Positions 1-64,000 of a stretch of 64,000 nucleotides of DNA are shown here, in pieces. Position numbers and translations under genes: made by a program. The stretch lies in IMG/VR virus record IMGVR_UViG_3300028394_000067; one strand, given 5' to 3'. Source of the DNA: an uncultured virus (IMG/VR IMGVR_UViG_3300028394_000067). Its lineage: Duplodnaviria; Heunggongvirae; Uroviricota; Caudoviricetes. How positions within the stretch are numbered: the first letter of the stretch is position 1; the number at the start of each line of letters is the position of its first letter. The notes beneath the pieces are model-generated. The model saw nothing but the letters and a program-made list of their open reading frames with translations. It made no database searches and had not been told where the DNA came from.

Positions 1-2
1 CC

Positions 3-683
3 TCAACCGTATCCAACACACAAGGCAGCATCACTAGTCAGGTGCGGGCGAATGCAACTGCTGGGTTTAGCGTGGTTACCGCAACAAAAACTAGCGGTAC
101 GCACAGCGTCGGTCACGGATTAGGTGTAACGCCAGGCCTAATTATTGTTAAAAATAGAGCAGCAACAAGTGATTGGATTGTGGCTCACTCGGCCTTGAAT
201 ATGTCAACTCAACTCGTATACCTGAACAAGACTGATTCTGTGTTTACAAGCACTCCTCTTTGGGGTGGGGCTCCTACTTCATCGGTTTTTTATGTTGCCG
301 GGACTATGTTGGCGAGTAATGATTTTGTCGCCTACTGCTTCGCCCCAGTAGTCGGGTACAGTAATGGGTTCAGCTACACCGGAAATGGCTCGACAGATGG
401 CGTTTTTGTGTACCTTGGAATGCGTCCCAAGCTTCTATTGATCAAGCGCACAGATACAACGGGTAACTGGTATTTATGGGATACCGTCCGTAATACTTAC
501 AACGTTGTTGGAGAAGAACTGTATCCCAACTTGTCCAGCGCAGCAGCAACGGCAACTGATTTGGATATTTTGTCCAACGGATTCAAGATGCGCTCCACGG
601 CCGCAGATTTTAATGCCTCAGGCGGCACGTATGTTGGTTTTGCATGGGCTGAAAGTCCGTTTAATTACAGCCGTGCCCGCTAA
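3..683 (+). CDS. Tail fibre / receptor-binding protein C-terminal region (5' partial, continues upstream of window)
   Basis: Frame is open from position 3. Repeated beta-rich modules (GHGLGVTPGLIIVKNR, YTGNGSTDG, GMRPKLLLIKRTD, DILSNGFKMR, AESPF) are typical of freshwater phage tail-fibre C-termini. Confidence 0.7.
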   Translation, partial: STVSNTQGSITSQVRANATAGFSVVTATKTSGTHSVGHGLGVTPGLIIVKNRAATSDWIVAHSALNMSTQLVYLNKTDSVFTSTPLWGGAPTSSVFYVAGTMLASNDFVAYCFAPVVGYSNGFSYTGNGSTDGVFVYLGMRPKLLLIKRTDTTGNWYLWDTVRNTYNVVGEELYPNLSSAAATATDLDILSNGFKMRSTAADFNASGGTYVGFAWAESPFNYSRAR

Positions 684-1404
684 GGATCTCACTGGAAAGT
701 GTTTTGGCAGGCTACGTGTTTTGCATCGTGCGCCCAGTGGTCCTCGTTGGCAAACCAGATGGCACTGTGAATGTGATTGCGGCAATATAAAAGTAATGCA
801 AGCCAGCAATATGACAACAGGCAAAAGTAAGAGCTGTGGATGTGGAGCTGAAGAAACACGACGCACCAACAACGCAAAAGCAAAACTTAGCGAAGAGCAA
901 GTGCGTGAAAAGTGCAGCGAGTACGGCTTTGACTATCTGCACGGTTTTAACGGAATCCAGAAAAATGCTTGGTTCCGATGCCAAGAATGCGAACATAAAT
1001 TCTTTGTAAAAGCGGAACGCGTAATTTATGGCATTAATCAGTGCCCTAAATGCAGCATCGGCAGTCACGGATATTTGAGCAAAGAATTTTTTGATGCCCG
1101 TCCCGAGCTGCGTGATGTTCCGTGCACGGTTTATCTTTTAAAGCTGCGTGGCGAAAGTGAGGAGTTTTGGAAAATCGGTATCACTCGGCGCACGGTTGCC
1201 AAACGCATGTACCAGATTCCCTATGAACTGGTTGAAAGCGAAACGATTAAAACAACTTTCTGGAACGCCTACTTACTGGAAAAAGAGTTAAAACAGGCAA
1301 TCAAAAAATATCGCTACACTCCAGTCTTGGATTTTGGAGGCTGGACTGAGTGTTTTCAGGCCGCCCTCGTAGTGGACACGACTACGGTGCTGGGGTGCAG
1401 CTAG
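673..1404 (+). CDS. Putative homing endonuclease: N-terminal DLTG-FGRL/CxCxC module plus C-terminal GIY-YIG (T5orf172/MUG113-like) domain
   Basis: GTG start at 673 overlaps the tail-fibre stop. Motifs DLTGKCFGRLRV...CECDCG...SCGC, CxxC pairs and VYLLKL...WKIGITRR...GWTECF. Confidence 0.65.
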   Translation: MPAKDLTGKCFGRLRVLHRAPSGPRWQTRWHCECDCGNIKVMQASNMTTGKSKSCGCGAEETRRTNNAKAKLSEEQVREKCSEYGFDYLHGFNGIQKNAWFRCQECEHKFFVKAERVIYGINQCPKCSIGSHGYLSKEFFDARPELRDVPCTVYLLKLRGESEEFWKIGITRRTVAKRMYQIPYELVESETIKTTFWNAYLLEKELKQAIKKYRYTPVLDFGGWTECFQAALVVDTTTVLGCS

Positions 1405-1735
1405 GTTAACTGCATTAAACGTTTCTCGCCCGAAAGTTTGAGAACGCCCCTAAAAGCCCGGTCTCCACTTCTAACCCCATGGAAATCGACGGGTTTGCAA
1501 CCATTTTCGTAACGCCACGGATATGGTAGGGTAGCGAGTGTTCACCAAGTTGGACAGTACCTGGCGTAGTGTTCAACTTATTAAACATAATGTTCTTGCG
1601 ATCAAGATGAACCAATCACTTGTGGCATCTACCGTCATAAACTGCGTGGCGATAATTTGCTTTACGTACATTGTTACCAGGCGTTATTAGTCCTTGGCTT
1701 TCCTCCCCCGTGGAAATCGACGGATTTACTCAGGA

Positions 1736-1798
1736 GCTCCCCTCGATCCAGCGGCAGCTCCCCTCGATCCAGCGGCAGCTCCCCTCGATCCAGCGGCA
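1736..1798 (+). repeat. Perfect tandem repeat, 3 x 21 bp (GCTCCCCTCGATCCAGCGGCA)
   Basis: Copies at 1736-1756, 1757-1777 and 1778-1798. Confidence 0.95.
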
Positions 1799-1825
1799 TG
1801 CCTCTTAGTCCCGCACACTAATCAC

Positions 1826-2047
1826 ATGACTGACCTCTCCCCCGCTGCGCAGGCAGCGCTGGTTGCTTACTACTGCGACGCTCCATTGCCTGGGTCCAAG
1901 CGACTCGCCGCCGCCATTCGTGCTCTTGCCCACAACGTCCATAGCGACGAAATTGTGACCTGTGGCGGGAGTTCTTATGCCTTGGTTATCGAACGAGATG
2001 ACATCCTCGCCATCGCCACTGAACTGGAGGCATTGCCCAATGACTGA
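1826..2047 (+). CDS. Small cyanophage-type hypothetical protein (MTDLSPAAQAAL...)
   Basis: ATG at 1826 within ORF 1694..2047. The sequence resembles small accessory genes common in cyanophages. Confidence 0.65.
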   Translation: MTDLSPAAQAALVAYYCDAPLPGSKRLAAAIRALAHNVHSDEIVTCGGSSYALVIERDDILAIATELEALPND

Positions 2048-2177
2048 CTTCCGCGCTCTGTGCGCTGAGCTACTGGAATGGGCTGAGCAGACCAGCGCCC
2101 ACTACGTTGTGCATCCTGATGTGATCCTCCGCGCCCGCGCCGCCCTGGCTGGCCGGGCTGGTCAAGCACGTCGCTGA
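2040..2177 (+). CDS. Small cyanophage-type hypothetical protein (MTDFRALCAELL...), 3' end possibly a recombination junction
   Basis: ATG at 2040 overlaps the previous stop. MTDFRALCAEL...RARAALA signature. Confidence 0.55.
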   Translation: MTDFRALCAELLEWAEQTSAHYVVHPDVILRARAALAGRAGQARR

Positions 2178-2328
2178 AAAGGTTGAAGGCGTCACTGTCG
2201 AAACCAAAGAAGGCGGCAGCATCAAAATGAGCGGTAACGTCAAGATCCAGATGTCGGATGGCGCCATCAAGTTTGGCTAACTCATTTCTGGGGTGCTATC
2301 ACCCCCAACTTGAGTAGTCAACGCCACT

Positions 2329-2553
2329 TCACTGGTAACCTTCCACCCCTATCTGACCTTGAGGGAAATAACCATATTCTGGAATGCCTATTGGCACAGA
2401 GCTTCTGGGGAAGTCGGAATACCCAGGATTACTAAGCCGGTAGTAGGTGTGATCTCCCCATTTAGATCGTTCGTCTCCATCTGAAATTAAAGGAATACCG
2501 AGTAAACTACCAGCTAATCTAAAATTTCTTATGTTTGGTAGATCAGAATTCAT
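2329..2553 (-). CDS. Hypothetical protein
   Basis: 74-aa ORF with a TAGACT -10-like hexamer upstream (2590-2595). Carries the RLAGSLLG motif. Confidence 0.55.
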   Translation of the reverse strand: MNSDLPNIRNFRLAGSLLGIPLISDGDERSKWGDHTYYRLSNPGYSDFPRSSVPIGIPEYGYFPQGQIGVEGYQ

Positions 2554-2743
2554 TTTAATTTTTGACTAAAAAAACTTCTTTCTAAGAGCAGTCTAACAAA
2601 ACCCAGTGTGGGTTTGTTCGAAAGAATCGCTTATATAAACGACAGATTAGGTTATTAGTCCGGTCAACTTCTAAGTTATTGCAAACTTGAAGTTAGTTTA
2701 TCTCAAAAGTGTATAATGTTTTTAGAGCTTTTAATTTTGTTAG

Positions 2744-2965
2744 ATGCTAACCCGAGATATTTACTCAGAACCTAGAGATTTTATGGAGGATTACCTTTCT
2801 CAGTTAACCCCCCGTGTGGTTCGTAATGTGTACACAATGAACGAACAACCACCCCACATATTAACTCGTACCGATATACAAAACATGTGGGATGACTATA
2901 ACAATGTTCGAACCCACCCTACTGAAACGCTCTTAGACGTTTTTGGTCCGCTGCTTAAGAGGTAA
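2744..2965 (+). CDS. Hypothetical protein
   Basis: 73-aa ORF with TATAAT upstream (2713-2718). Confidence 0.55.
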   Translation: MLTRDIYSEPRDFMEDYLSQLTPRVVRNVYTMNEQPPHILTRTDIQNMWDDYNNVRTHPTETLLDVFGPLLKR

Positions 2966-2999
2966 CATTTAATTTCCTTGCTCCCTTGAACAGCAAACC

Positions 3000-3251
3000 A
3001 TGACTGACCCTACTCCAGTAGCAACTATTCTTACAGTTTCTATCCATCGCACAGATACGAACCCTGTTCATGGCCGTGGGGTTTTACAAATTTCTATTGA
3101 CGACGAAGGTGCAGGAGGTTTTGTAAAGATTTGTGAATTAGGCGATGATCTAGACCATTACGTACGCATAGACGCTGATGAACTAGATTTGGTTTTCCAG
3201 GAAGCCAAAAAGCTTCTTGCTCAGAAAACACTGTGTCCTTTTAGGGATTAG
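3000..3251 (+). CDS. Hypothetical protein (DDEGAGGF motif)
   Basis: 83-aa ORF resembling small phage proteins with an IDDEGGG motif. Confidence 0.6.
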   Translation: MTDPTPVATILTVSIHRTDTNPVHGRGVLQISIDDEGAGGFVKICELGDDLDHYVRIDADELDLVFQEAKKLLAQKTLCPFRD

Positions 3252-3345
3252 TCAAGAACACTCGTGTTTAGTTTGTTAAAAATTGTTCAAAAAAAACTAA
3301 GAAGTAAAAACTGCTAATATGTAAGAAAAACAAAGAGTTTTTTAT

Positions 3346-4215
3346 ATGGCGTCACGAGATTACTTTCCTTATTATGTTGAGGACACATCTAATTCTTTAA
3401 AACCCACTGTATATCCTAGAGTTCTTGAGCCCTATGAAAGAGGTGACGTAGGACCAAACTTTGGTGCTTTCGATGCCTCTACAAACAAATATGAATTTAC
3501 ACCAGAAGGAGAGTTATATAAAAATTATTTTAAAGAGAATACAGGACGTGATTTAGTTATAAAACCTTTTTTTCCGGGAAGTTCTGAAGTAGCAACTGGA
3601 TATTTTTATTCTAAAGGGCCAGGAGGTTCAACCGATCCAAAGGAACGTATTATTTATATGAGTAAAGAAGAAGAGGGGAATCCTTTTATAATTGCACACG
3701 AAGGAGCCCATGCAAAAGATCCTAATTTAGCAAACCCAAGAAAACAATATTCTCCTGAAGCAAGAGATCCTGTAGGTTTTTTAAGAAATTATATAAATAA
3801 TGAGTTTAGGAGTCGCCCTACTATGATTGCCGAAACCGAAGCGCAGAGAGGAGCTGTGGAGCAACTTCAGGGTATAGGAGTCCCTACTGGAGCGGATCAA
3901 GGTGACCCGTGGTTCAAGGGTTATCCTGCTAGTTTTATAGATAAAGGCTTAACTAGAGCTAAACAGATTATTACTGCACCTATAATACCTGACGCTCTAG
4001 GACCGGAAGCCTACGAATACTTTGCAAAAAATAAACAAATACCTGCTTCTTTTGTTCCTTATGAGCCAACCTATCCTGTCCACCGTGAGTTTGAGTTTAG
4101 TCCGAGACTCGCACAAAACCTCTTAGATCTATCCTTAAACTCCGCTTATAGAGATGAGGAACAACGAGTTCGTGATAATACCAGAGATTATATAGATTCC
4201 CGTTTAGGTTATTAA
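3346..4215 (+). CDS. Hypothetical protein with HExxH zincin-like motif
   Basis: IIAHEGAHAKD followed downstream by ETEAQ (possible third ligand). Confidence 0.55.
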   Translation: MASRDYFPYYVEDTSNSLKPTVYPRVLEPYERGDVGPNFGAFDASTNKYEFTPEGELYKNYFKENTGRDLVIKPFFPGSSEVATGYFYSKGPGGSTDPKERIIYMSKEEEGNPFIIAHEGAHAKDPNLANPRKQYSPEARDPVGFLRNYINNEFRSRPTMIAETEAQRGAVEQLQGIGVPTGADQGDPWFKGYPASFIDKGLTRAKQIITAPIIPDALGPEAYEYFAKNKQIPASFVPYEPTYPVHREFEFSPRLAQNLLDLSLNSAYRDEEQRVRDNTRDYIDSRLGY

Positions 4216-4316
4216 TTAACTGCGCATTTAAAAAACATTCACTAATTTTTTACAGAAATGTAAGATAATTTTGAGTTACATTTCTTGCTAAAATATATTT
4301 AGCCGCACTCACACTT

Positions 4317-4685
4317 GTGAGCGAACGGGATCTGATTTTCAACCTATCCTGTCTTCAAAAGAAGTGTGCGCGAAAAACATTTAGAAAACAAATACTTGAT
4401 GGATGGGGGTGCTGTGCTTATTGCGGCAAATTAAATCCAGCTACTCTAGATCATGTCATTCCGAGATCTGCAGGAGGACCGACCACTAAAAACAACCTGG
4501 TAGCCGCTTGTGGCGACTGTAATATTCTTAAAGGTTCTGAAAATTGGTATATATGGTTTAGATCTCAATCCTTTTGGACGGAAGAAAAAGAAACTTTAAT
4601 TCTTCACTGGTTACACCAAGATGAATTCAACTCTAGTGAGTTAACACTAGCTTCTACTGTTCCTAGTTTAATCGAAGCCGCCTAA
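4317..4685 (+). CDS. HNH endonuclease
   Basis: CAYCG...TLDHVIPRSAGG...NLVAACGDCNILKG. Confidence 0.9.
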   Translation: MSERDLIFNLSCLQKKCARKTFRKQILDGWGCCAYCGKLNPATLDHVIPRSAGGPTTKNNLVAACGDCNILKGSENWYIWFRSQSFWTEEKETLILHWLHQDEFNSSELTLASTVPSLIEAA

Positions 4686-4865
4686 CTATTTCTTAACCAA
4701 CTTTGTGAAGATTCCAGCCAAAAGTTCAACAGCTCTGTAAACTTTACCGTACACTGCGTCGTCTTTTGGTGTAGGTGTCAAGTTAACAATAGCCAGAGCC
4801 AGCACGTGGACGGCAGCAGCAACTCCTACGAGTTCAGTCCAATTTTGTGTGAGGTGGTTTAACAT
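4686..4865 (-). CDS. Small membrane protein, holin-like (59 aa; not in ORF track)
   Basis: Translated by hand: MLNHLTQNWTELVGVAAAVHVLALAIVNLTPTPKDDAVYGKVYRAVELLAGIFTKLVKK. One TM helix plus TPTPKDD; TATAAT upstream. Confidence 0.65.
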   Translation of the reverse strand: MLNHLTQNWTELVGVAAAVHVLALAIVNLTPTPKDDAVYGKVYRAVELLAGIFTKLVKK

Positions 4866-4937
4866 TTTCTTGGCAAGATCTATTAAAATTATAGTAGCAC
4901 TTGCTAAATTACGCTAGAACACACGGAGATATTTTAC

Positions 4938-5162
4938 ATGGCTGAAATTGCAAAAAAGAGAGACCCTGAAAAGTGGGCCCGAGCAAAGGCTAAGGCGAGG
5001 AAGCGTATGGGTGGCCACAGTGCTAGAGCAATGCAGTTGGCTACAAAGTACTACAAAGAAATGGGTGGCAGCTATGAAGGAAAGAAATCGTCTGAAAATC
5101 GTTTAAGTAAATGGGGTAAAGAAGACTGGGGCACACGAGAAGAGTACGAAAAAAAGAAATAG
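4938..5162 (+). CDS. Small basic protein (N-terminal half of a DUF5872-like family)
   Basis: HSARAMQLATKYYKEMGGSY...LSKWGKEDW. Confidence 0.6.
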   Translation: MAEIAKKRDPEKWARAKAKARKRMGGHSARAMQLATKYYKEMGGSYEGKKSSENRLSKWGKEDWGTREEYEKKK

Positions 5163-5195
5163 TGCACGATAATACAACAAAAGAGTTCTTAAATC

Positions 5196-5408
5196 ATGGC
5201 TGATCTAGCTCGCGAAAAAGGTCGCACTGAAAGGTATTTACCTCGGGCCGCTTGGGCAAATATGTCTCCTGAAGAACGTCGTGCAACAGACGATAAGAAA
5301 AAAGCTGCCACGCGTGGTAAACCAGTTAACACTCAGATAGAAAACACTGAAGCTGCTAAAAGAGCAAGTGCTAAGGCTCGGGCTTATCGTGCATCCAAGG
5401 GGAAGTAA
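5196..5408 (+). CDS. Small basic protein (C-terminal half of a DUF5872-like family)
   Basis: ERYLPRAAWANMSPEERRATDDKK. Confidence 0.6.
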   Translation: MADLAREKGRTERYLPRAAWANMSPEERRATDDKKKAATRGKPVNTQIENTEAAKRASAKARAYRASKGK

Positions 5409-5706
5409 GTCTCATTTCGCCTCCTAATAGATCCTGAGCGTTAGAACCGTCTGGAGGTGATTCGTTATATATAGGTTCCATAAGTTTTTGTTCTTCCTCT
5501 TTCCATTTTTTCTGCACTTCTGCTGTCTCTTTATCTAGTTCCTCCAGAAAAAGTAAGACTCTAAATTCTGTCCAATCGTCCTGACAGTTATCTTTAATTC
5601 TTTGTATAAGTTTATTTCTGGTTAAACCTGAAAAAATTTGTTCTAAGAAGATAATAACTTCATAAATTAAGGCATTCACTCGGTTGTAGTTCTTTTTGTT
5701 TTCCAT
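5371..5706 (-). CDS. Hypothetical protein
   Basis: 111-aa ORF; C-terminal PPDGS...LGGEMRL motif. Confidence 0.6.
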   Translation of the reverse strand: MENKKNYNRVNALIYEVIIFLEQIFSGLTRNKLIQRIKDNCQDDWTEFRVLLFLEELDKETAEVQKKWKEEEQKLMEPIYNESPPDGSNAQDLLGGEMRLTSPWMHDKPEP

Positions 5707-5741
5707 GGTTTAGAATCTTACTAAACAGGTGGGTTTTTAAA

Positions 5742-6140
5742 ATGGCTGAAGTAACGTTCAACCGTGAGATTGGAGCTGCTCCCGAAGGTATTACCCGTTT
5801 TGGTCAGGTCCGAACTAGTAACGGATCTAATGTCACTATAAACAATTATCGGTCTTTTGCGGGGGATGGTTCTTTTCCTTTAGCTGATGTTTATCAAATT
5901 ACTTACGGAACCACAGGAACAGCTACCGTTACTTTGACAGCCGAAGCTTTTGCTGTGCGTGGTGTGCGTGTTCTTAGAGCAAATGGAACTGTAGCTGGTG
6001 AGGCTGTAGCTCCTAAAATTACCCGTAGAGCTGCCTCTAGTTTTACCTATTCAGTAACTAATAACGAGACAGCTACTGTGTACGTGGATCGTAGCGATCG
6101 TAGTGCTACAGAGTATCGGGTAACTATAAATGCCGCGTAA
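5742..6140 (+). CDS. Putative virion structural protein (beta-rich)
   Basis: 132 aa, T/A/V-rich composition, TAGAAT upstream. Confidence 0.5.
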   Translation: MAEVTFNREIGAAPEGITRFGQVRTSNGSNVTINNYRSFAGDGSFPLADVYQITYGTTGTATVTLTAEAFAVRGVRVLRANGTVAGEAVAPKITRRAASSFTYSVTNNETATVYVDRSDRSATEYRVTINAA

Positions 6141-6233
6141 CATTTATTTTCTGTTTTTTATCTGTAGTTAACCAAAAGAACCTTTCTTTTTTGTCGGTTC
6201 TTTGCAAGAGTACCTAAAGCTTGTTCGTTGGCC

Positions 6234-7469
6234 ATGCGGTTATCTTCAAAAGGACTCGATTTAATTAAAGAATTTGAAGGCCTGGAGCTAAAGGCTTATC
6301 GGTGTCCTGCGAACATATTAACAATTGGTTACGGCCACACAGGTTCTGATGTTAAGGAAGATTTAACTATTACAGAGGAACAAGCTAACCGTTATTTAAT
6401 GAGTGATACTGAAAGTGCTCAGCAGTGTGTAAGTTCTTTTGTTGTAACAAAACTCAATCAGAATGAATATGACGCTTTAGTTTCGTTCACTTTTAATGTA
6501 GGTCCGACAGCATTTATAAACTCAACTTTATTAAAATTACTGAACGAGGGAGTGACTCGAGTAGTTGTCGCTGCTGAATTTTTACGCTGGGTAAAAGCCG
6601 GTGGCGAAGAGGCGTCTCCCGGATTAGTACGTCGTCGTGAGGCCGAGCGTAAATTGTTTCTAGAAAAAGTTAAACATCCTTTGCTGTCAAAATCAATTTT
6701 AGCTAGACAAGATACTTGGTTAAAACGTCGTCCGATAGCGAGCAATGAGCTAAAACCCGAAGAAAAACTGTTTGTACCGAAAGATTCAGCGTGGCAGTGG
6801 ACCGAACTAAGGATGTATGCAGGTGAAAATCATCAAAAAGTCTTTCTTACAGCCGAGCCCGCAGGTGATTGGTGGATTTTTCCCGACCACTGGAAAATTA
6901 TTAACGATGTAGAAAAAGATGTTGTAAAGAAACCGACTGCTGAAATTAGGTTAGCGGTGCCTTACTACTCGCAACGTGACAACTATAAAGACCCTATGCG
7001 CACATGCTACTCAAGTAGCTGTGCCATGATGTTGAGTGGTTTAGATCCTGAGGCTATAAATATAGATGACGAGTATATAAAAGTTGTATACAGCTATGGG
7101 GACACCACCGAAGCTTCGTCGCAGCTCAAAGCTCTTAAAGATTTTGGAATTTCGGCCTCTTTTGTTCAAACTGGGACGTGGAGTGATATTGAATCTTTGC
7201 TACAAAAAGGCATTCCTGTTCCCATAGGTATTCTTCATAAAGGTCCTGTCACCGCACCAACGGGAGGAGGTCACTGGATTTGTTGTATAGGCGTAACTGC
7301 CGATAGAAAAAATATTATTGTTCACGATCCGTTCGGGGATTTAGATCTTGTCTCGGGAGGCTATATCTCCAGTGATGGCAAGAGTAAGTTGTATTCCAAG
7401 AAGAATCTCGGCCCCCGGTGGATGGTCACTGGTGATAAGAGTGGTTGGTATATCAAGGGGTCCAAATAA
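6234..7469 (+). CDS. Endolysin: GH24 lysozyme plus C-terminal C39-like cysteine peptidase
   Basis: IKEFEGLELKAYRCPA..TIGYGHTG, GLVRRREAER; VPYYSQRDN...TCYSSSCAM...GGGHW...HDPFG. Confidence 0.9.
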   Translation: MRLSSKGLDLIKEFEGLELKAYRCPANILTIGYGHTGSDVKEDLTITEEQANRYLMSDTESAQQCVSSFVVTKLNQNEYDALVSFTFNVGPTAFINSTLLKLLNEGVTRVVVAAEFLRWVKAGGEEASPGLVRRREAERKLFLEKVKHPLLSKSILARQDTWLKRRPIASNELKPEEKLFVPKDSAWQWTELRMYAGENHQKVFLTAEPAGDWWIFPDHWKIINDVEKDVVKKPTAEIRLAVPYYSQRDNYKDPMRTCYSSSCAMMLSGLDPEAINIDDEYIKVVYSYGDTTEASSQLKALKDFGISASFVQTGTWSDIESLLQKGIPVPIGILHKGPVTAPTGGGHWICCIGVTADRKNIIVHDPFGDLDLVSGGYISSDGKSKLYSKKNLGPRWMVTGDKSGWYIKGSK

Positions 7470-7702
7470 TGGCTAGAGATTACGCCAAGGAATATAGAGA
7501 GCACGGAGGTACGGAGGAGCAGAAGAAACGTCGTGCCGCACGAAATAAAGCTCGTCGATACATGGAAAAAAATGGTCGCGTACATAAAGGTGATGGTAAG
7601 GAGGTAGATCATAAAAACTTCAACCCCGAGGACAACAGCCCTTCAAATCTTCGTGTAGTGTCTGAAAAAACTAACCGCGAGAAACAGCCCAAACGGAGTT
7701 AG
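7469..7702 (+). CDS. Small HNH endonuclease
   Basis: MARDYAKEY...GDGKEVDHK...SNLRVVS..TNR. Confidence 0.8.
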   Translation: MARDYAKEYREHGGTEEQKKRRAARNKARRYMEKNGRVHKGDGKEVDHKNFNPEDNSPSNLRVVSEKTNREKQPKRS

Positions 7703-7711
7703 ACTAGAAAA

Positions 7712-8236
7712 ATGGAAAAGCACAACTTCATGCAACGTCCGGGCGGTCTCGGCCCGATGGCTGAGCGAGTTAAGCCTATTGGTACGCTTGCGACTGAAAA
7801 GCCTTCTATGTATGCCAATACGGCTGAAGCAATTGAAGCTCGACGGGCTATAACAATTGATGACATGAATCGGATCTATACCCAGTATCGTCGTGACCGT
7901 GGTGAGTATGCTCGCGAACCTATTGGTCCTATTCAATACGGTGAAGGAAATATTGTTGAGAGTGCAGAGTTAACTGGACTAGCAGGGTATAACCACAAGG
8001 ATTCTCTGAAGATGCCTATGCGGGCGCTTGATATGAGTAAAGCTCAGTACTTGGTGGATACACAAAATACTATGACTCCTGATATGAGAGCAAAGTTACA
8101 AATCCTGACCGCATCACCTGACCAAACGTTTTTAAATGTACCTGATCAAGCGTACGCTTCGTATCCTCAAAGTTATAGGACGGCTGGGTCTTTGCCTATG
8201 CAAATGCCTTTAAATATGCCCAGGGTTAAAAAATAA
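7712..8236 (+). CDS. Hypothetical protein
   Basis: 174-aa ORF with TAGACT upstream. Confidence 0.7.
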   Translation: MEKHNFMQRPGGLGPMAERVKPIGTLATEKPSMYANTAEAIEARRAITIDDMNRIYTQYRRDRGEYAREPIGPIQYGEGNIVESAELTGLAGYNHKDSLKMPMRALDMSKAQYLVDTQNTMTPDMRAKLQILTASPDQTFLNVPDQAYASYPQSYRTAGSLPMQMPLNMPRVKK

Positions 8237-8376
8237 TGATGACTAACGGCGGTGAACCTATTCGTATGGCAGGGATGCGTCTCGGGCTGGGCCCAGCTGA
8301 CGTTGCTAGGTTGGTGTCAAACCCAACTGAACTCACTGCTAGATTAAGGTACCAACAAGCGTTCCCCCGTAGCTAG
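8236..8376 (+). CDS. Small hypothetical protein (46 aa; not in ORF track)
   Basis: MMTNGGEPIRMAGMRLGLGPADVARLVSNPTELTARLRYQQAFPRS. Start and stop overlap both neighbours. Confidence 0.6.
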   Translation: MMTNGGEPIRMAGMRLGLGPADVARLVSNPTELTARLRYQQAFPRS

Positions 8377-9068
8377 TGAAGCTTCATTCGGCTGAGCTCA
8401 ATTGGATCACACCAAAATCTGAAAAAACTATTGCTCGTCACGCACGAGTATCAACCAAAGATCCAGAGAGAGAAGAATTTACTAGACTCTTAAGTTTTTG
8501 TGTTCGGCATGGGCATTGGAGTGTATTTGAACAAGCTTCGGCATCTTTCGAAATAGCTACAACTCGGGCGATCTCGCCGCAACTATTACGTCATCGCAGT
8601 TTTACCTTTCAAGAGTTATCGCAAAGATATTCAGACCCAAGTGAGGTTTTACCTGATGTAAAAGACGAGTTTAAATTTGATCTGCGACTACAAGCGGAGA
8701 CTAACCGACAGAGCAGCGCAGAAGAGATATCAGGAGATCTACGAAACTATTTTTGGGAGAAACTTAAGTTTATTGATCAAGATATTAAAAGTGTATACCG
8801 CGAGATGCTTGAGCTTGGAATAGCAAAAGAGTGTGCACGAAATGTTTTACCAGAGTACACAACAACAAGAGTGCATATGAGTGGCACAATAAGATCTTTT
8901 ATTCATTACGTTGGCCTGCGTGGCAAAGAAAATACTCAACTAGAGCATCGGAATATAGCCCACAGCATCGGACGTATTTTAAAAAAAGAACTTCCTATTG
9001 TTTACAAAGCAATTAAAACCGTTGACGATCCTTCTTTAGCAGGTTGGAACTTTGGTGAGTCTACCTAG
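8376..9068 (+). CDS. thyX: FAD-dependent thymidylate synthase ThyX
   Basis: HGHWSVFEQ, QLLRHRSFTFQELSQRY (ThyX motif), ECARNVLP, TQLEHR. Confidence 0.95.
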   Translation: MKLHSAELNWITPKSEKTIARHARVSTKDPEREEFTRLLSFCVRHGHWSVFEQASASFEIATTRAISPQLLRHRSFTFQELSQRYSDPSEVLPDVKDEFKFDLRLQAETNRQSSAEEISGDLRNYFWEKLKFIDQDIKSVYREMLELGIAKECARNVLPEYTTTRVHMSGTIRSFIHYVGLRGKENTQLEHRNIAHSIGRILKKELPIVYKAIKTVDDPSLAGWNFGEST

Positions 9069-9642
9069 TCCAAGGGTCTATATCTGATTGAGCTTCAGAA
9101 GAAGCTAAAGCATTTGTTCTGGTTTGTTGTGTTTGCTGAGCCTGTTGAGCTTGTAGAAGACTAATAAATTGTTTATGTTTCTGTAGTTCTAGTACTAACT
9201 CTTGATTCTGAGCTTTAACCCAATTTTGTGCATTGAGAGTAAGTTCTTCAAGCGTACTTTTTGTATGAGGAAATTCAAAAACCACATGGCCTTCGTTTTT
9301 AACGTTTATCGTTTTTCCTCCTGTGTTTTGAGCTAGAGAAGATAAGAATGCGTAGGCACGTTCAGGCTCGATGTTTGCAAGGTACGCGAGTTGAAAAGGA
9401 TCTACAAGACCACCATTATTTTCGTAAAGAGCTGTAAAAGTTGACGTGACTTTTATTGAAGTCTCCTCTTGACTCTTGGCAGCCCACGAACGTTCGCGCA
9501 CAATACTGGCACCTCCTAGTAAACCTCCTCCAAAAGCAAGAGCTGCTCCAAGGTTTTCAGGAGAAGCCACTGCTGTGTAGGCACCGATCCCTAGGACTCC
9601 GGCGATTACTAGTGTTAGATCAAGTTTCGGTAGGCGTGTCAT
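9061..9642 (-). CDS. Membrane-anchored hypothetical protein
   Basis: Likely ATG at 9642; two N-terminal TM segments and a coiled-coil C-terminus. Confidence 0.65.
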   Translation of the reverse strand: MTRLPKLDLTLVIAGVLGIGAYTAVASPENLGAALAFGGGLLGGASIVRERSWAAKSQEETSIKVTSTFTALYENNGGLVDPFQLAYLANIEPERAYAFLSSLAQNTGGKTINVKNEGHVVFEFPHTKSTLEELTLNAQNWVKAQNQELVLELQKHKQFISLLQAQQAQQTQQTRTNALASSEAQSDIDPWTR

Positions 9643-12397
9643 GTTTTTGAAAGGCAGAGTTCCAGATGGATGTCGTGGGATCTTGAGCAAACTCAACTGG
9701 TGAGGGCAGTCGATCAGGCCCGGTTGCAGCCCGGTCCGACTTTAGATCATATCCTTTCAAACGCAAACCCTTCATAGAAGGAATACCATCTTTTAACAGA
9801 AGCTCAATGCCGTCCAGTTTAAGGATGTTGATTAGAGCTTCTTTGGTTCGCTCAATGAATCTGTGTTTAGCTGCTGGCTTGTAGCCACAGGCCTTGCAGA
9901 AGTTTGCATAGCTAGGATACAGAGCACCATATGAGTTTGATACGTACATACCTTTTTCGGATTCGTCCACCGAGGGCTTTCGTGCTCCTTGACCAATAGG
10001 TGTGTGCGTATTTGGTGCATACAGACAACAGTCGTTAAGCCACGAAACGAATTGATTATTGAACAAGAGCGCATCTATATTTGTCTTGTTGAGTGAAGGC
10101 ACATGCTTAGTTGGGTTAGCTAAAACATCCTTCATTTGGTCGTAAGACATAGACAGCGCCCATGTGACAATGCCACTCATTTCAGGTTCAAACGATCCTT
10201 CGATGTGATCGTCGTGGACACTGATTAGTTCTTTTCTGGAGCTAGGAGGTACAACCTTGTCCATAAGAATCGTAAGTCGTCTCCTTTCGAGTCCACTACT
10301 AGAATCGTTAGACGTTATGTGTTCGTTACTAGCTATACAGACCAAACATTCAGGTTTAAAGCTGATAATCTCTTTGCCGTACTTTCGTTCGGCGCGTAGT
10401 GTGTCTGATGCGGAAGTGAGCTTTTTAAGTATGTCCATACGTTTGTTGTAGTTGCTTTCATCTGTAAGCAAAAGTAAGCGCTTACTTATTAGGTTGTACG
10501 TTTCAAATTTGTTAGTCTCAATAATCTCAAGGCTAGACGTATGTGTTCCGTGAAAGCCTGCTAACGCAACCATGATTTGTTGCATGGTTGATTTTCCTGT
10601 TCCGCCAGGACCGACTAGGTGTAGAAACCGTTCTCCTGCTGTGTAACCCGTTAGTATTGCTCGGGCAAAAGCTTGAATCAAAAGCTCCTGACCCGCATTA
10701 AGTGAATTCTTTAACCAGTCTTTAAACTCTGGGCATTTTGCCTTACCGTTGTAAGCGTATTGCAGTTTGTGTCTTAGGAATAAATTTTTATGTTTTCCCT
10801 CCAAGAATTCAAATGTGCGTGTATCTAATACACCGTTCTGAAAAGCAATAAGACCTTTTGACTTACTCCAAATACTTTTTCTACCTCCGTCATCGGAGCG
10901 CAAAAGCTTGGCTTTCAGTATTAAGTACACACTGTTTATTGTTGCTGAAGTGTATTTAGGCAATACACCAGCTAAAACAAATGAGTCGAGTGCCTTAACA
11001 ATCCTTCGTTTGATATGTTGTTCATCCTGTTGATACCACAGGTCATAGTCAAAGTCGTAATGATAAAACTGATCTAGGCTACTGTCGTACAGAAAATCAT
11101 CGCCCTGATTAGTGACGATTATGTCTGCTACATCGTTTTCGGAGAACTGACGATTCTGACTATTTCCTGCGTTTTGAAGATTAATGAGCTGTGTGGGTGT
11201 TGATGGGACTTGCATTTGATTTTCTTGTGTAGTTTTTGAGATAGCCGTGTCTGGTTTGGTTTCAATCGGGCTGTCGAGTAGAAAGGAAGAAAAATCTAGG
11301 ACAGCGTTTACTTGTGCTTTTTTGAGTTGCTTGAGCTGTTCTTTGATCTCTTCAGTCGCATGTTGTTGATAGAGCTTGTAGTCGATGTTCTTAATTTTTT
11401 TCCATATGGCCAGAGAACCTAGGTCTGAAGCCAGAGCGATCGCAGGCTGGATGTCAGTCGCGTCTTTTATCGAGTTTAAGATTCGGTCAAATTTGCTGTC
11501 CAGGTCGTGAGGGTAGGCGTAGATATTATAGAACGCTTGGTGTGCTACTGTCAACGCTGATGCGCACACAGGCATACTATGTGCTGTCAACCAATTACTC
11601 CAGCCTATGAGCTCCTTGAAAACCGCTGCCATTGTTGAGCTTCGGTCCTCTACTGCCTCGCCGTCTAAAACTGAACGTACAGTAGTTGACACCAATTTTT
11701 TAAGATCTAATCCTTCTTCACTAATCGTTAATGTATTCATTATGTCTTCTGCAGTCTTATCGTCCCGGCTTTCTTCTCTTGGTGTAGCTAAATATGCTCG
11801 GTGAGCTTCATCCTGTTTTGAAGCTGGTATGTAGTTACCAGATATGTCGAAAACTTTCTCACCTTTTTTGGGGCCGTAAAAGAGGTTGGGTACCGTTGTC
11901 GCTCTTATATCTGAGCCAGGAATCTGTGCGTATATTTTCTGTGTAAAAAATTTATAAAATCCTGGGTCAATTATCGGTTTCTCTAAGCCAAAAACTAATC
12001 GGAACCGTGGCCACTCTGATGTTGTTGAGGGAGAGTAATAGGCAAGCGTTAGATATTTTTTGCAAATGTCTAGTTCGAGTGCTTGGTCAAAAGTAAGTTC
12101 TTGTCTCTGTACCTTGTTTCCATCGGAATCTTTCCGATCTTCCTGGTTATCTATATCAACTATTATCATTCCAGCTTTGATTACGCCGGTTGATTCGGAT
12201 TGTCTCTTGCCTTCAAGTAGGTGCCACGCGCATAGACCATAACCCTGTGATAACTCGGTTGCTAGATCCGACGCACTCAGCTCCTTCGCTATCCAATTAA
12301 GGTTGAATGCTGCGAAGTTTCCGCCTACAGGTATCTTTCCAGTTTTTGGATGGACATGCTGAGCGACTACTTCGTTTACAGAACAAATGAACTTCAT
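9620..12397 (-). CDS. DNA primase/helicase (primase-polymerase N-terminus plus D5/P4-like SF3 helicase)
   Basis: IIVDID...YSPS...RFRLVF N-terminus; FQNGVLD (D5_N); GPGGTGKST Walker A; LLLTDE; ERKY; IASN; ERRR. Confidence 0.9.
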   Translation of the reverse strand: MKFICSVNEVVAQHVHPKTGKIPVGGNFAAFNLNWIAKELSASDLATELSQGYGLCAWHLLEGKRQSESTGVIKAGMIIVDIDNQEDRKDSDGNKVQRQELTFDQALELDICKKYLTLAYYSPSTTSEWPRFRLVFGLEKPIIDPGFYKFFTQKIYAQIPGSDIRATTVPNLFYGPKKGEKVFDISGNYIPASKQDEAHRAYLATPREESRDDKTAEDIMNTLTISEEGLDLKKLVSTTVRSVLDGEAVEDRSSTMAAVFKELIGWSNWLTAHSMPVCASALTVAHQAFYNIYAYPHDLDSKFDRILNSIKDATDIQPAIALASDLGSLAIWKKIKNIDYKLYQQHATEEIKEQLKQLKKAQVNAVLDFSSFLLDSPIETKPDTAISKTTQENQMQVPSTPTQLINLQNAGNSQNRQFSENDVADIIVTNQGDDFLYDSSLDQFYHYDFDYDLWYQQDEQHIKRRIVKALDSFVLAGVLPKYTSATINSVYLILKAKLLRSDDGGRKSIWSKSKGLIAFQNGVLDTRTFEFLEGKHKNLFLRHKLQYAYNGKAKCPEFKDWLKNSLNAGQELLIQAFARAILTGYTAGERFLHLVGPGGTGKSTMQQIMVALAGFHGTHTSSLEIIETNKFETYNLISKRLLLLTDESNYNKRMDILKKLTSASDTLRAERKYGKEIISFKPECLVCIASNEHITSNDSSSGLERRRLTILMDKVVPPSSRKELISVHDDHIEGSFEPEMSGIVTWALSMSYDQMKDVLANPTKHVPSLNKTNIDALLFNNQFVSWLNDCCLYAPNTHTPIGQGARKPSVDESEKGMYVSNSYGALYPSYANFCKACGYKPAAKHRFIERTKEALINILKLDGIELLLKDGIPSMKGLRLKGYDLKSDRAATGPDRLPSPVEFAQDPTTSIWNSAFQKHDTPTET

Positions 12398-12494
12398 GAC
12401 GTGCCTTGGATAGCTTAGTCTGCCAACAAAAGGGGTTGTGCACCCGAAATAAATTCTTTAGACATTGTCTGTTCCCCTATGCTTGATCGGATCA

Positions 12495-13274
12495 TTAAGT
12501 TACTTGCTGCATATCGTAATATTGTTTCACAACTTCAAACCAACTTTCTTCGTCTCTTTCAATTTCTTCAGGGCCAAACGTAAATATTTGAGTGTTGAAT
12601 TCTTTAATCGCTGTGGCGACAATTATTTGCGTTTTGTTTATCTTAATACCTAAACAACTTTCAGCTGCTGCTTTATAAGCTGCTAACTGCAGTCGTGTTT
12701 TCTTAACTTTAAAAACACCGGAGACTAAAGCTTTTCGTATTTCTTCGCTCATCACTTGTTCTTTTCTAGGAAACTTTGCTGCATAAGGTCCGTTACTGGT
12801 TTTAAAGTCAGCCAAGATTATCTCGGCATTTTCGTTCATGTAGATTAGGTCACAACAGCCAGCGTATCCGTGACCTGTTACTGGATCGTAATAGTGAATT
12901 CTTCCGACTCCGTCGTCTCCAACATATTTACTCCATTTAGGCTGGTTGAATGGTTTTTCTGACCACAGAACTCGTCCTCCTTTGAGTAAATTATCCAGTA
13001 ATTCAGGGACACCATCCCAATAAGGTTTGTACTTTTCAGGCGGAACGACTCGCAACCCCTTTAGGTAGTTCTCTGCACTTCCGTGGATCCACGTTCCTCT
13101 TTCGGCTGCTTGGTCGGCAACACCTGGATTTAACAGATTCCAAGTCGCGAGTTTTTGTCGCGTTTTTTCTGTTTGAGCTGTGCTTAGGATCGACGTGACA
13201 GAAGGAAGTGGTTTAGGAACACCATTACAAACGTAATGCCTTAGTCCGTTTAAAGTTACCCTTGTTTGGGACAC
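12495..13274 (-). CDS. PD-(D/E)XK exonuclease
   Basis: LPSVTSILS, ERGTWIH, WSE, YAGCCDLI, ADFKTS, LQLAAY. Confidence 0.85.
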   Translation of the reverse strand: MSQTRVTLNGLRHYVCNGVPKPLPSVTSILSTAQTEKTRQKLATWNLLNPGVADQAAERGTWIHGSAENYLKGLRVVPPEKYKPYWDGVPELLDNLLKGGRVLWSEKPFNQPKWSKYVGDDGVGRIHYYDPVTGHGYAGCCDLIYMNENAEIILADFKTSNGPYAAKFPRKEQVMSEEIRKALVSGVFKVKKTRLQLAAYKAAAESCLGIKINKTQIIVATAIKEFNTQIFTFGPEEIERDEESWFEVVKQYYDMQQVT

Positions 13275-13299
13275 AATGTGCGTGTCAACTTATGTAATT

Positions 13300-13611
13300 C
13301 TAGAAGGAATCCGAGATAACATCATTTTCTTCTTCGTCTTCTTCGTCATCGTCTACGAAGAACTCACTAGCTTGATATTGATAGTCACGGTTACGCTGAT
13401 CTAAATCGTTCATCAGACACAGCGCGGACGAAAAACCATCTAATGTTATTGACGCACAGTCCTCAGCTGATCTTGCTTCTCCGTGGTAATCCACGCACTC
13501 AGTGAGTAGTTGTGTACTTATCAACACTGCCGCTATTTTATCTAGCTTGAGACACTGCTCTTTTTGTAGAGCAATAAGTTGGTCCAAGGCCTTATAGAGT
13601 TGTTTACTCAT
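13300..13611 (-). CDS. Hypothetical protein with acidic C-terminus
   Basis: Likely ATG at 13611 (ATGA overlap with upstream stop). Confidence 0.65.
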   Translation of the reverse strand: MSKQLYKALDQLIALQKEQCLKLDKIAAVLISTQLLTECVDYHGEARSAEDCASITLDGFSSALCLMNDLDQRNRDYQYQASEFFVDDDEEDEEENDVISDSF

Positions 13612-14150
13612 GGTTGGGGGGTCTTTGGGCGCAGCCAGCCTACTTCGTACTCGATAACTGTACTCGTAAATTTTTGTCCATCTTTTTTGAAAACAAACCA
13701 CGCTGAGGTTACTGAATCCTTTAATTGCTTACCATCTGCACGGAATGACGGTCTAGGGCTTAGAATCTTTAGATTTACTAAGGAAGCTGATTTAAGAAAG
13801 GTTTCGCGACTGCGTACAGGTTCTAAAAAAGTGATTCGATCCAGTATGCATATTCCTTGTTTTGCCACGTCTAAACCGTATTCAATGACCCATGGTGTGT
13901 ATTCACCTAGTCCTTGTGTTATTGCAATCACCCAGTCAACCTTACCCCTCTGAGTTTCCCACCAGTTTTTATCTTGGATGTTTTGTTCTGATACGTTCGT
14001 AATAATGTCTGTTACATTAGAGTCTTTAACTTGTTCAAAGAGTTGGCCGTCAAAATCTGCTGGTAAGAGGACTGTGCCAGAGCACAATTTTGAGTCGGCA
14101 ATAGGGCCAAAAATAAATTTCGGCACGTGGTAAAACGCCATTGATACCAA
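13608..14150 (-). CDS. DNA adenine methyltransferase-like protein with degenerate catalytic motifs
   Basis: C-terminal RITFLEP..SR..FL...PRPSF..DG...DSVTSAWFVF matches small phage/cyanobacterial N6-MTases, but the NPP(F/Y) motif reads ITQG. Confidence 0.6.
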   Translation of the reverse strand: MVSMAFYHVPKFIFGPIADSKLCSGTVLLPADFDGQLFEQVKDSNVTDIITNVSEQNIQDKNWWETQRGKVDWVIAITQGLGEYTPWVIEYGLDVAKQGICILDRITFLEPVRSRETFLKSASLVNLKILSPRPSFRADGKQLKDSVTSAWFVFKKDGQKFTSTVIEYEVGWLRPKTPQP

Positions 14151-14168
14151 ATCGTTCTAAAAATGTAG

Positions 14169-14194
14169 AAAAAAAACGCCTTCAAACGAAGGCG
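14169..14194 (-). terminator. Rho-independent terminator
   Basis: Minus strand CGCCTTC-GTTT-GAAGGCG followed by T8. Confidence 0.8.
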
Positions 14195-14222
14195 CGTTCC
14201 CCATGTCCTTAGACAGTTTACG

Positions 14223-15056
14223 TCAAAAATCCAGACCAGCCGCTTTTAGCGCCGCTTTCTGTTCTTCGTTCAGCTCTCGTCCTTTAGTTGGTTTTTGAGC
14301 TGGCGTCGCTTGAGGTACTTCAGCCTCAGCTTTTTTTGGAGCTTCAGCAGCCGGAGGCAAGGAAGCCTTGTGCGATTCAAAAGAACCCTCTAATCTTTTG
14401 GGATGAGCCTCCATAAAAGCTTCCTTAATACCACCGTGGTCTTCACCCAGAGGTAATTCAACCAGATTAGAACCGGGGATAGAAGAACGTAATGCAGCTG
14501 ATACCAGCTCTGTTCCAGAAGTCTCAAGCCAGGAAGATACATCCTGTATGAGCTTTTTCTCCTCGTCATTCTGTGAAGGTCGATCCTTAAACTCTAATGC
14601 GTTGTAGTTTATTTTTGGACCATCAGCTCCTGTAAAGGCATCGCGTTCGTTAAATGATTTCTGCACGAACTTGGTACTTGTTACTACTTCACCTACGTTT
14701 ATACGATTGTTATACAGCGTCTGGAAGTACGTGATAAAGTTTTTTTGGCTTGACTTACCGCTGATAATGCTCGTGCAGACACACCGTGGAGGTAGTAGAC
14801 GATGATTGGGTGAAACACCGATAAAACTAATTCGTATAAATTCTTCGTGCGCCCGCATGCCGAGGTTACCAAAGAATGGTGTGAAGCCAAGCAAGATGAA
14901 CTCGATGGGTATGCCATTGTCGTTGGTGTCAACGATGGCCGCCTCAGGATCACTGTCGGATTTCCAACGACGAGCCTGCAAATCAATTCGTAGTGTGTGG
15001 GGGGGAATCTGACAAAGGATTTCATCAGCTGAGAATTTGCCTGCGATAAATACCAT
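14223..15056 (-). CDS. Hypothetical replication/recombination protein
   Basis: 277 aa between SSB and exonuclease; flexible tail ending LDF. Confidence 0.6.
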   Translation of the reverse strand: MVFIAGKFSADEILCQIPPHTLRIDLQARRWKSDSDPEAAIVDTNDNGIPIEFILLGFTPFFGNLGMRAHEEFIRISFIGVSPNHRLLPPRCVCTSIISGKSSQKNFITYFQTLYNNRINVGEVVTSTKFVQKSFNERDAFTGADGPKINYNALEFKDRPSQNDEEKKLIQDVSSWLETSGTELVSAALRSSIPGSNLVELPLGEDHGGIKEAFMEAHPKRLEGSFESHKASLPPAAEAPKKAEAEVPQATPAQKPTKGRELNEEQKAALKAAGLDF

Positions 15057-15062
15057 GGTTAG

Positions 15063-15707
15063 TTAAAGCGAAAAATCGAGAGAACCGAGAGCAGCAGTAG
15101 AAACTCGACCCTTTTCAGGGTCTGCAGCCTTTGTGGGGGCTGCTTTTTGTGTGCGAGGCAGATAAAGAATCTTATCCACGCCGTAGTTCAAGAATACTCT
15201 TTCGTCTTTTTCGGATGTGCTTACCCTTCCAACAGCAATAGTGGGGGTTCCTGCAGGTAGCTCTGCCAGTTGAGCTGACAGTTCATTCCAGCAAGATATC
15301 TTCATCCAGTTTGTTTCTTGGTTTTCATCCTGCCAAGCCAAAGATCTGTTGGTGACTGTGTTGTCGCCAAGTTGATTTTCTTCAGCTTTTGGACCAAGAC
15401 CACCCGTGGCTATATAAAGATTGATAGCAAGTAGATCATCCCAATTGTCTTTTCTGGCAATTAGCATTGGTTGCATCTTTAGCAAACCATCCGGGTCCGC
15501 TTTGGTTGGTCCGATAGCAAGGAAAACTTCCTTATCTTTAAGTTTCTTTAGTAGTTTTCCTACATAGTGATCTGCTTTCTGACTTAAAACTACTTTTGTC
15601 GGAATTTTCTTTTCGGTTGAAGGTAAAGCTTCTGCGTTTAAATTGCAGTTGCCTTCACTTTCTATTGGTTCGTCGGTGACGCGGAGACCTAAAAGGAGGA
15701 TGTTCAT
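15063..15707 (-). CDS. ssb: Single-stranded DNA-binding protein-like (probably two OB folds)
   Basis: SLAWQDENQETNWMKISCWNELS...IAVGRVST in the second half; MNILLLG...FLAIG similar first half. Confidence 0.65.
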   Translation of the reverse strand: MNILLLGLRVTDEPIESEGNCNLNAEALPSTEKKIPTKVVLSQKADHYVGKLLKKLKDKEVFLAIGPTKADPDGLLKMQPMLIARKDNWDDLLAINLYIATGGLGPKAEENQLGDNTVTNRSLAWQDENQETNWMKISCWNELSAQLAELPAGTPTIAVGRVSTSEKDERVFLNYGVDKILYLPRTQKAAPTKAADPEKGRVSTAALGSLDFSL

Positions 15708-16228
15708 TGGTTAAACAAGCGATAGATCGAAGAGCGGTGAACTTTAAATGCCTTAGCGATGTCCTTGATAGGGGTGCCTTGGCTTGCGAAGGCTAGCGCC
15801 AATTGCCTATCTGCGCTAGTAAGCTTTGAGGCTTTCATATTTTTGTAAGTATTGTGGAAAGGGTTTATGCAGTTTTTCCTTTTGCATTTGGGTAGTACAA
15901 AAGAATCTTTAGGTATGTCTAGGTACGAAAGTATTAGAGGACGTACGTAGTATTTAGTCCCTAACGCATATATTATTGGAGTGTTGTTGCAGTATTTTCC
16001 TTGCCAAGTAAAGCATTCTGTGTGACTAAAGTTACTAAAAGCTAATTTGTTAAAAAATTCGCTTAACTCACAAGATTCAATTTGTCCGTATACGAGTGTA
16101 AATGCGTCTGCTTGAAGTCCTCGTGCAATGTCTACTGCTTGTGCCTTAGCGTGGTTATTATCGTTAGCCTTTACGCAGAGTTGTAATTCTTTTTTATTTT
16201 TTTCTACGACTAAACAATACTCATCCAT
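15704..16228 (-). CDS. Degenerate HNH/His-Cys zinc-loop protein with C-terminal HTH
   Basis: CFTWQG, CKRKNCINPFH, IKDIAKAFKVHRSSIYR. Confidence 0.65.
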   Translation of the reverse strand: MDEYCLVVEKNKKELQLCVKANDNNHAKAQAVDIARGLQADAFTLVYGQIESCELSEFFNKLAFSNFSHTECFTWQGKYCNNTPIIYALGTKYYVRPLILSYLDIPKDSFVLPKCKRKNCINPFHNTYKNMKASKLTSADRQLALAFASQGTPIKDIAKAFKVHRSSIYRLFNQ

Positions 16229-16246
16229 TTAGATTTGTTATTATTT

Positions 16247-17359
16247 TTAAACTTTCAGCATATCGTAAACACCACCTTTACCTGGTAGATTGCCTTCGCG
16301 AAGCAAGCCTGTAATATTTTTATCTAAGAACGCTCTAATTTCTGCGTCACTAAAGCCTTGCTTACGAGCAGCTGTTAAATCTTCACCTCCAAAATAAGAA
16401 GAATCGATACCAAAATTAGTTGAGATTTCTCTAGGTTTTTCTTGAATTGACTCTGGGGCTTTTACAAATTCTTGAGTTTGTAGCGGGTTGTCAAATCTAG
16501 GTTTTTCTTGAACTGGAGCTACCGGTGGGGTAGGAGCAAGTGCTTTTGCAAGTTCGTCATACAGACCACCTCCTCCTTTAATATTTTGTTCTCTCAGCAA
16601 GGAAGGATTTTGGTCTAAATAGTCTTTAATTTGTTGATTACTAAATCCTTGTTTACGAGCAGCTGTTAAATCTTCTCCACCAAAGTACTTAGGGTCGATC
16701 CCGTAGGCCGTGGAGATTCCCGCTGTTATTGGGGCTACATTTTCTGCTTTTTTAAATTCCTGCGTTTGTAGTGGGTTTGCGAATTTCGATGGGTCTGCCA
16801 TTCGAGTCAACGATGGTGGTGTGCCATATTTACCTGCTAAAACTTCTGACTGTACAACAGGGTTTACATAAGAGTATTCAAAGCCAAATTTCTTTTGGAG
16901 ATCTTCAGCCAGATTTAACCGGCCAGGACCAAAAAGTTGTTTATTTTGTTGTATGTAGTTTTTAACATCTTGCTCACTAAAACCTTCAGCTAAAGCTTTT
17001 TCTAAATCTTTAGCACCGTAGCCAGGTCCCCCGAGGTTACCGTATGCGTTCCAGTTGTAGCTTTTTGTGGTCGGTCCAGTTGGTCCAGTTGGTCCAGCAG
17101 GTGCAGCTTCTTTTCTCTCAGGTATGAGGGAGAACTCACTTGTGTATGTCGTCGTGGGAACTTTTGGTGTTTGGTAACTTAAGACACCACCCCTACCTTT
17201 AGTCGTGAATTGTGTTTGTGTGTTATATACAGGCTCAAACCCTTCCAAGTTTGCCTTACCTTTGTCATCGTCTCCGAACAGGTCGACTAGGTTCAGCCCT
17301 AACCGTTGTCCTGCTACGTCTAAAAAACCCTTGGGTACTTTATATCTAGAGGCAGTCAT
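16247..17359 (-). CDS. Repeat-domain hypothetical protein (3 copies of an FGGEDL..AR.QGFS module)
   Basis: Internal repeats YGAKDLEKALAEGFS and FGGEDLTAARKQGFS x2. Confidence 0.75.
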   Translation of the reverse strand: MTASRYKVPKGFLDVAGQRLGLNLVDLFGDDDKGKANLEGFEPVYNTQTQFTTKGRGGVLSYQTPKVPTTTYTSEFSLIPERKEAAPAGPTGPTGPTTKSYNWNAYGNLGGPGYGAKDLEKALAEGFSEQDVKNYIQQNKQLFGPGRLNLAEDLQKKFGFEYSYVNPVVQSEVLAGKYGTPPSLTRMADPSKFANPLQTQEFKKAENVAPITAGISTAYGIDPKYFGGEDLTAARKQGFSNQQIKDYLDQNPSLLREQNIKGGGGLYDELAKALAPTPPVAPVQEKPRFDNPLQTQEFVKAPESIQEKPREISTNFGIDSSYFGGEDLTAARKQGFSDAEIRAFLDKNITGLLREGNLPGKGGVYDMLKV

Positions 17360-17408
17360 AGGTCGAAAGCTTTATCTTCAATAGTATAGTTTAAAACAAG
17401 GCCTAAAA

Positions 17409-17639
17409 CTATCGCGGGGCTTCAAACGTTTTAAAGCCAGGGAATCTAGCTGCAGCTCGTAGGTTCCCTGTTAGTCGAGGTTCGTTATCCGGGTCTTCCT
17501 CGTACAGTCTTTCCTTTGCTTCAGTAGTTTTTTTTCTATACGTGTTTCTGAGCCCAGGAAAATATTCAAGAAGTTTAGATGAGTCTGATGAGTCATCTAA
17601 GCTGACACCAAAATAATCACCAGCGTATCTTGTAGCCAT
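17409..17639 (-). CDS. Hypothetical protein
   Basis: 76-aa ORF starting MATRYAGDYFG. Confidence 0.65.
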   Translation of the reverse strand: MATRYAGDYFGVSLDDSSDSSKLLEYFPGLRNTYRKKTTEAKERLYEEDPDNEPRLTGNLRAAARFPGFKTFEAPR

Positions 17640-17659
17640 GGTAAACTTTTTTTACTAGT

Positions 17660-18214
17660 TTACTTGTTTTCTACAAAAAAACGCATCAGATTAAAACCAG
17701 GTCCGATTAAATTTTTAAGTACTCTCATGTTCATCTTGGCCTCCTCGTGGTCTTTATAGATCTTTGCTTTACCACGTTCTGTCGTGTAGGTTACAAGACT
17801 TTGTTTTTGTTTATCTAAATAATCTCGTACGTAAGTATCACCTTTCGTGATAACCCACACCTCTTGGAATTTTAGAAGGGGCATGTGCTGAGTTTCTCGA
17901 AATGTGTGAAACTTCCGAGAGTAAGTTACTTGTTTTTTAACTTTTTCGCTAGTTACTTTTGTAGGTTTAGTTAAGGTTTGCGGTTTATCTTTATTTTTCA
18001 GATTTTTTTGGAGGTTACGTGCTTTATTTGCCGCTTGAAACGCTGTGGGAAATACTTCTGGAGTCAAATGAATTTGATCGTTTAACTTTACGCAACCGTA
18101 ATACCCACCCTCACCTCTCAACGTAAATACGATTTTACTCGGGTTTGCATCGTAGATAAATGAAGCAGCACTTAGTAGCTTAGACAAATTTAAAGTTGTC
18201 GTTTGATTTTCCAT
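17660..18214 (-). CDS. Hypothetical protein
   Basis: Likely ATG at 18214 (MENQTTT); basic. Confidence 0.6.
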   Translation of the reverse strand: MENQTTTLNLSKLLSAASFIYDANPSKIVFTLRGEGGYYGCVKLNDQIHLTPEVFPTAFQAANKARNLQKNLKNKDKPQTLTKPTKVTSEKVKKQVTYSRKFHTFRETQHMPLLKFQEVWVITKGDTYVRDYLDKQKQSLVTYTTERGKAKIYKDHEEAKMNMRVLKNLIGPGFNLMRFFVENK

Positions 18215-18252
18215 TAGAGCTCTGGTAATTTCTGCAAAGAGTAACTCAACGT

Positions 18253-18534
18253 TTATTCGTTGTCCAGCAAAGCTAACCGCATTTGTTCGTGTCTCGAAGG
18301 AGTTTTTGAACCGTCCCACAACACATCGACATAAACCCGACGGTGCCCTGTTGAAGTTCGCTTTATCCCTGTTGCAGAAACGGTACCTATTCTTGTATCC
18401 GCCATAATTCTAGTTACCACGTTTTTAGAAGCGCTTGATGCAAATGGACTAACACACATTTGTTGCATTTTGTTTATCTCCTTGACTCGATCACCTTCTT
18501 TAAACTTTCGCTTTGGTTCGGGAGCTTGACTCAT
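18253..18534 (-). CDS. Hypothetical protein (small SH3-like beta barrel?)
   Basis: ATGA overlap with the polymerase stop; KFKEGDRV...YVDVLWDG. Confidence 0.6.
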   Translation of the reverse strand: MSQAPEPKRKFKEGDRVKEINKMQQMCVSPFASSASKNVVTRIMADTRIGTVSATGIKRTSTGHRRVYVDVLWDGSKTPSRHEQMRLALLDNE

Positions 18535-20426
18535 TTTTCTGCCCATGTGTCTGCAATAGAAGCGTCGGCTTTGGCTGGAACAACTTTTAAAATAGTCTCT
18601 GCTGCCAATGTCATTGATTTCTCAAGGATTTCTTTAAACTGGTTTGCTCTGCTTTCAGTGACTTCCAGCACAATTTCATCGTGCACACAAGCCACTAGTG
18701 AAGCTTCGTCGTCTAGATACTTACCTAATTCAGCCAAAGAGAGCTTAAGTATGTCTGCACCTGCCCCTTGAATTAGCGTGTTTGCACAAGCCGTCATCAG
18801 AGCATCGTCATAAGACAAAAGGCGTCGCCTACCCAGCGGAGTGCGAACATAGCACCACCCATCAGCAACCATGGCTGATCTTTCACGGTGCCACTCACGT
18901 AGCCGTGGGTACGCTGTATGAAAGGCTGTGTGCGCTACCTTAGCGTCTGACAACGAGATAACTTTGCCTGATTGAGCCGCATAAGTTTTATATTTTCGAT
19001 AACCCATTCCGTATAACAGAGCAAAATTAAGTGTTTTTCCCTCTTGCCTTTGGTGTTTTTGTACCTCCGCTACAGGAATTTTGTAAATTAAACTCGCAGT
19101 AACCGTGTGTAAGTCCTGTTCGTTTTTAAAAGCTTCGATCATTTGAGGGATCTTTATCAATTCTGCCCCTAACCGGAGTTCAATCTGCGAAAAATCGCAA
19201 ATTACAAGTTTGTAACCAACTTGTGCCCTGAAACAACTTCTAAATTCGTTGCTCCTTGGTATTTGTTGAGCGTTAATTGCAAACTCTGTTTTCTCCTTAG
19301 CAGCTGTTTGTTTTTTTGCGCCTGAGGACGTAAACCGACCGCTATTAGCACCGTATTGGTTATAACCGCTGTGGATTCGTTGAGTTATCGGATTTATGTT
19401 ATTTATAAGTTTTTCTACGTGTTCTAATTTAGTTTCTACTTTTACTCTCTTTCTGTACATATTTAGTATTTCATCCTCGCTATCGAATTCACTTAAAGCA
19501 ACCTGGGAAAGTGTAGGCTTACCAGTTGTTCCATCCACAGGCAGATTAATTCCTAATTCCTGAAACAGTCGGATGCACTGCACTCCTGATCCAGGGTTGA
19601 ATTCTTTCTTCGGTTTTTTCCCTATAGCTAACGTTCCATCTAAATTTTTAGGAAGTTTAAGTTCTTCAGGAAGTGCACTGTTTAGTGCCGTACAGAACTC
19701 TAGAGTCTTATCTGTAAGCTCCTTACTAATGCTGAGTTTTAGTTCCATTAGTTTAGTAACATCTACATTAAATCCTTTATGACACATAGTAGCTACAGAT
19801 CGAATACACTTAGACTCAAGTGAATAAATATCAAGTAAAGATTCCTCCACAAGTTCTTTTAATTGGCTGGCCGCCACCCGTGGGAGGAGGTCTACGTCTT
19901 TAGCTGCATATTCAATCTGTTCAATCTTCAAATCTTCCTTAGACCAGTCAGATCTTTGTTCTTCTTTGTCTAGTTCAATATCTAGTCGTCGTTTAACAAC
20001 AGCTTTTAAGCTGCACGATACGTCTGCAAAGTAAGGTTTTTTAGCTTGCGGACTTATTCGTTTTTCTTTAAAGCCAGCACGTAAACAACGCTCCGCAATA
20101 TAAGTGTCAAATATTTTATTCTTGTAATCAATTCCTATTTTTAGTAGGAACTGGAAATCAAAGTTCATTGAGTGAGCCACGAGCATCTCGCGACTTTCAA
20201 TAAAAGCTTTTAGCTTGCTGTGATCTGGAATCTTAAACATATCAAAAACGTAGATGTCCCTGTCATCATCGTTTTCTTCTGTAGAGCAAACTTGAATTAA
20301 CCTAACATCTGCTATACGAGCATCTAAGCCAGTTGTTTCAGTGTCAATGCAAAGTTTTTTGATCTTATCTAATTGAACTAAAGCTTTATCAAACTTATCT
20401 TGTGATGTTAAATACAATAAATTCAT
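18531..20426 (-). CDS. polA: Family A DNA polymerase with 3'-5' exonuclease
   Basis: Exo I DTETTGL, YAAKD; motif A DFSQIELR; motif B RQEGKTLNFALLYG; motif C VHDEI. Confidence 0.95.
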   Translation of the reverse strand: MNLLYLTSQDKFDKALVQLDKIKKLCIDTETTGLDARIADVRLIQVCSTEENDDDRDIYVFDMFKIPDHSKLKAFIESREMLVAHSMNFDFQFLLKIGIDYKNKIFDTYIAERCLRAGFKEKRISPQAKKPYFADVSCSLKAVVKRRLDIELDKEEQRSDWSKEDLKIEQIEYAAKDVDLLPRVAASQLKELVEESLLDIYSLESKCIRSVATMCHKGFNVDVTKLMELKLSISKELTDKTLEFCTALNSALPEELKLPKNLDGTLAIGKKPKKEFNPGSGVQCIRLFQELGINLPVDGTTGKPTLSQVALSEFDSEDEILNMYRKRVKVETKLEHVEKLINNINPITQRIHSGYNQYGANSGRFTSSGAKKQTAAKEKTEFAINAQQIPRSNEFRSCFRAQVGYKLVICDFSQIELRLGAELIKIPQMIEAFKNEQDLHTVTASLIYKIPVAEVQKHQRQEGKTLNFALLYGMGYRKYKTYAAQSGKVISLSDAKVAHTAFHTAYPRLREWHRERSAMVADGWCYVRTPLGRRRLLSYDDALMTACANTLIQGAGADILKLSLAELGKYLDDEASLVACVHDEIVLEVTESRANQFKEILEKSMTLAAETILKVVPAKADASIADTWAEK

Positions 20427-20429
20427 AAT

Positions 20430-20454
20430 AAAAAAGGGCGCCCAGAGGACGCCC
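20430..20454 (-). terminator. Rho-independent terminator immediately upstream of the polymerase start
   Basis: Minus strand GGGCGTCC-TCT-GGGCGCCC followed by T6. Confidence 0.7.
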
Positions 20455-20472
20455 GAACAGGTGGGCTAGGCT

Positions 20473-21297
20473 TCACACACTATATACGCTACGGGTACGG
20501 ACCCTTTGGCTCCAGCGTGTGGTTACAAAGTAACTGATGTCTCCCCATTGATTAGCCACAGTGAGTCCTGCGGGCGTCAGTTCCACAGCGTACACAGTGC
20601 GACGCAATAGATCCGAGTTCCCATTAGGTTCAGAATCTTTAGAACCAAACTCAACTGTTTTTTCCATGCGAACCATTCCCCAGGAAGCTAGCAAAGCTAG
20701 GCCATCACGAAGAGCAATGTACATAGGGGACGCGTGGTAGACCTCGTTCCTACCGACTCCAGGAGCCTTAGAGATTGGACGGTAGCTTCCGTTCTCGCTC
20801 TTAATAAATCCCCTAAAGCAGTCTGAGTCGGCACTCACCTCACCTCTATAAGCAAGGTAGTTAACCGCTTCAACAGCTACTTGGCGGAGAGTTTTTTTGT
20901 GTCCGTCTCGTAGGGACACCAAGAGCATTGCTGCTCCAAGTCCTTTGATGTGGTCAATCTGGTTTATAGCAGCAACAGCTTCGTCCGGATCAGAGAAACT
21001 TTTGCTGGGAGCAATGTCTACGATGCGGTTCATCGGAGCAGTGCGGCGCTTCTTACCTGGTGTGAGACCTTCAATAGCACATTTAGCGGCAAGGGAAGCC
21101 AGTGTGGGGTTCTTCTTTTCTACACTGAGAGAAAAGAGCTTTTTCGCGTCAACGTCGCGCAAGTTTATGTGGTCAAGAATGTTGATCGTTATTGAGGCTT
21201 TAGTCTCTGTGGCCGAAAACAATGCGTTGGCTTCAGCTGTGTCTAGGAAAGCGTCGCCAAGTTTGAAAGAGAGTTTCATAAAGGAGGTGATGACCAA
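20473..21297 (-). CDS. Hypothetical protein (possible winged-helix C-terminus)
   Basis: 274-aa ORF; ...VYAVELTPAG. Confidence 0.65.
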   Translation of the reverse strand: MVITSFMKLSFKLGDAFLDTAEANALFSATETKASITINILDHINLRDVDAKKLFSLSVEKKNPTLASLAAKCAIEGLTPGKKRRTAPMNRIVDIAPSKSFSDPDEAVAAINQIDHIKGLGAAMLLVSLRDGHKKTLRQVAVEAVNYLAYRGEVSADSDCFRGFIKSENGSYRPISKAPGVGRNEVYHASPMYIALRDGLALLASWGMVRMEKTVEFGSKDSEPNGNSDLLRRTVYAVELTPAGLTVANQWGDISYFVTTRWSQRVRTRSVYSV

Positions 21298-21335
21298 GAG
21301 CAGTTAAACACTTACATACTAAGCTTGCAACCTTT

Positions 21336-21800
21336 TTATAAAAACTTAAGGTTTGAGAGCTTTGTTTTGTGCTCTGCATAGGTAGCAAAGCTGGCGGATA
21401 AGGTCGTTGTGGCATCCCATTGAATGATCTCATCTGCAAGCAGAATAGCTATGCAACGAAACTCAAACTCGTCAGAGAGAACCATAAAATTTTTTACTTC
21501 TTCTATTGTTGAAATAGCAAAAGCTTCTTGTAAAAATATAGTTAAAGGTAAGGAACATTCAGAAATAAGACCTTCGTCAGTTATCTGTGTAAAGTTAAAA
21601 ATATTATTTTTAGTCAGAAACACTATGTATGTCTGGTTGTAGTGAAAAGTAAGTTCAAAATTATTATCTAAACTTTCTTTGTTTTTTTCTAAAAGCACAA
21701 AAAGATTAGTTAACCATTTCTCAAGTTCATTTGTCGAACGCTGTGGGCAGTATTGAAACAAAACGTCGCTGATATCTTTCTGATCTTTACTTCTACTCAT
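21336..21800 (-). CDS. Hypothetical protein
   Basis: 154-aa ORF in a co-oriented run. Confidence 0.6.
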   Translation of the reverse strand: MSRSKDQKDISDVLFQYCPQRSTNELEKWLTNLFVLLEKNKESLDNNFELTFHYNQTYIVFLTKNNIFNFTQITDEGLISECSLPLTIFLQEAFAISTIEEVKNFMVLSDEFEFRCIAILLADEIIQWDATTTLSASFATYAEHKTKLSNLKFL

Positions 21801-21985
21801 GGGTACTCTATAGCAGACCAGTAGCGTTTACCGTCGAGTATCTTATAACAAATTTCAAGTTGAGTACCATTTGTTGTTCGTACGTCACCTAAGTGAGCTT
21901 GAGTGTCGTAGTAGGTCTGCTCCCTTTCGTAGTAATCAATGATGTCCTGAATCACCTGGTGATCCGACTGTCTTTTAGTGTTCAT
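21797..21985 (-). CDS. Hypothetical protein
   Basis: 62-aa ORF with ATGA overlap. Confidence 0.55.
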   Translation of the reverse strand: MNTKRQSDHQVIQDIIDYYEREQTYYDTQAHLGDVRTTNGTQLEICYKILDGKRYWSAIEYP

Positions 21986-21995
21986 AATTAAGTTG

Positions 21996-23549
21996 CTACC
22001 TTAAAGATGTTTGAAATAATTCAACAGACTTAGGGTCATCGTTGACATTAACTAAGAAAACTTCATCACTAAATTTATGTAGGACGTTAGCTTTTTGACC
22101 TATACAAAAAGTATTCCATTGAAGGCATGTTTCGTCTTTAAATTCATTTAAACGGCGTACAAGAGGATCTGATATTTCAGACTCACCATCCGTGATTAGT
22201 AGAACGTCGGCTTTGGCATCAATCTGAGCCTTAGTCAGCGCGTGGTTTAATACAGCTGAGAAGGCTGTACCACCTCTTGTAGACCAGGTCATTACAAAGT
22301 TTAAGAGTTTTTCGTTATTGTTTCGATCACTTTTTAAAATTATGCTTTCTTGTATCACTGTATCAAACAGATGAACTTGAAGTTCTCGCTTCTGCTCTAA
22401 ACATTCTTCAGCAACTACATAAGCAATTGCTTTGCTCCATATCTCTGAGCTTCCAGACATTGATCCGCTTACGTCTATGTACATAACAACGGGCCCTTTA
22501 GATATTTCTTTTATCTTTGCTTCGTAGTCTTTAGTTAATAAAGTTTTCTGTGAGTATTTGAGAGCAAACAAAGTCCGTCCTATAATGTCTCCAGCTAGAG
22601 CTAATTCAACAGGGAAGATATTCTTAATATCATCCGAGAACTTAGCCCCCACAATGTCACTGTAATTACTTTGTGCTTGCTTAGCACGTTTCCTATTATT
22701 CCAAGCTTTTCTTAGGGCTCCAATTTTATTAATCAGCTGTTTCAAACGTTTGTTCTGTTTCAGTGTTTGTGCCAAGTGTCTCTTCGTTTCTAAATCGTCA
22801 CTGTGGGAGCCGATTCCTTTGTTAGTACCAGCTAAAGTATCGAGTGCTTCCTTTAACTCCTCTGCTTCTTCGTTTACTTTATCTATTACGTTTGATACAG
22901 CAGGCTGCATTTGAGAGCGCACATCACTAAAAGTTTTCTCCATTTGTTTTCCTAGTTCCTTACCTAGTTGTCTAAATTCAGCCGCTTGTTTTTCGTTGCC
23001 TTCTTGCATAGCTTGCATAAATTTATCCCGCAGTTCTTGTATTTGCTTTCCTCCTTTAATCAGTGCCTGACCAAGTAATTCATTTTCTTCTATTTGTTTT
23101 TCTATAAGTTCGCTTAGTTTGTTTATTATGTTCACTGCATTGTTACCTGCATTGAATTGATTACCGCACGATAAAGCAGCTAAGTTAGGCCACATCGGGG
23201 ATTCGCATACGTCATTGAACAAGCCCACCCAAAAAGCATTCTCAGGTTTATACCCCGCTGGATGCGCTGGGTTGTGACCATCTTGCTTGAGTCGAAAATA
23301 ATCTTCAACTTCATCTAAACTTATTAAAGGAGTAACCGCACCACCGTTGTACAAGAGATCAAATAGTTCCTTACCAAATCGTGATATCTGAGAGATGTTG
23401 TAGTAATCAACTAAGTATCTAACTGTTGGTTGTGCATCACGAACAAAGTCATCCCATAGAAAATCACAAAGCGCTGAGACCGAAATAACAAGAGGCTCGT
23501 TGTTTATGAGTCGAATAAATTGTTGCTCTGTTTTTAAGTTCATTTGCAT
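21996..23549 (-). CDS. von Willebrand factor A domain protein (ViaA-like)
   Basis: MIDAS motif IDVSGSMSG, RGGTAF, LITDGE; adjacent to the MoxR ATPase. Confidence 0.85.
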   Translation of the reverse strand: MQMNLKTEQQFIRLINNEPLVISVSALCDFLWDDFVRDAQPTVRYLVDYYNISQISRFGKELFDLLYNGGAVTPLISLDEVEDYFRLKQDGHNPAHPAGYKPENAFWVGLFNDVCESPMWPNLAALSCGNQFNAGNNAVNIINKLSELIEKQIEENELLGQALIKGGKQIQELRDKFMQAMQEGNEKQAAEFRQLGKELGKQMEKTFSDVRSQMQPAVSNVIDKVNEEAEELKEALDTLAGTNKGIGSHSDDLETKRHLAQTLKQNKRLKQLINKIGALRKAWNNRKRAKQAQSNYSDIVGAKFSDDIKNIFPVELALAGDIIGRTLFALKYSQKTLLTKDYEAKIKEISKGPVVMYIDVSGSMSGSSEIWSKAIAYVVAEECLEQKRELQVHLFDTVIQESIILKSDRNNNEKLLNFVMTWSTRGGTAFSAVLNHALTKAQIDAKADVLLITDGESEISDPLVRRLNEFKDETCLQWNTFCIGQKANVLHKFSDEVFLVNVNDDPKSVELFQTSLR

Positions 23550-24724
23550 AACTCAGAGATTGATTTTGCAATCAATTGTTTGGTCTGGTCTAAAGTTTGG
23601 ATCACCTTAGTGGCTTCCTGTCTCGTGGTCGCTGAGATACGATACTCACTCGATTCCATAATGGATGAAAGTTTCTGATCTAAGACCGACACATCGTTAT
23701 GTGACTTACGTAACTTACTCACGAGTTTATTTAGATCGCTTACAGCCTTACATTCTTGGCCATTAATACTGTGATACTCACTTAATATCCCGCCTAGCGC
23801 TCGCTTTATATCAATAATCATTCTTTCAGCCGTGGGTATTGCTTGTTGTAATACTTCTTTTATAACTCCTATATCGTCCACGTTCTGATATATAATATGA
23901 ACCAATGATTTGTGTAGATGATCAGCATACACTGTATCATCTCCTTGCACAATAGCCCAGCCTTTAATAAACTTAAGTATCTGAACGCGACGCCTGTCGC
24001 TAATAGTTATTCCTCTGGAAGCAAGTAGATCAAAGACCTGTGAGAATTTATCTAAAAACTCATCTGTGACTTTAACTTCACTTAAGGATTCTTGTAGTTC
24101 AATTAAGTCTTCGTAAGTTAGTTCTGATTCAACGTTTGGCCTTTTCTTCAAACCTAAAGCCCATAGATCTAACAATCTACGGGATGCTGGTTTCTTTAAA
24201 GCTTCCACTGTCGGTCTAAATAAAAACCTATCGCAAAACGCTTGAAGCGATTCCTCTTGTGGAAATGAGTTTGTAGCAGCAACGACAGACTGGATTGGCG
24301 TGTGGATTAGTTCTTTACCGTTATTGAACGTGCGTTCGTTTAACACTGTTAACAGTGAGTTAAGCACTGCAGAGCTGCCACGAAACAACTCATCAAGGAA
24401 TGCGATATTTGCACTAGGCAAATATCCTTGTACATCCCTTGTGTACTCGTCTTTCAACAACTTTGATATTGCCACAGGGCCAAACAGTTCTGAAGGATCT
24501 GTTGTGGGCGATAACAAGTAACCAAAGAATCTACTGTTTTTAAATCCGTTTGATACGGCACGAACTAATTCAGACTTGCCTGTCCCTGGTAATCCAAACA
24601 AAAACGTATTTTGTTTTGTGATCACAGAAGCCAAGAGGCCGTCAATAATTTCTTCACGTTCTAAGAATGAATTGTTTAATGAACCGCGAAACTTTTGGAG
24701 GTTCGTGAAAAGTAAGTCGTTCAT
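23540..24724 (-). CDS. MoxR-family AAA+ ATPase (RavA-like)
   Basis: LEREEII, GLPGTGKS, PSELFGP, FLDELFR...LNSLLTVLNERTF, DRFL, SDRR. Confidence 0.9.
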   Translation of the reverse strand: MNDLLFTNLQKFRGSLNNSFLEREEIIDGLLASVITKQNTFLFGLPGTGKSELVRAVSNGFKNSRFFGYLLSPTTDPSELFGPVAISKLLKDEYTRDVQGYLPSANIAFLDELFRGSSAVLNSLLTVLNERTFNNGKELIHTPIQSVVAATNSFPQEESLQAFCDRFLFRPTVEALKKPASRRLLDLWALGLKKRPNVESELTYEDLIELQESLSEVKVTDEFLDKFSQVFDLLASRGITISDRRRVQILKFIKGWAIVQGDDTVYADHLHKSLVHIIYQNVDDIGVIKEVLQQAIPTAERMIIDIKRALGGILSEYHSINGQECKAVSDLNKLVSKLRKSHNDVSVLDQKLSSIMESSEYRISATTRQEATKVIQTLDQTKQLIAKSISELCK

Positions 24725-24960
24725 GATTGGTTGGTGAGTGTGTCGAAGCGACGGATGTCAGCTGGTTTAGGTCTTGGAAATGTGATCTCTTGCGTTGTCA
24801 CCCAGCACTTATTTTTAAGTGCATGCTTTATAGAAAGCAGTCGTTCGCAAGCGTAGTCAACATTTGTAAAAGTGACTGCTTCCAAGATATCCATTGTGTA
24901 TTCCTCTATGTCTTTAAGAAAACCTTTTTCGGATGCAATTGTGTAAATTGTTTTCTTCAT
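24721..24960 (-). CDS. Hypothetical protein
   Basis: 79-aa ORF coupled to both neighbours. Confidence 0.6.
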   Translation of the reverse strand: MKKTIYTIASEKGFLKDIEEYTMDILEAVTFTNVDYACERLLSIKHALKNKCWVTTQEITFPRPKPADIRRFDTLTNQS

Positions 24961-26180
24961 TAAAAATCTAACTCCTCTACAGTCTTGGCACTGAGTGTCC
25001 TTACTTCAGCTAATACTTCGGATAAATCCATATTTGATGACTTAACAAATTCACTTTGTTGCGTAAATAAATTTTGTAGGTGTTTAGCTCGTTGATTATA
25101 TATGTTAGTTTCTAGCTCGATCTGACTATAAATTTCTTCTAACTGCTCCTCCGACTCAGCTTCTCTTATCTTAAGGGTTAGATCTTTATACGTTCCAGAC
25201 AAGGTTAAAGATTTCTTCAGTAGTTCTAAACCGTCCGAAGAATCCCTTGTGGCAACTATGCTCTCTAGTTCCTCTCTTATCCTTACTTTTATCTCCGCAA
25301 AATTATTGTATGCTTCATCCCGCTTCTTAGCTTCGCCCGCTTGTAAACCAAGGCCAACTTCTGTTAGTTCTTTTGTTAAACTTGTTAGCTTTTCAAACCC
25401 TGGACAGTGTGAAGAGATCAACTGTAAATTCTCTGCCGTCATTTGCCAGGAACCTCTACGTTTTGATCCTCCCGTTTGTCGCTCACCTATTTTGCTAGCG
25501 ATCCGCACGTCAAGATCATCCAACAATTCCGCTGCTTTAAGGCAGGCGCGATCTGCTGCTCCTGATCGAGCTGCTTCAAGCACCTCATTAGTGTTTGTAA
25601 CTGACGCTTCCCATATAGCTTTTGTTAATGGGTGATCGTCCTTGCTTGTTGCAGCATCCATGAACACAGGATTCGGTCCTAAAACGTAGACGTTTATAGG
25701 ATTCTCGAACTCTAGTTTTGTCGGGAACAAGGATAAGTAAGCCTCTTTAGCCATCTTGTACGACAAAGGATCTTCATGCTGAAACAGTGGTTCAAGGAAA
25801 CCAGAAACAGTGGTCGCCCATTTCTCATATTCCGGCAGCCACATTTCATTTAATAATTCGTTAAAGTTTGCGGCGTTCTGTCTGATTAATGTAATGCGTT
25901 GCATTGCGTCCGTAAAGTAATCCTCGTGGAGAAAGTGAGTGTCTCCTTGATGGATCGTGCAATCGTCATACAATTTCCGTTGTTCAATCCGCAAATAACT
26001 CAAAAATTCTTTGAGCTTACCTGATAAATTAGGTCTCACAGAAACTGATTGTTGCTTTTCTAAAGCTTCAATAACTGATTTCTGTAACCGCAAATCATCT
26101 AGTTTGATCTGAGTGCTTTGTCTAACGCTGGCGCTAATTTCAACGCGCAAGATGAAAATGTTTTTGTCCATGGTGATCAC
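24960..26180 (-). CDS. Helical hypothetical protein upstream of the MoxR-vWA pair (possibly DUF3150-like)
   Basis: 406 aa, coiled-coil rich. The family guess rests on gene neighbourhood. Confidence 0.55.
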   Translation of the reverse strand: MITMDKNIFILRVEISASVRQSTQIKLDDLRLQKSVIEALEKQQSVSVRPNLSGKLKEFLSYLRIEQRKLYDDCTIHQGDTHFLHEDYFTDAMQRITLIRQNAANFNELLNEMWLPEYEKWATTVSGFLEPLFQHEDPLSYKMAKEAYLSLFPTKLEFENPINVYVLGPNPVFMDAATSKDDHPLTKAIWEASVTNTNEVLEAARSGAADRACLKAAELLDDLDVRIASKIGERQTGGSKRRGSWQMTAENLQLISSHCPGFEKLTSLTKELTEVGLGLQAGEAKKRDEAYNNFAEIKVRIREELESIVATRDSSDGLELLKKSLTLSGTYKDLTLKIREAESEEQLEEIYSQIELETNIYNQRAKHLQNLFTQQSEFVKSSNMDLSEVLAEVRTLSAKTVEELDF

Positions 26181-26602
26181 TTGATTCGGGAGAATGCGAG
26201 GTTGATTTTGTCTGTGATGAAGTCAACTTTGAACGTTAGTTTCAGTTGATCAATCAACTGTTTGCGTTCGAGCTTAGCCACCTTAAGCTTTTGCTCAAGC
26301 TGTGCAATTTTGTCATCGAGTTTATCTATTTTGGAGTGAGCCGTGGGGCTTTTGGTTATTCGCACCACGATGTTTGCATTGTGTTCTGGGAAACGAAACA
26401 GTGACTCCTTACCTTGAAACAAGCTAAGATCGACACCTGATAAGTCAGCCTTAACTAAATCATTAGTTAAATTACTTCGGGCCGCATCATAAGGTACGCC
26501 AAAAGATTCGTTTAACTGAGATAAAGCGACATCACACTCATCGTAAAGATGAGCAGCGAGCTTGCCTTGTTGTACAAGATTCGGTACAGATAGTTTGGAC
26601 AT
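26177..26602 (-). CDS. Hypothetical protein with coiled coil
   Basis: Likely ATG at 26602 (MSKLSVP), downstream of the promoter and ATCACAC leader. Confidence 0.65.
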   Translation of the reverse strand: MSKLSVPNLVQQGKLAAHLYDECDVALSQLNESFGVPYDAARSNLTNDLVKADLSGVDLSLFQGKESLFRFPEHNANIVVRITKSPTAHSKIDKLDDKIAQLEQKLKVAKLERKQLIDQLKLTFKVDFITDKINLAFSRIK

Positions 26603-26666
26603 AGAGGTTTGGTGTGATGTAGGGTTGGCTGCACCACGTTTAGGGCCGGTGCCGCCCATGTAGCAT

Positions 26667-26695
26667 AAGATATCATGCTGCGCTTATGCTGTCAA
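26667..26695 (-). promoter_or_regulatory. Sigma70-type promoter TTGACA-N17-TATCTT with extended TG
   Basis: -35 at 26690-26695 and -10 at 26667-26672 on the minus strand; overlapped by AGCATAAG/CTTATGCT inverted repeat. Confidence 0.75.
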
Positions 26696-26813
26696 CCGTT
26701 TATCTTTATTAACACTGAGCACCTTAGTACACTCAATAATTAAAAATAAGTAAACTATTTCTTAACTCAACTTTTGACACTCAATTTTCGCACCTAGTCA
26801 AACTTTTAAAGTT

Positions 26814-27128
26814 TTACAGGTGGTCTAAGATGTGTTTGTATAGTTGTTTGCCGGTTTCCGTTAAGGTAAGAACATTTAGCCTTGTGTCGTACTGAAAACG
26901 CTTTCTTCCTATTAAACCCATGCCTCTTTGGTTCTTCTGAGTTTTGTTGCTTAACAAGCAGCAGTTTCGAGAAACTGAGCTTCTAGACATGCTCAGCATT
27001 TCGGAAAGCTCTGCTTGAAGCATTCCATCTTTAGCCTGTGCGATTGCTAAAAATAGGATCAGCGTGTGACAGGAAACTTCGCGCTCGTTGAATTGAGCAA
27101 AAGGCCGCAGCGCGTTGATTAGATTCAT
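26814..27128 (-). CDS. MarR-like winged-helix transcriptional regulator
   Basis: QAELSEMLSMSRSSVSRN...GLI.R...DTR...LTLTETGK. Confidence 0.8.
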   Translation of the reverse strand: MNLINALRPFAQFNEREVSCHTLILFLAIAQAKDGMLQAELSEMLSMSRSSVSRNCCLLSNKTQKNQRGMGLIGRKRFQYDTRLNVLTLTETGKQLYKHILDHL

Positions 27129-27142
27129 GTTAGTACGTGATG

Positions 27143-27325
27143 TTAGTGGGCATAGTCGTCATCAAAAGATAACATTTTGTCGAGTTCTAGCCAGATGGCA
27201 TCCTCAATGCATTGTTGAATATATTGTTCGTTTGGATTTTCATTATGTTTAAATGCACGAGAGTAGCCACAACTAATACCTTGTTCGATTGCATTTTCAA
27301 GAACAATACGGCTCTTAACTTTCAT
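27143..27325 (-). CDS. Small cyanophage-type hypothetical protein
   Basis: LENAIEQGISCGYSRAFKH..NP. Confidence 0.65.
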   Translation of the reverse strand: MKVKSRIVLENAIEQGISCGYSRAFKHNENPNEQYIQQCIEDAIWLELDKMLSFDDDYAH

Positions 27326-27393
27326 TTAATTCCAGCGTGGGGCAACTAAAGTTTAGCTGACACCCACAGACTGGAACAGCTACAGTTATTTGT

Positions 27394-27723
27394 TTATTTA
27401 ATTAATGACAATGTGTTACGCTCTCCATTAACTTGTTCACATATAATTGTGCCGCCCGAAATTTGAAGATCTATAAGATAACCAAGCGTATGTATAGCCT
27501 TGTGTAGTGACTGAGACATTTTTTCATCTCTAGTTTGAGCTATCCAACGTAAAGCTTTTAAGTCTACGTCGCTAATATCAAACGAGACCGTGGTTGTTTT
27601 AAGCTCGGGATTATCCACAAGAAAGTTTGAAATTCGATCTTGTTCTAATAGTGTTCCCTTCGCTGCTTTACGGAATTCTTGACATAGTTCAGCAATAGAT
27701 TTAGTCATGGTTGCATTGTGCAA
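27394..27723 (-). CDS. Hypothetical protein (possible ribbon-helix-helix)
   Basis: 109-aa ORF. Confidence 0.55.
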   Translation of the reverse strand: MHNATMTKSIAELCQEFRKAAKGTLLEQDRISNFLVDNPELKTTTVSFDISDVDLKALRWIAQTRDEKMSQSLHKAIHTLGYLIDLQISGGTIICEQVNGERNTLSLIK

Positions 27724-27956
27724 AGGGTAGGTGATTCGGGTTCTTGAACCTTATCTTCTATAAGATTCCATTCAAGTTTTTCTAAGTTTGCGTATTTCTC
27801 CATAATTGGAATTTGTTCAATTAAACTCATCTGATTTAAAGGTAACCAAGCTGGTATATCAGTTATATCTACAGTTGCTGTGCATAAACCCGTGTCATCT
27901 ATATGAGCATAGATAACTGCTAGATCGTTTTGAACTTGGATTTCTTGAATTTCCAT
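27705..27956 (-). CDS. Hypothetical protein
   Basis: 83-aa ORF. Confidence 0.55.
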   Translation of the reverse strand: MEIQEIQVQNDLAVIYAHIDDTGLCTATVDITDIPAWLPLNQMSLIEQIPIMEKYANLEKLEWNLIEDKVQEPESPTLCTMQP

Positions 27957-27964
27957 AATGCAGG

Positions 27965-28180
27965 TTAATGGCGTACTGTACGTTGGAATAATGATTCGGG
28001 CCCATATTTGTCAACTAACTCAGGGAAAGCTAACAATAATCGCGCCTTGTTTTGTACATCAGCTTTCAGGCCTGATGTGCCTAATGAACTATAAAAACTC
28101 CCACCGAATTTTGCTGCGGTTAGGAAGGTTGAGTAGATCTGAGAATCATTCATGGTGAGTTTTAGGAATTGGGTTTGCAT
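27965..28180 (-). CDS. Small hypothetical protein (FGGSF..AD..N..RLL.AFPEL family)
   Basis: Resembles a widespread small phage protein motif. Confidence 0.65.
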   Translation of the reverse strand: MQTQFLKLTMNDSQIYSTFLTAAKFGGSFYSSLGTSGLKADVQNKARLLLAFPELVDKYGPESLFQRTVRH

Positions 28181-28267
28181 AGGGTGCAGGCTGAATGCCT
28201 ACTTCAGCAATCACCACCGCTGTGGTTGTGGTAGCAATCAAGAAACAAAGCAGGTTAAATAAGAATT

Positions 28268-28528
28268 TCATGTGTGTAAATCTTGGTGAGTTTGTAAGGC
28301 CATGTCATGAAGTTCTCGGGCACTCATAACAGGTTCTCCCCCGCTGCGATCGTATAAAAACTGCGGGGTTGGATCGTAGTCAACACAGTCACTGAGTGCA
28401 TCTAGTGCAATTTCAACCGCACTAATTGCGTGAAAATCTGTGTACTGCATAGGTTTCTGTTCCTCAGCTTTAATGAAAGCTTGCATCTCTTCAATCCATT
28501 TGCTTAGTTGTTTCACTTGGTGCCTCAT
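28268..28528 (-). CDS. Hypothetical early protein
   Basis: Likely ATG at 28528; DYDPTP...GGEP..SARELH motif. Confidence 0.65.
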   Translation of the reverse strand: MRHQVKQLSKWIEEMQAFIKAEEQKPMQYTDFHAISAVEIALDALSDCVDYDPTPQFLYDRSGGEPVMSARELHDMALQTHQDLHT

Positions 28529-28631
28529 AGAGGGTAAGGGTTTGAGTGTGTACGGGCCCACCGCACCTATGGGTTATAGATGGGCGGTGCCAAGGTTAGC
28601 TACCTTGTTTACAAACTGTGATGTAACATAT

Positions 28632-28805
28632 CTACGTACGCACACAGTGTTTAAGTTGCCTATATGTGACCGTTACAGTTTCAACTTGGCCCCTACAGTT
28701 ATGTTCAATGTAGGAATTTAGCAAGTTTTGAACTGGAGTCAAAGCACTAAATCCAATGGTTATACCAATAAAAATCGCAGAAAATGGAGCAATTAGATCG
28801 TTCAT
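28632..28805 (-). CDS. Small membrane protein (57 aa; not in ORF track)
   Basis: MNDLIAPFSAIFIGITIGFSALTPVQ...HCVRT. Confidence 0.5.
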   Translation of the reverse strand: MNDLIAPFSAIFIGITIGFSALTPVQNLLNSYIEHNCRGQVETVTVTYRQLKHCVRT

Positions 28806-28879
28806 AGTTAATAGATTGGGATTAGTTTAAGCCCGCGTGGTAAGTATGCGCGGCCCACTGTGCTACTTAATATGTTTAG

Positions 28880-29608
28880 TTACTTACTATAACCTGCATG
28901 CTTACCTTGTTGCCTACGCTTACGGATTGCAGCGCCCGCAATACTATTCTTTGGCTGTGTTCCGTGTACTAACAAGGCGAAAGATTTATTACCGAAGCAA
29001 TGTGAATCATCATGATCTATCTCTAGATTTAATGCTTCCGCTTCTTCTTCAGTGTTAACAACGTAGGCAACCCGTGGGAATAAGTGTTCCAAGTGTGAAT
29101 ACTCACCGCCCGCAGATGCTGTGATGTAGAAATTACTGGGAAGGTCTATTAACTTGCCTTCGTGTACAAACATATGCAGTGATTTAGTGTAAGCATAAAA
29201 CTTTATGCTTGGAAATTGTTGAGCTACCAGTAACCATGTAGCCAAATAACGCTCACTAAAAAAGTCACCCGATGGATGAACTCTAAACTTATCAATGCTT
29301 TTAGTTACTTTGGGTCGGATACTATCGACTAATATCTGTGAGGCATATGTATATTGATCTTCTTTAAGTGCATCAGCGATAACATTTAAGTTATCAACTC
29401 TAGACTTATGCACGTTGGGATACATAACTTCGTTAGATGCTGCAAAGCATCTGAAGATTACATGGGGGCCATCCACAATCTTACCTGCACTCACCCAAGC
29501 CTTACAATCTCTGGCGCCAGGGCAAGTTCGCCCCGCAGGTATACTGAACGTGAGCGTGGATTTAGATAACTTAGCGTTACCTTTACCGATGCAGAGTTGC
29601 TGAGCCAT
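28880..29608 (-). CDS. Gp88-like (radical-SAM-related) phage protein
   Basis: GNAKL...FSIPAGRTCPGA..C...CFA; FRVHPSGDFFS; YAYTKS. Confidence 0.75.
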   Translation of the reverse strand: MAQQLCIGKGNAKLSKSTLTFSIPAGRTCPGARDCKAWVSAGKIVDGPHVIFRCFAASNEVMYPNVHKSRVDNLNVIADALKEDQYTYASQILVDSIRPKVTKSIDKFRVHPSGDFFSERYLATWLLVAQQFPSIKFYAYTKSLHMFVHEGKLIDLPSNFYITASAGGEYSHLEHLFPRVAYVVNTEEEAEALNLEIDHDDSHCFGNKSFALLVHGTQPKNSIAGAAIRKRRQQGKHAGYSK

Positions 29609-29634
29609 GGTGTTAGTTTGTTGAGTTGGTTTGA

Positions 29635-29847
29635 TTAGTTAACTAGTCTGTAATCAATGGAATCTACACTCCATCTACATTCATCTGAGATTAACTTAGA
29701 GATACTAAATCCCTCATCTTCTACAGTCCATTCACTGTGAAGATATTTCTCTTCGAGTATTTCACTGATACGAATTGCTTCGTACTTTGTTAAGTCCTCA
29801 TCATCGTTTAGATTGAATTCGATTGCAGTTACTCTGTAGGTTTCCAT
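29635..29847 (-). CDS. Small cyanophage-type hypothetical protein
   Basis: YRVTAIEF...ISD..W.V.SIDY. Confidence 0.6.
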   Translation of the reverse strand: METYRVTAIEFNLNDDEDLTKYEAIRISEILEEKYLHSEWTVEDEGFSISKLISDECRWSVDSIDYRLVN

Positions 29848-30028
29848 GTTAATTAGTGAGTGTTAGGTTAGTGTGTGATGTAGCCCGCAGTGAGCGGAGC
29901 GAGCGAGGATTTAGTGAGAGGTTAGTTATCGTCACCCTCATCTCGAATGTTATCGCTTGCCACATATAACAAGCTGAAACCGATTATTAGCAGGGTTACT
30001 AATAAAATAACCATAATAGTGATCATGT

Positions 30029-30235
30029 TTAACCAAACATCTCATGAAATAAGTCTATGGGCTGAGTATCTAACTCATCTCGCATCTTAATTAGCTCATC
30101 TTGTTGCATACGTAATTTAAGTATTTGATCACCTAAATAATGCAGTCGGTTGTTAATCTTAATCCGTGTTAGGTTGTTAACAGCGGAGAGTTCATATTCT
30201 GTGTTGTTAAGCAACACAGTCTTAGTAGTGATCAT
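30029..30235 (-). CDS. Hypothetical protein
   Basis: 68-aa ORF ending DLFHEMFG. Confidence 0.6.
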   Translation of the reverse strand: MITTKTVLLNNTEYELSAVNNLTRIKINNRLHYLGDQILKLRMQQDELIKMRDELDTQPIDLFHEMFG

Positions 30236-30239
30236 TAGA

Positions 30240-30443
30240 TTAAGCCTCGGGGTTTGGAGTAAGATTTAACTCGGAAAGTATGTCTCCCATGGTTGAGTAT
30301 GGGAACTTAATACTTAGGGGGCCACAGAAACTCCAAGAATTGAAAGTTGGTGACCAAAATAGATCATCAGGATCAACTGAAACTGATACTAATTGAGCAG
30401 CAGTTACAGGTGGAACCTGTCTGTTTCTAAAGTGAGTTTTCAT
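30240..30443 (-). CDS. Hypothetical protein
   Basis: 67-aa ORF. Confidence 0.55.
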   Translation of the reverse strand: MKTHFRNRQVPPVTAAQLVSVSVDPDDLFWSPTFNSWSFCGPLSIKFPYSTMGDILSELNLTPNPEA

Positions 30444-30461
30444 AACAATTAAGTGGGTGAA

Positions 30462-30674
30462 TTAAGAGAACTTCTTATGCAGCATGGCTGCAATTCTGTC
30501 GTTGAAGTGTTTATCAATAGCGTCACTAATTGTGGCGCCTTGATTTACAGCTTCAGCTATACGCTCAGCCTGCCTTAAATAAATACCTAAAGCAAACGGA
30601 TTGTATCCACGTTTTGTGGATTGTTTGATATCCCATTGAGTGAGATAGTGATCAAGTTGGGCGTGAAGATCCAT
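30462..30674 (-). CDS. Hypothetical protein
   Basis: 70-aa ORF with CAAAATCACAC leader. Confidence 0.65.
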   Translation of the reverse strand: MDLHAQLDHYLTQWDIKQSTKRGYNPFALGIYLRQAERIAEAVNQGATISDAIDKHFNDRIAAMLHKKFS

Positions 30675-30697
30675 TGCCTGTGTGATTTTGGTGTGGG

Positions 30698-30952
30698 TTA
30701 GTAATACTTTCTGCGCAAGTCACGGGATTTATCCCATGCAGGATTACATGCATCGGCGCCTACTTTATCTGGGAAGCAGGGCCTTACATCGTCCTTGTAT
30801 ACATAACCGAATCCTTTGTAGTTTCCGGTTTCATGTAATACGTGCTCAAGTGCAGTGATCAACCCATACTTTTCATCGTCTGATAAATCAAGAACAAGTT
30901 TAGAGTTCATGTAGTTTTTGAACTCTGACACTTCGAATGTTTTGCGGGCCAT
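30698..30952 (-). CDS. Hypothetical protein (LE.VLH.TGNY.GF.Y family)
   Basis: 84-aa ORF with CAAAATCACAC leader. Confidence 0.7.
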   Translation of the reverse strand: MARKTFEVSEFKNYMNSKLVLDLSDDEKYGLITALEHVLHETGNYKGFGYVYKDDVRPCFPDKVGADACNPAWDKSRDLRRKYY

Positions 30953-30985
30953 AATTAGTGCTTGGTTGTGTGATTTTGATGTGGT

Positions 30986-31165
30986 TTAGTAGATGTAAAC
31001 AATATCTGTCTGCTTAAAATACACACGTTTGTTATGTGTTAAATGACAAATATCTGCGGTTCGATTAGTTCTTTTGATTGCTAATCCACCACCTTTAGGA
31101 ATAAACTGTTGGCCTACATTAATGGCGGCGAATGTTACTGGTTTGGAATAGATACTGAAGTTCAT
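30986..31165 (-). CDS. Small hypothetical protein (59 aa; not in ORF track)
   Basis: MNFSIYSKPVTFAAINVGQQF...TDIVYIY. Confidence 0.5.
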   Translation of the reverse strand: MNFSIYSKPVTFAAINVGQQFIPKGGGLAIKRTNRTADICHLTHNKRVYFKQTDIVYIY

Positions 31166-31167
31166 TG

Positions 31168-31479
31168 TTAAATCCAGAAGTTGTCTAGTTTGAACTCACC
31201 AATGAAGCTATTTAAGATATTCTCAGCAACTAGTTTGCGCTCTGGTATAGGAAACATTGTATGCCAAGCTTGATTAATCGAGCCGTGGCACACTTTATAA
31301 TCCTTAGCCGCTGGAATAACTAGATTCCGGTATACATAACCTAAAGCGCGTTCATAATCAAAGGAACCCTTGCGCCAGAATTTAGTTAGTGTCCGGCCAA
31401 TACCGTTGAAATGTACATCTGAAAAATTCCCTGCGTAGAGTTCCAACTCCAACGCTAAATCTTGATCAACAACAGTCAT
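31168..31479 (-). CDS. Hypothetical protein, first gene of the early cluster
   Basis: Likely ATG at 31479 (MTVVDQDLALELELYA..N; KG.FD...A; AAKDY). Confidence 0.7.
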   Translation of the reverse strand: MTVVDQDLALELELYAGNFSDVHFNGIGRTLTKFWRKGSFDYERALGYVYRNLVIPAAKDYKVCHGSINQAWHTMFPIPERKLVAENILNSFIGEFKLDNFWI

Positions 31480-31642
31480 GATTAGCACCTGGTTTGTGTG
31501 ATTTTGAGGGAGAGAATCCCTCAGTAAACTTGTTAGTTTAGTGAGAGAATCATCGTGATCATAAATGATCATTAAGCTGAGATTAAGTACCCTACCGAGA
31601 ACACTGCTAAGCAATGTATGGCCCCGGTAGGATACAATCCCG

Positions 31643-31669
31643 AAAAAAAAGCCCTACTTAAAGTAGAGC
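31643..31669 (-). terminator. Rho-independent terminator closing the candidate ncRNA locus
   Basis: Minus strand GCTCTACT-TTA-AGTAGGGC followed by T8. Confidence 0.8.
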
Positions 31670-31706
31670 ATAAAGCGCATGCAGAGCATGGATGTTATTA
31701 AATTGT

Positions 31707-32245
31707 AAAAAAATGCGGGTGGCCAGCGTTCGCTAAGCGCTGAAGTGTACAGATACCCTGCATGTTGACAGGAAAGGACACACCACCCCCGGTGAGAATT
31801 GTGTTTGTATTGAGTTACCGTTCCCACAATCAATCCCTGGACTTCTTACAGGTTACTAACCTGGCTTGCCTGGCGTTGAATCATGGTAATAGATAACGCA
31901 GCTAGACTGTAGAAAGATAACTTTCTGCAGCATTGAACCAAGGGCCTTCCGGGCAAAGACACTAGCTCCAAACCTGCCTTAGTCGATCGCGCAGGATCAA
32001 CCGGTAAGGTGGGAGATTCTAGTGCTGGACTGGGGCTTAGCCTCTCGCGAGGTTATGGGCACACCAATCCTATGGCTACTAGCCTCAGGGGTATCAGTTC
32101 AACAGCCTGTCGAGAAGATCTAGGCGCCATGATCCGTCGTCTCGCACTCTCACCTTTCGGTTACTTTGTGCGACGTCCCGTTCAGGGCCAGATCAACCGA
32201 TGGCTGAGCTTTTATGTAGTGGTGCGGGTGGTTCTCCCCCCGCTT
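31707..32245 (-). ncRNA. Candidate large structured non-coding RNA (~540 nt)
   Basis: Own promoter and downstream terminator; about 10 stems, GNRA tetraloops (ACC-GAAA-GGU, CCUC-GCGA-GAGG), G-U wobbles on the minus strand, long-range stem 32086-32095/31752-31760; no credible ORF. Confidence 0.7.
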
Positions 32246-32251
32246 GAACTA

Positions 32252-32280
32252 AGCCTAACATGGGATCGGCAGCCTGTCGA
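32252..32280 (-). promoter_or_regulatory. Sigma70-type promoter TCGACA-N17-TAGGCT with extended TG
   Basis: -35 at 32275-32280, -10 at 32252-32257. Confidence 0.6.
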
Positions 32281-32371
32281 GAAGGTTGTTGCATAACTTA
32301 ACAATTGGGCGGGAGCTCATAGGCTCGCAAGGCTCAACCGTTAAGCCAGGCACCCTATGACAGGAAGCCGT

Positions 32372-32442
32372 TGGCTAGGCGTGGCCGGTAGGATGCCGCT
32401 GGCTAGGCGTGGCCGGTAGGCTGGCTAGGCGTGGCCGGTAGG
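32372..32442 (+). repeat. Three 21-bp direct repeats (TGGCTAGGCGTGGCCGGTAGG)
   Basis: Copies at 32372-32392, 32400-32420 and 32422-32442. Confidence 0.95.
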
Positions 32443-32462
32443 TTTCCCCGCCGGTTGAACCT

Positions 32463-32492
32463 ATAGTAACCACAGGGGGCGCCAAACGTCAA
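32463..32492 (-). promoter_or_regulatory. Sigma70-type promoter TTGACG-N18-TACTAT
   Basis: -35 at 32487-32492, -10 at 32463-32468; followed by GTTCAA like the neighbouring promoter. Confidence 0.65.
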
Positions 32493-32577
32493 CAGGGCAA
32501 ACCATAAGCGTTGCTTATCAATAGGTGAGCCCTAGGGTAGTTGTTATCAATTATACATTTAGTATAATGTAATTAAT

Positions 32578-32810
32578 TAAACAGCACTGTATAATTATCA
32601 ACAACTAGCGCGGGGGGTGATAGGAAATAAGTATTAAACAGTACTGTATAATTCTTAACACATAGCTAAATGTTATTTGATACTTAGTTATCTATTACTT
32701 ATTACTTAGGTTTAGTTAATACTTAATACATTGTTAGGTGTTACTTAGCATTTAATTAATTAATTTATACCACCCCGCCCTAGTTAATTATAATTAAACA
32801 GTGTTGTTTG
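32578..32810. repeat. AT-rich core flanked by a 45-bp imperfect inverted repeat (origin- or terminus-like)
   Basis: 32578-32622 vs reverse complement of 32766-32810 match 35/45 ungapped; internal direct repeat ATTAAACAG(C/T)ACTGTATAATT at 32576 and 32633. Confidence 0.75.
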
Positions 32811-32974
32811 ATTCTTATTCCTATCATCAGGCAGGAAAGTATAAACAATTCCGCGCCACTATGTATCACAAACCTGCCGCAATGTGTAAAAGCTGCCTTT
32901 TTTTTAATATACAAGCTTATGTGACGACGGTGGCGAGAAGGTTTTTGGTAACAGCGGGGTATTTTGAGGCTAAA

Positions 32975-33466
32975 ATGTGTTCTGCCAACATAGTAACAGC
33001 CGTGTTTAGTCGACTTTACGGCACCCAGTGGCAAGAATTCCCGAGCAGCAGCAGAAAACTACAAATAATTGCGAGTTTTGACCGCGAAGTTAGTCCTATT
33101 GAGCTAGAACAGCTTGCTGACACCGTGGGTTGGTGTCGCAGACCTCGAAATCGTACAAAAAAAGCTTTAAATAATTCGTTATTGGTCCTTGGCCTATGGC
33201 GTCACAACATTTGGGCGCCGCATTTGATTGGATTTGCTCGTTGTACGGGAGACGGTGTACTGAATGCAACTATTTGGGATTTAGTAATTCACCCGTTGTA
33301 TCAGCACAATGGTTTAGGTAAAGGTTTGCTGGACATTTTGACCACGCGGCTAAGACAAATGCAAGTTGAGAACGTAAATCTCTTTGCTGACGCGCAAGCA
33401 GTTGAATTTTATTCTGGTCAGGGATGGGAACTTGAGCCCCAGGGAAAACGCTGTATGGCTATGTAA
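32975..33466 (+). CDS. GNAT acetyltransferase, cyanobacterial Ycf52-like
   Basis: ELEQLADTVGWCRRP, IGFARCTGDGVLNATIWD..IHPLYQ..GLGK, LFAD...FY..QGW. Start uncertain. Confidence 0.8.
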   Translation: MCSANIVTAVFSRLYGTQWQEFPSSSRKLQIIASFDREVSPIELEQLADTVGWCRRPRNRTKKALNNSLLVLGLWRHNIWAPHLIGFARCTGDGVLNATIWDLVIHPLYQHNGLGKGLLDILTTRLRQMQVENVNLFADAQAVEFYSGQGWELEPQGKRCMAM

Positions 33467-33556
33467 AAAAAAATTCAACGCAGGAAAACGAGGGCAAAAC
33501 TTTTTGCTGTAGTAGAATTACTTCAAGTTGTATTGTTAGACGGGCAGTAAAAACAT

Positions 33557-33808
33557 ATGAACCCTTTTGAGTTTTTAAACAATGCCATCGTTAACGTACT
33601 TACTGGTTTGACGGAGCGTTATGGTACACGCTCACCAAACTATGTTCCTCCCAGTAATCCGGTGCCCCAACCGCGACCTACTATGAGGGATATTCCTTTC
33701 GGTCCTTATCAACCGCTAATAAATGAAGCTGAACGAGTTAAGGATGCGCTAAATGAGCAGACTCGTAGGAAACAAGAGATTATTGATAGAGAGCTAGGAA
33801 GATATTAG
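33557..33808 (+). CDS. Hypothetical protein
   Basis: 83-aa ORF with TAGAAT upstream. Confidence 0.6.
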   Translation: MNPFEFLNNAIVNVLTGLTERYGTRSPNYVPPSNPVPQPRPTMRDIPFGPYQPLINEAERVKDALNEQTRRKQEIIDRELGRY

Positions 33809-33810
33809 TT

Positions 33811-34146
33811 ATGTATGACACTTCTGAAGATAGAACTCGCGCTCTACTGGATAGTTACATTGGTGAGCTAATTGCTCAAGACCCTAGTTTTAAAGTTCAC
33901 GATTATAGTCAGGAGGGTACAGATATTCCTTCGTTTGGTTTCGAGAATAAATATGCTCAAGAACAGGGCGGACCTATTGCCAATTCATTTGAAATTGGAC
34001 CAAAACCTATACCGATTGATGATATACCGGTTAAAGGTAATTACCCTATAGCCCCTGTGGAAACGCAAGTTAAACGTGTAAATGAACTGCGAAGGTCCTT
34101 TGGTCTAGGACCGATAACTGTCAAACAGTATATGAGGGGAGTATGA
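33811..34146 (+). CDS. Hypothetical protein (N-terminus shared with the next gene)
   Basis: MYDTSEDRTRALLDSYI. Confidence 0.7.
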   Translation: MYDTSEDRTRALLDSYIGELIAQDPSFKVHDYSQEGTDIPSFGFENKYAQEQGGPIANSFEIGPKPIPIDDIPVKGNYPIAPVETQVKRVNELRRSFGLGPITVKQYMRGV

Positions 34147-34183
34147 ACTTAACACCTGATGAACAACGAGGAGAGTACTAATT

Positions 34184-34675
34184 ATGTATGACACTTTTGA
34201 GGATAGATCTCGCGCTCTACTGGATAGTTACATTGATAAGCTGGCTTATTTACGCGATGATCCTGCTTTAACTCCGATGGGTATTGAAGAACGTGATTTT
34301 ATAGAATATCAAAAAAACAGACCTGTGCCAGGCACTGTGCTAGATCCTCAAAAACTTGATTTACAAGAATATTTGGATGATGATTCCACTAGATATACAG
34401 GTGAGGGAGCACCATACGAGCCTATCGATCGACTTAAATTTTTAACGGGGCCACGCTCACCTTTAGCTTCTGCAGTACAGCCGGAATACTATAGAGATCC
34501 CCGAACTGGTCAACTTATGTCAACAATTCCTTCGGGCCCGAACACTGAGCTACCGGCCACAGGGTGGAATCCGTCAATGATTAAACCACCGGGTGACCCT
34601 AATTTTCGGCCCCCACCTACATACGATAGAATAGGCCCAAATGGGGAACGAATCCCATATGGGCCCCTTGTTTAG
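34184..34675 (+). CDS. Hypothetical protein (N-terminus shared with the previous gene)
   Basis: MYDTFEDRSRALLDSYI. Confidence 0.7.
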   Translation: MYDTFEDRSRALLDSYIDKLAYLRDDPALTPMGIEERDFIEYQKNRPVPGTVLDPQKLDLQEYLDDDSTRYTGEGAPYEPIDRLKFLTGPRSPLASAVQPEYYRDPRTGQLMSTIPSGPNTELPATGWNPSMIKPPGDPNFRPPPTYDRIGPNGERIPYGPLV

Positions 34676-34932
34676 TTGACTTTTAGTTGATCGTAGATAC
34701 CACCGCCACCAGGTACGTTTTGTGCCCTAAGTACTTTGTCGTGGGTGTCCAAAAACTCTTTTATTTCTTCGTCAGTAAAACCTTGGTCGCGAGCTGCTTT
34801 TAGGTCTTCGCCCCCAAAAAAATCGGGATCGATACCATACTCAGTTGAAATTCCGCTGGATCGGGGGTTTGGGGTAGTTGGGGCAGGTTTAAACTCTTGT
34901 GTTTGAAGGGGATTGTCGAATGTGGTAGGCAT
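34672..34932 (-). CDS. Single-module paralogue of the 16247..17359 repeat protein
   Basis: FDNPLQTQEFK...GISTEYGIDPDFFGGEDLKAARDQGF...GGGGIYDQLKV. Confidence 0.75.
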   Translation of the reverse strand: MPTTFDNPLQTQEFKPAPTTPNPRSSGISTEYGIDPDFFGGEDLKAARDQGFTDEEIKEFLDTHDKVLRAQNVPGGGGIYDQLKVN

Positions 34933-35116
34933 GTTAGAACTCTGTGGGCTGTAGCAGCCTAATGGATCTATGTCAAAGTAGATTGTTTTTTGGAAAAACT
35001 CAAAAAACTTTAATGTTGTTTGGTCTAGGCAGCCTATTTTGGTTCTCTGCCTGAAAAATTTTTTAGTAGTGAGCTACGCTAGCGATATAATAAACGTAGA
35101 CTAACATTCGGTTGTA

Positions 35117-35836
35117 ATGGGAATTCCCACATATTTAAATCCTTTTAAATCTCGTACCCCTACCACAAAATTGGGTCGAGTCGGTAAGGCACTTAATCCT
35201 TTAAATCCTTTTAATGCAAGGGCATTTTTAATTGAAGAAGCTATTCGTGCGGTTGCCGGTAAGTATTTACCTGCAGACACTCAGCGAAGGTTAGAGTATT
35301 TTAGTTTTGGTCCACAAGTAGGTATACTTGCGAATATTCTTGACGCTGGTACAGCTAATGCTCAAGACGATCAAAAATTAATTCAGGAGTCTGAACGTAT
35401 CCGACGTGGGATGCAAAGGCAAAAAGAAATTGAAGCTTTATCGCCTGCAGAAATTAAAGCTTTATCGCGTTCCCCTGTTGTAGATAGATCTGTTCCTCCT
35501 GTTGTAGATAGGCCTGCTCCTCCTGTAACTCGCGAGGTATCCGCTCCGGCTCCATCATATATACCTGCTTTATCTACTCAACAACCTCCGCCTCGTTCAA
35601 TTCCTTTAACTGCAAGTCCAACACCGTTACCAGAAGAACAGAATGAACTTGCTATTGAATACACCAAGCAAAATTTGTTAGGTAAAGCAATGAGCGAAGG
35701 AGGCGAACTTCAACGTCGTCTGTTCGAAGCCGGTGGCGGTGCTGGTATGGCACCTGAAGATTTTATGGCTTGGGTTGGTAGTAATCCGGGTGTTGCCTAT
35801 CGCGAAATGTTGCGTAGAGAATCTTTAGTTCAGTAA
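35117..35836 (+). CDS. Hypothetical protein (possible internal virion protein)
   Basis: 239 aa with a Pro-rich linker. The C-terminal W..SNPGVAYREM resembles WAQSYPALAYEM in 58673..60703. Confidence 0.65.
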   Translation: MGIPTYLNPFKSRTPTTKLGRVGKALNPLNPFNARAFLIEEAIRAVAGKYLPADTQRRLEYFSFGPQVGILANILDAGTANAQDDQKLIQESERIRRGMQRQKEIEALSPAEIKALSRSPVVDRSVPPVVDRPAPPVTREVSAPAPSYIPALSTQQPPPRSIPLTASPTPLPEEQNELAIEYTKQNLLGKAMSEGGELQRRLFEAGGGAGMAPEDFMAWVGSNPGVAYREMLRRESLVQ

Positions 35837-35900
35837 TGCAGCGCACATCTTTAATAGTAGCTTGCTGCTAGACTTACGCTGACACTCTAGGAGTTTAATT

Positions 35901-36188
35901 ATGCTCTTCTCTAACGATAGCGACGACATTTTTAACTTCAATTCTTCTGTGCTTCCTAACGCTGATTATGCTAAGAGGGTAAAGAACAACTTAAGGGAAA
36001 GCATTCTCGACTACACCGGAGACGAGCAGCTTACTAAACAACTTAGTGAAGATATAAAAGAAATCTTGTACGAGGAGTATCAAGCATATTTAGCTAACAC
36101 AAACCGCGTTTTAGATACAATTAAAGTTCTTTTTGCTGAAGATCTTATTGATCAAGAAGAAGATGAGTCAGGTGTAACCGTTTTTTAA
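35901..36188 (+). CDS. Hypothetical acidic protein
   Basis: 95-aa ORF with TAGACT upstream. Confidence 0.65.
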   Translation: MLFSNDSDDIFNFNSSVLPNADYAKRVKNNLRESILDYTGDEQLTKQLSEDIKEILYEEYQAYLANTNRVLDTIKVLFAEDLIDQEEDESGVTVF

Positions 36189-36196
36189 CCACGTGG

Positions 36197-36415
36197 TTAA
36201 TAGTCTTCTTCGCTAAGCTCTCCATTTTTTAAAGCTGCAACTACATCCTCACAGTTATATTTAGTTCCGAAGTACTGGATTACATAGTATCTTTTATTTT
36301 TGTGTATTGTTCCTGCAGTGTCTCCAGGTTTAATACGTCCGTTTTGTTTTGTCCACCTGAGTCCGCTAGGAGCTGAAGAGTCCAGCTCCAAGTATTCTTC
36401 AAATTCGTGTTTCAT
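36197..36415 (-). CDS. HNH-endonuclease N-terminal remnant-like protein
   Basis: EYLELDSSAPSGLRW...GDTAGT...YYVIQ resembles the N-terminus of phage HNH homing endonucleases; no HNH core. Confidence 0.5.
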   Translation of the reverse strand: MKHEFEEYLELDSSAPSGLRWTKQNGRIKPGDTAGTIHKNKRYYVIQYFGTKYNCEDVVAALKNGELSEEDY

Positions 36416-37125
36416 TTGACTTTGCAAGCAAGCTGCCAACCTGTAAAGAGTGCAAACTCAATGCAATTTGTTGCCGCTAGTGTACCTTCAACACCTTGTT
36501 TAACTTCGGGGTGAGCGAAATCGTCGAAAATACAAATGCCACCGGGTTTTACCATGGGTAAATACAGTGCCGTATCGCGAGCAACTGAGATTGGATCGTG
36601 TGCTCCATCTATATAAAGCAGGTCAATCCAACGATCTTGCCCGAATCGATGAATTAATTCAGGAAAAACTCCCCAGCTGTAGGCTTTGATTATTTCAATT
36701 TTTGCAGCGTTGGCAGATTTGGCGGCGTTACACCTTGCTGTGAGCTCAATATTCGCTAATTCTGGGTATTTTTCTGGTTCCGCGTGGTGTTCCGCACTTC
36801 CTGTAAAGGGATCAATCGAAATCAAACGTGAATCTGGGTGATCTAGATAAAAATCAGACCAGAAAACAGTTGAAGCTCCTTCGTAGACACCAATTTCAAC
36901 AATCTGGCGCTGCTCAAGCGGATCAATTTTTAAGCCTGTTGCCTCGTTGTTGGTTGAGAGCACCATGTCGGTGTTCAACAGAGCGTCATACCAGCTCTGA
37001 TTGAAAGTATATCGATCATCTAGTTTCTTCTTGTTCCCTTCTATCTTGATACGAGGTGCTTCCGTTGTCTCTTGTTTCATTTGAGACATGAGTTCTTTAA
37101 AGGAAGGCTTAGCACTCGTGGCCAT
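36412..37125 (-). CDS. Class I SAM-dependent methyltransferase (Methyltransf_24-like)
   Basis: VEIGVYEGAS, SIDPF, DLLYIDGAH, KPGGICIFDDF. Confidence 0.85.
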   Translation of the reverse strand: MATSAKPSFKELMSQMKQETTEAPRIKIEGNKKKLDDRYTFNQSWYDALLNTDMVLSTNNEATGLKIDPLEQRQIVEIGVYEGASTVFWSDFYLDHPDSRLISIDPFTGSAEHHAEPEKYPELANIELTARCNAAKSANAAKIEIIKAYSWGVFPELIHRFGQDRWIDLLYIDGAHDPISVARDTALYLPMVKPGGICIFDDFAHPEVKQGVEGTLAATNCIEFALFTGWQLACKVK

Positions 37126-37179
37126 TGGAAAGTGAGCGTTTCCAGCATGCTAGCACTACTTTGTTGACACGCAACAGTT

Positions 37180-37545
37180 GTGATGCTATGCTCTAGGTGT
37201 CACTACCTGCGTTCTATGGACTCTAAATTCAACTTTACTGCTGGCGCTCCTCAGCTTCCTCTCGTTGCTTTACTCTGGAAAGCACCTGAGCTTATCTCTT
37301 CGTTCATGATGCTGTTTGGTTTTTTTAGCCTTGTATATTTTCTCCATGTGAGTATTATTCCAAATTATAAAAAAGGGAGTATATACGAGGCTAAATGGCA
37401 AACCTCGTATACAAAATGCATGCTGCATCTAGAAGCTACTACACCGATTTCACGTCGTTCCGGGGTTGACAGCTGGAGCTTCAATTCTTATGCGGAACGA
37501 ACCTGTACACTCTGGGCGACAGAGCAGACACCTAAAGAGTCTTAG
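37180..37545 (+). CDS. Membrane hypothetical protein
   Basis: TM segment; likely start at the internal ATG (MDSKF). Confidence 0.5.
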   Translation: MMLCSRCHYLRSMDSKFNFTAGAPQLPLVALLWKAPELISSFMMLFGFFSLVYFLHVSIIPNYKKGSIYEAKWQTSYTKCMLHLEATTPISRRSGVDSWSFNSYAERTCTLWATEQTPKES

Positions 37546-37584
37546 TTATAGTAGGAGTTCTCTTTTGAGTGGCCTGGTTACTAA

Positions 37585-38214
37585 ATGGCTTATTTGAACC
37601 ACAACTTACCTGATTGGTCCTGTTACATCCGTAATGAATTTTTATACAACCATAAAAAAGGACAAGGAGAGGTGTCGCGCTGTGACGTTCACTCCGTTGC
37701 GTCGATGGAGAAAAGAGTTCCTTTGTTTGAATGCTTCTTAGAGAACGGAGTAAATTGGACTCGTAGACCACTACATTCACTTTGCTGGAGACCTGATGCT
37801 GTAATAGAGCCTCTTAATCAGATTATGTACTGGGATTGCTTTTCTTCCTACGTGGACGTTCAACGAAGAAATCGCCTTGCTGGGTTGAAAGCAGATCTTA
37901 TCCGTCCTGATGGCACAAAAGTCCAAGGTGATTATATGTTCACGCTTGACTGGGCGTTTGAGAACAAAGGTATGACGGATTTTAACTATTCAGAAACACC
38001 AGAGCATAAGTGTGCTCACTTATTCAAGGTTGAGACTGGAAATTATTATGCTTACCCTAACAATAGAGTTTTGTGGTACGACAGTGCCTGGACTTTTAAC
38101 CGTATTTCTGCAAATCCTGGATATGAAATAGACACTACTGTGTATTCAGTTGAAAATACTCGATCGTTTGAGACTTCTAATCACTATATTTATGACATAA
38201 AAGAAGTTGTTTAG
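37585..38214 (+). CDS. Conserved phage hypothetical protein
   Basis: MAYLNHNLP..CYIRNEFL, WDCFS, YMFTLDW, EHKCAH, GNYYAYPNNR. Confidence 0.75.
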   Translation: MAYLNHNLPDWSCYIRNEFLYNHKKGQGEVSRCDVHSVASMEKRVPLFECFLENGVNWTRRPLHSLCWRPDAVIEPLNQIMYWDCFSSYVDVQRRNRLAGLKADLIRPDGTKVQGDYMFTLDWAFENKGMTDFNYSETPEHKCAHLFKVETGNYYAYPNNRVLWYDSAWTFNRISANPGYEIDTTVYSVENTRSFETSNHYIYDIKEVV

Positions 38215-38251
38215 TCTTTTTTGATAACGAACGCCAACCAGCTGTGGAGGC

Positions 38252-38287
38252 AGCTTCATTCAAGCTTTTTAGAACTTGAATGAAGCT
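38252..38287. terminator. 13-bp perfect inverted repeat between convergent genes
   Basis: AGCTTCATTCAAG-N10-CTTGAATGAAGCT. Confidence 0.6.
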
Positions 38288-38299
38288 ACTGGTTCGATT

Positions 38300-38398
38300 T
38301 TACTTTTTCATACCGCCTTTACCGCCACCCTTACTACCGCCTTTACCGCCACCCTTACTACCGCCTTTGCTACCACCTGCTTTGGTCATGCCAGCCAT
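38300..38398 (-). CDS. Gly/Lys-rich microprotein (32 aa; not in ORF track)
   Basis: MAGMTKAGGSKGGSKGGGKGGSKGGGKGGMKK; TAGAAT upstream at 38423-38428. Confidence 0.6.
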   Translation of the reverse strand: MAGMTKAGGSKGGSKGGGKGGSKGGGKGGMKK

Positions 38399-38510
38399 GA
38401 GACTTGTTGCGAAGTACACTAAATTCTAATTTATTTTCTAATTTTTTATTCTGGTGCCCGGTGTTTTTGTAGAGCTGTTGTGTTAACATGTTGGGACAGA
38501 CGACCTGTTG

Positions 38511-39281
38511 ATGAGCGACTCGATTCCCGTATTAGGCACGGCTATTGTTAACAACCCTTACTGGTTACACCGTTTGTTTATGAGTATCGACTACCCAGTC
38601 GAAAATTTTGTTGTTTTTAACAATAACGGTCGCGGGCAGATAACAGAAGCAGTTGACAATATCCGTAATTGTTCCAATCCGTTTGTAAAAAAAGTTTATG
38701 TTACGCATCTACCTTCAAACATTGGATGTTCCGGTGCATGGAATTTAATCATTAAATCCTTCATAACAGCGAAGTACTGGGTTATCTCTAATCACGACGT
38801 GATGTATGAACCTGGGTTTCTCGAAGAAATGAATACGAAAGCACAAGACGACGAAGTCGGTATAGTTCACGGCAAAGGCGGTGGGTGGGATATTTTTCTA
38901 TTAAAAGATTGGATGGTGCAGAGATATGGATTATTTGATGAGAACCTATACCCAGGGTATTGTGAGGATATGGATTATGGTATGCGTTTTATTCATGACG
39001 ATGTTAAACGAGTACTGTCTTTAGATACTGACTATTACCACGGCAGACGAAAGGACTACTCCGATGGTTCGCAAACTTGGCGATCAGAGCCTCGACTAGA
39101 GCAAGCTATTCATGTTGCTCATGAGTTAAACAAGAGATATCTACACACCAAATGGGGAGAAGCGTGGCAAGCTCACGTTGACGGCGAAACCTACAAAAAT
39201 CCGTTTAATATCCCGGAGTTTCCCGTAGATTTCGTTACTTATGATCTAGACTTCGTCCGCCGTAAATACCTGGGGTTCTAA
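38511..39281 (+). CDS. GT2-like (GT-A) glycosyltransferase
   Basis: SIDYPV..VFNNNG, NIGCSGAWN, SNHD, GLFDENLYPGYCEDMDY. Confidence 0.8.
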   Translation: MSDSIPVLGTAIVNNPYWLHRLFMSIDYPVENFVVFNNNGRGQITEAVDNIRNCSNPFVKKVYVTHLPSNIGCSGAWNLIIKSFITAKYWVISNHDVMYEPGFLEEMNTKAQDDEVGIVHGKGGGWDIFLLKDWMVQRYGLFDENLYPGYCEDMDYGMRFIHDDVKRVLSLDTDYYHGRRKDYSDGSQTWRSEPRLEQAIHVAHELNKRYLHTKWGEAWQAHVDGETYKNPFNIPEFPVDFVTYDLDFVRRKYLGF

Positions 39282-39282
39282 G

Positions 39283-39960
39283 ATGCCTGATGTTCGCCAC
39301 CACATTGAAAGCTATTGTCTGTCAGTTGACGACGATCCTGCGGCTCAGAGCTTTGATGATTACCTTTTAGTTTGCGGTGCCGTGTTGTTTGCCTCGCAAA
39401 CGCAGTTAAAATCTACAAATCCTTTTGCAAACGCTTTTCCTGGAGATCATTATCGTTTGTTGGCAGGTCTCTTACACTATATTAAACCTAAGTGTATTGT
39501 AGACATAGGAACGCACTACGCTACTGGAACGCGTGTTATGTGCGATTTCGCGCCTAACGCTGATATTCACACGTTTGATCTCGCCCCGTGGGATACATTT
39601 GAGACTACATACTTAACGTCTGCCGATTTTGTTAGTAATGGGGGTCGAGTAGTTCAGTACTTAGATGATTTAAGTCAAGTTGCGGCGTTTGAAAAACATA
39701 AAAAACTTATGAATGAGGCTGATTTTATTATGTGCGATGCACCTAAAGATGGTGTTTTTGAAGAAAAATTCTACAGGTTGCTAGCTGGTTTGCAACTTAC
39801 AAAAAAACCTCGTTGGTTGTTCTTAGACGATATTCGTTTCCCTTCTGAGATGCTTAGCTGGCGCAGGGTTCAAAGTCCCAAAATTGATTTAACTTCTTTC
39901 GGTCATTTTTCAGGTACTGGTTTAGTTGACATATCTGAGGGTTTAAAGTTTTATGATTGA
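39283..39960 (+). CDS. SAM-dependent methyltransferase-like protein
   Basis: IVDIGTHYATG, TFD, FIMCDAPKDG, LFLDDI. Confidence 0.75.
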   Translation: MPDVRHHIESYCLSVDDDPAAQSFDDYLLVCGAVLFASQTQLKSTNPFANAFPGDHYRLLAGLLHYIKPKCIVDIGTHYATGTRVMCDFAPNADIHTFDLAPWDTFETTYLTSADFVSNGGRVVQYLDDLSQVAAFEKHKKLMNEADFIMCDAPKDGVFEEKFYRLLAGLQLTKKPRWLFLDDIRFPSEMLSWRRVQSPKIDLTSFGHFSGTGLVDISEGLKFYD

Positions 39961-39980
39961 CATAGCTTATTTTGTTTAAA

Positions 39981-40250
39981 ATGCCTTTTTATTCGTCGCA
40001 TCCGGCTGCTGGATGTCTCTTCAATAAATTAAAAACCGTTTTAGACGCAAAAAATATCTCGTCGTTTGCTCTTAGTAAAACGGCTGACTTGTCACCAACA
40101 ACCACACGGCGTATCTACACAGATACAAAGTATATACCGTCGCCGGATGTGCTTGAAAAATTATGTTTATCACTTTATTGTAATCCTGGCGATTTACTGG
40201 GTATTCACAGTAAAATGGACTTATCTGTAGCAGTGTGTTCAGGTGTTTAG
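39981..40250 (+). CDS. Cro/CI-type HTH transcriptional regulator
   Basis: LKTVLDAKNISSFALSKTADLSPTT...LEKLC..L.CNPGDL. Confidence 0.8.
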   Translation: MPFYSSHPAAGCLFNKLKTVLDAKNISSFALSKTADLSPTTTRRIYTDTKYIPSPDVLEKLCLSLYCNPGDLLGIHSKMDLSVAVCSGV

Positions 40251-40740
40251 TCAAGCCGATTACGAGTTAGCTGCTCGAGTTTTAGGGCTTCCAGTACCCC
40301 AAACTCCTGCTGAAATGGCGGCAGCCGCACCAATTACGGCTCGAGTTGTTCGTGAATTCGGGCGTGGGCTTCCTCCTATGCCTGGGATGGAAGAAGAAGG
40401 AATGTATACAGGAGCTACTCGTTCGCTGAATGCATACCCTAATAACACTCAGCCTATGCTCCGGGCTCAATTATCATCGCGATTACGTACAGAACCCGAA
40501 CGTCCGCACGAAGATAACTACTTGATGGAGCTGATTTCTCAGCTAGATCCTGAAGAGTTTGACTTGATTATGGATTTGCTGGTTAAACTTGCTTCTCAGT
40601 CTGATGAGCACATGGATATGTTGTCCAGTCAACGTCCTGCAGAATACGATACACCTAATTTAGGCGCCAATTATTCGATGTTGAATGCGCCTTCATCTAG
40701 CCACATCCCTCCTTCGCAAGAATATCAAACTCTTTCATGA
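40243..40740 (+). CDS. Hypothetical protein
   Basis: 165-aa ORF. Confidence 0.7.
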   Translation: MFSQADYELAARVLGLPVPQTPAEMAAAAPITARVVREFGRGLPPMPGMEEEGMYTGATRSLNAYPNNTQPMLRAQLSSRLRTEPERPHEDNYLMELISQLDPEEFDLIMDLLVKLASQSDEHMDMLSSQRPAEYDTPNLGANYSMLNAPSSSHIPPSQEYQTLS

Positions 40741-40979
40741 CAAACCTAACGCCTCGCCAACAACAACTTCGGGAGCGTGATGTTAGAAACTTTGCTCCTG
40801 AATTAGATCCTAATGCTTTTATGAGCATGTACATAGAAAGTAATTTTCCTCAGACAGTTGCGTATCCTTCTTCGCAACAACTTGCTCTAGGATTAGTGAA
40901 TATTAAACCGGAAAATCCGCTAAAATCAGTGAAGAAACCGCTCAGCGGAACTCAGTACGACAATCCCGGAGGTGTGTAA
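40737..40979 (+). CDS. Hypothetical protein
   Basis: 80-aa ORF coupled to both neighbours. Confidence 0.6.
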   Translation: MTNLTPRQQQLRERDVRNFAPELDPNAFMSMYIESNFPQTVAYPSSQQLALGLVNIKPENPLKSVKKPLSGTQYDNPGGV

Positions 40980-41530
40980 TGGCTAGAGCTGCTCGTTCAG
41001 GCGGCGGCGGTGGTGGTGCCGGGCGTGGTCTGCTTGATGCTTTTATTGCAGACTTTATTCTTGATAAAGTAGGAGGAGGCATTGTGCAGGGTGTAATAAA
41101 CCCTGGTGGTGGAGGGTTAGTATCTCCTCCTATTCCTGCCGCACAGGGTTCTAAATATAATCTTACTGCGCCTGATATTATAACTATTGAAAGGGAAGTA
41201 AATGACGAGAACTATCGTCGTGCATCGGCCAATGCAGCAGCTAAAGCGTTAGGACAAGACGAACCTTTTAAGACATATTTAAACGCTAATCAAATTATTA
41301 GCAATATGGTATACACTAATCGTCGATTAATGGAAGAAGCTGGTGCACGGGAACGTATGCTGGCAGAAGTTGGGGCAAGGGGTCGTGTTCAAGAAGCACA
41401 AATAAGGGCTGAAGGTGATACAGCTCGTCAGGCTATAGGTAGTGCGCTTGATGCTGCTCGAGCGATAGACACTGAGTTACTCCGAAGACCTGTCGATCCG
41501 TCTTTAGCTGAGCTCGCGAGGCCTATCTGA
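40979..41530 (+). CDS. Putative internal virion protein
   Basis: Gly/Ala-rich and helical. Confidence 0.55.
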   Translation: MARAARSGGGGGGAGRGLLDAFIADFILDKVGGGIVQGVINPGGGGLVSPPIPAAQGSKYNLTAPDIITIEREVNDENYRRASANAAAKALGQDEPFKTYLNANQIISNMVYTNRRLMEEAGARERMLAEVGARGRVQEAQIRAEGDTARQAIGSALDAARAIDTELLRRPVDPSLAELARPI

Positions 41531-42174
41531 TGTTTCCTCTTCCTGCTCTTCCTGCTGTTGGAGCTGCTGTGGGCCCTCTTCTTAGACTTGCTGGAAGCTT
41601 TGCTATACCTGTAATTGGTGGGTATTTAGGTTCTAAGTACGCTGAAGGACAAGCAAAACCTTCAAAACCAACAGTCACTGTGCCTCCTGTAGGACCTGAA
41701 TCTTCTACGGGATCTGTTCCACCTGCAGGAAGTGTTCCTCCTCCTTACCCAGATTTACCTCCCCCGGACAGAAATAATCCCCCCGGTGATCTTGGAGGCA
41801 GTTCTACAGCAGACCAGCTTGCGCTGCTTAAGTATGCCGAGGACATGGCAAGGAGACAAACGGAAGAATCAAGAAAGTTTTATCCTACAAAGCTTGAATA
41901 TGATTTTCAAGACTACAAAAGAAAAGCAGATATTGCTGGTCCACAAGCATTCCGACTTTCACAAGAAAAAACTTTTAGAGATACCCAACGAGACACAATT
42001 CTCGCGTGGCAAAAAATAACTGAAGCAACCATAAACAGGGATACACAACTTGCTTACGGCATGATGAACTTAAGTGCAACATTAGGAATGCCTAATCCAA
42101 ATGTTTTAACTGCTTTAGCTCCTTATTCACAACAGGCAACTGCCGCCTTTAAACCCGGATTACCCGTTTTCTAG
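41530..42174 (+). CDS. Putative internal virion/ejection protein
   Basis: Hydrophobic Gly/Ala N-terminus, Pro linker, helical C-terminus. Confidence 0.55.
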   Translation: MFPLPALPAVGAAVGPLLRLAGSFAIPVIGGYLGSKYAEGQAKPSKPTVTVPPVGPESSTGSVPPAGSVPPPYPDLPPPDRNNPPGDLGGSSTADQLALLKYAEDMARRQTEESRKFYPTKLEYDFQDYKRKADIAGPQAFRLSQEKTFRDTQRDTILAWQKITEATINRDTQLAYGMMNLSATLGMPNPNVLTALAPYSQQATAAFKPGLPVF

Positions 42175-42176
42175 TT

Positions 42177-42989
42177 ATGGCTTTTCTTCCTGCACTTGCT
42201 GGTGGTTTAGGGGCAGGCCTAGCCTCTGGAGGTATTGGTCTACTCGGAAGCTTGTTTGGTGGCGGTGGCGATAAAAAGGCCAGCAAACAGGCTACATATG
42301 ATCAAAATTGGATGGCCACGCAAACTGCACTTGGCGGTGGCGGTGGAGGCGCTACAGCTGCACCCATAGACTACTATGCACTGTTTGGAGCTCAAGCAGC
42401 AGCAGCAAATAATCCACTGACTGCAGCAATGCAAGGTCTTGCGACCCTAACAGGTGCCTATGGCGGTGCTTTAGGTCTTGAAGGAAATACGATTGCTAGT
42501 AGTCAACTATCTGTTTTAAAAGAAGCTCTAGATCAAGCTCAGAAAAAATCTGCAACACAAGCTAGTATCACAGCTGCCGCCGCTGGAGCTGGAATTGACA
42601 CAGCAAAAAATCTTGCAGCTGCAAAGCTTTCAACTGAATTAGCTGGGCCAAATTATTTAGCACAAGCTGGGTCTGCTAGTCTTGCCGGTGAAAATGAACT
42701 AGCAAAAACATTAGCGCAATCTAATATAGAGCTAAAAACACTACAGGAACAAACAAGAGCTGAAATAGCTGCACAACAAGCAGGTGCAGTTGCTAGTGCT
42801 TTCAAAACTCGAGCCAATACAGAAGGCAGCTTAGCTCTTGGGTCACAAGGTCGTGAAACGGCGTTGCAGCTGGAACAAGCTAGAACTCTTGGGGATCTTA
42901 CAAAGATTAAAGCTCAAACCAAAGCGCAGCTTGCAATAAAACAATTCGGAGCAAATCAAGCTTTAGCTGGACAGCGATTCTTCGCGTGA
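42177..42989 (+). CDS. Putative DNA pilot/ejection protein
   Basis: GLGAGLASGGIGLLGSLFGGGG N-terminus; Ala/Gln-rich coiled coil. Confidence 0.6.
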   Translation: MAFLPALAGGLGAGLASGGIGLLGSLFGGGGDKKASKQATYDQNWMATQTALGGGGGGATAAPIDYYALFGAQAAAANNPLTAAMQGLATLTGAYGGALGLEGNTIASSQLSVLKEALDQAQKKSATQASITAAAAGAGIDTAKNLAAAKLSTELAGPNYLAQAGSASLAGENELAKTLAQSNIELKTLQEQTRAEIAAQQAGAVASAFKTRANTEGSLALGSQGRETALQLEQARTLGDLTKIKAQTKAQLAIKQFGANQALAGQRFFA

Positions 42990-43516
42990 TTAAAGCAACT
43001 ATTGGGGACTCAACCACGGTCGGTTCGTGGCTAACTTCGCTTAACAAAGCGCAACGAGATTCTTTTACGTACTACGCAAAAAACAGCGTAAGCGATATTG
43101 AAGCTTATCTTTATGCTCGGTTTTTAACACCCAACTACACCGGCTCGATATCTGACATAACTGCTTGGGTTCAAGAGAAATATCCTAAAAGCGACTTACG
43201 TAAAGATCTATTAGTTGAAATAGATGCGTTAAAAGTTGACTTAGATAACGTCAGACAAATGACGGTAGCAGGTATGTTAGATTATGCCACAGCTGCTACG
43301 AAAATTGCAGTCCTTCAAAAAGAACTTCGTAGTCACATTCAAGCTGTTCGTCAGTTAACGGACGGCGTTGACCGTCGAGGTTTATTACTTGCCGGAGCAG
43401 ATCGTTGCCTGCGTGAACTTCTTAACAGTTTTCAAGACCAGCCCACGATGAGCTCCTTGATTGACGATGCTGCAATTGTTGTCTGGAGCACGATTGAACG
43501 AGAAGAGAAAACTTAA
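42986..43516 (+). CDS. Hypothetical helical protein (possible small terminase)
   Basis: 176 aa; last plus-strand gene before TerL. Function inferred from position only. Confidence 0.45.
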   Translation: MIKATIGDSTTVGSWLTSLNKAQRDSFTYYAKNSVSDIEAYLYARFLTPNYTGSISDITAWVQEKYPKSDLRKDLLVEIDALKVDLDNVRQMTVAGMLDYATAATKIAVLQKELRSHIQAVRQLTDGVDRRGLLLAGADRCLRELLNSFQDQPTMSSLIDDAAIVVWSTIEREEKT

Positions 43517-44598
43517 ACCGGACTTAACAAAGACAAAACGTTAACCACGGGTGTTCTGAAAATACCTATAAAGCAATCGTTCACACCTAAGGACATCACA
43601 AGTTCTTCTTCATTTTCTATAAAACAACCAAAAGGCAGGATACAAGCTGGTTGATTAGATATATCGTTGCCTACACAATCAGTCCAAGTTATAAGTTCGT
43701 CTCGTGTCGAACCCACAAAAAGAGGTTCTTTCATCATGCGTGTAATTTTTGTTTGTTTCTCATCAAGTGTGTATGCACCCAAGGAGTAAAGCAAGTAAGG
43801 TCTTTTATCTAATTCATACACCATGTATTTCCAGTGGAAAAACACAAGCCACTCATCGTCGACAAGAACAGGCGCCGTGGAGTTAAAAGTTGGGTGTTCG
43901 CCTGTTAATGTTTTTAGACAAGACGAGTCAATAGTTTTATCAGGTTTTCCAGGTGACTTTATAACTAAAGGGATTGTTGAGTACAAAAGCTTTAGTTCTG
44001 ATTTGTCGGTGTAGAAACACCAGTTCTTTTCGGAACCTCCGTCTTGTAAATTAGTGCCTATATCTGGAAACAAGCAGTCGGTTAGGTTGCCAAACTTGTT
44101 TATGCTTCCGACGCAGATTTTAGGAGTCTTAATAAGCGTGTGTTTTGTTGTGTCCCATTTACTTGCATACGTGCTTGTTACAAATTGACACTGCAGATTA
44201 TCGTCAGGGCTTATAAAAAGCCTGGGATCTTCGTAGCTAAGTCTGTGTTTAGCCGGTCGTAAATTTCGTGCCGCACAAATTGAATCATCCCCTACGAGTT
44301 CTCCGACATAAAGATCCGTAGGCGTGTTGTTATAGTAAAAATATTTGTTGTCGTGGCGGAAGACAAAAGGTTCAGGCTGTGTTCGCCATGCGATTAAAGT
44401 GGAGTTTTTGTGTTTTAAAATACAGGGACTGAAGTTTGCTACGTTTCGCTCAGGCAAACCATTGGTTATCCGTGTAAACGTCCCACCAATATTTCGTGCT
44501 TGTTCGTAAACAGAAGGGTATCCACTTGTCGTTGGGGTAAAAACAGTCTTAACAGCCCGGTTGTGATACGTACGATAGCGGTGAAACTGTAAGCTCAT
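43513..44598 (-). CDS. Beta-propeller glycoside hydrolase/phosphorylase-like protein (GH130-like)
   Basis: FSPCI, YEDPRLF, EKNW, FFH, SLGVND. Confidence 0.65.
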   Translation of the reverse strand: MSLQFHRYRTYHNRAVKTVFTPTTSGYPSVYEQARNIGGTFTRITNGLPERNVANFSPCILKHKNSTLIAWRTQPEPFVFRHDNKYFYYNNTPTDLYVGELVGDDSICAARNLRPAKHRLSYEDPRLFISPDDNLQCQFVTSTYASKWDTTKHTLIKTPKICVGSINKFGNLTDCLFPDIGTNLQDGGSEKNWCFYTDKSELKLLYSTIPLVIKSPGKPDKTIDSSCLKTLTGEHPTFNSTAPVLVDDEWLVFFHWKYMVYELDKRPYLLYSLGAYTLDEKQTKITRMMKEPLFVGSTRDELITWTDCVGNDISNQPACILPFGCFIENEEELVMSLGVNDCFIGIFRTPVVNVLSLLSPV

Positions 44599-45767
44599 TT
44601 CGAAATTTCCTCCATTGCTTTCTGGAAACCTTCAGCAATTTTGTCCCAACGGTACGAAGGGTTGGTTGTTACTTCAAAACAGTCGTTTGCTACTTTCTCT
44701 GCAAATTCTTTATTTCTGTACAAGTCCCCCATCTTGTTGGCCATATCTTTAATGTCTACGATACCTCGTTCGACACCTAGGTCTTTATCGTATATCCACG
44801 CTGCTACGTCAGCTAGTAATGCTTTGTTCTTCCACACTTCGGCAAACGACGTGTGGTTTGGTAGTACCTGAGGCTTTTTACAAGCTGCGTGTTCAAACGG
44901 AACTAGGCCCCAGCCTTCTCCGTTAGCTGTATTGATTCCGATATCACAAGCATTGTAAATTAAATTAAGTACGTCGTCTGGCGGCGCATTGCAGTAATCA
45001 ATATTGGTTGCCGTCATTAGTAGCCTTTGGTCTGATTTAAGTCCTCGTCGTTTCATTTCGGTTTCAAACAAGGCACGGATGTCCCACCCAAGATCCTTCT
45101 CGCTCATATGCAAATAGAGCATTGTATCTTCTTTATCTATTGCAAATTCCGCAAAAGCTTTTATGGTCAGGTCTATTTGTTTCCTTGGTTGGTTTCGATT
45201 GGCGTTTAGAACAATGAATTTATCTTCTGGTAATTGAAGTTGTTGACGAACCTGTGCTCTGTCTAGAGGATAGAACTTGGTTGTTTCTACACCGTGTGGT
45301 ATTACGCCGAGCATCTTAGGTTTAACGCCTAACTGCATTACCCTTTGCGCTTGTTCGATTGTAAACGTGATTGCGAAATCCCAATCTTTAACAAATCGCA
45401 TATGGCTTTCGATATACCACTGAGAGTCCAATGGGAAATAAGCTATAAACTTAAACTTATACTGTGCTTGCAGTAGATGTACACGCTCCCATACTTGGTT
45501 AACAATCCAAATGTCATTTAAGCAAATTATAAAATCTGGTTTTTCAGCAGTAATGATTTCAGGTAGTCGTCCGATACCAAATCGATCCTGTGGGTTTTTA
45601 GCTGCGGCAGGATAGACCTTGAAAGGAAGATCATGAGGATCACCCGTATAATTTATTCCTACAGCAACAATCTCGTTGTTTTTTTGTAAATGCTCTAGAA
45701 CACTGTGTGTAACTCTAGCAAACCCAGTATTTGAAAGGATATCACCGTACCACAGAATTTTCGCCAT
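44595..45767 (-). CDS. GT4-like (GT-B) glycosyltransferase
   Basis: TGFARV, IPHGVE, NANRNQPRK, YNACDI..NT..GEGWGL...E.AAC. Confidence 0.9.
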   Translation of the reverse strand: MAKILWYGDILSNTGFARVTHSVLEHLQKNNEIVAVGINYTGDPHDLPFKVYPAAAKNPQDRFGIGRLPEIITAEKPDFIICLNDIWIVNQVWERVHLLQAQYKFKFIAYFPLDSQWYIESHMRFVKDWDFAITFTIEQAQRVMQLGVKPKMLGVIPHGVETTKFYPLDRAQVRQQLQLPEDKFIVLNANRNQPRKQIDLTIKAFAEFAIDKEDTMLYLHMSEKDLGWDIRALFETEMKRRGLKSDQRLLMTATNIDYCNAPPDDVLNLIYNACDIGINTANGEGWGLVPFEHAACKKPQVLPNHTSFAEVWKNKALLADVAAWIYDKDLGVERGIVDIKDMANKMGDLYRNKEFAEKVANDCFEVTTNPSYRWDKIAEGFQKAMEEISK

Positions 45768-45812
45768 TTGGGGTTAGAATCTTGCTATCAGTATACAGAC
45801 AGTTTCACTTTT

Positions 45813-47336
45813 ATGCCTAGTCGTGAAACTTTTGCTTATCGTCGCGCTCTACAAATGCGAGCGGCGAAAGCGTTTGATAGCGACACTCCAGTGTTGGATA
45901 CTATTTTTACGCGAGCAGCTAACGACTTTCAAACGTTCTGTACGTTGCTTGATAAACCACCAGCAAAGCACATGCTAGAGTGGTACTCACATTTGATCAC
46001 AGGTCAGAGTAATAAGTACTTATTAGATATTGCAGGACAAAACCTTGATATACTATCCCCGAGAGGCTCAGCTAAGTCCACCGTGCTCAATATGTTCACT
46101 GCATGGTGTATAGGACGCCATACAGCAGCAAAAATGCCGCTTCAGATTATTTACATTTCTTACAATATCAACACTGCAATACCTAAAAGTCGAATTATTA
46201 AACAAATTGTTGATTCAACTGAGTTTAAAAAAGTATTTCCCACGTGTCGGCTCAAACCAGGTATGCAGAGCGATGTGGGTTGGTCGATTGATTTTGACTA
46301 CGCGGGTATCTCGCGAGTAGGTGACGAAGAATTTACACTACGCGCTGCAGGACTTAGAGGTTCAATCACATCAAAACGTGCTCATCTGTGCTTCATAGAT
46401 GACCCTATAAAAAGCAGTGCGGACATTCGAAATCCTGTGATCCGTGAAGAAATGAACAATAACTGGTCTTCAGTTATTGCACCTATTATTTTTGAAGGCG
46501 GCAGAGCCATCTGTTTAGGAACTAGGTTTCATCCGCTAGACATCCATAAAACAATGTTTGTACCGGATCGCGGGTGGAAACAAGTCACGCAAGAAGCTTT
46601 GACTTATGACGACCAGAGTGAACCTGAAAGTTATTGGCCAGAGCAGTGGAGTGTTGAGTATTTATTAGGACAGAAAGAACTTGATCCTGTTGCTTTTGCT
46701 TATCAGTACCAACAGCAACCGGTGATGACTTCGGATCTAGTCTTATCGCCAGACTTACTTGTGAAAGGTGATGTTGTAACTGAGTTTGATTCACTTGCGG
46801 TCGGTGTGGATTTATCGGCTAGCAAGAGTGAAACATCAGACTATACTGCGTTCGTCTTGGGCGGTAGGTTAAAAGATAAGTATTATATTATTGACGCACA
46901 TCAGATTCGGACTATAGGAAACCTTGAGAAGATAGATCTATTGTGTAAGATGTTGGTCGAATGGGGCATACTTACAGAAGATGCGGCAGGAGAGTTTTTT
47001 CCGACTTACTCAACTTGTACACTGGTTGTTGAGTCAGTTGCTTACCAAGCCTCGCTTGCTGCAGATCTTCGACGCATTATGTTGACTGATAAAGGACTAG
47101 GTAACATACACATCCACGAAGTCAAAGGTTTCCGTGGTGATAAGGTGTCTCGGTTTAGGGGAACATTAGGTCTATTAGAAAATAAAAAAGTGATATTTAA
47201 TCGGTATCGAAAATTTGATCTATTGTTTGACCAACTAGTTAACATAGGTGCTACATCGCATGACGACTTACTAGATGCATACACTCACTTAGTTTGTTTT
47301 CTTCAACGTCGCGGTAACTTTGAAATGGAGTACTAA
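45813..47336 (+). CDS. terL: Terminase large subunit
   Basis: PRGSAKST, FIDDPIK, LGTRFH..D, YQQQP, GVDLS...SDYTA, VESVAYQ, HDDLLDA. Confidence 0.92.
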   Translation: MPSRETFAYRRALQMRAAKAFDSDTPVLDTIFTRAANDFQTFCTLLDKPPAKHMLEWYSHLITGQSNKYLLDIAGQNLDILSPRGSAKSTVLNMFTAWCIGRHTAAKMPLQIIYISYNINTAIPKSRIIKQIVDSTEFKKVFPTCRLKPGMQSDVGWSIDFDYAGISRVGDEEFTLRAAGLRGSITSKRAHLCFIDDPIKSSADIRNPVIREEMNNNWSSVIAPIIFEGGRAICLGTRFHPLDIHKTMFVPDRGWKQVTQEALTYDDQSEPESYWPEQWSVEYLLGQKELDPVAFAYQYQQQPVMTSDLVLSPDLLVKGDVVTEFDSLAVGVDLSASKSETSDYTAFVLGGRLKDKYYIIDAHQIRTIGNLEKIDLLCKMLVEWGILTEDAAGEFFPTYSTCTLVVESVAYQASLAADLRRIMLTDKGLGNIHIHEVKGFRGDKVSRFRGTLGLLENKKVIFNRYRKFDLLFDQLVNIGATSHDDLLDAYTHLVCFLQRRGNFEMEY

Positions 47337-48211
47337 TGTCAAACAAATTTTTCGTTGCTGTTACAGCACATAATCCTCTAGAGCGGTTTGACGTGCTTCT
47401 GGAGACGTTACGAGCTTATAATAAAATTCCAGGGCACAAAGACTTTTACATTTTTATCGATTTTGAACACAAGCAGGATAAAGATATAGTTTTTGACCTG
47501 CTCGAACCTAATTTAGGTGCTTGCGGTTTAAATATCGTTGTTGCGGAACCTGAATACACAGGTTTTAGTTTAACTTGGGCGCACAAACCTCTTTTGATAC
47601 AAGCCGTTCAAGCAAAAACGCATGATTTTTATGTATATACAGAAAATGATATGCTTTTCACACATAAACATTTTGACTATTGGGTGTCTTGGAAAGATAA
47701 GTTAAAGGAGTTAAACCTAGAACCTGGTTTTTGTCGCTTTGAGCGTTTTAATGAACGTTCCATACCCTTTGATAACTACCGAAGATGGGAGTTAAACGGA
47801 CTTACAAAATCCGTGTGGGGCGAAAGACCGTATAAAGCTCAAACTTTCATAACGCCTTGCGATGATTTTGTTTGTTTTGTATCTCTAGGTAATCCTTATA
47901 TGGGAATGATGATACTAGATCAGGATATGGCTGATGAATACATTGTTTCTAACAGTTGCGATCCTATAAAAAGTTTTAACTTGACGAAATTTCGTTGTTG
48001 GCCGATCGCTGACAGAAGTTCTATGGGACTTGCTTTTGAAAAACTTGATTTTGAACAGGAACATCGCCGTGTTGTGCCTTTGACTAAGGAACGAGGTAAA
48101 ATCCGCATAGCCCCCTGCGGGCTGCTTGAGCACCTAGACACAAAATACAGTAAAGTTTTGTCTACAGAAAATTTATCTTTGTTAGATATAACTCAGATGT
48201 TCAGCGTGTAG
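47336..48211 (+). CDS. Putative glycosyltransferase (GT-A-like)
   Basis: LTWAHK, DFYVYTENDM, NPYMGMMILD. Confidence 0.6.
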   Translation: MSNKFFVAVTAHNPLERFDVLLETLRAYNKIPGHKDFYIFIDFEHKQDKDIVFDLLEPNLGACGLNIVVAEPEYTGFSLTWAHKPLLIQAVQAKTHDFYVYTENDMLFTHKHFDYWVSWKDKLKELNLEPGFCRFERFNERSIPFDNYRRWELNGLTKSVWGERPYKAQTFITPCDDFVCFVSLGNPYMGMMILDQDMADEYIVSNSCDPIKSFNLTKFRCWPIADRSSMGLAFEKLDFEQEHRRVVPLTKERGKIRIAPCGLLEHLDTKYSKVLSTENLSLLDITQMFSV

Positions 48212-48214
48212 TCT

Positions 48215-48496
48215 GTGACCCAATCCGATGCTTTCTTATTCAATGAATTTGATTCTATGGAACCTCTAAAAACTTCAGAAGATCCAGTCAACAGCCCATC
48301 GCACTATACACAAGGTGCTGTCGAGTGTATTGATGCCATTGAGTCTGCTTTAGGTGTTGAAGGGTTTAAAGCGTACTGCCGTGGAGCTTGTTTGAAGTAC
48401 TTGTGGAGAACTGAGCATAAAAACGGTGTTGAGGACTTAAAAAAATGCGCGTGGTATTTGAGACGTTTAATAATTATTTGTGAAAAATACGATTAA
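48215..48496 (+). CDS. DUF3310 / T7 gp1.7-like nucleotide kinase domain protein
   Basis: DPVNSPSHYTQG.VECIDAI...G...KYLWR..HKNGVEDLKKCAWYL. Confidence 0.85.
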   Translation: MTQSDAFLFNEFDSMEPLKTSEDPVNSPSHYTQGAVECIDAIESALGVEGFKAYCRGACLKYLWRTEHKNGVEDLKKCAWYLRRLIIICEKYD

Positions 48497-48518
48497 ACTT
48501 AGAAAAACTTTTGTTGTT

Positions 48519-48800
48519 ATGGACGTTAGAGCTTTTGGATCTGTATACGGGCAATCTTCAACCTTACCTTACGCAAGTGGTTTTCATTATGTGCCTGCAA
48601 GTGGGTTAAAACGTTTTTCTGCCGCCCGTGGATTTTATATTATGACTGATGCTGGTCAAGATCAATACCTAACAGTTGAGATGACTGATACACCCGGTCA
48701 GCAGATCCCATTAGTGCGGTTGAATACTGAGTCAATTGTACCTATGTCTATAACAGCTATTCATAGTGGTACTGTTCACAATGTTATTGTTTTCTACTGA
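48519..48800 (+). CDS. Small virion-type protein
   Basis: Likely ATG at 48519 (MDVRAFGS); beta-rich. Confidence 0.55.
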   Translation: MDVRAFGSVYGQSSTLPYASGFHYVPASGLKRFSAARGFYIMTDAGQDQYLTVEMTDTPGQQIPLVRLNTESIVPMSITAIHSGTVHNVIVFY

Positions 48801-49084
48801 TGAACTCTTTTAACAACGCTGCTTTTGGGTTTTCAAAAAACTATCAAGAGCAAATGAACGCCGCTGATGCGCAGCGTCGAGCCAATCAATCGGCTGATTC
48901 AGCATTTGCTGAAATGTCGGCAGAGGATGAAACGTCACTAACAGGTCAGCCACAGCCATCTCTGAATCCCGGTGGGTATTCTGCCGATACAAATTCTTCA
49001 GAATTTGATCAAAATACAAACGCAGATGTAAATCTTTTGACAAGAGCTAAGCGTCGTGCAGCTAAATATCTAGGACAGAGCTAA
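48800..49084 (+). CDS. Hypothetical protein
   Basis: 94-aa ORF. Confidence 0.6.
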   Translation: MNSFNNAAFGFSKNYQEQMNAADAQRRANQSADSAFAEMSAEDETSLTGQPQPSLNPGGYSADTNSSEFDQNTNADVNLLTRAKRRAAKYLGQS

Positions 49085-49115
49085 GCTACTATAGTGGCAC
49101 CCGCTCAGGCGATCT

Positions 49116-49931
49116 ATGCTTATCGATTGCTTTCCGTATTTTAACGAGAAAGAACTACTAGAACTCCGTATCAGGACTCTTGAAGATTACGTTGACGGAT
49201 TTTTAATAACAGACGCCAACAGAACGCATCGGGGTGATGAAAAGCCTTTTACCTGCGTCGATACTCTTAAAGAACTCGGTATCGACGACAGTAAAGTTCA
49301 AGTCTTACACGTTGAACTACCTTCTATTGAGGAAGCACCAGATCCGTGGTTGCGTGAGCGAGCCCAGCGCGATGCTTTAGGTGTTGGGCTTCATATGTGT
49401 TCAGACGAAACGTTCTTTATTTGCTCCGACTGTGATGAGCTAGTCAATCCTCTTAAATTAGATAAGCTAAAAACCGCAGCTGAAACTTCAAAGCAAGTAG
49501 TGCGGGCTAGCATGTCTATGCACTATGGACGCGCTGATCGGCAGTTAATAACTCCTGATGGTGTTTTGCATGAGTGGCAACGAGCTTTTGTTTCTACGGT
49601 TGGTTTTTTAAAAAAACACAGCACACTCTCCGTAATGAGAGAGAGCCAGGATAATCTGTATCTAGGTGAAAGAGATTTTGGTTGGCATTTAAGTTGGATG
49701 GGTGACGGTGTCCGACGAAAGAATAAACTCAGATCTATTGCTGAGTACTATATGTGGGACACACCAGACGTACAGCGCAGATGTGACATGTTTGAACCCC
49801 AAGAGGGAAACCTCGATATGCTGGGGCGTGACGATCACTTAATTACCACTTATCCTTTAAGCGCTCTGCCCTCAAAATTATTTGAGTTGGAGCGCGTCAA
49901 AACCTATCTCCTTCCTGAAAATGTTAATTGA
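49116..49931 (+). CDS. GT17 (GnT-III-like) glycosyltransferase, copy 1
   Basis: MLIDCFPYFNEKELLELRI, TH.G..KP, RERAQRD, SDCDE, GWHLSWMG. Confidence 0.8.
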   Translation: MLIDCFPYFNEKELLELRIRTLEDYVDGFLITDANRTHRGDEKPFTCVDTLKELGIDDSKVQVLHVELPSIEEAPDPWLRERAQRDALGVGLHMCSDETFFICSDCDELVNPLKLDKLKTAAETSKQVVRASMSMHYGRADRQLITPDGVLHEWQRAFVSTVGFLKKHSTLSVMRESQDNLYLGERDFGWHLSWMGDGVRRKNKLRSIAEYYMWDTPDVQRRCDMFEPQEGNLDMLGRDDHLITTYPLSALPSKLFELERVKTYLLPENVN

Positions 49932-50730
49932 TTGTTTTCCTTATTTTAACGAACGCGAGTTACTTGAATTACGCATTTCCTTATTAAAGGATCATGTCGA
50001 TGGTTTTTTAATTGCAGATGCGGACCGAACTCATAGAGGAGAGCCAAAGGCTTTTACTTGTGCCGAAACCATTAAGGAGTTAGGTTTACCTGCTGATCTG
50101 ATCGAGGTTATCCACGTCAAACTTCCGCCTGTTGACGAAGAACCGGATCATTGGGTTCGCGAGCGTGGACAACGTGACGCCCTTGGCGTTTATCTCGCAG
50201 AAATGCCAAAAAATGCTGTTTTTATTTGTTCTGACTGTGACGAACTCCCTAACCCAGCAAAATTTGAACAGATAAAAACTGAACTTGAGGCAAATCCTGA
50301 TGCAATTTTAGGTTTGGATATGTCCATGCACTACGGGAGGGCAGATTTACAGCTCTGTACTCCCCTTGGTGAGCTTTTTCACTGGCATTGTGCAACGATC
50401 TGCACTGCAGGAAGACTTGCTTCATTAGGATCTATAACAAATGTTCGTCGTCAGACTACACGTAAGGTAATAGGAGACCGTGATGCTGGGTGGCATTTAA
50501 GTTGGATGGGTGACTCTGAAAGGAGACTTAAAAAACTTAAATCTTACGCACATTGGGAGACCGATATGCCTACTGTTGTTGAGACCTGTAAGACATTTGA
50601 AGCGGTACCTGGCAATATAGACATGTTGGGTCGAGAAGATCATATGCTTACTGCGTTTCCAATGGAAAATTTACCGCTAGAAGCGGTTACACTGGAAAGA
50701 GTCAGAAAGTATCTTCTTCCAGATGACTAA
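49921..50730 (+). CDS. GT17 (GnT-III-like) glycosyltransferase, copy 2
   Basis: Same motifs as copy 1; ATG at 49921. Confidence 0.8.
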   Translation: MLIDCFPYFNERELLELRISLLKDHVDGFLIADADRTHRGEPKAFTCAETIKELGLPADLIEVIHVKLPPVDEEPDHWVRERGQRDALGVYLAEMPKNAVFICSDCDELPNPAKFEQIKTELEANPDAILGLDMSMHYGRADLQLCTPLGELFHWHCATICTAGRLASLGSITNVRRQTTRKVIGDRDAGWHLSWMGDSERRLKKLKSYAHWETDMPTVVETCKTFEAVPGNIDMLGREDHMLTAFPMENLPLEAVTLERVRKYLLPDD

Positions 50731-50734
50731 TAAA

Positions 50735-50881
50735 ATGCCCGCTGAGCTCTTGAAAAAGTTTCAAGAGAAAAATCAAGGGGACAAAGAATCAAAGGGTGGT
50801 GAACCCCGTGGCAAAGAAGAATCACGTAAGAGGGCTTTAGCAAAAGCCCGTAAGGCCAAACAGATGGCAGCCAAGAAGTAA
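50735..50881 (+). CDS. Small basic protein (48 aa; not in ORF track)
   Basis: MPAELLKKFQEK...RKRALAKARKAKQMAAKK. Confidence 0.6.
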   Translation: MPAELLKKFQEKNQGDKESKGGEPRGKEESRKRALAKARKAKQMAAKK

Positions 50882-50908
50882 TCTTTAATCGTTTTGTCCT
50901 TAACTTGA

Positions 50909-53134
50909 ATGTCTGCGAGCTCAACTGAGACCAGAAAACGGTTTAATGAGATTCTGGAGGCTTCACGCACCCAGGATCGAAGCAACCAATCGGCCACGAT
51001 GGTTGTTTTAAGCCATTTACAGCAGATGACTCTTCTTATGATTAAGAAGGGTGTAACATTCTACTGTGATCAAGATACGTATAAAAGTCGTTCAAAGTTT
51101 CTAGACAACGTTATAAAACTGAATAAAATTGATATTCGATTTCCTTCGATTATCAGGAATTTCTTAATTGATGGTGCTGGTCTCTTTTATTTTCGCCCTG
51201 ACCCAAAGTTAAAGTACCAGATTTACTTTTTTAACAAAAATCAATATCGCGTTTATCACGATGTAAACGGCGAAGTAGAAGAAGTAATCATTATCTACAG
51301 CTATAAAGTTAAAAACAGTACTTTAGGTCTACCTAGTAATGCGTATGGACAAAACAAACGATACGTTCGACTTTCTATTACAGCTGAGGAGATTAGTGAG
51401 GTCGAAACTGATAGTGAATTAAGTTTTGAGCTTGAACCAGGTGCAATTTTAACTCCAAGTAAAAAAAGACCTAACATGCTTGGTTTTATACCAGCTGTTG
51501 AGGTATTAAACAAACCAAACGCAAGCGGGACAGAAGGAGAAGGCGAGTTTGATCCCTTTATGGAGCAGATTGTTCTCCACGATCAACTTGCACGGAACAT
51601 TTCTAAAAATATTGAATTTTTTGGTAATCCAACGTTAATTAGTTCCCGTCCCCGTAGTGATCTTGTCGAAGCGTCAGATAGTCAGTCAACTTTTAGACCT
51701 ACGATCAGCAGTCAGAGTGGTTTTTCTGGAGTCGATAGCCCGTCGACAAGAGTAAGTGAACCTTTCGGCGCCTCGATGGGTGGTGGCCTGCGTGTTCCGC
51801 GAATTATTGCGAACGTAGAACCTTCCGACCGTGTGGGCTATATGACACCTGACCCCGTTAACGGGGACATGAGCAGATATCTTCTGTTGTTAAGGGAAGA
51901 GATACGTACTGCACTTGGCGGTGTTGACGAAATTTCAATTTCAGCCGGGGCTACTGCGACTGAAATTAAAGGTTTGATGGGTCGAGCGCAGGCCACGGCG
52001 TTAAGAAAAAATAAATCATTCCTTGTGTACGGCTTTAATCGTCTTTTAGAAATGATGATTTACCACCAAGAATTAATATTTCGAGAGTCATTTGTAGCTG
52101 CTTCCGGGTTGAAAGAACCAAAACCTCCGACAGAACAAACACCCGAAGCAATTGAAAAGTATCAAACTGCAAACGTAAAGTTTGAAGGAAAGTTAGAGCA
52201 GGTGATGAAGATGGCTCTAGCAGAGAATAAAGTACCCCGTGGGGTTATTGGACTACCAGAGGATGGTGATCGTACAGTTACTTATAGATATCAAGGTGAT
52301 GTTTATGAAGATACCGCTTACGATGTAAACCAAAAATCTATTGTTGTTCGTAACCTACAAGAGCTGGGAGTTGATAGTATAGAAGCGTTGAAGTTCTTAT
52401 TTCCAGAAAAAACTGATGCTGAACGGGCTGAGATGTTGAAGGGTTTCCCTTTCCGTATGGTTCAACAAACTCAGTCAGCTATGCAACAATTTCTGGTATT
52501 ATTAAACCAGATGTTGCAATCTCCTCATCCGCTTGCGCCTAACCAACCGCTTGCAGCTGATCCGAGATTGAATATCACTCCGCTAATCTATAGAACTTTC
52601 GACCATCTCGCGGAAGAACTAACCTACTCGGGTAGCTATGAGCCAGCAGATCCAAGCTTCGACCCCGAGCCCGGTCTCCCAGGCAGTAGCCTCGGACCAG
52701 GGCTCAACCGCTTACCCCCAGTGGGTAACCCAAACGCCTACCCCGGCGGTAGCTTCGGCAGCTACAGCCCACTTGCCGTCGCCGGGAATACCGACTACGG
52801 GGCCTACTACCAACAGCCAGTACAACCAGTTAACGTCGCCGTCCTCCCCCAACAATCCGTGGGAAGCAGCGATGGGTTCACTGGAGCGGGTGCTTACGCA
52901 GATCAACCCGCCGTACCCCAGCCAGGCTCAACCGTCGCCCTACCAGGTGGCACAGCCGCAGGTTACTCAACAGAGCAATCTGGCTTCACAGGTCCAACCT
53001 TGGGCTTACCAGGCACAGCAGGTAGCGCAGACCTTGCCTACCAGCGTCTCACCGACCCAGGTTTCCTCGCAGACTTCTACGGCCCCACAAAGCGGCCCAC
53101 ACGGTCTAAGCCCCGCAACTCACGCCGTAGTTAA
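50909..53134 (+). CDS. Portal protein with low-complexity C-terminal extension
   Basis: 741 aa between TerL and scaffold/MCP; FIPAVE..N, ISAGATATEI. Assignment is mainly positional. Confidence 0.65.
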   Translation: MSASSTETRKRFNEILEASRTQDRSNQSATMVVLSHLQQMTLLMIKKGVTFYCDQDTYKSRSKFLDNVIKLNKIDIRFPSIIRNFLIDGAGLFYFRPDPKLKYQIYFFNKNQYRVYHDVNGEVEEVIIIYSYKVKNSTLGLPSNAYGQNKRYVRLSITAEEISEVETDSELSFELEPGAILTPSKKRPNMLGFIPAVEVLNKPNASGTEGEGEFDPFMEQIVLHDQLARNISKNIEFFGNPTLISSRPRSDLVEASDSQSTFRPTISSQSGFSGVDSPSTRVSEPFGASMGGGLRVPRIIANVEPSDRVGYMTPDPVNGDMSRYLLLLREEIRTALGGVDEISISAGATATEIKGLMGRAQATALRKNKSFLVYGFNRLLEMMIYHQELIFRESFVAASGLKEPKPPTEQTPEAIEKYQTANVKFEGKLEQVMKMALAENKVPRGVIGLPEDGDRTVTYRYQGDVYEDTAYDVNQKSIVVRNLQELGVDSIEALKFLFPEKTDAERAEMLKGFPFRMVQQTQSAMQQFLVLLNQMLQSPHPLAPNQPLAADPRLNITPLIYRTFDHLAEELTYSGSYEPADPSFDPEPGLPGSSLGPGLNRLPPVGNPNAYPGGSFGSYSPLAVAGNTDYGAYYQQPVQPVNVAVLPQQSVGSSDGFTGAGAYADQPAVPQPGSTVALPGGTAAGYSTEQSGFTGPTLGLPGTAGSADLAYQRLTDPGFLADFYGPTKRPTRSKPRNSRRS

Positions 53135-53555
53135 CCACTTCGGTATCGAGGCTCCCGGCATTCTCAATCAGTACTCTTGTGCTCTTGAGGACATGCTGAT
53201 GGATCAGGCGGGTCGTATGGATAATCTCGCACTGCGTCACGACGCTATGGAGACTATCTTGACCAATCCCGATCACTTAGCCAACTATACTGACCGCTTC
53301 TTCACTGAAGTCTATCCTGTGGACATTGACTCTCCCGGACAAGGTCAACAGGCTCCCCAGGCTTATCAGCCCAGGTACGATATGCCCGCACCCCCTGCTA
53401 ATGCCGGTGGGTCTACTCAGGCACCAGCTCCTCAACAACAATGGGAGACTTTTGGTGACGTGATGAATCGCAGCCCAGAGAACGCTTGGCGTTATCTCAG
53501 TCAAATTGGGCCCGAAGCTCTTCGCAGCAAGCTCCTGTTCATGGATGCTTCTTAG
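52638..53555 (+). CDS. Putative capsid scaffolding protein
   Basis: Q/P/S/T-rich N-terminus, central coiled coil, folded C-terminal motif; lies between portal and MCP. Confidence 0.6.
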   Translation: MSQQIQASTPSPVSQAVASDQGSTAYPQWVTQTPTPAVASAATAHLPSPGIPTTGPTTNSQYNQLTSPSSPNNPWEAAMGSLERVLTQINPPYPSQAQPSPYQVAQPQVTQQSNLASQVQPWAYQAQQVAQTLPTSVSPTQVSSQTSTAPQSGPHGLSPATHAVVNHFGIEAPGILNQYSCALEDMLMDQAGRMDNLALRHDAMETILTNPDHLANYTDRFFTEVYPVDIDSPGQGQQAPQAYQPRYDMPAPPANAGGSTQAPAPQQQWETFGDVMNRSPENAWRYLSQIGPEALRSKLLFMDAS

Positions 53556-53578
53556 TAACGTTAGATGGTCGAAATTGT

Positions 53579-53607
53579 CTCCCTCGGAAACGGGGGAGCT
53601 TTTTTTT
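53579..53607 (+). terminator. Rho-independent terminator
   Basis: CTCCCTCG-GAAA-CGGGGGAG followed by C-T8. Confidence 0.85.
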
Positions 53608-53636
53608 GCTAATGTACAAGTACCAACTGATTAATT

Positions 53637-53801
53637 ATGAGAGCTTTAGGAACCTTGCGTCGTAAGCCAAGTTTAGAAAAAGAAGTTCAAGAGGTTGTTG
53701 TTAATCAACCCCTTGAGGTTGTCACTCCTGTGCTTCCTCCTGCACCCCAAGCTCAAGTTGAGCTGTCGTCTGATTTTGATGGATCTGTGGAGCTCAGCTG
53801 A
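53637..53801 (+). CDS. Small hypothetical protein (54 aa; not in ORF track)
   Basis: MRALGTLRRKPSLEKEV...SDFDGSVELS. Confidence 0.5.
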   Translation: MRALGTLRRKPSLEKEVQEVVVNQPLEVVTPVLPPAPQAQVELSSDFDGSVELS

Positions 53802-54115
53802 AGCTTACGTAATCTTTTTTGGATTTCGTATTCAAAGTATTTTTCAGCTGCGTTAAGCATACGAATTCCGGCATAACCGCAGATAAAAGAGGCCGCGATG
53901 GCTTCATTTCTTGTTAATTTAAATTTATCGTGAAAAACTGGACTAATAAATGTAGCTAGGAATAATCCGACAACAGTTGTTTTAACAAGGTACACAACAA
54001 GTTTGGATCGCTTTTGTGGGTGCACGAGAGAATCCGTTAAAGAACCCGAAAAACAGGCTATCGAAGCTTCTGGGTCTTCAAAAAATATTGTTAGAAATCT
54101 TTCTGCGTTGACCAT
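53753..54115 (-). CDS. Holin-like membrane protein
   Basis: 2-3 TM segments (VGLFLATFISP, AIAASFICGYAG) and a charged C-terminus. Confidence 0.55.
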   Translation of the reverse strand: MVNAERFLTIFFEDPEASIACFSGSLTDSLVHPQKRSKLVVYLVKTTVVGLFLATFISPVFHDKFKLTRNEAIAASFICGYAGIRMLNAAEKYFEYEIQKRLRKLQLSSTDPSKSDDSST

Positions 54116-54177
54116 TAGGATAGATAACTTCTTTACAGATTGTAGAGGAGTAGAATTAATTTATACGCTAAAACAAC

Positions 54178-54993
54178 ATGGTTTACACTCCTTTAACAAA
54201 CTGGCGCTATGATAATAGTCTTTATCACCGAATACAATCGGGACCACAGCGTACAGGGGATAACTTAAACTTAACTGATACATATAAAGTACTATCAAGT
54301 GGCTACATGCTGCCTAGTGGAGTTCAGCAGACATGGTTTGGTGTAAATCTTGAAGGCGCTGACTTTGGTTTAATCCCCGTGGGGCCACCAAACATAAGTG
54401 GGTACTTGAATACGGAGTGGAGGGCAGTACCACCTGCTATTTCTGGTTACTGGACTAATTATGAAAATACACTGCCTCACGCTTCCGGTTTATTAGACAC
54501 CTATGTTGGCTTTAGGGCTCAAGGTAGGTACAGCGTTGCTGGTCGCACTGTCCAAACAGCTTTAGGTCCTCAACCTGGACTAAAAGATTTTGGTACCTAT
54601 ACGTGGTTTGGAGCTAGTGTTCCTGACAATCAAAATTATGATCCTTTTAAAACACCAAACAGTAATAATCCGTACGAATACGATTCAGATTTAGGTGCTT
54701 TTGTAGGTAACGGGATCACAGGCGGTCCCGGATCTTTTCAACGCGTTCGTTATCCTGCTTTGACAAACCCAACGAACGACACATCAGGTTCTCGCGCTGC
54801 GTGGGTTTATAGTCCTCCTGTATATTGTCAAGTGTTTACGGAAGCAATTCGTAGTGATTTGCCGGGTCAAATGAGTGTTGTGTCTCGTACTAGCTATCGA
54901 GGTAAATCGACAAGATACGTGCCTAACTACGGATCTGTGTACGGTGTGTTAGGTGAAGGTGTTAGAAATATGATCCGTAAAGTAGCTGGTTAA
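54178..54993 (+). CDS. Putative virion structural protein
   Basis: 271 aa, G/Y/T/P-rich, directly upstream of the MCP. Confidence 0.55.
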   Translation: MVYTPLTNWRYDNSLYHRIQSGPQRTGDNLNLTDTYKVLSSGYMLPSGVQQTWFGVNLEGADFGLIPVGPPNISGYLNTEWRAVPPAISGYWTNYENTLPHASGLLDTYVGFRAQGRYSVAGRTVQTALGPQPGLKDFGTYTWFGASVPDNQNYDPFKTPNSNNPYEYDSDLGAFVGNGITGGPGSFQRVRYPALTNPTNDTSGSRAAWVYSPPVYCQVFTEAIRSDLPGQMSVVSRTSYRGKSTRYVPNYGSVYGVLGEGVRNMIRKVAG

Positions 54994-55077
54994 ACCACTA
55001 AGATTGCGACACGTTTTAGTTATATCAGCAGGATAAAAGGTTAATATAACTCTTGTAGTTTCTTCGAGAATTTATCG

Positions 55078-56193
55078 ATGTTTATCGATAATGATTTTCC
55101 GAAGATTCTTGGTGCCGAGCTGTACCGTCCTCACCCCGCATACATCGTTGAGATGGCTGCGGAGCCTGTGGTAGTACATGACTTCAGTAAGCAGCCAGGA
55201 CAGACTGTGCAGCTTGATCGTTACCGTTTCTTCGGTAACCCTGGCTCCAAAGAATCTCGCGAGCGCACTGCCGAGCAAACAATCGGTACTGCAAACAGCC
55301 GCAACATTGTGAAGGACAAGGTTCAGGTGACTCTTAAGGAGTACACCGGCCCTGCTGACCCTAGTGATCCAACTCAGCCAAGCACTTTCAAAATTGCTCG
55401 CGAGACTCTGATCACTGCCCAGCGTCTTTTGCTGGATACCGGCAGCCTCACAACTTTCCACCAATCCATTGGTAGCCTGACTTTGCTCGACGACTATCGT
55501 CGTTGGCGTGATCGGGTGTTCATCAATGAACTCCTTAAAGCAGTATCAAAGGGTCAGTCTTCTGACACCCAAGGTGGTTACTACTTCCCTGGCGATCTAG
55601 CCACTGGAAGTCTCACCTATACCAACGCCGAACAAGCCAAATTCGACGTTAAGGACGACCTTCTGCGCGTGGTGAAGAGCCTGCGTAAGAGGAACACTCC
55701 TACCTTCCAAGATGGTTTCTATCGCTGTGTTTGCGATCCTACCTTCTTGATGCACCTGCGTCAGAACAGTGACTTCCGTGAAGTTGCTCGTTACCCTGGC
55801 AACGGTCAAATCAACCCACTTATGTCCGGCATGCAGCCTAACGCTGCTCTGTACATGGGTCAGGGCTTCGGTCAAGCCACTTTCGTGGCTGGCGAACCGA
55901 TTATGCCCACGGGCTTTGTGTTTGAAGGTGTGCGCTTCTTCGAAAGCACCAACATGCCTACACAAACACAGGCTGCTACCATTGCATCCAGTTCACAGAG
56001 TTACAACTCTGCGATTGGTATCTTCTTTGGTCCGCAGTCCACTGGAGTTGGCATCGGCGGTAACAACGCCCAAGTGCTACTCAACAACAACGATGACTTC
56101 AGCCGTTTCATCATGATGATTTGGAGCCTGTACGCAGGTTTCGAACTTCTGAACGCTGACTTCGTCACCGTTGCCTACTCTTTCGACGCTTGA
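55078..56193 (+). CDS. Major capsid protein (HK97 fold)
   Basis: 371 aa; PGQTVQL, LKEY, GFYRCVCDP...L, GVRFFES; strong C-ending codon bias typical of a highly expressed gene. Confidence 0.8.
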   Translation: MFIDNDFPKILGAELYRPHPAYIVEMAAEPVVVHDFSKQPGQTVQLDRYRFFGNPGSKESRERTAEQTIGTANSRNIVKDKVQVTLKEYTGPADPSDPTQPSTFKIARETLITAQRLLLDTGSLTTFHQSIGSLTLLDDYRRWRDRVFINELLKAVSKGQSSDTQGGYYFPGDLATGSLTYTNAEQAKFDVKDDLLRVVKSLRKRNTPTFQDGFYRCVCDPTFLMHLRQNSDFREVARYPGNGQINPLMSGMQPNAALYMGQGFGQATFVAGEPIMPTGFVFEGVRFFESTNMPTQTQAATIASSSQSYNSAIGIFFGPQSTGVGIGGNNAQVLLNNNDDFSRFIMMIWSLYAGFELLNADFVTVAYSFDA

Positions 56194-56207
56194 GGAGGTA
56201 ACTAAAA

Positions 56208-57086
56208 ATGGCGATCGCTACTAACCAGCTCTCAGTTTCCAAGATTTATCCTGGTAACTACACAAACGTTCTTCGTTACTGGTACGAAGAAAAAACCGTT
56301 CAGTATAACAATGCGAACGGTGTTTCCACCACCTTAACCAACCAACCCGTGGGTGGTCCTGTTGGTGTTGTATTCCGCCCTGGTTGGATTGCTCAGCAAG
56401 CAGTTGGTTATGTTGACCTGAGCTACCAAGCTCTTGGTACAAACAATCAACTTGAGTACTACACCCTACCTTATGGTTCGGGTCAAAACGCTGCTCAGCA
56501 ACCCTTCCTCAACGCTAACGTTATCATTCCTTCTCCTGATTTCCATAAGGATATTCGGGCAGATATCACGAATGGCATTATCGTTCCTGCGTCTGGTTAC
56601 GTTTATCGTGCCTCCTTGCGCATTGACGGTGGTGATCTCGTTAGCTCCGGCGTTGCCGGTGGAAGTGCTTCCCCACAGGTTTCTCTGATCCCTGCTGTGG
56701 CTCAAGGTCTGCGTGACAACGGTACTGTTGTTTCTGGTCAGTTTGGTTGTTCCATTACGGGCGCCACTAGCCGGATTGTTAACGGAAGCTTTGCTTCTAC
56801 TAACATCTTCAACAGCAGCAGCTTGTCCGCTCTGGCTAACGCTACTACCTGGAAACTCTTCACCACTGCCAATCTTGGTGGTGCTGCTACTTCTGGTCTT
56901 GCTCAAGGTTCGGGTATTTACGATCCTCGCGCTGGTACTGGAAGGCTTTCAGGTGCAAACAAGGCTCTGGCAATCTGCGAAGTTTGCTGGATTCTTCCTG
57001 ACCAACCCCCCGAGCGTTCAGATCTTGCTCTGCAGCCCGGTGGTGTTATCGAGTCAAGTATATTTACTTCGACTTCACCTTCCTGA
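56208..57086 (+). CDS. Abundant virion protein (capsid decoration-like)
   Basis: Strong GGAGGT Shine-Dalgarno, high-expression codon bias, follows the MCP. Confidence 0.6.
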   Translation: MAIATNQLSVSKIYPGNYTNVLRYWYEEKTVQYNNANGVSTTLTNQPVGGPVGVVFRPGWIAQQAVGYVDLSYQALGTNNQLEYYTLPYGSGQNAAQQPFLNANVIIPSPDFHKDIRADITNGIIVPASGYVYRASLRIDGGDLVSSGVAGGSASPQVSLIPAVAQGLRDNGTVVSGQFGCSITGATSRIVNGSFASTNIFNSSSLSALANATTWKLFTTANLGGAATSGLAQGSGIYDPRAGTGRLSGANKALAICEVCWILPDQPPERSDLALQPGGVIESSIFTSTSPS

Positions 57087-57112
57087 TCTAATCAGTAAGG
57101 GTTCTTACAACT

Positions 57113-57136
57113 ACCCCTCCTTCGGGAGGGGTTTTT
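57113..57136 (+). terminator. Rho-independent terminator
   Basis: ACCCCTCC-TTCG-GGAGGGGT followed by a T-run. Confidence 0.9.
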
Positions 57137-57226
57137 GTTTTGGAATCAAATTATTAATAAAATTTTTAGCGTTTTTTAAATCGTTAACTGGCAAAGTATC
57201 AAGCATATGTTTCTTGCGTGGTCTTT

Positions 57227-57487
57227 ATGACTGACCGGAAGCTTTCAGAGTTTGGAATTAAACGAAAAGAGTGCCAAAAATGTGGCGCTACTTGGTTAAA
57301 TAACGTTCACTATTGGCGTACGGGGGCAAAAGGTAGCGAACTAGACCTTGCGGGCTTGGTTTGTAACCAAACTGACTCCTCTGAGTGCATAAATCCAGCT
57401 AAAGGACGTGTTGGAGGCGATACTTGGGAGAAACGAGCTGAATTTATTGAAAAATCTGCGCCAAAACTAAAAACTTGTGATCAATAA
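57227..57487 (+). CDS. Small Cys-rich cyanophage-type protein
   Basis: CQKCGATW...HYW.TG....DLAGLVCN...CINP. Confidence 0.7.
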   Translation: MTDRKLSEFGIKRKECQKCGATWLNNVHYWRTGAKGSELDLAGLVCNQTDSSECINPAKGRVGGDTWEKRAEFIEKSAPKLKTCDQ

Positions 57488-57527
57488 GCTTTGTTTTTGC
57501 GGTTGTTTAGCCTAAACTACTGTACAC

Positions 57528-57998
57528 ATGTTGACTCAGCCCATGACAGCCAGTGTTTATAGACCTAGTGGCGTAAAAATTGAGATACTTTCGACATATG
57601 ACGAGGGTGATTACTTTATGGTGCGTTCCAATACCACGGGTAAAGTTTTTTTTGCTCATAAAGACCAAGTTGGAGAACTTCTTGACGAAAATGAACCAAC
57701 TTTAAGTGCTAACCATGTAGGTACAAGGCGCAGCAGACGAAATGTGAAGTCAGAGGTTGAAAAAACTCCGATAATTAAACCTCTACCACCTGCGGACACT
57801 CGGATAAATTTAAATACTCTGACACCCGAAGGTCTTACGCAGTGCTTACCAGGCGTGGGACTAAAGACAGCTAAAGAAATTGTTGAACTACGTCAATCTT
57901 TACCTGGTGAAAAGTTCATAAAACTAGATCAACTTAACTCAATTAAACGAGTTGATTGGGATGAAGTGTTTGCTACCGGAAGTGTATACGTAGAATAG
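57528..57998 (+). CDS. Helix-hairpin-helix DNA-binding protein
   Basis: RINLNTLT...LPGVGLKTAKEIV..R. Confidence 0.75.
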   Translation: MLTQPMTASVYRPSGVKIEILSTYDEGDYFMVRSNTTGKVFFAHKDQVGELLDENEPTLSANHVGTRRSRRNVKSEVEKTPIIKPLPPADTRINLNTLTPEGLTQCLPGVGLKTAKEIVELRQSLPGEKFIKLDQLNSIKRVDWDEVFATGSVYVE

Positions 57999-58020
57999 AA
58001 GAACATAAGTTTTCGTATCC

Positions 58021-58641
58021 GTGGCCCAACTAACTACTTTTGAACTTGAGCAAATTCAATCGTATTTAGCTCAACAAGGGGTTGTTTTTCAGGCAACAAC
58101 GACTGATGCTACCAAGAGAGAAGTCGTCTATGCCGCAGTTAATCAATTAACTAGAAATCCTGCTCAGGTTTTTGGTTATGCCCTTGACGATTTTAACTTT
58201 AGCCGTGTTGCTTATCACTTAGCCTTTAACATCGCAACTGTTCCGGCGGGTGACTATGCTCGTTTGCTCGAAGCTTGTAATAGTATCCCTAGTGAGTTTT
58301 ATTACGACAAGATAATTCAGCAAATTGAGCGCTGTGAGGAAGCTGAGCGTCTTACTGAGCTTGCTACCGGTAGAGCTACAAGTCGTCAAGAAACAATTCT
58401 TGGTGACGTTTCACGTTCCATTAATATTCAAGATAAACGTGAAACAGCTCGCATATGGAGGGAAAACTATTTGTATGAGTGCGATAGGTTAGCGCAGCAG
58501 CTTTATGTGCCTAACTATCGAGACCCTGTGGCCGCGAGATATCGCTTTGAACGATCAGGTGGAGAGTTTATTCAAGCAATACCTGGACCACCTGATATTT
58601 CACGAGCAGACAGACTCTATTTTTACGCAAATTGGCGGTAG
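58021..58641 (+). CDS. Putative head-tail adaptor / virion protein
   Basis: 206 aa; positional inference. Confidence 0.5.
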   Translation: MAQLTTFELEQIQSYLAQQGVVFQATTTDATKREVVYAAVNQLTRNPAQVFGYALDDFNFSRVAYHLAFNIATVPAGDYARLLEACNSIPSEFYYDKIIQQIERCEEAERLTELATGRATSRQETILGDVSRSINIQDKRETARIWRENYLYECDRLAQQLYVPNYRDPVAARYRFERSGGEFIQAIPGPPDISRADRLYFYANWR

Positions 58642-58672
58642 ACTTACTTTATTAGCGACCGATTTGTAGCAC

Positions 58673-60703
58673 ATGAGCATACTAAGAGGACTCACGGATC
58701 TTGTACTTCAAGGTGGTTCGGCTGGTGCCAAAAAATTACTCAATGAGCTTCAATATGGGGTTAAGCCAGCTCGTGAATTTGTTGAACGTGCACAAGATAC
58801 AATTACTGATTCACAAACTTATAAAGGATTAGCAAGAGAAGCTGAAAGAGTCTTAGGGAGACCTCTTCCTCCTCAGTTTTCAGGAGCTAAATTTGGTAAT
58901 ATTCCTGCCCGTGCCACGGGTTTGGTCAGCGACCTTACTGAGAAAACAAACCGTCAACGAGCGGTTGAAGCTGGAATGGTAAATAGAGTCATTCGAGAAA
59001 TGGCTGGAGAAGTTCCAAATCGTCCTCCAATTACTGCGCAAACTGCTGGCGGTGCACTTAGAGCACCTGGTGTTGGACGAACGGTAACAAGGCAAGACCC
59101 ACGATTAATACCTGAGTCAGTCCCAACTGGTGATCCTTATGCACGAGATTATGAATTAACTAGACAGTTAATGCAAGACAAAGGAGGGGGAAGCATGATG
59201 CGTGTTGCAGAACGACTCGCGGCTGATGCTCTACCTAATACTCGTGTAGCTCTACCTGTATCAGCAGATCGAGAACTTGCAGATAGGTTAATGCGAGGGG
59301 AAATTTCAGTTCCTCCCGAGGATGCGGCAGCTCTCTTTAATAGGTTGCGTGGACAAGCTCCTTCACCTAGAGATATTCCTACTTCTGTTCCCGAATATTT
59401 ACAAGGTACATTTCTTAAACCAGGTCCGGGTGAGGTAAAAGGTTATGGAATGCCTTTAAGGTACCCTGCAGGTACTCAAGCTGTTGGAGGAGGAAAACTT
59501 GGTAACACTACATACGGTGAGGGCGTTGAAGCTAATATTGGTGCTTTTCTAGGTCCTGTTCCTCCTCCAAATAGACTTAATGTCATGGAGGCCATTGAAC
59601 AAGGTATTCCTCTTACTCCCCGAGCACCTGGCGGTGAAGTTCGCGGAGGATCTTTTTTTACTGAACCTGATCCTTTTACCGGTCGCATTGAAATAGATCC
59701 ACGTATCAATCCTTATCCTACAAGTCGAGTTGTTTTAGACACGGCTGGTAATGTTGTTGGTGATGCGGTTGAAGCTGTAGTTGATCCTGTTACACAAGCT
59801 ACACGTAATGCCTCAGGAGGCATTCAAATGAGTGATTTAAACACACTTATAGACGTATTACGTAATAATCCTATTAGAAGTGTCGGCGCTCTTGGAGGCG
59901 CTGGTCTAGCTGGCTTTGGGTTAAGTAGTGTCATAGTAAACATGAGGCGCGGAGATGAAGGCTCGGCTCCTCTTGATCTACAAGGTGAAACAAGGACTCC
60001 TCCTGGAGAGCCCGTGGTTACTCCTACCGGAATTAATCAACCAGAACAAACCCCTGTGTTATTTGCTGATAATGACGGCACTCCCTTAGGTTCCGTAGGT
60101 TATCTTGAACAAAATCAACCTATGCCTCGTCGACCAGATCCAACTGCCCCAGCACCTGTAATTACTCGAGGTGGAGATCGCAAAAGTGAGATGCGTGAGC
60201 AGTTAGCTCAGTATTCACCTCGCGCCGCCGCTGTAGATAGAGCTATGGAACCCCGTAGCCCTGAGAGGTATAAAAGTGCAGAGGATTATTACGCTGCGAG
60301 AGCTGCCTATGCGAATCAAGCTCCTGTAAGGCAATCGTTGATGAAGTATGCAGAAGGAACAGGTTCTAGTCCTGCTGAATCAACTGCCTTGCGGACGTGG
60401 GCTCAAAGCTACCCTGCTCTAGCTTACGAAATGCAGCGTCGCAGCATGGTTAACCCTGAAGCTAACCAACAAACTCAACAGTCCGTAACGACTACGACCA
60501 TTACAACTCCAATGGGGACAAACAATCAGGCTAATGCCATTGGAAACGCAGAAGCCACTGCTCAAAGTGCAGTAGCTCCAACTCAGGGAAGTTTCGACTT
60601 ACGTAGTGCCACCACACCTATGGAACAACCTGTACTTACTCCTGCTGAAGAGTTCTTGCAGCGCTTAAGTGTTCCTCAGCGTGATCAGATGATGTATTAC
60701 TGA
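58673..60703 (+). CDS. Large putative internal virion protein
   Basis: 676 aa, low complexity, with one Gly-rich hydrophobic segment. Confidence 0.6.
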   Translation: MSILRGLTDLVLQGGSAGAKKLLNELQYGVKPAREFVERAQDTITDSQTYKGLAREAERVLGRPLPPQFSGAKFGNIPARATGLVSDLTEKTNRQRAVEAGMVNRVIREMAGEVPNRPPITAQTAGGALRAPGVGRTVTRQDPRLIPESVPTGDPYARDYELTRQLMQDKGGGSMMRVAERLAADALPNTRVALPVSADRELADRLMRGEISVPPEDAAALFNRLRGQAPSPRDIPTSVPEYLQGTFLKPGPGEVKGYGMPLRYPAGTQAVGGGKLGNTTYGEGVEANIGAFLGPVPPPNRLNVMEAIEQGIPLTPRAPGGEVRGGSFFTEPDPFTGRIEIDPRINPYPTSRVVLDTAGNVVGDAVEAVVDPVTQATRNASGGIQMSDLNTLIDVLRNNPIRSVGALGGAGLAGFGLSSVIVNMRRGDEGSAPLDLQGETRTPPGEPVVTPTGINQPEQTPVLFADNDGTPLGSVGYLEQNQPMPRRPDPTAPAPVITRGGDRKSEMREQLAQYSPRAAAVDRAMEPRSPERYKSAEDYYAARAAYANQAPVRQSLMKYAEGTGSSPAESTALRTWAQSYPALAYEMQRRSMVNPEANQQTQQSVTTTTITTPMGTNNQANAIGNAEATAQSAVAPTQGSFDLRSATTPMEQPVLTPAEEFLQRLSVPQRDQMMYY

Positions 60704-60738
60704 TAACGAGTTAAAATGTTGTTCTCGGAGGTTATCTA

Positions 60739-61347
60739 ATGAGCTACTCTTTCTCCCCTAGTTATGGTTTTGATACTGCTTATAACAGGCCCTTACAGGG
60801 CAATATAAATGACTATACCGGCAAACGTTTTATCAATCCTCCTCTTGGTTATACAACTGACGTTTTCCGAGACGTAGAGCTCCCGGTTCCTGGCTCGGAA
60901 TTTGGAGTTGCTAGACGTGATGAGTCTGGTTTATTTAATTTTGTAGATAAACTTGGAAACATAGCTCCAGGTGTAGCAAATGCTTACAGGGCTATGAGGG
61001 GTTTTCCTGCTAATCCTGCTTTTGAACCACAAGGTACTCGTTATGCAGGGGATCGATTAGGTCGTGTAATAGCTGATCGTGAAAATCGCCGTCGAAATCA
61101 ACCTATGCGAGAACTACCAGGAGCAAGAGACGTAGCACAGGCCGTGGCGGGGTCAGATTTTTCTCCCTTTAACACTGCTATTCTTCGTGAGGCAATTGCA
61201 TCACCCACTGCTTTGCAACGGCTGTTTACTGGCGGGGTTGCCTCTACAATAGATCCAGTTCGTACCAGTGTGGCTTTAGCTGGGTCAGAGGACCTGTCTC
61301 AGACCGCTGCACTTCCGGCTGATTACTACTCTTCTCTTGTTTCCTAG
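60739..61347 (+). CDS. Hypothetical protein
   Basis: 202 aa; GGAGG Shine-Dalgarno; contains TRYAGDRLG. Confidence 0.65.
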   Translation: MSYSFSPSYGFDTAYNRPLQGNINDYTGKRFINPPLGYTTDVFRDVELPVPGSEFGVARRDESGLFNFVDKLGNIAPGVANAYRAMRGFPANPAFEPQGTRYAGDRLGRVIADRENRRRNQPMRELPGARDVAQAVAGSDFSPFNTAILREAIASPTALQRLFTGGVASTIDPVRTSVALAGSEDLSQTAALPADYYSSLVS

Positions 61348-61357
61348 GATCTAAATC

Positions 61358-61915
61358 ATGAGCTCTACAAGCACCAACAAACAACCTTTAATGGTTGATA
61401 GGCCTTTTCTTAGAGGCGCCAAAGTTAATAACGGAACTACTGTTGTAACTAATACAAGTAGTCCTGATTTTGGTGACTTAATTCAATTGGTTCGCGTTGG
61501 AGATCTTCCCTCAGAGGACGGAGCTCTTGTAGAGGATATTTTTGTCGTATCAAATGAAGGCTACCCAAATAGAGGTGGTGTTCGATCTGCAGCTTTTGGT
61601 GTTTATATCTATGCACCTAACCAAGCTGCTCCTTCTACCTCAGCTTCTCTTTTGATAAGTAAGTTTGAAGTTGGTCTATCCGGCGACACAGAAGGTTTGA
61701 TTCAACGTGTAGAACTCCCCGCAACCGTTGCCCCCACACCTCAAACTGGGGACACTAACTTAGTCCGCCCGATTGAAATTGGTAAGTCTGAAGCTTTGTA
61801 TTTAGAGAAAGGATATATTTTGTGTGTAGGTTACTTAGGTAACGGACCCGCCGCTGTCTCCGGTGGCTTAAGTGCGTCAGGTCTCTCGATTTTTGCGCAA
61901 GGCGGTTTCTATTGA
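61358..61915 (+). CDS. Putative tail/virion structural protein
   Basis: MSSTSTNKQPLMVDRP...AQGGFY; beta-rich. Confidence 0.6.
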   Translation: MSSTSTNKQPLMVDRPFLRGAKVNNGTTVVTNTSSPDFGDLIQLVRVGDLPSEDGALVEDIFVVSNEGYPNRGGVRSAAFGVYIYAPNQAAPSTSASLLISKFEVGLSGDTEGLIQRVELPATVAPTPQTGDTNLVRPIEIGKSEALYLEKGYILCVGYLGNGPAAVSGGLSASGLSIFAQGGFY

Positions 61916-61918
61916 TCC

Positions 61919-63457
61919 GTGGCTCGTAAAAAGGGCTCTGATGATTTTTTGCCTAATGGTCCAAGACCACTTGGTTCTTTTAAACCTATTTCAAATATTA
62001 TTGGATCTGATAAAAAATCTCAGCTCTTACGTCCGTTACCTTTTAAGCGTAGATTTAGACCAGCAATCAATACAAAAGATTTTAGTGTCGTAAGTGAATA
62101 CAATTATGCTTCTCTCTGGTCACGTTGGCGCCGTGGTTATGAACTTAGCATGTACGCACAAGGAGCGTACAGTGGTTTAATTTATTCGTCTTTTAAATAT
62201 TACGTCTCAGGCACTGCCGGTGTAGGTGGGTATATACCTGGCTTGTTCTTTGTATATCCGACACTCAGAAGCGATATGCGTATGCACATGGTCGGTATTC
62301 GTCCACGAGATACTTTTAACTTCTTGGATTTTGGTATTTCAATTCAATCTGTAACTCAATATGATGAAACGACTTACGCCGTAGTCCTAAGTCAACGATT
62401 TGGCTCTCCTATTTCGTATTTTACCGGAGAGGTGTTGTCGAACAGGTTTAATTCTGACGGTACGGAAAAACAATTTGGATATAGTAACTACACAGTTACA
62501 GCTGTAGGTTTAAACGGTGTTATTTTAGAACCATCAATAAACCCAGACTTCAATACATTATTTTTATCGTTTGCAGCTGATAAAAGTTGGTCCGTGGTTA
62601 ATTCCACGACCATTGTTGTACCTGCTACAGGTCCTCCATTAGTTGGTGAATTTCTTACAACAGAAATAAGAGTTCAGTGCTCTTGTCAAGATTTTTTAAA
62701 CAGAGAAGGTTTTAATTTTTATAATCTCTCAGTTAAACAACGGTATCCCTATACAAGTATATTAAACGTCGATCCTGGTTTTTTCGATGGAGGTCCTAGT
62801 GCTTCTGGTCGAGTAAGTCCATCTAATGACTATCCTGGGTACGCTAGAACCTTTGGTTTTATTTATCTAAACAAAATCTACACTATACCTTCGTACGAAG
62901 ACGCAGCCGTCTATTCAGATCCCTCTCTATTTTATTTTCAACCTAAATGGTGTAAACATATTTATGCTGCTTTTTGGGACATGCAACGTAAGTTTAGATT
63001 GTTTAATGTCACAACTTCAAGATTACCTCAACCAAATGATGAGCCTTTGGATGAATATTATCGTGAGAAATTTGAAGTTGATTTAGCAAAACAAAATAGT
63101 TTTCTAAGACGAGAGGAAGATCTTGTTTGGTGGTCTCGCTACAGTCCTTCTCTTGGAGGGTTACCTAAGCATTTACTTTACGCTGATAAGTATAATATGA
63201 TTGCAAAAACACTAAATTTTGGACAGCTAGACGACTTAACAGAACTTCAGGATACAAATTTTCAACTGTTTACAATAAATGATTTCAATCCTTTAAATCC
63301 TGCTGCTTTGCCTCAAGAAACTTATGATGGTGGAACTTACTCTGATGGTGTTGTTATCACAAGCTCTTCTAATATTTTAGACGGAGGTCAGTATACTAAT
63401 GGTGAACTTGTGCCTCCGAGCTATCCTCCTACATTTATAAACGGAGGAACCTACTAA
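61919..63457 (+). CDS. Hypothetical protein with split SWIM-type zinc finger
   Basis: VQCSCQDF and WCKHIYA separated by about 85 aa; C-terminal DGG.Y repeats. Confidence 0.65.
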   Translation: MARKKGSDDFLPNGPRPLGSFKPISNIIGSDKKSQLLRPLPFKRRFRPAINTKDFSVVSEYNYASLWSRWRRGYELSMYAQGAYSGLIYSSFKYYVSGTAGVGGYIPGLFFVYPTLRSDMRMHMVGIRPRDTFNFLDFGISIQSVTQYDETTYAVVLSQRFGSPISYFTGEVLSNRFNSDGTEKQFGYSNYTVTAVGLNGVILEPSINPDFNTLFLSFAADKSWSVVNSTTIVVPATGPPLVGEFLTTEIRVQCSCQDFLNREGFNFYNLSVKQRYPYTSILNVDPGFFDGGPSASGRVSPSNDYPGYARTFGFIYLNKIYTIPSYEDAAVYSDPSLFYFQPKWCKHIYAAFWDMQRKFRLFNVTTSRLPQPNDEPLDEYYREKFEVDLAKQNSFLRREEDLVWWSRYSPSLGGLPKHLLYADKYNMIAKTLNFGQLDDLTELQDTNFQLFTINDFNPLNPAALPQETYDGGTYSDGVVITSSSNILDGGQYTNGELVPPSYPPTFINGGTY

Positions 63458-63458
63458 C

Positions 63459-64000
63459 ATGACTTCAACACCAGTTACTTCTTTACTTAAAAGAACCGGT
63501 AACGCATCCGATAGACCGAGTGGCAACATCATTGTTAATGGTGAGCTTGCTTTGAGTTTTGGTGCGGCAGACCCTGGAGTTTATTTCGAAGATTCTGCTG
63601 GCAGCATACGAAAAATCGGTCCCACCGCTTACGGCACTGTAGCTCCTAACGCTGTACCCGTGGGTTTGGCGGGTAACTCCTTAGGGGAGTTGTGGACAGA
63701 CTCCAACACGACTACGTATTATTTAAAAGTATGGAATGGCACAGCTTGGCAAAAAGTCGGTGCGGCTTTTGCTGATGTAGCTGGAAGTGCAAATGTCACT
63801 ATTGCTTCTGGTGCTATCTTTGCAAACTCGGCTCTTGTGGCATCAGGTTCGTTTGGATCGATCCTTGCCTCTGGGGCCTTAGGTGCAATTCTTGCTTCTG
63901 GTTCTCGTGGTGCACTGCTGGCTTCTGGAGTCGTTACCGCAACCGGTGTATCTTGTTCCGATATTTATACAGGATCTTTGACTGGAACTGGGCCCTCTGG
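63459..64000 (+). CDS. Tail fibre protein (3' partial; not in ORF track)
   Basis: MTSTPVTSLLKRTGNASDRP...GELALS...PGVYFEDSAG...KIG, GELW.D, LKVWNGTAW; then LASG repeats; open to the end of the window. Confidence 0.75.
   Translation, partial: MTSTPVTSLLKRTGNASDRPSGNIIVNGELALSFGAADPGVYFEDSAGSIRKIGPTAYGTVAPNAVPVGLAGNSLGELWTDSNTTTYYLKVWNGTAWQKVGAAFADVAGSANVTIASGAIFANSALVASGSFGSILASGALGAILASGSRGALLASGVVTATGVSCSDIYTGSLTGTGPS

Follow-up and report, generated by a model that had tools for sequence, protein, structure and literature searches.

To our knowledge, very few bacterial or phage RNAs longer than about 500 nt have conserved multi-junction folds. The known giant RNAs comprise the rRNAs, group II introns, GOLLD, ROOL, OLE and a few others, and each of them has rewarded study; GOLLD and ROOL form RNA-only cages. 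Phages also carry cis-acting RNAs such as HK022 put and the lambda PR'-tR' 6S transcript, which are short, at about 70-200 nt, and they are said to carry morons, a concept of Hendrix and colleagues for self-contained promoter-gene-terminator inserts. GOLLD RNAs (RF01998) are phage- or prophage-borne, multi-junction molecules found in aquatic metagenomes, with many members exceeding 800 nt (10.1101/2024.12.08.627333, PMC5737381). The latter source describes ROOL (RF03087), with a mean length of 581 nt, as a large ornate RNA of phages or prophages and regards it as a presumed functional analogue of GOLLD, although the two are unrelated in sequence (PMC5737381). Finally, intergenic RNAs of IMG/VR phages, freshwater ones included, have been catalogued by comparative genomics (PMC10690425). 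The candidates of that catalogue measure 29-151 nt and needed at least three IMG/VR regions, whereas the RNA described here has a single IMG/VR relative in exact-word scans; a fragment of it could be among the catalogue's supplementary candidates.

Here we analysed a window of 64,000 nt, the whole stretch of DNA under study, from a freshwater phage whose closest likeness is Synechococcus phage S-EIV1. Our results support the identification of one minus-strand block as the gene for a large structured phage ncRNA of a class that is not catalogued. This agrees with an earlier note on the same DNA, which had placed an extensively folded phage ncRNA, large and outside the known classes, where the early region begins. 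The note's extent of ~540 nt, from 32245 to 31707, has to be enlarged: from its inferred start to its terminator the RNA runs from about 32456 to 31643 on the minus strand, or ~814 nt, and relatives with a single copy of a 5' repeat have an RNA of ~765 nt. As the note had also remarked, GC is high in the block; we measured 0.578 in 32001-32500 and about 0.37-0.45 in its surroundings. It sits between genes, with phage genes around it and no flanking exons, and lies ahead of ~22 kb of minus-strand early and replication genes downstream, whose replication module encodes a family-A polymerase, a primase and an exonuclease. The 'early' timing is the probable one, judging from position and from the host-type promoter.

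The block has no credible ORF, as had been suspected. The plus-strand ORF at 32009..32296 (95 aa) is a chance ORF and not coding, being broken by frameshifts or stops in six of the eight homologues, intact in L132 and cut in L131; protein-level conservation is thus absent. It matches no Pfam family, and no ORF is intact in all homologues across the block. The suggestion of an uncatalogued class likewise stands after searches with Rfam 15, in which no family reached its gathering score in the window, only chance small-RNA matches appeared at E<=10 in 31300-32900, and nothing appeared at E<=1 in five homologous loci. The unmatched models include GOLLD, ROOL, group I and II introns, RNase P RNA, tmRNA, 6S RNA and the self-cleaving ribozymes. 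ARAGORN found no tRNA or tmRNA genes in the window, and literature searches, in part at the level of titles and abstracts, turned up no account of this RNA.

The present RNA resembles GOLLD in its size (814 nt here), in being phage-borne and multi-junction, and in combining conserved and variable parts. It differs in giving no match to the RF01998 model even at E<=10. GOLLD RNAs often adjoin or contain tRNA genes, whereas the 64-kb window has none; and it is the 3' region of GOLLD that is conserved and the 5' region that is variable, whereas here the centre is conserved and both ends vary. ROOL differs too, with no RF03087 match and no tRNAs near the present RNA, and it is widespread in three phyla, whereas the present RNA comes from one narrow phage lineage.

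Freshwater contigs, viral and metagenomic, yielded eight homologues that are 78-96% identical. All eight share a central core of 317 nt at 94-99% identity, a range that includes L135 though its flanks are only 62-71% identical. L132, by comparison, has flanks that are 99-100% identical, yet its 5' domain is only 68% and its 3' domain 74% identical. These alignments show that the peripheral 5' and 3' domains change in sequence and are swapped from strain to strain, with their predicted helices retained. A blastn search of 50,697 phage records gave no match, and the nearest virus record (G001) is without the region. A 15-mer scan of IMG/VR returned 107 loci, among which L040 alone is related by blastn and the other 106 are chance matches; a 25-mer scan returned the same single contig. 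In public data the sequence occurs in 20 runs of 17 studies, mostly from fresh water.

We also searched with a covariance model of the core, R1 (316 positions, 103 pairs, 5 branch points). At E<=10 it found no match in 18 loci of phages with a gp88-like gene, in three type-B loci (L109, L112, L141) or in two S-EIV1 segments, and at E<=1 none in the complete genome of S-EIV1 or in three related virus records, G001-G003 (L130 record excluded); because R1 is nearly sequence-specific, with an effective sequence number of 0.67, distant structural relatives could escape these searches. Prokaryote species genomes gave no matches in a 22-mer scan; the one 20-mer match, in a Bacteroidales MAG, was set aside as chance (best R1 score 2.1 bits).

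The minus-strand consensus fold, built from nine sequences, has 186 pairs, with 99.4% of 1577 cells paired. Both sides change in 23 of these pairs, compared with 8.9±1.8 in shuffles (none of 500 reaching 23) and with 0-3 in a control in which partners were slid by 1-3 columns. This count comes from only nine sequences that are 78-96% alike and from a fold derived from the very sequences on which the changes were counted, and, as several compensatory pairs co-travel as block variants, independent events are fewer than 23. Single sequences also fold better than shuffled ones: z is -2.65 for the minus strand of 31700-32260, with none of 100 shuffles as good, -3.34 for the full 31643-32456 and -6.49 for the homologue L132. 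Two of the checks that the earlier note had called for, covariation among homologues and folding against shuffles, came out in its favour, and the compensatory changes show that a predicted multi-domain fold is conserved and maintained.

Several of the individual helices drawn earlier recur in the consensus fold. Those of UCGCAC/GUGCGA (32173-32168 / 32147-32142), the hairpin ACC-GAAA-GGU (32161-32152) and the hairpin CCUC-GCGA-GAGG (within 32055-32038) show both-side changes, and GGAUUGG/CCAGUCC survives in part, through its inner four pairs, again with both-side changes. GCACUAG/CUAGUGU and the hairpins at 31931-31906 and 31863-31849 are also present, with little or no variation, and CAGCC/GGCUG is present but invariant, hence without covariation information. 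Where the note had three further helices, CCUGC/GCAGG, CCUUGG/CCAGGG and UGAUCU/GGAUCA, the consensus fold has different pairings; since all three are invariant, either pairing could hold. The proposed long-range stem GAUACCC(C)UG/CAGGGUAUC, spanning ~340 nt (GAUACCCCUG/CAGGGUAUC), was rejected on account of uncompensated one-sided changes in four of the eight homologues (L111, L132, L133 and L134).

Structure alone is indecisive as to the strand, and we assign the RNA to the minus strand, provisionally, from the promoter, the terminator and the direction of the genes. A functional RNA read from the plus strand, antisense to the proposed direction, seems extremely improbable. Its consensus fold is nearly equal in energy (-149.3 kcal/mol, against -151.1 for minus), with 164 pairs of which 21 are compensatory, and its single-sequence fold has a z of -1.66; but the minus fold has more pairs, a larger share of paired cells (99.4% vs 98.2%) and the better z. 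Furthermore, scanning of the plus strand revealed no promoter-like site pointing into the block from 31400-31700 and no terminator past the block near 32500, the sole terminator-like hairpin (31678-31690) lying on the entry side, whereas the minus strand has both signals, both conserved. The earlier argument from mismatches, most of which would be G-U if the minus strand is read and A-C if the plus strand is, does not decide the matter, the counts in shared helices being 10 and 6 cells.

The domains of the RNA, all on the minus strand, can be followed from the 5' end. Alignment places a hairpin with a GAAA loop (CCGG...GG-GAAA-CC...CCGG) at 32435..32454, whose pairs are CCGG/CCGG in the window and L132, CCGA/UCGG in L130 and L134, and GCGA/UCGC in L135, so that changes on both sides keep the pairing. 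A 22-28-nt unit (CTACCGGCCACGCCTAGCCAGC...) is repeated in tandem at 32362..32439, with three copies in the window and one in each of four other sequences spanning it; contigs L111, L133 and L136 end exactly at the 3' edge of this repeat, at window position 32361. The variable 5' domain (32215..32361) consists of a long irregular hairpin (H1-H5) and of H6 and H7, and keeps its helices at 62-81% identity to the homologues (promoter included), with five pairs in H4, H5 and H7 changed on both sides. The conserved core (31897..32213), closed by helix H8, has three subdomains, namely H9-H11 with the GAAA loop, H12-H19 with the GCGA loop, and H20; ten of its pairs, in H10, H11, H14, H15 and H20, change on both sides. 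It is followed in the consensus fold by a post-core domain (H21-H23, 31811..31896), in which H22 has three such pairs, and by the 3' domain (H24-H26, 31711..31794), which occurs as two sequence types with the same helices (97-98% identity in four homologues, 65-74% in three) and has five pairs that change on both sides. The sequence from the 3' domain to the terminator includes an A+T-rich stretch. The U7 tract at 31707..31713, previously taken as the end of the RNA, is not conserved: it is absent from three of the eight homologues, L132, L133 and L134, which have AAAAUCUU instead.

A promoter scan identified a sigma-70-type promoter at 32463..32492 on the minus strand (9/12 matches), with -35 TTGACG (32492-32487), an 18-nt spacer and -10 TACTAT (32468-32463), from which transcription would start near 32456. 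Both hexamers are kept in all five homologues that reach them in the alignment, and the spacer varies in sequence at constant length. The promoter assigned in the earlier note, 32252-32280, falls inside the RNA and is crossed by RNA-library contigs that extend to 32305 and beyond. Directly upstream of the promoter is a short minus-strand palindrome, ATAAGC-AAC-GCTTAT (32502..32520), identical in the five sequences reaching it and followed by ~290 variable nt; it is possibly a protein site or an upstream hairpin. At the other end, a terminator scan identified an intrinsic terminator at 31643..31669 (-), with a stem at 31669-31651 and a U8 tract at 31650-31643. Here the note was right: the terminator is real and is kept in all seven homologues reaching it, and the substitutions there (U-G to C-G, U-A to U-G) leave the pairing intact. 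We infer that these promoter and terminator signals are active. The block resembles a moron in its own sigma-70-type promoter and terminator (signals known from sequence only), its deviant GC and its patchy occurrence among relatives; it differs from classical morons, which encode proteins, in encoding only a large RNA.

Contigs from RNA libraries also contain the block. Seventeen contig pieces from four RNA-library runs of four studies were placed, 12 of them within 31803-32305, and two extend past 32305 on the upstream side, where their sequence resembles that of the L111 variant; these contigs carry no strand, end or level information and may stem from DNA contamination of the libraries. 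Their variants repeat the compensatory pairs 32152/32161, 32144-45/32170-71 and 32030-33/32064-66. Flanking genes outside 31803-32305 have little coverage, to which we give no weight because diverged contigs map only at high conservation and depth cannot rank genes.

These contigs bear on the possibility that the block is a DNA-level element, with single-stranded DNA hairpins or protein-binding palindromes serving replication or packaging, and no RNA gene. Watson-Crick compensation is strand-symmetric and both strands have similar consensus folds, the region adjoins the replication module, and there are the tandem repeats at 32362-32439 and the three contigs that end exactly at 32361. We nevertheless regard such an element as very unlikely, given that the folded part is exactly what lies between the conserved promoter and terminator, that the block is present in contigs of four RNA libraries, that hairpins with GNRA caps and junctions of several helices are characteristic of RNA, that the tandem repeat is single-copy in four of the five sequences spanning it, and that the cumulative GC skew does not change direction in this region. 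A pre-primer like ColE1 RNA II, which would fold, hybridise to the DNA near its 3' end, be cut and then prime the family-A DNA polymerase, would likewise account for an RNA at the head of a replication module (family-A polymerase, primase and exonuclease), for its own constitutive-looking promoter and for the A+T-rich stretch between 3' domain and terminator. It appears highly improbable, however, since no origin features were found, the RNA ends at a strong conserved terminator, the phage encodes its own primase, and the 3' domain that would form the hybrid is swappable, the invariant core lying far upstream.

The reading that we favour, by analogy with GOLLD and ROOL and with about equal weight for and against it, is that of a self-contained, host-transcribed 'ornate' cassette whose large structured ncRNA acts in trans. 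Host RNA polymerase would transcribe the RNA as a self-contained unit at the onset of infection, making it an RNA 'moron' that brings along promoter and terminator, departs from its surroundings in base composition and occurs in only some relatives. The product would be a stable folded RNA acting in trans, as is supposed for GOLLD and ROOL. Its invariant core may be the working surface, which would bind a host or phage component or self-assemble via its GNRA loops, and the variable hairpin domains may act as scaffold.

The main alternative makes the RNA a leader that acts in cis on the early operon, working by attenuation, by put-like processive antitermination, or through the processing or stability of the message. 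The early genes would then start at the 32492-32463 promoter, and the hairpin after the terminator would be a cleavage site. What follows the terminator is a structured spacer (31480..31642, minus strand; located by conservation, fold z -5.08) ahead of the first early gene, which contains a ~24-bp hairpin, a GATCA-TTTA-TGATC palindrome of which the window has no second copy, a third hairpin and an AGGUG ribosome site. It is 99-100% identical in all six homologues, against 87-98% for the adjoining gene. In a simple scan the minus strand showed no sigma-70-like promoter in the interval from the terminator to the first early gene, a result equally compatible with a leader role. That role also agrees with the order, on one strand, of promoter, RNA, strong terminator, conserved spacer and first early gene, and with the different structured block at the same place in related phages, as expected if position matters. 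By eye we noted a weaker promoter candidate, TTAATC-17-TATGAT, after the terminator.

Put, at ~70 nt, and the lambda 6S transcript offer the nearest parallel to such a leader, each being a promoter-proximal RNA followed by a terminator ahead of a long operon; they differ in being short and without a covariation-supported multi-domain fold. We consider a cis-acting leader unlikely, though it deserves attention: a multi-domain fold of ~770 nt far exceeds the needs of known cis-acting antiterminators and attenuators, no alternative pairing with the terminator stem was seen by eye in 31643-31800, and S-EIV1 has a like early operon without the RNA. Moreover, the GATCA-TTTA-TGATC palindrome overlaps the TATGAT box and could be part of the early genes' own operator and promoter. 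Neither an antiterminator protein nor an alternative pairing was identified at the locus.

Three related loci (L109, L112 and L141) have, in the same slot and between the same flanking elements, an unrelated ORF-free structured block of ~1.1 kb. Two unrelated structured blocks thus share one slot, in parallel with the pairing of ROOL and GOLLD. Together with the conserved core amid swappable domains, this unrelated block in sister phages suggests a general accessory role early in infection. Tentatively, and with the caution due to a somewhat unlikely proposal, the trans-acting RNA may represent a previously undescribed class of giant 'ornate' phage RNAs, ~0.8 kb long, whose sequence-invariant 317-nt core is catalytic or self-assembling, and the locus may be a slot for interchangeable giant RNAs. 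If this is true, the head of the early operon would take up unrelated giant RNAs, either this one or the ~1.1-kb block, and the slot would represent a system of cassettes for RNA 'morons' of analogous function in cyanobacterial viruses, comparable to GOLLD and ROOL. An arms race with the host would then lie behind the domain swapping and the growth of the 5' repeat. A further covariation-backed class in freshwater picocyanobacterial viruses would widen the range of hosts and contexts for giant RNAs, and the located promoter, core and terminator provide a defined construct for work on structure and function.

More distant phages have ORF-free gaps 5' of the gp88-like gene, with fold z values of -0.76 (L114), -2.33 (L118) and -5.38 (L122), gaps whose positional equivalence to the RNA slot is not clear. 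Finally, the RNA contains a 15-nt repeat, with copy A at 32270-32284 in the 5' domain and copy B at 32103-32117 in the core. Complementarity between the repeat's CCUACCGG and the hairpin after the terminator is lost in homologues and was taken as chance. In the window, the two exact copies and three further ones with three mismatches make five occurrences where 1.37 are expected, a number reached in three of 100 shuffles.

Homologues of the minus-strand RNA element were sought in several collections. No phage GenBank record matched the RNA region, and two word scans of representative prokaryote genomes gave 0 matches and 1 chance match, so the RNA is absent from that set. IMG/VR contained one relative, read as the loci L040, L108, L110 and L111, and a 20-mer from the invariant core recovered seven JGI metagenome contigs (L130-L136); across the region the eight homologues (L111 and the seven contigs) are 78-96% identical to the window. 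Near-identical words were present in 20 public runs from 17 studies among the matches listed, nearly all of them freshwater and six of them RNA libraries. In line with the undescribed class proposed by the earlier note, Rfam 15 gave no match across the entire window at gathering scores, only chance small-RNA and miRNA matches over 31300-32900 at E<=10 and nothing relevant in five homologous loci at E<=1, and full-text literature searches yielded no description of the RNA. An IMG/VR catalogue of candidate structured RNAs is described as holding motifs of 29-151 nt that had to occur in at least three IMG/VR regions (PMC10690425), and its supplementary lists might include a fragment of this RNA.

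Taken with the comparative data, the block is very probably a real structured RNA gene. RNAalifold yielded a consensus of 186 pairs in 27 helices, with standard pairs in 99.4% of 1577 cells. As expected for the large structured RNA initially suspected, the homologues covary: 23 pairs change on both sides, against 8.9±1.8 in shuffles (0/500 reach 23), a count to be read knowing that the structure derives from the same sequences, that several changes are joint block variants and that the family is narrow. In a control in which the 3' partners were slid by 1-3 columns, 0-3 both-side changes remained. Compensatory pairs are present in every domain, namely in helices H4, H5 and H7 of the 5' domain, H10, H11, H14, H15 and H20 of the core, H22 after the core, and H24-H26 of the 3' domain. 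Single-sequence folding also beats dinucleotide shuffles, both for 31700-32260 (minus-strand z -2.65, plus-strand z -1.66) and for the full-length RNA (z -3.34; z -6.49 for the L132 homologue). The local helices first read from the window were largely borne out, but not the long-range stem of ~340 nt, which we rejected as it carries uncompensated changes in 4/8 homologues. The block is indeed GC-rich, at 0.578 against ~0.40 in its surroundings.

The boundaries of the element were taken from the 9-sequence alignment. Since the -35 (TTGACG) and -10 (TAnTAT) hexamers are kept in 5/5 sequences reaching them, while the 18-nt spacer between them varies in sequence and is constant in length, the predicted promoter (scan score 9/12) bears the signature of a real one. 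Its position implies that the RNA should start near 32456, at a GAAA-capped 5' hairpin whose stem covaries (CCGG/CCGG, CCGA/UCGG, GCGA/UCGC). At the RNA 5' end, a unit of 22-28 nt stands in three tandem copies in the window alone (32362-32439, minus strand) and as a single copy in four other sequences. Three independent contigs (L111, L133 and L136) break exactly at the 3' edge of this repeat, window position 32361, which suggests that copy-number variants in natural populations interrupt assemblies. A minus-strand terminator (stem 31669-31651 plus U8) was found in 7/7 sequences reaching it. These boundaries replace two earlier proposals: the U7 tract at 31707, taken as the RNA end, is missing from 3/8 homologues, and the promoter placed at 32252-32280 falls within the RNA.

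The core (32213-31897, 317 nt) is 94-99% identical in 8/8 homologues, and stays within that range even in L135, where identity is 71% in the upstream region and 62% in the 5' domain. Identity to the window falls to 62-81% over the promoter and 5' domain, and the 3' domain occurs as one of two types, with 97-98% or 65-74% identity. The RNA can thus be described as having a core constrained in sequence and a periphery constrained in shape only. Compared with window 30607-33671, the L132 contig has flanks of 99-100% identity, a 5' domain of 68%, a 3' domain of 74% and a first early gene of 90%, a pattern of local exchange of modules between otherwise near-identical phages. Furthermore, 5' and 3' types are combined in more than one way among the nine sequences, so the peripheral domains are swapped by recombination across the conserved core. 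The RNA also contains a 15-nt exact direct repeat (CTTCTCGACAGGCTG), of which copy A (32270-32284) is variable across homologues; copy B (32103-32117) does not vary and supplies the 3' strand of the helix that closes the first core subdomain. A weaker third copy is found at 32931-32947, ahead of the RNA gene.

The view that the block holds no credible ORF stood up to comparison. No ORF of either strand is intact across all sequences, and the plus-strand ORF 32009-32296, which matches no Pfam family, has length changes that are not multiples of three, or stops, in 6/8 homologues. The other two are L132, which keeps it intact, and L131, whose sequence is cut. Metatranscriptome contigs from four runs of four studies were aligned over 30600-33400, and 12/17 pieces lie inside 31803-32305. 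At 32305 two contigs (X15 and X17) continue with letters matching the variant 5' domain of L111, and at 31820 an X18 contig continues into the second 3'-domain type, so that contigs of these strains reach past both ends of the alignable part. Variants in the RNA libraries repeat compensatory pairs (32152 with 32161, 32144-45 with 32170-71, and 32030-33 with 32064-66). We note that these contigs show presence in RNA libraries rather than a mapped transcript, as they carry no strand, end or level information and such libraries can contain DNA. That the structure acts at the DNA level is a minor alternative. A plus-strand RNA is likewise a minor alternative, and here the consensus folds of the opposite and minus strands compare at -149.3 versus -151.1 kcal/mol, 164 versus 186 pairs and 21 versus 23 compensatory pairs. 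Among 110 pairs common to both, mismatches expected to be G-U on the minus strand and A-C on the plus strand are indeed more often G-U, but the margin of just 10 versus 6 minority cells leaves the strand undecided by structure. We prefer the minus strand because it is the sole strand with a conserved promoter and terminator rightly placed, and because it is co-directional with the downstream genes.

The 64-kb window is a phage whose nearest cultured relative is Synechococcus phage S-EIV1 (52.6% identity in the terminase, covering 97% of the protein, and 45.6% in the gp88-like protein), from which we infer a cyanobacterial host. The element sits in a ~1.4-kb ORF-free region separating two divergent gene blocks. 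On the plus strand lie a methyltransferase, glycosyltransferases and the large terminase; the minus-strand early/replication block, from ~31.6 kb down to 9 kb, encodes small genes, the gp88-like protein, a MarR-like regulator, a MoxR-VWA pair, a family-A DNA polymerase, an exonuclease and a D5-type primase. Beside such genes, a replication primer resembling ColE1 RNA II is a minor possibility. Within this block, window 21996-24724 (minus) pairs a MoxR-type AAA+ ATPase (bpMoxR, 4.3e-57) with a VWA-domain protein.

The main rival, that the RNA is a leader acting in cis on the early operon, is in our estimate rather unlikely. The great size of the fold and the absence of the element from S-EIV1 speak against it. 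In its favour, a scan of the 160-nt spacer (31480-31642) that separates the terminator from the first early gene gave no consensus promoter, and this spacer is conserved, at 99-100% identity in 6/6 homologues, exceeding the neighbouring genes. The spacer itself folds strongly (z -5.08). It contains a ~24-bp hairpin and a third hairpin besides a GATCA-TTTA-TGATC palindrome, and could serve as an operator, as a structured 5' UTR or in RNA processing. Three related phages (L109, L112 and L141) have the first early gene in common with the window (product 65% identical), together with the GATCA box and the upstream element. In the same slot, from upstream element to first early gene, they carry an alternative ORF-free block of ~1.0-1.1 kb (L109 1837-3003; L112 2543-3600; L141 ~974-2080), which has no sequence similarity to the RNA and no match to Rfam or to R1, a covariance model of the core. 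It has a very strong fold, with z -7.4 for the gene strand and -5.8 for its complement; from three sequences only, 343 consensus pairs include 9 changed on both sides, a thin basis. A simple scan of its surroundings found no clear promoter or terminator, and S-EIV1 has neither block.

Phage inserts that bring their own promoter and terminator are known as 'morons'. The element has a host-type promoter and a terminator of its own, a foreign base composition and a patchy occurrence among relatives, some of which have a different structured block in its place between the same flanks; it can be described as an RNA 'moron', a putative accessory cassette that is self-contained. The RNA would be expressed from its own promoter and ended by its own terminator, and the invariant core would be the part acting in trans. 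The closest kinds are GOLLD and ROOL, described as ornate RNAs of very large size, carried by phages and of unknown function, with unrelated sequences, thought to be analogous and both forming RNA-only cages (PMC5737381; 10.1101/2024.12.08.627333). The element differs from both in matching neither Rfam model and in having no nearby tRNAs (ARAGORN found no tRNA or tmRNA in the 64-kb window), and so belongs to neither family. We therefore read it as a new class of RNA of this general kind, probably trans-acting through its invariant core, and give this reading as a whole even odds.

Upstream of the RNA, a palindromic box, ACAGYACTGT, occurs three times (ATTAAACAGYACTGTATAAT; 32564-32600, 32621-32657 and 32781-32817). 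Each copy directly overlaps a plus-strand TATAAT, and the three look like operator-controlled promoters for the divergent plus-strand genes. A non-coding element of ~150 nt (window 32857-33007; L109 1689-1836; L112 2376-2542) is ~70% identical between phages with the RNA and those with the alternative block, and extends over the 5' portion of the long plus-strand ORF 32801-33466. As the GNAT domain of this ORF begins only at residue ~124, the true start of the gene is probably near 33035.
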